The position numbers and the translations under genes were made by a program. Source: Saccostrea echinata (taxonomy: Eukaryota). From it: a stretch of 64,000 nt of DNA. The stretch spans positions 744,001-808,000 of the forward strand of contig NW_026889783.1 in assembly GCF_033153115.1 (NCBI RefSeq). The letters run 5' to 3'. Within the stretch, counting starts at the first letter, position 1; every line of letters starts with the position of its first letter. Below the pieces are notes generated by a model. The model was not told the DNA's origin. It made no database searches and was given only the letters and a program-made list of their open reading frames with translations. Shown here piece after piece: positions 1-64,000 of this stretch.

Positions 1-4
1 GTTA

Positions 5-82
5 CAGGCCTGTAGCAACGTTTTCAAAGTGAAAGGGGGGGGGGGGGCTCCGAAAAAAAATCCCGCGTACTATATGGGCCTG
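5..82. mobile_element. Short CAGGCC...GGCCTG MITE remnant
   Basis: Terminal inverted repeat; left end is the reverse complement of 2980-2998. Confidence 0.5.
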
Positions 83-124
83 TGCTACATGTGTACCATC
101 TAACTTTCCAATGATATAATCTTC

Positions 125-165
<41 letters not shown>

Positions 166-1811
166 CAAATCAAGTTCAAGCCGTTATGGATTATCAAAGA
201 TAGCCCCTTTTTTTTTTAAATAGCAAAACTGTAGATCTATCAAGGATAGATTTTAATTTATTTTTTAATTTTGTGCTATTAAATTACTATCACCCATAGT
301 ATAGGCAGATGTTAATGATGGTCAACATGTCACCTTTTAGAATGTAATCAATGAACTTGTCCAGAGATGCATTGACGGCCGTTGTTAAACGCAAAGGAAA
401 GCGCAAGATCGGTTGCGGCTATGGAGCATCACTGAATATTCCTTCGTCATAGGATAGAATCCGACATTTAACACTTAATATAGATTTTGAATATACAGAT
501 GTTTTGAAGATAAACTTAGTATATTTTCGTGTTTTTAAACTGAGTAGATCGATGACCTAGTCTCGTTTTAGATAACTCAGCCCCTCTAGCCCAATTTAGG
601 GCTTGAGTAAAAAACCTGCACTTCTTATGAAACTGGTGTATAGTTCTAAACTTCTTCATTTCCGTAGCAAATACTGATACCCAGTCTACGTGATCTAAGC
701 GTCTCTAGCAAACGGTGCACACACCTGTGCTTGCAAGACCAAATAGCCTAGGTCGTCTACACACGTGCGAAGATCCTTTCAGATGAGCTCGGAACATTAC
801 GTTGCTTTGCCGAGAGGTTACGATTGCAGGTGTTTAACCATAATAATCATTCCGTTATTCATTAAAAGAGAGAAAAAAACACACAGTTAATGATTAACAT
901 ATCCATTCAAAAGAAATTATAAGGCAATGAACAAACAATAATAATGACAGTAATATAACTGGTGAAAAGATTTATCATTATCAATCGAAGTATGACCTAT
1001 ATATTTTCGGGAAAAAGACTGAGGAGGCAGCGAGCGTAGGAATATGAAAATTTTTTATTTGATTTTCCGGGGAAAAGGTGATTTTCTTAAAATCTTTTTA
1101 CGTTAATTTTGTTTTCTTTAACGTATGAAATATACATCATTATTCTTAACATTTGTTGTAATCTTGTATCTACTGATCATGAATGGAACTATTTTCGTCG
1201 GAGCTATTGTGTGAAGAGTACCTGACTTTAGTAATATATCTTGAATAGATAATATGCACTGATCGAATATATTAATAAACGTTAATATCCATTCAACAAA
1301 AAATTAAAATAAAGTCACAATGCAGTGAATGCACTAAATACAGCCATTATACAGCCATATATTTGGAGAAAGCGAACGACAATCCATCGTTTGTTTACAT
1401 CGGACGCCATTTTGCGGCAATGCATGATGGAGCCAAAGACTTCCTTTTTCGGAGTTCACGCCGTTTTTGGAGTTTGTCTAGACTGACCCCGGGGAAAACT
1501 CCTGGATTCATTCCTATTCAATAAGATTTCCTAAAACATTCTTTGTCACAATCCTAGGAGTCTTCGACACTTTATATAAATATCAAAATGTTCAGATAAC
1601 GAATGCTACAAAAAAGAAAATTAGTCTCTGGCTTTATCCCCCCCCCCCTTTTAACGTTATTGCATCACACCTGTAAACACACGTGGTTCTTTGTTTACGC
1701 TGTCATTGATACTAGTTCTGAGCTTAATAATGATGTCATTGAAAAGATGCAATGATTTTGAAGATAAATGGTAATTATAAAAAGATCTTCTCAGTTACTG
1801 TTGATGCAAAC

Positions 1812-2048
1812 CTCATATTGCTATCCTCGCTCGAATCCTTTTCTTGGTCCTTCTTTTCAAGGTTATTCAGAGATTTCGAGGGCCCTAAGTAAAAATAAAC
1901 CATGTAAACATGAGCTTCAAAACTTCTCCTTCAAAATGACACGCACAGCAGACGCGTACCTTCTAATACTAATGAGATATAGCAAAAAAAAGTTACCTCT
2001 GCGGGTGCTTGCGACGAGTTTGCTTGGACCTCTCTGTAATGCATACAT
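1812..2048 (-). CDS. MCRIP2: MCRIP2/FAM195-family protein (MAPK-regulated corepressor-interacting protein), first two coding exons; gene continues left of the window or in exons not recognised
   Basis: Exon 1 2048-1997 reads MYALQRGPSKLVASTRR-G and ends at GTAACT. Exon 2 1884-1812 follows a TTAG acceptor, reads GPSKSLNNLEKKDQEKDSSEDSNM and ends at a phase-2 GTTTGC donor. The N-terminus matches the MCRIP2 signature MYxxxxGPSKLVAxxRxGP. Not in the ORF track. Confidence 0.85.
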
Positions 2049-2283
2049 CTCATAACGTTTGCTCTATTCTGCGCAAAACATTGCGCACAAGGTCAAATAG
2101 AAGGAAGGACTGTTTTGTAAAGGTAGGTCATGTTGATCAGAAAGTTAAATTCGGGAAAAGCCATAGTTATAAACATATTTAACTTATACAATGATATCAG
2201 ATGTATCAGAAGAAGTGAAAACGATAAAGATAAAACTGGAAAATAAACAATAAATATTTAATTTTCATAACATCGGAATCAAG

Positions 2284-2354
2284 GCGCCGCTGGTGTAGTG
2301 GTATCATGCAAGATTCCCATTCTTGCGACCCGGGTTCGATTCCCGGGCGGCGCA
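2284..2354 (+). tRNA. tRNA-Gly(CCC)
   Basis: GCGCCGC/GCGGCGC acceptor stem, A-box TGGTGTAGTGG, anticodon arm GCAAG-ATTCCCATT-CTTGC with CCC anticodon, B-box GGTTCGATTCC, discriminator A; 71 nt, no intron. Confidence 0.98.
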
Positions 2355-2357
2355 GAC

Positions 2358-2365
2358 TTTTTTTT
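2358..2365 (+). terminator. RNA polymerase III terminator (T8)
   Basis: Run of eight T three nt after the tRNA 3' end. Confidence 0.85.
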
Positions 2366-2611
2366 GTTCTGGTTAATACAATGTTATTGCATACAAAAAC
2401 ACTGAGAATGATAAGTGCATTCCTTCTATGATCATCATTCGATATAAGTGTAACGTGGGTCTTTTCATGGTACCTTACCCTGCTTGTATTTTTTGACAAT
2501 GTAAATCTGTGGCACAAACAGAACTTGAACCAATAAACTATATAAAGTGTTAGAACTACAGTACCTTGCAACCACACAGGAGTATCCATCACACTCAAAC
2601 CTCATTATCTC

Positions 2612-2998
2612 ATAGAACGCGGGGGTGGGGGGGGTGGGGGGGGGGTTGGAGGGGCCCCGCCTCCACCACTTTTTTCTGAGTATAGCATTTTGCTATAGTA
2701 AATTTTCCCTCATATGCTGGTTGCCCCCCCCCCCACTTTTTAATGTTGTAAGGTCCAGCACTGGCAAATTCCATGATTTGGACAATAAATGACCTTTTTT
2801 ATTTGCTTGTCAGATAATTTTGGGAAGTTGCCCCCTTTTGGTCAGTTTAATTTTTTTTGTTTTGCTTCTCAGATTTTTCTGGGAAGTTGCCCCCCCCCCC
2901 CCCCCCCCCACTTTTGGTCAGGTTATTTTGTTTTGCTTCTCAGATTTTTCTGGGAAGTTGCCCCCCCCCCCCCCTTTTGAAACCGTTGCTACAGGCCT
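2612..2998. mobile_element. G/C-run-rich MITE (left end truncated) with about 65-bp internal duplications
   Basis: Ends GCTACAGGCCTG like the elements at 5-82 and 44066-44380; repeated CAGATTTTTCTGGGAAGTTGCCCC units. Confidence 0.55.
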
Positions 2999-3232
2999 GT
3001 TATATATTGATGGGATTAAGAAAAAACTTGGAAATTAATATCCAAGTATTGGATGAGTTTAAAATACAGATTAAAGAAAAAGTAATTGGGACTTTCAACT
3101 GGCTTTGAGATATCCATGATAACGAAGTTGAACTGTAATTAATAATTATACATAAATAATTCCACAGTGTCTCGGTATATCTATATACAATTCCTGAATG
3201 ATTGAATTGTGTTTATTGACAGATTTTGATGC

Positions 3233-5034
3233 ATGAGTTGTTTGCTCATCAGATTTCTTACCTGCACTATCCAGAGGAAACAATCATACTTGTATGCAAG
3301 ATATTTTTCAACATCACACTCAGACAACATGTTACAGTTCCCAGCAGCAGAAAGAAATAAAGAGCACATGTTGAATGTTCTGAAGGACCATTTGCCAGCT
3401 AATAAAGAGGGGCAGGCCCTGGAGATTGCCTCAGGTTGTGGGGCTCATGTTGCCCTGTTTGCACAAAATTTTCCTCTAATAAAATGGCAACCCAGTGAGA
3501 TTGATCAAAGATGTTTAGAAAGGTAATTCAATTAATATATAATATTAAAGGACTGATTAAAATTATACATGTACATATTCACATTCATATATTACACATA
3601 TGAATTATTTGACTTGGTTTTTTTGAGCAGAAATTATATATTTATTTGTAGAATTCATGAATTTTATTACATTTGTATTAATTGTTGGAATGTAGAAGGA
3701 TGTATATATTTTTCATCCTATACATGAATACAGAACCATGTTTTGCATTATGCGTAATCTTCTAGTATTTCAGCATATAAGGAACATTATGGCCTACAGA
3801 ACATAAATGAACCTATACCAATAGATGTAACCTCTCCTGTTCAGTCCTGGAATGAGGGAAAATTCCAGGCTGCTTCATTTGATGCTGTGGTCAATATGAA
3901 CATGATTCACATTTCACCCTGGGATACAGCAATAGTAAGCTTTGGAGAACATTCAACTAGGTTATGGTGAAATAATATTTTTAATTTATTTATCATTTGA
4001 TCATTATAAGAAACAATTACACATCCTTTTTGTAGGGATTATTTAAAGGCTGTGGAAGCCTCCTGAAGAGTGGAGGTTTGCTATTTTTATATGGGGTAAG
4101 TAAATTAATGACAGTTTTCTGCTGCTGGGAACTGAATCATGTTGTCTGACTGTGGGAAAATGTAACGTGCAGTTTTCATAGCAATATTTTGTTGGGGTTC
4201 ACATCAAAGCACGGTTGAGGAAAAAATAATTCCAGGTTTTCCCCTCTCAATGCAATTTATATATATTTTAAAATCAAATAAAACATTTACACTCCACAAA
4301 TGGAGAATGGGTAGAAATATGCATTCTATTAACTGTTCTGCAAATGAACTGTTTCAGTCTCCTATCTGGTCTGCCAGTACTTCCTTGAAGGGATTTCTTA
4401 AGCTCTTATTCTGATCAGAAAAGCTATCCTTATGTTCTTATTTACCTAAATGCATTTACATGTACAAATGTAAATGTCTTTTCAGCCATTTGCAGTTCAT
4501 GGTAAACTGATTCCAGAGAGCAATGTTTCATTTGATGCTTCCCTCAGACAAAGGTAAAGCTGATGTCTACCCTGTAACCTTGTAAAGGGACAAGTACATT
4601 TGAGCATTATTATTATACTTTGCTTATCAAGGTCTTCATCTTTTCCTGTACATGTACCTTGTACATCTTTCAACATGTATATATATATACATTAAAATAT
4701 CAATATATGTATTAAATGCGAATCAAGTACAGTATCTTCTGTACCTTGTAGTTCTTTGGACATGTCAAGTATATTTATTACAGGGACAGTAGCTGGGGTG
4801 TCAGAGATGTTGATGATGTAGAAAAGCTTGCAATTCAGAATGGAATGGCTCTCATGAAAACAGTAAGTTAGTTAAAGATGCCTGTATTAACCATACATTA
4901 CTACAATTTATTCCATATAATTACTAGTAAATACAGTGGTTTGTCAAATTTCTTAGTACTAAACATGTGCATTGTTTAATTTGTAGGTTGATATGCCAGC
5001 AAATAATAAAACCTTGATCTTCAAGAAATCCTAG
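3233..5034 (+). CDS. METTL26: Methyltransferase-like 26 (UPF0585/DUF938 family), 6 coding exons
   Basis: Exons 3233-3522, 3766-3934, 4036-4095, 4486-4553, 4784-4862, 4987-5034; all GT-AG and phase-compatible. Motifs AAERNK, LEIASGCG, WQPSE, NMIHISPW, LYGPF, SNVSFDASLR, WGVRD, DMPANN. Conserved core starts at the second ATG (3329). Confidence 0.96.
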
Positions 5035-5469
5035 ATATACATGTAAATACCTTGCAAACTTGACAAGCTGTTCATTTTATCTAAAGGATCCTTTATTTAC
5101 CTGTACCAATATTAAGTATCTGCAAAATTTTTTGGTATATGTACACATATGTCATTTTATAAGAAACCATATTACATATATATTTGTTTAACTTGGTAGA
5201 ATTTTTTTATTATATAGCTCAACAAATGATGTAATACATGTAATATCATAGATGTTGATTTACAATTATTATGAAACCCAAATCTGTGACAAAGAAGAAA
5301 AAATCATTTTCACATTGTACTTTTTAGTTTACAACAATCAACTTCAAGCATGTTTTCAATGCTACAACACAAAATTCTTAAGTATCCAATAAATGTTGTC
5401 TATAGTCTGGTTATTCTTTCAATATATCTGTATTACTGAAATACGCTGATCAGCTATTGAATTTGTACA

Positions 5470-8400
5470 TCAATCGAATGAAATCAGTTCTCCCTCCAGT
5501 TGTGTGGGGGCTGGGGGAGGTTGTTGGGGAGGAGGCCCCTGGGGAGGGGGTCCTCCCTGTTGATACTGCTGACTTTGAGGAGGGGGAGGGCCTGTCATAT
5601 ATTGCTGTTGTTGACCTGAGGGGGTTGAATACACACCTTGCTGATTCTGCGGGGGCAAAGCATTGGACATATCTGTCAACAAAACATTACAACAATAAAA
5701 TATGAAATAAATTTTTAACTGATATTTTCAAAACAAGTACTCATTTAAGTAAAAAAAATTCTACACTTAAAACATAAAAATTCACTTGCTTTGCATATTG
5801 AATGCCTTGTAATCCATATTAGGAGGTGGCATGTACCCCTGGTTCATGGGAGGTGACATGCTATATTGCATCTGTGGTTGGTAACTGTTTTGCCCCTGTT
5901 CAGAATGGTATGTCCCAGGCAAATTAACAGGTTGTGTGGATCCTGGTGGAAACTGCCCTCCTGCTTGTGAACTAGGAACAGTATACATCTGCCGCTGAGG
6001 TGTCTGCTGCATCTGTGGCTGTCCTGCCCCAATAGGGCCCTGATTTATCATGTTCTGTTGATCAATGCTCCCTCCAGAGGGCCCCATTCCCACATTCATT
6101 CCGCCCTGCATTTGTGGTATGCCCTGCCCTGGTCCCATGTTCATATTACCTGGACCCACACCCATTGGAGGATAAGCATTCTGATGCATCTGATGGACTG
6201 GAGAACCATCCACAGAATTGATTGGACTAAAGGTTTGTCCGGGTATGCCCTGCATTGGTGGCATCTGCCCATAAGCCTAAGTGTTCAAAATTAAATTCAT
6301 GTACAAGTGCATATATGTATAACCTATCACAGTGTAAGACAGCGAATGTAATAGAGATTGTATTATGTATATATTGACTCACGTTCGGAGGGTATCCATA
6401 TGCCTGCATCTGCCTCATCTGAGTTAACTGCTTCTGTTGTTCAAATCGCATTTGCATTTCTCTCTCTTGTTCTTGCAATCGTTGCAAAGCCAACTGTCTC
6501 TGCATTTCTAAGTATTCCTGAAATTTAAAAAAAAATTAAAAGAAAATTGATTTTATGATGTTCGGTGATCAGTAAACAATGTTTATGGCTATTTTTTTTC
6601 ATTTGTTTTCATTTGACATGCTATTGTGAAGAATGTCCCAAAAGAATTCTCTGAAAAGTGTGTGGTCAGGATACTGTAGACATACTTTTCTTCCTGTGGA
6701 ATTTGTAACAATGTACTTAAAAGTTTCTTAAAGACATACAAAGGCAATCCAAAAGATTTGGGTACAAGTAATTTTCTACATGTGGATTGAACAGAAGCTG
6801 TGATCCCTTGGAATTCTTAGCTAATAAAAAAAAATATGTTTACAGTAATTTAAAATGTGTCTTTTGATTCATTTAATCAAAGCATATGGTTTTGTTGACC
6901 AATTTTGATTGAGAGTTGAAGCAAGTGGTCTTTGAGGAAATACTTAAAATTATTTATGAGCAATCTGCAAATTGCATTAAGGTGTGCAAATTACCGAATA
7001 CAGAGTATCCAAAGTATACAGATTTGATTAAATTGAGACTTATTAAAAATTAGCATGGGACTTAATTTTGAGATGAATTTGGACAAATTACGCTTCTGTG
7101 TGGACTTACATGCTTCTTCTGCCTCATGATCTCTAACTTCTGAGCCATCTGTATCTGCCTCTGTCTCTCCAGTTCCTCCTGTTCTCGTCGCTTCTTCTCT
7201 CGATAATCCTCACGTAGAGCATCCAGAGCCTCGCGGGCATCTCGGAGCTGGGCAAGCTTGTCTTGTAAGGACTCGTAATGTCCTGTCAACGAAAATCAAA
7301 TTGTATTATAATTCAGAGTACAATACATGTATACGTAAGATAACACAAACACATATATGTACATGTTCCAGTGTTTTTTTTTTTTACTTCTATACAAACA
7401 TTATTCCAAAAATATCATGAGCAAACAAAATATTGTAAAATAGGACTGGCTGTAAAGTTAGATTTTGCTTTGATGTTGCTGGGGTGTATTTGCCTGAAGA
7501 ATCACAGTTTTTTTAAGTCACGCCCACCTTTTGGCATCAAGCCATACTGTGACAAGACCTTGACTGATGAATGAATGATGTTAATTTCCAGACCTTGGCA
7601 ATGGCTGATGAATGAATTAAGTCAGCATTTTCAATTCAAGAATACTAACATTAGCTTGTCGATGTTTGCTTCATAAATGTTTCTTTATGTTTTCTCCGCG
7701 TATCCTTAATCAGTAAATGATACGTCCTATCTCGAATTCTCGTCATTCTCTTTCCCATCTCTAAATACATATAGCAATTTCACATCAGAAGTCCCTGCAT
7801 TTTTTTTACTTCCAATACCATTTCAAACTTTCATTAAAATGTCAGAAATCAATTCATTTTTTTCTGTATACGCCGATTGCCATAAAGAAAATTTTCAGTG
7901 GCGATGTTTCCCATACCCATCCACCCTTTTTTCATTAAAAAAAAAAAAAAAATCAATATAGAAAGATAAATTTTCTTTCAGAGTTGACGGCCTGAATATA
8001 AAAGCCAACAATCGCTACCCTGTACCTGACAAAAATCATGTTTTATGTGTCTTCAACATTCCAAAGGTACAATATCTTCACACATACCAATTCCGAATTT
8101 TTTATCAACGATTTGCAGCAGCAGTGCCACAGATCCTTGCAGATGGAGACCGCTATTTATACAGACTCCGGACCGTGACTTGACACCTTGTAGTAGGCGG
8201 CGCTAATTATCAACTTGCTTTTTTCTCATTGGTCCTCTGGTACAAGTAACTTACAAAATAGATATTAATTGGTTAGTGGTAAATACACTCACAGTTTTTA
8301 TTCACTCGGGGCTCCGCCCCTCGTGAATGAAAAACTGTGAGTGTATTTACCGCTAACCAATTAATATCTATAGTGTAACTATAACTTATTTGGCCAGGAC

Positions 8401-11400
8401 ATTTTTTTTTTTCTGAAGTCTGCTTTACCTCTCATATCCTCTTGTTCTTGAGTGTACTTCATCAGCTGGGGATGCATGTTTGAGATGACATTGAACAGTG
8501 ATTGCACTGATGAATCATTTGCAATACTGCGACCACGCTGGGAATTGCTCTTCATTCTGTTGACAAATATCTCTAGACTGCTCTTTAGGGCACGCAGAAA
8601 CTGCTCTTGGTCCCCCTCGTCTGCTCCATTCTGAAAGGCCTGTCGGAAAATGAACGAATGATTCATTGCAGATACATCCAAAGATAAAAGAAAAATAAAT
8701 TTTGTTAGGTCCTTTTTCAAAGCTCTAACAGTTAAAGGAAGTTAAATGTTGTATAATTTCTTGCACAAGTAAGCATTTCACCTGATTAATTTAAATAACG
8801 ATTTGATTTGGGGAAATGGAATGTGCAACATTAAATGAAATTCACCTCCATAACTACCCCTCCTCCAGTTACCACCCCTGCCTGTTTTGATTCGGTGTTG
8901 GCTACAGGAGCAGATGGGGTGGTTGTGGTCGGGTTACTATTGGTTATGGGTTGTTTACTGTCCTCTGACTTTCTCTGCCAGTAGTTCCTGTCAAGGTAGC
9001 GAGCTAACTCAGGATCCATGTCCGTGGTGTCGATCATGGGAGCAGATACCTAAATAAAAAAGTTTATTTACTTAAACATAAATACTCACAACAACATTTA
9101 CTTTTTGAAAATAAGTACACAACTTATTACAATTACATTGAATATTGTTTGAAATATAAAGTTTCCTTTCAAAAAAAAAAAAAAATTCAGTGCAATGTTT
9201 CACATTTGATTTTTTCTTTCTTTCTTTCTTTTTTTTTTTTGGTTGGCCGTGTCTTGTTGGCTGAAATTTGAAAAGGCTATAGAAGTTTTAAAATCTTAAA
9301 ATATCACTGTTTTCACTGACCTTAAATTAAATCAAAACCTAAATATCTATTGCTAGACTGATATAAGAGGTCTACATTAGATCCCAGATTTGGCTTGAGG
9401 ACATACCGGTGCAGTGGATTGTGTGGCTGGAGCTGATGCTGTAGAGTTAGTGGATCCTCCATACATACCATAATTTTTCCTCAGCCTCTCCCTCTAGTGG
9501 AACAAAAATGTGTCAATAATTTAAATTTAAATTTCTCTATGTCAAGGGAAAAAGAGAAAATTAAAATGAACTTTGGTGACCCTGACAATTCAATCTATAC
9601 AGATAATTAAAACACTGCCCGAATGGCTTTACAATCCAGTAATAACACACAGGAATAGACTATAAAGCAGGTATCTTGTAAGTTGTAACACAAAGCAAGT
9701 TTCACTATTTGTCAAAAGAATAAATCTGCATGCTGAAATATATTCAACTGTTTTAAACATATGAAAGTGTGTTCATGTGCAAATAGACAATTTTGACCTT
9801 AATCTCTGAATGAATGACATCCATGCATGTATTCCTCTGAACATATTGTAAATCTTTTTAGGGTAAAAAGTTTTTTAGTTTAAAAAAAAAAAAATTCTGC
9901 ACTGGATCACTTGAAATAAGCGCTAGTCATATCTTTGGCCTTGAATCTAATTCAAGAGGTGTCTCCATCTAACCATTCTTTGTCTATGGAGTAAACAAAA
10001 AGATTTTGCAGTATGTCTACCAACCACAAAAGCAAATCCCCTATTTAATGAATTAAATCCCACAAAAATTAGTCATTTTACAGTAATTGCATCATATAAA
10101 TGTAGAATAATCATGGTAACTATTTTGACCTTGACCTTTACAAGGGGCCTCAAAACATCTACTGAAATTAACAGTAATCTTCTTCAGAAAGTCTTTATTT
10201 AACAGAATTCAACCAAAAATATGCCAAATCACATACCATATTTTACTTGGACAATAAATAAGTACCCACCTCTTACTTGAACAATAAATAAATACCCACC
10301 TCTTACTTGAACAATAAATAAGTACCCATCTCTTACTTGAACAATAAATAAGTGCCCACCTCTTACTTGAACAATAAATAAGTACCCACCTCTTACTTGA
10401 ACAATAAATAAGTGCCCACCCCTTACTTGGACAATAAATAAGTACCCACCTCTTTCTCCTTGGCTTCATTCTCACTCTGGGACAGGGCCAGGGCCAACTG
10501 TAGCTCCTCCTCCTCCTGGATCTCCTGCTCAGACTTCTGGGGCGGGGCCTAAATATTGAAAAGATTCATAATTACTCCAAATACAGTAATGCCACAACAG
10601 CTATATAACCAGTGTATTAAAGCAACCTCTTTAAAAAAATTTAAATATGCTATACAAGTACCTGTTGTTGCTTAGATAGTGGGCTAGCTAAATACTCAGC
10701 AGGCAGATCAGAATCAGATTCCTTCTTCTTGCTAGGTCTAAAAGTCAGGAAAATTATATATCTTAGCTTGTTAATGGCAACTAAAATACCTATATAGCAA
10801 TCAACATGTCTTCAATCTACATACTGTTGAATCTTGTCATAACAGGAGTCACAAACTCGAACTTCTCTCTCAATTCCAAACTTAGGAATAATGGAGGATT
10901 TTGAGGAACACTTGCCACAGAAAACATCCCCACAGCTTCGACAGTGATGCTGTAAACATTACAAATTATCCATAAATATAAGTTAAATATGACATACTTG
11001 AACTTGATGTCATTACAGTTTATATGTCTCTACATAATTACCTGTCTGTTGAATGTCCCAAATCTAGTACGACACCTGGCACAGGTGTCCCCCTCCTTCC
11101 ACTCCGGGGCTTTCTCTGCTGTAAACATTGCATCTGCTTCCTTCAGAGTTGGGAAAGTGTGACCTGACATGGAAAACATCTATGTAAATGTAAATAAACC
11201 AAGAAAAAATATATAGCCTAAATAAAGATCTGTTATAAAACATTAAACTTTTGTAATAGTCAAGTTATTAAATTAGATTGGGGTAGGTGGGTGGGTGGGT
11301 GGGGGGTTATCACTTAGTACTACAATCTGTCATGAATCATGCCATTATTTGTTACTGATTACTAGTATATTGTTGTGTTTGTCCCTATTGTTTTCCTCTG

Positions 11401-38799: not shown

Positions 38800-39888
38800 G
38801 TGCCAAAATGTTTTGTATCCAGTCTTGTCCAAAGGAATGCACATGTGAAGTATGAAAGCCGTTGCACCAAATGTTTAAAAGGTATTGCCAAGATTAAAGT
38901 TTTTCAAAAGGAGATCAAACTCCAAGGTCAAAGGATCAAAAGAAGGTCTTGTCACAAGGATTACTTATGTGAAGTATGAAAGCCCTAGCACCAACCATTC
39001 AAAAGTTATCGCCAAGGTTAAAGTTTTTCGAAAGTAGGTCAAACTCCTAGGTCAAGGTCAAAGGGTCAAAGTGGTTGGTATCCAAAGGAAGGTCTTGTCA
39101 CAAGGAATAGACATTTTAAATATGAAATCCCTAGCACCAACTGTTCAAAAGTTATGGCCAAGGTTAAAGTTTTTCAAAAGTAGGTCAAACTTCAAGGTCA
39201 AAAGGTCAGAGTTGTTGGTATCCAAAGGAAGGTGTTGTCACAAGGAATACACATGTGAAGTTTGAAAGCCCAAGCATTAACTGTTCAAAAGTTATGGCCA
39301 AGGTTAAAGTCTCATAAAATTTTGCAAAAGTAAGTCAAACTCCAAGGTCAAAAGGTCAAATATGATGGTACCCAAAGAAAGGTCTTGTCACAAGGAATAT
39401 ACATGTGAAATATGAAAGTCATAGCTCCAACCAGTCAAAAGTTAAGGGCAAGGTTAAAGTTTTTATGGACAAACAGACAGACAGACGGATAGGGCAAAAA
39501 CTCTATGCCCCCGAATCTTCGATTACGGGGGCATAAAAATCTAATAAGTTCTGAAACACAATAATAAGCAGCACAAGTAAGTAAAGAATATCAGCTTTAT
39601 AAGCTCAACTAAAACAAATAACTTAAAGTTTTATACATCATGATAAAAAGGTGTATATTTTTTGGACTGTGATATGGCACAATTTGTATACCAGTAAATT
39701 GTTACACCCCTAATACTACCATTCATTTAGGGTAAGGCTTTTCCTTACTTGTAGATTAAATTTGCTGAGTTGAGCTTCATAATCTTTGATTACCTCTGAT
39801 TTTAGCTCACCTGAGCCAAAGGCTCAAGTGAGCTTTTCTGATCAAAGAGTGTCTGGCGTCTGTTATCTGGTGTCTGTAAAATTTTTGC

Positions 39889-39925
<37 letters not shown>

Positions 39926-42919
39926 CAAACAAACTTGCCATGGAGCATTCTTGGATGAAGGGGATTTCAGTTTGTTCACAGAAGTGCAGTGGCGGATTCA
40001 GGGGGGTTTGGGGGGGTTCGGGAAAAACCCCCCGCCCGATCAAAAAAATTTTTTTTACAAGTGTCATTTTAACAATATATTGCATAAATGCAACTCTATC
40101 CAAGCCCATTGTTTTACACATAGAGGTGAAATATACAGTCACCATGCGAAATCCCTTTCCGCTTGAGCGCACACAATATACAGGTAATCAACAGTACTGT
40201 ACATGCAGAGATCATGATAGTCCGTGCAGCTAGTGATGACGCAACGTCATACAACCAAAACTGCACATAGTTATTACGGTTTTGTTTGGCTAAAGTAATA
40301 TTGTTTCGAGAATTTTCTTCTTTCTTCGATAATTGAATGTTACTTTATTGAACTACGTGAATAAACTGTGATTATTATTTAATAGAAAAAAAATTAATTA
40401 ATACATCAGGGACGCATACTAGTTGTTTACGTTGTGACCTGTAATCAAATCATGAAATCAAAGGTTAGCCAAATTACATGAAATGTAAGATTCACCCTGT
40501 ATTAATTATGATGTCCTACAGTATAAGCAACATGTATGGATATACTTTGCCGTTGAAAGAAAATTTTTATTAGAATGATGGAAGAACAAATAAACGATGT
40601 ACCAAAAAGCACATTGAAAGTATTCCTTTTGTAGATGGAAGTTACAATGCAATTTTAAAAAGCAAAAGATCTGCATTCTTTTTTAAAATTACAGTTGAAT
40701 GATGTTGAATAAAACAACTTTGTATAATGAATTGTGGTAAAACTAATACGTATAAATTAGAGGTCCTGTCAAAACAAGAATTGGCCACTTTTTTATTGAT
40801 TGTTTTTCAAGACTTTTTTTTCAAACATTGGACAGGTAAGTGGGTAAAAAAAAAAGAATTAAAGAGTGCATTTATGTTAGAAATTATAATTAACCCCCCC
40901 CCCCCCCCCCAATGAATAAGCAATAATTCCAATTATTTTCCAAAATAATTTATATTTATTCTTCAATATGAAATATCATTTTGTGTATATATTGCAAATT
41001 ATATGAACTGTATAGTCAAGTAGTTGAAAAGAGTAATTAGGGTCTCTACACAGAATTCGAATGTTCTAAGTGTTGGAAAATTGCACATCATGCAGTTGTA
41101 TTTTGGTAGACAAAGCTTCACATGCAACAGTGTGTTGGACGTGCATTTTAAAATGAAGAATTGGATATTATATAGCAAATGGCGATATTTCTAATTTTAT
41201 CAGATTTTACATTTAACTTTTTCTTTAGAAAAGTCTCATTTTTCAAGTTAACATGGAAGTTAAAAATAATCCCAAAATTTTAATTTTTTGTTCAATTTCT
41301 TGAAAATGTGGGTAGGTCGGTCTTGAAAAACAACTAGGAAAAAAGTGGCCAAAAACTAATTCAATCTAAAATGCTGGAAAATGCACCATTTGGAGCCATT
41401 TTTAAAGAAAATTTCTCGGGGGAGGCCCCCCGAACCCCCACCTATGGGAGGGGGGCACCCCCTCCCATGCCCTCCCCCTTCGGCCCTACGGGCCTCAAAC
41501 CCCCCCCCCCCCCCACGTGGACTTCTGGATCCGCCACTGAAGTGCCATGCAGAATTCATGAAAATTTGGTGGCATCTTTTAAAAACCTTCTTCTCAAGAA
41601 CCACTGGGCAAGAAAAGATGAAACTTATGTGAAAGCTTCATTACATACTCTTGATTCAAGTTTGTTCATATCATGACCCCCAGTAGTAGGGCAGGGCCAC
41701 AAGAGGGGGTAGAAATTTTACATAGTGGAATATTTAGGAAATGTCTTTAAAAAGTCTTCTAGATAAAAACAGCAAAGCCATGATTAGTCATATTATAACA
41801 GAAGTATCCTCAGGTAGTGTAGATTCAAGTTTGTTTCAGTCATGATCCCTGGGGGTAGGGCAGGGCAACAAAAGGGGGTCAAAGTATACCATTGGAATAA
41901 ATAGGAAATATCTTAAAAAATCTTCTTCTCAAGAATAACTAAGCCATTATTAGTCATATTTATACAGAAGCAACCTTAGGTATTGTAGAATCAAGTTTGT
42001 TCAAATTATGACCCTCAGGAGTTGGGGGCACAAGAAAGGGTCAAAGTTTTGCACAAACTTGAATCTACACTACCTCACAAAGAATATATAGGAATCATGT
42101 TGAAAAAATCTTCTGCTCAAGAACAGCAAAGCCATGATTAGTCATATTATTATAGAAGCATCCTCAGGTAGTGTAGATTCAAATTTGTTCAAATTTAGGG
42201 TGGGTAGGATGGGGCCTCAATGAGTTATCAGAGTTTTACATAGGAATACATAGGGAAAAAAAATCTTTAAAATTAATATTGATATGGAAGCATCCTGAGG
42301 TAGTGTAAATTTAAGTCCCCCCCCCCCCCCAATTCAATACTGAACTTAGGTCTGCTTCTTAGCCATTGTGCTTAGGTGATCAGTGTGGTCCATGGGCTTC
42401 TTGTTTTTTTTAGTACAACTGTGACAGTGAAATCCCAGATGTACCAGGATAATGGATACACATACAAACCTGCTGTTCTCTGTGTGCAATGGTTACAACA
42501 CTACTTTGCAGGAGACACTTCTAACTTGACTTCAGTTCCCCCAGCTTGTGCCTCTGTGTACCAGACAGGTGAGATAACAGACTCTGAGAATTCTTTTTTT
42601 ATATTATAATATGTATTAATATAATGTTACCCAAGCTGCTATCATTATGATAACAGGAACATTCACAGAGACTGTCTGGAAAACCCTTCAGAGTAAAGTA
42701 GCATTTGGGCAAGTGATTTCCTATGGTGCTTTAGCCATGATGTGTGGTAATCCCCGTGCCTGTCGAGCTGTGGGACTAGCAATGAAGAACAACCAAATCT
42801 CCCTCATCATGCCATGTCACAGGGTAATTCAGACCGGAGGTAAACTTGGTAATTACCACGGAGGGCAGAAGAACAAAATCAAGGAATGGCTACTGCATCA
42901 TGAGCATGCACCAATATGA
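37017..42919 (+). CDS. MGMT: Methylated-DNA--protein-cysteine methyltransferase (O6-alkylguanine alkyltransferase), 3 coding exons
   Basis: Exons 37017-37168 (MKGKQVC...STPIGDMEIISCPRGLH), 42414-42568 (QWLQHYF), 42657-42919 (FGQVISYGALA, RAVG, active site PCHRV, KEWLLHHE). Phases 2 and 1 are compatible. A likely non-coding exon donor GTAAGT lies at 36891. Confidence 0.94.
37210..38114. mobile_element. Non-autonomous TIR element with an internal ~100-bp-arm hairpin (37781-38061)
   Basis: GACCACTTGCCCATTTGGGATATAATAG at the left end; CTATTATATCCCATTTGGGCGAGTGGTC at the right end. Confidence 0.75.
38115..38483. mobile_element. Rearranged Helentron/HINE-like remnant: two copies of the same end in inverted orientation, with a foreign 94-bp insert
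   Basis: Forward TTTTCTGATCACATTTTGTC...AGAACCACTGGGCC; reverse ...GATCAGAAAAGCTCACTTAAGCCTTCAGCTCAGGTGAGCTAAAA. Confidence 0.75.
38503..39539. mobile_element. Helentron/HINE-like element with ~120-bp internal tandem repeats
   Basis: AAACAAGATG start, repeated GGCCAAGGTTAAAGTTTTTCAAAAGTAGGTCAAACTCCAAGGTCAA units, GACA microsatellite, terminal hairpin TGCCCCCG...CGGGGGCA, A-rich end. Confidence 0.75.
39801..42406. mobile_element. Helentron/HINE-like element carrying Cg170-type (~166 bp) satellite repeats
   Basis: TTAGCTCACCTGAGCCAAAGGCTCAAGTGAGC terminal hairpin; CAAGTTTGTTCAAATCATGACCCC repeats; end GGTCCATGGGCTTCTTGTTT; inserted in a T-run. Confidence 0.85.
39987..41539. mobile_element. 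Non-autonomous DNA transposon with 5-bp TSD nested in the Helentron
   Basis: TIR CAGTGGCGGAT / ATCCGCCACTG; AAGTG duplicated at 39982-39986 and 41540-41544. Confidence 0.88.
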
Positions 42920-43216
42920 TACATTTCATAAAAACACTCCTTCAAGAGCTTATTTACCTATTTAGACAGACAAATTTATAATTACCCAGAATATGCAGTA
43001 CTTCATTACTTTTTATATTATTTTGAAATTACTTGACAATATTCTATATATTGTGTTACTTATCTGTTGTTATTATACTGGGATAAGCAAAAATTAATAT
43101 GATATGAAATATATGTATCCGGAAAGATTACCAATGATTTTTTTTTTATTTTATTGTTTTAATTAGCTCTTCTGTATGAAAGCCTATAAGAATCAAACTA
43201 CGGTAAAAAAAATTTA

Positions 43217-43525
43217 AAAGGCGTTATAACGCCTTTTCAAAAGGCATTATAACACGAAAAAAGGCGTTATTACGCCTTTCCAAAAGGCGTTATTACGCCT
43301 CTCCAAAAGGCGTTATTACGCCTCTTCAAAAGGCGTTATTACGCCTCTCCAAAAGGCGTTATTACGCCTCTCCAAAAGGCGTTATTATGCCTTTCCAAAA
43401 GGCGTTAATACGCCTCTTAAAAGGCGTTATTACGCCTTTTAAAAAGGTGTTATTTCGCCTTTCCAAAAGGCGTTATTACGCCTTTCCAAAAGGCGTTATT
43501 ACGCCTTTCCAAAAGGCGTTATTAT
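43217..43525. repeat. ~22-bp palindromic tandem repeat (AAAAGGCGTTATTACGCCTTTC); inverted counterpart at about 44400-44750
   Basis: About 14 copies; each unit forms an AAGGCGT-TATT-ACGCCTT hairpin. Confidence 0.9.
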
Positions 43526-44065
43526 GTCTCTTTTTTTCAATACATGACTTACTTAGCCCACCCTGGGGGCTGATTATAAATAGATTTCCAGGAAAAAAGA
43601 TTTTTAAATGTGTAAAATATTTTCAGTGTTAAACCAACTTAGTCCTTCTCTGATGCCAGACGCCTCTACCAAGGTGCATGGATTTCAGAAATTTGGTTGA
43701 AGGCTAATTGCTCATTATACCTATGCAAATAGTTTGCCTGTTTTTTTCCCAAGAAGAGAGAGAAAAATATTTCAAATTTGACATGAAATTTTAATACGTG
43801 GCTAGCAAAGCCCAAAGCTGGCTTTGCCTATATCCTGGATTTTCAAAACTAGAGTGTTGACTTGTCTTAATGTGCATGCAAAATGCAAACAGCTGTCTGC
43901 GAGATGTGCAGGAATATAGAAAATACTATGATTTATAATATAAGTTATAATATTAAAACTATAATCTAAATATTGCATAAATAAATATGGCTTTGGTTCA
44001 ATCTTTCATATATTTATTATTTTAAAATAACGCCTTTCCATTTTTGGATAAAACTCCTTTTCAAA

Positions 44066-44275
44066 CAGACCGGTAGTACGAATGGGGGGGGGGGCTCCCC
44101 CACCCCACTTTTTGGGAGAATAGTCTTGCTAAAGTTTAAATATAAAAAGTCATTTATTGATTGCTTGGTCCCTTAACATTTTGTTGCAGTATGGTTAAAC
44201 TCGGGCAAGTCATTGCATTTAAAAAAGTTTTACCGAAGAGTTGGAAAAACATTCCCCTCAAGTTTAGGCAGTTTA

Positions 44276-44317
<42 letters not shown>

Positions 44318-44380
44318 CTTTGTTTGCTTGTCAATTTTATGGGAGGCTGCCCCCCCCCCCACTTCAAAAGCACGGGCCTG
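44066..44380. mobile_element. MITE with CAG...CTG ends and 5-bp TSD
   Basis: CAGACCGGT...ACGGGCCTG; TCAAA duplicated at 44061-44065 and 44381-44385. Confidence 0.75.
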
Positions 44381-44752
44381 TCAAAGACATAATGGCCCTT
44401 CAAAAAGCATTATAACGTCTTTTTGAAAAGTGTATTAATGCCTTTTAGAAAGGCGAAATAATGCCCTCTAAAAAGGCATAATAACGCCTTTTAAAAAGGC
44501 GTAATAACGCCTTTTGGAAAGACGTAATAACGCCTTTTGGAAAGGCGTAATAACGCCTTTTTCAAAGGCGTAATAACGCCTTTCCAAAAGGCGTAATAAC
44601 GCCTTTTTTCGCGTTATAATGCCTTCTGGAAAGGCGTAATTACGCCTTTATTTGCATTATTACGCCCTTTTCTGCGTTATAACACCTTTCCAAAAGGTGT
44701 TATTACGCCTTTTTTCGCGTCATAACGCCTTTTGAAAAGGCGTTATAGTGCC

Positions 44753-44754
<2 letters not shown>

Positions 44755-44798
<44 letters not shown>

Positions 44799-44844
44799 CA
44801 TTTTGTCCGTCGTCCGTCTGTCTGTAAACTTTTCACATTTTCGA

Positions 44845-44891
<47 letters not shown>

Positions 44892-44893
44892 AA

Positions 44894-44940
<47 letters not shown>

Positions 44941-46397
44941 CCCTCTTTCAAGGGGAGATAATTAAGAATTAGTGAAAATTTGGTGGTATGTTTTAAAAAT
45001 CTTCTTCTCAAGAACCATGGGTCTGTAAAAGTTGAAACTTATGTGAAACCTTCATTACATAGTGTAGATTCAAGTTTGTTCAAATCATGACCCCCGGGGT
45101 AGGGTGGGGCCACAATGGGGGATCAAAGTTTTACATAGGAATATATAGAAAAAAATCTTTAAAAATCTTCTTCTCAAGAACAACAAAGCCCTACTGTAGA
45201 TTCCTAAATATACACGAGGAATAAATTATCGCGTAATTACGCGAGAAGCACCACTCGTGAAATAAAAATACTCGCTTTTATTTTTATGGTGCTTTAATGT
45301 ATGCAAAATCTCGAGATAAATCACCCATTCGCGAATTATTGTTCTCGTGATTTGACGTCCTTCGGCCATTTCGCGATATTAAGTACTCGCGTAAAATAAG
45401 GAATCTACAGTAATTAGTCATATTGATATGGAATCATCCTCAGGTAGTGCAGATTCAAGTTTGTTCAAATCATGACCCCCGGGGTAGGGTGGGCACAATG
45501 GGGGATCAAAGTTTTACATAGAAATATGTAGGTAAAAAATCTTGAAATTGTTTTTCTCAAAAACAACAAAGCCACAATGAGTCATATTGATATGGAATCA
45601 TCCTCAGGTAGTGTAGATTCAAGTTTGTACAAATCATGACCCCTGGGGGTAGAATGGGGCCACAATGGGAGATCAAAGTTTTACATAGGAATTTATATAA
45701 AAAAATCTTGAAAAATCTTCTCAAGAACAACAAAGCCAAAATGAGTCATATTGATATGGAATCATCCTCAGGTAGTGTAGATTTAAGTTTGTACAAATCA
45801 TGACTCCCAGGGGTAGGGTGGGGCCACAATGGGGGATCAAAGTTTTACATAGAAATATATAGAAAAAAAATCTTGAAAAATCTTCTCAAGAACAACATAG
45901 TCACAATTACTCATATTGATGTGGATTCATCCTCAGGTAGTGCAGATTCAAGTTTGTATAAAATCATGACCCCTGGGGGTAGGGTGGGGCCACAATGGGC
46001 GATCAAAGTTTTACATAGAAGTATACAGAAAAAAAACTTGAAAAATCTTCTTCTCAAGAACAGCAAAGCCTTGTTAAGTCATATTGATATGGAAGCATCC
46101 TCAGGTAGTGTAGATTCACGTTTGTTCAAATGATGGGGGGGGGGGGGGGGGGGTAGGAAGGGTCCACAATGGGGGATCAAATTTTTAACAATGGAATATA
46201 TAGGGAAAAAAATCTTTAAAATCTTCTTCTCAAGAACAGCAAAGCTATTTGTTATATTGATATGACAGCATCCTCAGGTAGTTCAAAATCCTAGCCCCCC
46301 CCCCCCCCCCCCCCTTTAAACTTTTCAATACTGAAGTGATTTATGCTTTTTCCTAGCCAATATGCTCAGGTAAGCTATGTAGCCCATGGTCCTGTTG
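44755..46397. mobile_element. Helentron/HINE-like element with Cg170-type satellite array
   Basis: TTAGCTCACCTGAGCCGAAGGCTCAAGTGAGC hairpin end, GTCC/GTCT microsatellite, about 7 copies of the ~166-bp unit. Confidence 0.88.
45194..45410. mobile_element. Tc1/mariner-type MITE with TA TSD
   Basis: TA-CTGTAGATTCCT...AGGAATCTACAG-TA, interrupting a satellite unit. Confidence 0.85.
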
Positions 46398-47059
46398 TAG
46401 ATTTTTTTTTACCGTAGTTTGATCCTAATAGGCTTTTGTACTTCTGAGCCAAAGGCCACTGTAAATTTGGGCCAAGGGCTTTCATTCATACCAAAAATAG
46501 GGACGAGACCCTCAAACAAGGGGGGGGGGGTAATTTGGGAAATGTAAAATAAAGTAGTGGTTGCTAAAAAATCTACTCAAGAATCACTGGGCAGATTGTT
46601 AACAAACTTATATATAAAGATATATTTTAGATTAAAAATTGTACAAGGCAGCACTTTAGGTCAAAGGGGGTGGTCTCAAGGTCACTTCAAAATTGATCTA
46701 AAATATTTTGGTGAAACATTGATATTTTGTCTACTATGAGCACTAGGATCATCCAGTCTTGTAAGTTGTTGCATCTAATGACCATGGGATATGTTGACCT
46801 AAAGTAGGTCACAGTGAACAACTTTGACTTTCGCAGCTTTTCAAATTGTTTTAGGATACTGTGAAGCTTAGGATCATCAGACTGTCAGTTGATGCATTTT
46901 GTGGCCTAAAAGTGTGTCAACCTAAAAGTAGGTCACAGTGACCGACTTTCTGTATTTTTGGGCTATTTTAATGTAAATAATTAAAATAATTAGTAGACTA
47001 CGAGGCTTAGAATCATCAAACTTTGAACATTGATACATCTTGGGGCTTCAGGGTGCATC

Positions 47060-47159
47060 TAATCTCGGTGGAGATTCGGCTGGGCTAGATATTTGGTCCG
47101 ACGCCCACCGGTGGGCGTCAGACCAAATATCTAGCCCAGCCGAATCTCCACCGAGATTA
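47060..47159. mobile_element. 100-bp fully palindromic MITE with 9-bp TSD
   Basis: 50-bp arms with one mismatch and no spacer; GGGTGCATC duplicated at 47051-47059 and 47160-47168. Confidence 0.9.
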
Positions 47160-49423
47160 GGGTGCATCAACTAAAACGTAGGTGGAAGTGACCTACTTTA
47201 TAAATTTTATGGCTTATTATAATTTTATAATCTGAGGGATCTTTATGTGTGACACGGGGCTTCAATTTCTATGGTCTTATCCTTACATTGATAAATCTGT
47301 CTCAGATTAATTGTACCAGTACCAAGGCGTAATAATTTAGCCAAGTGGCAGAACTTGTCACAATTGTGATTTCTCGGCCTTTCTGACAATCAGAGAAACA
47401 ACCTCCATGACAATCCCCTTGAAGTCAACATGGAAAAGGTCTTATTCGTATAACCTGGACCAAAACTTCTTTAAATGCAAAGATACAACATATACTACAG
47501 AAGAGACCATCTATTCTGTCTAGCCAAATATTGACGAGAAGTGACTCCACTTTGTACGAAATTTTAACTAATGTTAAAAATTGGAGTTGTTTTTATGAGC
47601 TTTGCAGGAAAGGTCCAAGAAGTTTCAATTGAACTTATCACTTTAGAAGAGCATATACGTCTTTTCGACAACTTGGCGCTTCCCAGCTGCAAACAAATGT
47701 TTTATATATATGTATTAAAGATATTTTTTGAAAATTTTTTGGGCGATTAGATCTTCGGCAGGGCTGACAACTTTCATTAGCAATCAGCCCTGCATATGTT
47801 TTGCTAATTTTATGGCAAGTTTCAAACACTGCTTTGGGCCTTGAGATATGTCAACCCAAAAGTAAGTCACAGTGACAATGTTATGCAATTTATCAGAAGT
47901 TTGTTGAGGAATGTGTGTGTGTGTTGTCCACAGAAGACAATCAAAACCAAAATCCATCTACATATCCTGGAAATTTTTTTTTCTGAGATGACAGAACTAC
48001 TACTACACACTTTTTCCCCCCTTCACTTGTTAGTATGCACATACTGTAGAAGTGTATAACTGTATTCCTTACAAGAGAATGGTACAGTGGTCATAAATAC
48101 TAGTAAGACAAACAAGCTTTTCATTTTTTTTAATCAAAGTTTCAAGGACTTTGGCATACAATCAACACATTACTATGAATAGATTTGATAAGTTATACAT
48201 TCATCATCAGTACATTATAAAATTAAAATTACCATCAGAGGGCAACACTGACTTCCTCAGACTACAGAATATGTTCCATCACGCAAAATCTAAATGATTG
48301 TCTCAAACTTTACATGTAAGCAATGAAACAAAATATTGTATTATGTGAACATTGTAGACATAGGTGGAAAGTAGAACAATCTATTTTCATCCCAGTGAGC
48401 ACCCATGTCTTACAAATAGGAAAACTTTTGGCATCAAAATTTGTACATTGCCAGAAAAAAGTTCAACATATATCATTAAATGCTATTCAAAGCATAATAC
48501 TAGAATTTGCTAGCTTGCTACATGTAGCTGCAGATTTTGAGTTTCAGTTCAGAGTTAATAATACATTGATTAAAATTTTGAATTCTTAAATATGCTTAAG
48601 TCGTAATATGCATCATGGTCCAGTGACCAGAGCACAATTAAAATGTAAGATGGGTTGCTTGTAAGATCTCATCTGCTTTTCATAACTACATGTATAATGT
48701 GTCAGAGTAATGTTATATATTTAAACATATGGGAGTCTTAAGTTTGGTTTTCCTCTCCATAATCTATATCTCTTTACTGCAGGCTGATTTAAATATTTAA
48801 TTAACATCCATGCAAGTTTTTTAAAGACGTAGTAGAAATGCTCTTTTCAAAGAAAAAAGAAAACTGGTAGGGGCTCTTACAGACAGAAGAATACATTGGG
48901 ATGAAATATGTATACTACCATTGAAAATTGGCCTCCAGAGTACCAAATACCTTAGTTAGTCATAGTAATGAATTATATAGAAATCATCTTTATCACTTTT
49001 TTTACCACTGAATAGCATCACTCAAAAATGAAATTCCCATATACGAAGACAAAATCCGAGTAAAAGTGTGATAAACAATTTTCAGAACTTTTTTTGTTTG
49101 TTTATACATGTATCAATATTCCAAAGTTTTAGCTTTCCTTTGACAGTACGACATACTTTATCTGCTGTCTCTGTCTCCCACATCTTCTACTGTACAACAG
49201 TTTGCTCTATTTTTCTTATTGATTTACACAATTAAAATTACAATACCTTAATCAGTAAATTTAGTTCTTTGAAAAGAATTCAATAATTCCTTCAGGAGAA
49301 GTGTCTGTGACTTATCCTTTGATGTGCAACTTTGTTGCATTACAAAATACATGAAACAATATAAATAGAAACAGTACTGGTACACAACCAATTATATGAA
49401 TACAGCAATGTGTGTCCTAGGAT

Positions 49424-54661
<5,238 letters not shown>

Positions 54662-57600
54662 GGTTATGCATCAGTTTCTTATTAATTATGATGTTTATGT
54701 CCTTCAACAAATTAAATACATGTTAATTAATGTAGCAAAATATAAAGTGTCAACCAATATTGGTACAGTAGATTCACTGATGTGTCATCTTTTTAACAAT
54801 ATGTCTATAAATAATCAATTTTTATGGTTGATGAATTGTGAAGATGTTGATTTGATGTGCAAGCTCTGTGAATTAAATTTCATAGGTACGAATGGATACC
54901 GACTTTCATTTACTTTTAATTCATTACTTCACTATGTTAAGTTGTTGAACTTTGTATGACTTTTACTGTCCATTGCAGTTTAATTATTACTTTTCTCCAT
55001 TTATCATGTATCTGTTTATTCTACATGAAGCAGAAGTGGATTTCTGTTTAATATATCCTTTGTTGATGTATCAGACATTTAATGCACATGCGTACGTAGT
55101 AATATTAATTAAATATATGCATATGTATCTTAAATTAATGATAATAACACATCTATACATATGAAACTTTAAAAATTATCAATATTTATGTTTATGCCCA
55201 CCATTTGGGCCATTATTTGGTAATAAATGCCATTTTATTCTTTAACATTGTTAGGACAAACGACTTCACAAAGTGTATTTTCATTATTCCAGTTCTTGTC
55301 ATTAAATATTGATAAATCTTATTTTTATATTGGATTAAAATCCACTTTAATTAAATATTAAGATGTATTATGAAATTTACACAATACACGGACACACATG
55401 TATCACATGACACATTTTCCCGGCAAGTTTTGTTTTGAATAGGTTAACCTATCTTCCATGAAGTAAAAAAAATGACGCTGTATAAATGTGTATAGAATGA
55501 AAAAGCAACATTACTAAATGTCAACACTCTTGGATGTCGCATATTGAATAACGACATACGATACACACAGTGGACTTACACTCTAAATAAAACATTCATC
55601 ATCTTTCGAAAATCAATAACAATCTATTCATATAAGCTTTTGAACTTAACGTTATACTGTTTTTCCAAGACACGTCTGGAAACGCTTACTTTAAATCAAA
55701 TGGTCTTCTCTAAGAAAACGTGTTTTAAGATTCATTTTGGATATCAAACCTCCTGTATTGATTTCTTGGCATCCATCTACATATTGATGATGCAGACTTT
55801 TGTAAAGATCATGTGATCATAACCAAGGCAACTGAAAAGCCTCGCGTGAAAACTAGCGCCAATTGCATGAAACTTGAACCCGCGCGATGTGAATCATATA
55901 GATCTAACTGACAAATACAATTTTATTTTTCGGAACATTATGATTTAATTTTTAGTTTATTATGAAGAAAGGTAATAAAGCATATACCTGTTAAATAATT
56001 TTCCCAGCGGAATATGTATCCAGCTTGAATTAAAAGTCCAGTCCTAAAACCAATCTTATTTCCATAAAAGCCACCGTCGAATGTTACGTCTATTTATTAA
56101 AATCAAATATTTGACCTTAGAAAGTAAACATAGAAAATACAATAAAGGAAAGTACACATTGATTTTCATAAAAGAAGCTTTACAAACCATTTTAGGGTTG
56201 CAAGCAATCGAATAAATTATACCCATGGTCAAAGGAATGTGTTAACCAGAGACTTTAATATAAAATTATTTTCTTTGTTTTTACAATAAATAGCTCGCGA
56301 CCAAACTTCGACAGTACCGGTTCTCAGACATGCTATTAAGTTTATATTTTTAATCTGAAATTTGTACATAGTACATGACTTTACAGTTAGTTTCGAAAGT
56401 TCTCTGGTCATAAGCTACAAAACACAGATTATCCCCCTCCCCATCTTATGGAATTCGCTGCGCCGTATACCCTTCTCATTAATCAGTTTCTTTTCATCTA
56501 AAAAGAAAATGACGAATTCATGAATAAACGAGAAATTGCCGCTCATAAATTAATCGTGAAAATGGCTCTGTAACGAAAGTGCACATGTTGAAAAAATTTA
56601 CGATAAAATTTGCTGAAGGTGTGTGCTTTTTATTTAACTCGAACTGAAAATTGTCCATAACAATATTTTATACAACTCAGGGTATAGAGAAGTTTAAGAT
56701 AAATACTGTTGCAACAAAATAAGAAAAGTAGGCAATGTTGGTCGGATATATGTCGATTTTTATAGCTAAATTGGGCTATTCCTCGGACCTCTCAACAAAA
56801 TTTTACTGATAAAGCAATAAAGTATAGATAACTGATTTTGCTATTTTACATTCCTAAAAAAATAATCAATATGTTACAAACAAATTTATAAATGATCAAA
56901 AGATATTTTTAATCCAATGAAAGTTCAAATCGTCTGCATTCCATGTGCAAACTGCATTTTAAATACATGCCACGTTCCTTAAAAATTGCCAGAACTATAC
57001 AAGCTTGCAGTTGCTCATCTCTTCGGTTCCAATCAATCATAAATACACGATTCGAGTATTATCCTTCTCAAAATTCAAACCCAAATGGGGGATTTATTCT
57101 TCGTATAAGGTCTGAACCCTTTCCATACCAGGCCTGTGGAAGAAATTGGGTGGTTCCAATGGAAGGTACCACCTAACAGAAAAAAAAAATAAAATTTTGA
57201 CACGAAAAAAGGGGTTTACCAAATATTTATAACTTAACCTTGGTTCCATTGTATGATAAGTATGTTGGCAAAGTTATTTAGGGCCAATAGGGGGTAAACC
57301 GTAAATTCCTGTGTTTTCTATTGAATATTCTACTACAGATATTGCTGAGATCAAAGAAATTCCGCGGACATTACTCTCCAATGACAGGAATTTTTTCCAG
57401 GGGGGGGGGGGTCCAACCAACTAAAAAAAAATTCTAAAACCCAAAAATTTCTTGACCAGCCCCCAAAAAAAAATCCATTACCAAAAAGTGAAAAACACAT
57501 ATTTCGTGGTGGTAATGGTGGGGTCCACGTTTTCCAAGGGAGGGATCCAAAGTCATTTTTTATTTGCTTCAGTATATACTTTTAGTAACTCTGCAAATTC

Positions 57601-58755
57601 CATTGGGGAGGGGGGGGGGGTCCGGACCCCCCCTTTAGATCCGCGCATGAATAAATTATAAAATCATCAACAAATTATCAGATCAGAAACACATATCAAA
57701 CTTGTATATGTGGAATTAATATTTGATATTAAAATCTACTACTTCTTTAGACCATATCGATGTGTCTGCTTCAGTCTAAACAATACGTCGTAATTACGAT
57801 TCTGAACACGTCTGTCTTTTGATGCAGCATTGTCATTTAGTTTTGCGATTGTAATTAGTTAAGACAATTTACACACCTTGTGATCCAACAGCTCATATAC
57901 CAATAAATTAAAGAACTTGATTAACACTTAATTGAAGAATCAGTTATTGTGGGAGAATTTGTCTGCTTCCATCGTTTAAAACTTACGGTGATTCACCACA
58001 TCTCTAGACCAAAAACAAAACCCCAAAAAACAAACAAACAACCCCCCCCCCCCCCCCCAAACCAAACAATTAAAGCTTTCAACTTCATTTCTAATGCATT
58101 TAAGAAAACTTTGTATCCATTTCAAATTCAAAATGAAGTGAATGTTTGTAAGAATGAAAACATGCGATCAAAGGGCCACAACACTCACCTGAAGTAACTT
58201 CGGCTCTGCTGTGCATCAAAATATTGTTTTTAAAAGAATTTTCTCTCTGTATTTATACCATGGGAAATTTTGACTTTTACATAGTGGCTCAACTGTGGTC
58301 CCTAGTACAATGAATTAAGTAAACTTTAATCCAAACTACGTGGAGATTCTGAATATTATTAATATAATTAATGTTGCCTTGCTGTTTTGTAAGGAAAAAA
58401 ATCAAGACAGATTTATGTGTATTAAATGTACCGGGGGAGGGGGGATGTCAAAATTTTTAAATTCTGATTATAACTCCAACTAACCTCAATGTCCATAATT
58501 TGAACAAACTTCACTGAATCCATGCACACAGTGTCAGAATGTTTGTCTAAATATAAAATAATAAAAAAAGTATAAATATATATGATTTAATATTGTCTTG
58601 CTTCTCCCTTTTTTCCTTCAAATTTCTATTTACTCCCAAGTAAAATTTTGAATATACCTATTTTTTGCCCACCATAGCCCAAGAGGCCATGATTTGAACA
58701 AGTATGAATCTGCACTAAACTGGGGTGCGCTACTGTTATTTAAATAATTTTTTTT

Positions 58756-59590
58756 TTAGCTCGCCTCAACTAAGTTGGGGGATCTTACGCAATACCCTCA
58801 GCATCAGCGTCCCGGGCAAGTTTTTGTAGCAGATTTCTTTTTCAGTACTTTTGTGCCCTATATTGATCAGAGATGCATGGATGATGCTTACATTATATTT
58901 CATTGTAACAATCAGATTTCAAATGCTGCATTTTCAGCCAAAAATTACTAGGTTAATGTTTTTGGAGCAGGGTAAAGTTTTTGAAGTAGTTTATAAGTAC
59001 CGTAACTTATAAGAGCACATTGACCAAACTTGCAGGGATCACCATGATGCATCTAAGGATGCACACTACCAGACTTGTTTGGATGCTGGAAATGACCTAC
59101 ATTTTCAAGATGAGTGACCAGGTTAAACATTTGGAGCAAGTTCATTCTGAAGTAACTATAAGCCCATGTAGACCAAACTTGCAAGAATGATACACCAAAG
59201 GAAGCACACTACTTGATTTGCACTGGAATGCTGGATCCGACCTATATTTCCTGAATGAGTGACCAGGTTAAATTTTTTTGAGCTGGTCTATTACCCCCCA
59301 AAAATTAAGGCCTACCTAAACCAAACTTGCATGGATGATGCATCAAGGGATGCACACACCAGAATTGCTTCAGATGCTGGTCTTGACCTACATTTTTCAG
59401 ATGAGAGACCAGGTTAAAGTTTTTGGAGCAGGCCCATCCTATTGTAACTTCAAGCCCTATCTGCACCAAACTTGCATGGATTTTGTAATTCTTTCAGACT
59501 TGCTTTGGTTGCTGGATTTGATGTACATTTTCTGGATGAGTGACTAGGTTCAATTTTTGGAGCAGGTACAGTCCAGTGTAAATTCAAGCC
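58756..59590. mobile_element. Degenerate Helentron-like element with ~145-bp repeats (reverse orientation of the family at 62950-64000)
   Basis: TTAGCTCGCCTC start; repeated ACCAAACTTGCA...GATGAGTGACCAGGTTAAA units. Confidence 0.65.
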
Positions 59591-60615
59591 CAGGGGACAT
59601 GATTTACCCAACACAAACTTGAATCTGCACTATCTGAGGATGATTGAATATTTATATGACTAATCATGGCCCTGCAGAGATCAAAGATTGAGGGCAAAGT
59701 GGTTTTTGTCCCAACTGTCTTTCTGTCTGCAAACAGGAGACCCTGTAAATCTTATATCATCATAAATAGTATGTCCAGTATTTACATCAAACTTAGCAAT
59801 GTTTCGGGCATTTGTGTTAAACACATCTTGTTTCCTACATATTTCCCATGTAAAAGAATTTGATCCCCCTACTGCGGCCCTATTATTCTTCCCCTGATGG
59901 CCATGAGTTCTACTCCAAGACAGGATGCTTTCACATAAGTGGCCCACTAGTTCTTCATGAAAATTTTATATGACCTTTCCAAATCCTTGCCCCATTTTTC
60001 TTACTGTCCCATAGAAGAAGGCATACATTGATCATTTGATTAAGCTTTAATTCATTTCAACCAGAGATACTCTGTGTCAAGTTTTATTGAAAATGGCTTG
60101 TGGTTCTGAAGAAGATGAAATGTGCAAAGTTTATAATTATAATGAAAACAACAAACCAATTTTTGATCAGAAAAACTCACTTTAGTCCTAGGTACAGGTG
60201 AGCTAAAAAGTCTTCATTACCAACATATCTTTAACATCAACTAGATATCATTGAGATGGTGCCCATCTCAAAGGGCCCTGCTTTCAGCAACGAACATGAA
60301 AATGTAAGGTAGCTAAAAGGGTTTAATTTGAAGAGGAACATTTGTGTACTATTAAGGGATGTGTTGTTTGAGTCTAAAGGGCTTCTATGTTATTCTTGTT
60401 ATAATAAAAAATGGTACGAAAATCATGAGTGCTCCATACTCTCAATCAGAAAACGGCACAAAAATCATGAATGCTGCATATCCTCTATGATAATTGTTGC
60501 ATATCATCTATGAGAAATATGGAAGGAAAATCACAAATGTTCCGTACCCTAAGTCAATTGGTAAGGTTTGAGGCTGACTGGACTTAAGGGATAGAAATTA
60601 TGCACCGAACAAAGA

Positions 60616-61281
60616 TTTTAAACAGAGAGGCTATTTTTGACCTTGACCCTTGACCAAGAAACTTTGTTCAAGGTCACTGCACATCCAATGACCAGTGGCA
60701 CTCTGTGAGTGAAGAATGAGCCACATTGGACCAAGAGGAGAGAAGATATGCTCCGGACAAGAATTTTTTCATATAATTCTGCTATGACCTTGACCTTAGA
60801 CCTAGAAACATGATTCAAGGTCACTGCACACCCTTTACCTAAAGGCACTCTGTGGGTGAAGTATGAGCCAGATTGGCCCAAGGAGAGAAAAAATATGCTC
60901 CGGACAAGAATTTAAACAGAGAGGCTATTTTTGACCTTGACCCTTGACCTAGAAACTTCGTTCAAGGTCACTGCACATCCATTGACCAGTGGCACTCTGT
61001 GAGTGAAGTATGAGCCACATTGGACCAAGAGGAGAGAAGATATGCTCCGAACAAGAATTTTTCATATAATTCTGCTATGACCTTGACCTTAGATCTAGAA
61101 ACACGGTTCAAGGTCACTGCACACCCTTTACCCAAATACACTCTGTGGGTGAAGTATGAGCCAGATTGAGCCAAGGAGAGAGAAGATATGCACCAGACAA
61201 GAGATCTCGGACGGACAGACGGACGGACGGATGGACCGACAGACTGATCACTATAGGGCGCCCGAAGAGCGGGGCCCTAAT
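60616..61281. mobile_element. Helentron/HINE-like element with a 295-bp duplicated internal repeat
   Basis: TTTAAACAGAGAGGCTATTTTTGACC at about 60617 and 60912; GACG microsatellite; terminal hairpin AGGGCGCCCG...CGGGGCCCT. Confidence 0.75.
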
Positions 61282-61706
61282 TAACAGAACCTGAAACCAT
61301 CTTGTAATTCATTTGAGAAGCCATAAAGGGGCCACCTCCCCCAAATATATTTATTGCTGTTGAATTAAATAGTATCCTAAAGACAACTCCAGACAAACTC
61401 TAATGGAAAAGTGGCCCATCTTATAGCCTCTGTAAGAATTTACCACAAAAGACCTTTTTTAATCACCTTGCTTCTACAGAATTTACTTCTTCATTTAAAA
61501 TTAAACATAAAACAGGATGGCAGAAAATGTTACCAGTACTGAGTCTGTTTATTTAGTTTTTTTTCTACAGTCATACATGTACTATTTATTACATGTAAAT
61601 ATAAAAGTTCGCTTTTTTCTTGCAACACTCCAGAACCTGTCTGCTGCTTGCTTAGAAGGATCAAGTCTATTGTTTGTTACAATGTGCAGGCTTGAGTCTG
61701 ATTTTG

Positions 61707-62552
61707 TTATCTTGGAACCATACATAAGTTGATGAGATGTCGCATTGTTGGTCTGCCATGAGGACAATTCTGAAAAAAAAGATGCTCAAGTGGAAAATCC
61801 TTGGCAAATTTCATTCTGTCGTGAAATGTTTCAACAGAATTGTTTTTCTACATGAAAGTCATGTACAAAATTGAAAATACTTCTATAATGGAGGAAATGC
61901 ATACCCAGGGCTGATCTATTTCTCCCATATGACATACAAGCTAGGGAAAACAGAAAGTCAACATATTAAAATATCTAATGATCTCTATGACACAATAATT
62001 ATGTAACATTTATGGAACATGTCATCTTTGTCAAAAGCTTTAAAAAAAGTAAACAATACCCTTTTCATTTCTGATTTCTTTAAAGCAGTGCCAATCATGA
62101 TAGATTTTCTACAAGCTCTAGATGCAAACATTTGGCGAACCCGGGATGGTCGACACATAACATTCTGAAAAACGACAAAAACTGCTGATCAATACACTAC
62201 ATTAAACTTGGCACTCCTTACATAATTTTCTTGGAGATCATCATTATCTATTTAAATACAGATTCTATGTACATATTAATAAAAAGAAACAATGAAAAAA
62301 ATCAATAGCAGAGAAGCACACTATTAGCATTTAATTTTGCATTATTGATTTTTCTTTAAATACTGTCTAACACAAGATTAAATGTTTTGCAATTTGCAGA
62401 TAACATGCTGCTTTGGCAGTTTTTAATCAAATGAGAAGATAATACAATTTCTGAGACAAAATCAAAACCCTACTTCAATAAAGACGTTTATTTTTGGCCC
62501 CTGACTAGACTTACAGGAGAGTCGGAGAGCATAAAGATGAGTTCTTCAATGT
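61707..62552 (-). CDS. PMS2: Mismatch repair endonuclease PMS2, last four coding exons (gene continues right of the window)
   Basis: Exons (minus) 62552-62515, 62164-62060, 61940-61905, 61769-61707 give [75 protein letters not shown], the MutL C-terminal ACR and CPHGRP motifs. Not in the ORF track. Confidence 0.96.
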
Positions 62553-62949
62553 CTGTAAAGAAAAAATAATTTTGTAAAATACTGTCAACAATTTTTCATA
62601 AAACATTTTTACACTTCTCTTATACATATAGTTACATTTAAACTGTACACACACACAGGTGCTACAGTTGTACATATAGAGTATTATTGTGCAAAATGAG
62701 ACTGTGATATCTCTCATCACCATCACTTCTGTCTTTTATCTTTGCCTTCAAACTAGGCTCAATCAGTGCAGTATTTCACCCCAATCTTTCTGCTCTGGAA
62801 CAATCCCTCAAGTTAAACACAAAAGCAAATTCAAAAAAGCAATCCCTCATGTTAAACACAACAGCAAATTCAAAACATAGGTAATCAAAGATTACGAAGC
62901 TCACCTCGACGAATGTTATCTATAAGTAAGGCAAATTTCGCATAAATTT

Positions 62950-64000
62950 TTTTTTCTAGTTAGGGTACATCCCAAGGTCAATATCCATGCAAGTTTGGTT
63001 TAAGTAGGACTTATAGTTACTTGGAAATAGACCTGCTCAAAAAACTTTTAAGCTGTTTAGTAATCAAGAAAATTGTGGTGAATTCCAACATCCAAAGCAA
63101 GTCTGGAATTTTTCATCCTTAGATGCACCATCTATGCAAGTTAAATCATAAAAGGCCATAATATTATAGAGCTTCTCTAAAAATTACCCTGGTCACTCAT
63201 CTGGAAAATGTAGGTCAGATTCACAATCCAAAGCAAGTCTGGAATTGTCCATCCCTAGATACATCATCCATGCTAATTTGGTTAAAATATAGCAAAAGTT
63301 CGCTCATGTGGAAAATCTAGGTCAGATCCAGCATCCAAAGCAGGTTGGTTAGTGTCCGTCCCTAGATGCATCATCTATGAAAGTTTAGTCCAGGTAGGGC
63401 TCATAGTTACTTGGGAACAGGACTGCTCAAAAATCTAAACCTGGTCTTACATGTGGAAAATCTAGCTCAGATCCAGCATCCGAAGCAAGTGTGGTAATGT
63501 CCATCCCTGGATGCATCATCCATGCAAGTTTGGTCAAGGTAGGGCTTACAGTTACTTGGGAATGGACCTGCTCTACAAAACTTTAACCTAGTCACTCATC
63601 TAGAAAATCTAGGTCAAATCCAGCATCCGAAGCAAGTGTGGTAGTGTCCATCCCTAGATTCATCATGCATGCAAGTTTGGTCCAGGTAGGCCTAATCATT
63701 ATTTGGGAATGGACCTGCTCCAAAAACTTTAACCTGGTCACTCATCTGGAAAATCTAGGTCAAATCCAGCATCCGAAGCAAGTGTGGTAGTGTCCATCCC
63801 TAGATGCATCATACATGCAAGTTTGGTCAAGGTAGGGCTTATAATTACTTGGGAATGGACCTGATCTACAAAACTTTAACCTGGTCACTCATCTGGAAAA
63901 TCTAGGTCAAATCCAGCATCCGAAGCAAGTGTGGTAGTGTCCATCCCTAGATGCATCATGCATGCAAGTTTGGTCCAGGTAGGACTTATAGTTACTTAGG
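62950..64000. repeat. 146-147-bp satellite-like tandem array in a PMS2 intron
   Basis: GCAAGTTTGG at 63524, 63671, 63817 and 63964; more degenerate toward the left. Confidence 0.88.

What the first reader, a model, noticed from the sequence alone, without database searches (positions are those of the whole stretch)
1812..5034. MCRIP <- tRNA-Gly(CCC) -> METTL26 cassette apparently conserved between a bivalve and human
Seen in sequence: a MCRIP2/FAM195-like gene starts 235 bp left of an intact tRNA-Gly(CCC) and points away from it. METTL26 starts about 880 bp to the right on the same strand as the tRNA. Recalled knowledge: human 16p13.3 has METTL26 (C16orf13), a tRNA-Gly-CCC-2 gene a few hundred bp upstream on the same strand, then divergent MCRIP2 (FAM195A). 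Individual tRNA loci normally turn over quickly, so one retained between the same two genes since the protostome-deuterostome split would be exceptional. Inference: the Pol III unit (TFIIIC/TFIIIB-bound) may be a functional part of the shared Pol II promoter, acting as activator, insulator or interference switch. Alternatively the poorly characterised methyltransferase METTL26 may be co-regulated with, or act on, this tRNA.
Basis: partly seen in the sequence, partly recalled or inferred. Interest (0 to 1): 0.92.

Follow-up and report, generated by a model that had tools for sequence, protein, structure and literature searches.

The report
Ancient tRNA-Gly gene between MCRIP, METTL26
In an oyster genome a single-copy glycine tRNA gene sits between the same two protein-coding genes, in the same order and orientation, as in human; termites and another mollusc-like animal also keep the tRNA beside one of them, so this looks like a gene neighbourhood about as old as bilaterian animals, which is unusual for a tRNA gene.

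Summary
The window is from the oyster Saccostrea echinata. It carries an intact tRNA-Gly(CCC) gene (2284-2354, +) that is single copy in the 923-Mb genome. The MCRIP start codon lies 235 bp to its left, pointing away. The METTL26 start codon lies 975 bp to its right on the tRNA's strand, and about 315 bp of that spacer is a dispersed repeat. Both protein genes are single copy.

Coordinates printed in three papers give the human layout: tRNA-Gly(CCC) at chr16(-):686736-686806, 389 bp upstream of the METTL26 first exon on the same strand, and MCRIP2 5 kb on the other side.

New here: among metagenome contigs holding this tRNA, eight termite contigs, one mollusc-like contig and one unassigned contig have MCRIP exon 1 divergent from the tRNA, 260-285 bp away. 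None shows METTL26.

Best reading: an ancestral bilaterian microsyntenic block, kept because a low-copy tRNA gene abuts a compact promoter. A regulatory role for the Pol III unit is plausible but untested. One human knock-down study gives a weak hint. An enzyme-substrate link between METTL26 and the tRNA has no support.

The parts
1812..1884 (-). MCRIP coding exon 2 (..PSKSLNNLEKKDQEKDSSEDSNM..)
   Evidence: 100% identical to residues 18-41 of annotated Saccostrea echinata MCRIP P0350; AG acceptor at 1886-1885, GT donor at 1811-1810 read
1997..2048 (-). MCRIP coding exon 1 (MYALQRGPSKLVASTRRG); ATG at 2048
   Evidence: 100% identical to residues 1-18 of P0350; the same N-terminal exon opens arthropod MCRIP2 proteins
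2049..2283 (.). 235-bp spacer between the MCRIP ATG and the tRNA 5' end. It should hold the MCRIP core promoter and 5'UTR and the TFIIIB site of the tRNA. TGCGCA..TGCGCA at 2069-2088; AT-rich next to the tRNA
   Evidence: sequence; spacers of 260-285 bp in ten metagenome contigs
2284..2354 (+). tRNA-Gly(CCC) gene, intact cloverleaf, single copy in the genome
   Evidence: ARAGORN; Rfam 61.6 bits; one match in 923 Mb
2359..2366 (+). run of eight T, Pol III terminator
   Evidence: sequence; role inferred from established Pol III termination
2611..2925 (.). dispersed repeat with poly-C tracts inserted between tRNA and METTL26; an inverted partner lies at window 4-59
   Evidence: at least 2520 candidate copies in G000, 40 scored at 74-87% identity; repeats and inverted pair
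3329..3522 (+). METTL26 coding exon 1 (ATG at 3329)
   Evidence: Pfam DUF938 61.3 bits, profile 5-62; 58% identical to Mytilus METTL26
3766..3934 (+). METTL26 coding exon 2
   Evidence: Pfam DUF938 47 bits, profile 65-117; tblastn
4036..4095 (+). METTL26 coding exon 3
   Evidence: DUF938 profile 120-139, 14 bits, below cut-off alone; aligns to Branchiostoma METTL26 residues 120-139
4486..4553 (+). METTL26 coding exon 4
   Evidence: DUF938 profile 140-162, 22 bits, below cut-off alone; tblastn
4784..4862 (+). METTL26 coding exon 5
   Evidence: DUF938 profile 163-187, 20 bits, below cut-off alone; tblastn
4987..5034 (+). METTL26 coding exon 6 with stop codon (VDMPANNKTLIFKKS*)
   Evidence: tblastn to Mytilus and Branchiostoma METTL26 C-termini

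Best explanation
This is an ancestral bilaterian microsyntenic block, not a chance or convergent arrangement.

Anatomy. An ordinary, functional, low-copy tRNA-Gly(CCC) gene lies head to head with the single MCRIP gene. It has internal Pol III control elements and a T-run terminator. In protostomes only about 235-285 bp separate the tRNA's 5' end from the MCRIP start codon. METTL26 follows downstream of the tRNA on the tRNA's strand.

Most likely mechanism of retention (inferred). The TFIIIB site, about 50 bp upstream of the tRNA, and the MCRIP core promoter with its short 5'UTR abut each other. That leaves almost no neutral DNA in which a rearrangement or transposon insertion could be tolerated. 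Because the tRNA is the only gene of its sequence type in the oyster (two in human), it cannot be lost and replaced by a copy elsewhere. The linkage is therefore frozen.

Likely but unproven. The two promoters share one nucleosome-depleted region, so Pol III factors and the Pol II promoters influence each other.

Lineage differences. In the vertebrate lineage the MCRIP2 side widened to 5 kb and the tRNA stayed 389 bp from METTL26. In termites METTL26 is not within 2-2.8 kb.
For: Oyster anatomy. Single copy of tRNA, MCRIP and METTL26.

Human order and orientation come from printed coordinates. The printed 5' 19 nt of the human chr16 tRNA equal the start of the oyster tRNA.

Ten of 104 metagenome contigs with at least 350 bp upstream of this tRNA carry MCRIP exon 1 divergently, with the ATG 261-286 bp from the tRNA start (spacers of 260-285 bp). 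Eight of them are termites: their FAM195 exon is up to 90% identical to cockroach and termite MCRIP2, and the exon-1 peptide equals the annotated insect N-terminus. One, L020, has mollusc-like MCRIP exons.

L020 and L087 share NRF1-like and ETS-like motifs within about 45 bp of the MCRIP ATG, which points to very short 5'UTRs.

The transposon insertion lies on the METTL26 side, not in the MCRIP spacer.

General background: Pol II activity next to tRNA genes can promote or interfere with Pol III, and TFIIIB sits about 50 bp upstream (PMC11346459).
Against: METTL26 was not found beside the tRNA in any of the 120 metagenome contigs. The three-gene cassette therefore rests on two species.

Most solitary tRNA contigs (46 of 56, at least 28 sequence clusters) show no MCRIP. 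These include a second termite locus, so the tRNA type also sits elsewhere.

The strand of human MCRIP2 is from memory.
Confidence: 0.6

Rival explanations
1. Active selection for a regulatory role. The TFIIIC/TFIIIB-bound tRNA gene is itself a working part of the Pol II promoters, as insulator between MCRIP and METTL26, as organiser of the nucleosome-free region, or as an interference switch. On this view that function, not mere crowding, is why the linkage survived.
For: Spacing of 235-285 bp to the MCRIP ATG is kept across an oyster, a mollusc-like contig, an unassigned contig and termites. Human C16ORF13/METTL26 is listed among genes adjacent to ZSCAN5B peaks overlying tDNAs and is up-regulated after ZSCAN5B knock-down. 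The other human copy of this tRNA type lies at chr2:70476123, and TIA1 is listed in that paper as tRNA-linked and responds too; which tDNA lies beside TIA1 is not printed there (PMC5340127). [quoted passage not shown]
Against: No direct test exists. Human MCRIP2 moved 5 kb away without losing the gene. Termite contigs lack METTL26 nearby. Conserved spacing is also expected from two abutting promoters with no functional cross-talk. ZSCAN5B knock-down effects may be indirect.
Confidence: 0.3
2. Convergence. tRNA genes, or copies of them, land preferentially in open promoter chromatin, and independently reached the same promoter region in molluscs, insects and vertebrates.
For: [quoted passage not shown] The same tRNA type occurs in other contexts: dense arrays, tandem copies and a second termite locus.
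Against: The same isoacceptor, sequence type and orientation occur next to the same orthologous genes in three phyla. The gene is single copy in the oyster. Even if insertion were limited to roughly 3e4 promoters, three coincident hits would have odds below 1e-8 (my estimate). No retrocopy hallmarks are visible around the oyster tRNA.
Confidence: 0.05
3. Enzyme-substrate or co-regulation link. METTL26, a methyltransferase of unknown substrate, modifies tRNA-Gly(CCC) or is co-expressed with it, and this keeps the genes together.
For: Only the adjacency itself in oyster and human.
Against: Eukaryotic genes are not usually kept together by enzyme-substrate relations. METTL26 is absent from the termite contigs next to the tRNA, and in protostomes the tight partner is MCRIP, not METTL26. 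METTL26 groups weakly with the protein methyltransferases METTL11A/B and METTL9 and its target is unknown (PMC8662637). No solved structure of a relative was found.
Confidence: 0.03

Closest known systems
Ancient metazoan microsynteny blocks and conserved head-to-head gene pairs (Irimia et al. 2012, PMC3514665)
   Same: Neighbouring non-paralogous genes keep order and orientation from invertebrates to human. Tight divergent pairs with shared promoter regions are a main class.
   Different: By its abstract that survey covers conserved gene order in 17 genomes; I assume from memory that it used protein-coding genes only. Here the central member is a Pol III-transcribed tRNA gene. No paper in the searched library mentions tRNA-Gly-CCC together with METTL26/C16orf13 or MCRIP2/FAM195A. 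That paper's supplementary lists were not available.
'Core' tRNA genes with conserved synteny within Drosophila (Rogers et al. 2010, PMC2997554)
   Same: Solitary tRNA genes outside large clusters are positionally stable and more constrained in sequence.
   Different: That stability was shown over about 60 million years within one genus. Here the same position relative to orthologous genes spans the protostome-deuterostome split.
tRNA genes next to Pol II promoters, tDNA insulators and Pol II-Pol III interplay (review PMC11346459; ZSCAN5B study PMC5340127)
   Same: A tRNA gene lies within a few hundred bp of Pol II start sites. Human C16ORF13 is one of the few Pol II genes reported within 5 kb of a factor-bound tDNA and it responds to perturbation.
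   Different: Those studies describe single species. Neither insulation nor interference has been tested for this locus, and deep conservation of such an arrangement has not been described in the papers I could search.

Membership tests
tRNA (Rfam RF00005), glycine isoacceptor CCC | Cloverleaf that scores above the family threshold, with a CCC anticodon | tested here: met
   61.6 bits against gathering score 29, model positions 1-71; ARAGORN anticodon ccc
tRNA (Rfam RF00005), glycine isoacceptor CCC | Functional Pol III gene: internal A and B boxes, T-run terminator, transcription | tested here: inconclusive
   D- and T-arm consensus positions and a T8 run 4 nt downstream are present.
MCRIP / FAM195 (Pfam PF14799) | FAM195 domain above the curated cut-off | tested here: met
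   P0350, 100% identical to the window exons, scores 95.2 bits against cut-off 25. Genome hits lie only at C34:741462-741596 and 737872-737940
MCRIP / FAM195 (Pfam PF14799) | Orthology to vertebrate MCRIP2 rather than MCRIP1 | not tested
   The single invertebrate gene is presumably a pro-orthologue of both. NCBI names the oyster protein 'MCRIP1-like' and the insect ones 'MCRIP2'. No tree was built
METTL26 / DUF938 (Pfam PF06080) | DUF938 domain covering the protein | tested here: met
   Five exons match consecutive profile segments 5-187 of 202. Exons 1 and 2 score 61 and 47 bits against cut-off 27; the three short exons fall below it alone. Searched exon by exon; the joined model was not searched
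Ancient (bilaterian) microsynteny block | Same neighbours, order and orientation in lineages on both sides of the protostome-deuterostome split | tested here: met
   Oyster against human coordinates printed in papers. The human MCRIP2 strand is from memory
Ancient (bilaterian) microsynteny block | Presence in most intermediate lineages | tested here: inconclusive
   The MCRIP-tRNA pair is also found in termites, a mollusc-like contig and one unassigned contig. METTL26 is not seen there. A systematic survey was impossible
tDNA insulator / Pol III element acting on Pol II promoters | TFIIIC/Pol III occupancy and a measurable effect on neighbouring Pol II genes when the tDNA is removed | not testable with these tools
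   Only an indirect human hint: C16ORF13 rises after ZSCAN5B knock-down

The most novel reading that the evidence does not exclude
The tRNA-Gly(CCC) gene and MCRIP form a divergent Pol III/Pol II promoter unit that has existed since the bilaterian ancestor. In it the TFIIIC/TFIIIB-bound tDNA is the element that organises the nucleosome-free region and insulates MCRIP from METTL26. That would make it the oldest known case of a tRNA gene built into Pol II promoter architecture, and possibly the most deeply conserved nuclear tRNA locus in animals.
Probability: 0.27. Interest if true: 0.85.

Novelty: new variant of a known kind. Interest (0 to 1): 0.68.

Why it matters
Nuclear tRNA genes are regarded as fast-moving, redundant family members, and their positions are rarely compared beyond close relatives. 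Here a tRNA gene appears to have kept the same protein-coding neighbours and orientation in an oyster, in termites (MCRIP side only) and in human.

That would give a natural, phylogenetically replicated system for an open question: whether Pol III genes and adjacent Pol II promoters depend on each other, through a shared nucleosome-free region, insulation or interference. The human locus is easy to edit, the tRNA type has only two copies in human, and the two flanking genes are poorly characterised, so any effect would be informative.

It also shows that low-copy tRNA genes can serve as markers of ancient synteny.

Tried and rejected
- **The look-up of encoding contigs closed.** The planned survey of DNA around named METTL26 orthologues (Mytilus, Tegillarca, Sycon, Branchiostoma, a rodent, gar) could not be run.
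- **No read evidence.** So there is no evidence on expression, start sites or splicing.
- tRNAs in fetched loci were located with ARAGORN only. The window by reference, including that stretch, was used locally once in scan_promoters_terminators (uninformative bacterial-type consensus scan) and once as a BLAST subject inside the sandbox.
- **METTL26 in the metagenome loci.** tblastn with about 160 METTL26 proteins and a DUF938 profile over the six-frame translation found nothing in the 120 loci.
- **MCRIP-anchored scans.** Scans of genome contigs and viral contigs found no relatives. Two earlier tries failed for lack of conserved columns.
- **Other negatives.** PDB sequence search with Mytilus METTL26 found no match. 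Supplementary tables of Irimia et al. 2012 are not held. No paper co-mentions tRNA-Gly-CCC with METTL26 or MCRIP2.
- **Gene adjacency by accession numbers.** Mytilus, Tegillarca, Branchiostoma and Dinothrombium MCRIP did not appear among the 120 listed hits, so this was not testable.
- **Spliced models.** They were never joined. Exons were searched one by one by reference. Full-length MCRIP was taken from the database protein P0350.
- **Human material.** Human and primate METTL26 proteins were left out of the local searches, and no human DNA was fetched.
Full report
**What is in the window**

ARAGORN finds a single tRNA in the 64-kb window, tRNA-Gly(CCC) at 2284-2354 on the plus strand. Rfam's tRNA model matches it end to end at 61.6 bits, against a gathering score of 29. 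A run of eight T begins four bases after its 3' end.

To the left, on the minus strand, an ATG at 2048 opens MYALQRGPSKLVASTRRG (2048-1997), followed by a second coding exon at 1884-1812. Pfam FAM195 matches nowhere else in the 923-Mb genome except two minus-strand exons just left of the window, at C34:741462-741596 and 737872-737940.

A later protein search returned the annotated protein P0350, 'mapk-regulated corepressor-interacting protein 1-like [Saccostrea echinata]'. Its longest contig is 7,031,926 bp, exactly the length of the window's contig. It is 100% identical to the two window exons and to the exon in L002, and it scores 95 bits on FAM195. The window is therefore from the oyster Saccostrea echinata, and the MCRIP model is confirmed.

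To the right, six plus-strand exons (3329-3522, 3766-3934, 4036-4095, 4486-4553, 4784-4862, 4987-5034) encode a 205-residue METTL26. Five of them match consecutive parts of Pfam DUF938, and all six align in order to mussel or amphioxus METTL26. Only exons 1 and 2 pass the curated cut-off on their own. METTL26 is single copy. I searched exons one by one by reference and did not search a joined model.

**Distances and copy number**

- 235 bp separate the MCRIP ATG from the tRNA.
- 975 bp separate the tRNA's 3' end from the METTL26 ATG.
- About 315 bp of that second spacer (2611-2925) belong to a dispersed repeat with at least 2520 candidate copies in the genome. The spacing before that insertion was nearer 650 bp.
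- The tRNA, searched as a 71-nt query and as a 32-nt core with up to three mismatches, occurs once in the genome.

**The human arrangement**

I did not fetch human DNA. Three papers print the coordinates (hg19):

| Feature | Position | Source |
|---|---|---|
| tRNA-Gly(CCC), 'trna34_GlyCCC_16_-' | chr16(-):686736-686806 | PMC9550958, |
| C16orf13/METTL26 first exon | chr16:686094-686347(-) | PMC6609318, |
| FAM195A/MCRIP2 | chr16:691804-698474 | PMC6143958, |

- The tRNA yields a 5' fragment whose 19 printed letters equal the start of the oyster tRNA. A second gene giving the same fragment lies on chr2.
- The human tRNA lies 389 bp upstream of METTL26 on the same strand, and MCRIP2 starts 5.0 kb on the far side. 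That MCRIP2 is on the plus strand, hence divergent, is from my memory.
- Cattle also have METTL26 and MCRIP2 inside one 40-kb segment (PMC7033542).
- Order and orientation are thus the same as in the oyster. What differs is which neighbour is close.

**Other lineages**

- **Dense arrays.** 64 contigs are dense arrays of many different tRNA genes from unknown, mostly marine organisms. They say nothing about this question.
- **Solitary tRNA-Gly(CCC).** 56 contigs carry a solitary tRNA-Gly(CCC) and fall into about 31 flank-similarity clusters.
- **MCRIP present.** Ten contigs in three clusters have an MCRIP exon 1 on the opposite strand, with its ATG 261-286 bp from the tRNA start and spacers of 260-285 bp.
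  - Eight come from termite-gut samples. Their FAM195 exon is up to 90% identical to cockroach and termite MCRIP2. Their exon-1 peptide MYTVSKGPSKIVAKTRRG is the N-terminus of annotated insect MCRIP2 proteins.
  - L020, from a marine metagenome, has the oyster's tRNA form. Its MCRIP exons are closest to the oyster and abalone proteins.
  - L087 is unassigned.
- **METTL26 absent.** No contig holds any METTL26 exon, including termite contigs with 2.1-2.8 kb downstream of the tRNA.
- **tRNA elsewhere.** A second termite tRNA-Gly(CCC) locus with a different acceptor stem lacks MCRIP. The remaining solitary clusters are of unknown origin.
- **Real tRNAs.** Acceptor-stem variants among contigs differ by compensatory changes, as expected for real tRNAs of different lineages.

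**Interpretation**

Convergence is very unlikely. The same tRNA type sits in the same orientation, next to the same orthologous gene or genes, in a mollusc, insects and human. In the oyster it is the only copy.

I conclude that the MCRIP-tRNA head-to-head pair dates at least to the protostome ancestor. Given the human layout, the three-gene order dates to the bilaterian ancestor.

Drosophila data show high tRNA gene turnover overall, but also a stable 'core' of solitary genes (PMC2997554). This locus looks like an extreme member of such a core.

**Why it was kept**

Shown:
- The protostome spacer is short and of constant size.
- In L020 and L087, NRF1-like and ETS-like motifs lie within about 45 bp of the MCRIP ATG. 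This suggests a very short 5'UTR and a Pol II start site roughly 150-240 bp from the tRNA.
- The oyster's transposon insertion lies on the other side of the tRNA.

Established knowledge: TFIIIB occupies about 50 bp upstream of a tRNA gene, tRNA genes are nucleosome-free, and neighbouring Pol II activity can help or hinder Pol III (PMC11346459).

Inferred: the two promoters abut or share one nucleosome-depleted region, so hardly any neutral DNA is left for breakpoints or insertions. Because the tRNA type is single or low copy, it cannot be replaced from elsewhere.

This 'frozen by crowding' explanation needs no regulatory function and is my best reading.

The stronger reading is that the tDNA is a working part of the Pol II promoters. 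It is plausible and has one indirect human hint. C16ORF13 is one of six differentially expressed genes adjacent to ZSCAN5B peaks on tDNAs, and it rises after ZSCAN5B knock-down. TIA1 also responds. From memory it lies beside the other human copy of this tRNA type, at chr2:70476123; the paper lists TIA1 as tRNA-linked without naming the tDNA (PMC5340127).

A METTL26-tRNA enzyme-substrate link has no support.

**Limits**

- Intermediate lineages (annelids, echinoderms, amphioxus, fishes, cnidarians) are unexamined.
- The three-gene cassette rests on two species.

**Novelty and verdict**

In the searchable literature no paper links tRNA-Gly-CCC with METTL26 or MCRIP2. By its abstract, the microsynteny survey I found describes conserved gene order across metazoans without mention of tRNA genes (PMC3514665).

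I rate this a new variant of a known kind: ancient microsynteny and head-to-head promoters, here with a Pol III gene at the centre. The finding is real, moderately surprising and directly testable. Its regulatory meaning remains open.

Noticed in passing
window 3315-3353 and 4116-4154: A 39-nt stretch covering the METTL26 start codon is repeated in inverted orientation (92% complementary) inside intron 3. In the pre-mRNA it could pair across exons 1-3. Meaning unknown.
   Followed up: no
window 2611-2925 (inverted partner at 4-59): Dispersed repeat with long poly-C/poly-G tracts, at least 2520 candidate copies in the genome at 74-87% identity. It inflates the tRNA-METTL26 spacer.
   Followed up: partly
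L011, L022, L098, L109 and about 60 other metagenome loci: Very dense arrays of up to about 47 different tRNA genes in 7-8 kb, 70-100 bp apart. They show a recurring order (..Thr-AGT, Lys-CTT, Gly-CCC, Arg-CCT, Met/Ala..) and eukaryote-type intron-bearing tRNAs. Mostly marine samples; organism unknown.
   Followed up: no
L005, L017, L034, L041, L060: A second termite tRNA-Gly(CCC) locus with a different acceptor stem and no MCRIP nearby, so termites have at least two genes of this isoacceptor.
   Followed up: partly
L016; L021, L023, L029, L036, L038, L085, L113: One sample series (Ga0224510/Ga0224511) holds a contig with four tandem copies of this tRNA and seven contigs with similar flanks. 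This is an organism in which the tRNA is multi-copy.
   Followed up: no
window 18600-19223: ARL16-like start (MCLLLGPTSSGKTLL, 19086+) is head to head with a probable HGS start, about 17 kb from MCRIP. From memory, human HGS/ARL16 lie at 17q25.3 near the paralogue MCRIP1. The oyster may therefore show the pre-duplication layout of the human 16p13.3 and 17q25.3 regions.
   Followed up: partly
human chr2:70476123-70476193(-), from PMC9550958 and PMC5340127: The other human gene of this tRNA type is printed at this chr2 position. PMC5340127 lists TIA1 as adjacent to a ZSCAN5B-bound tDNA; that this is the chr2 tRNA-Gly(CCC) is from my memory of TIA1's position. If so, both human copies sit at Pol II promoters.
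   Followed up: no
window 5782-6264 (-): 160-residue open frame rich in Q, P, M and G (part of a larger minus-strand gene downstream of METTL26) with no Pfam match. It is not a counterpart of the human neighbours WFIKKN1/RAB40C as I recall them.
   Followed up: partly
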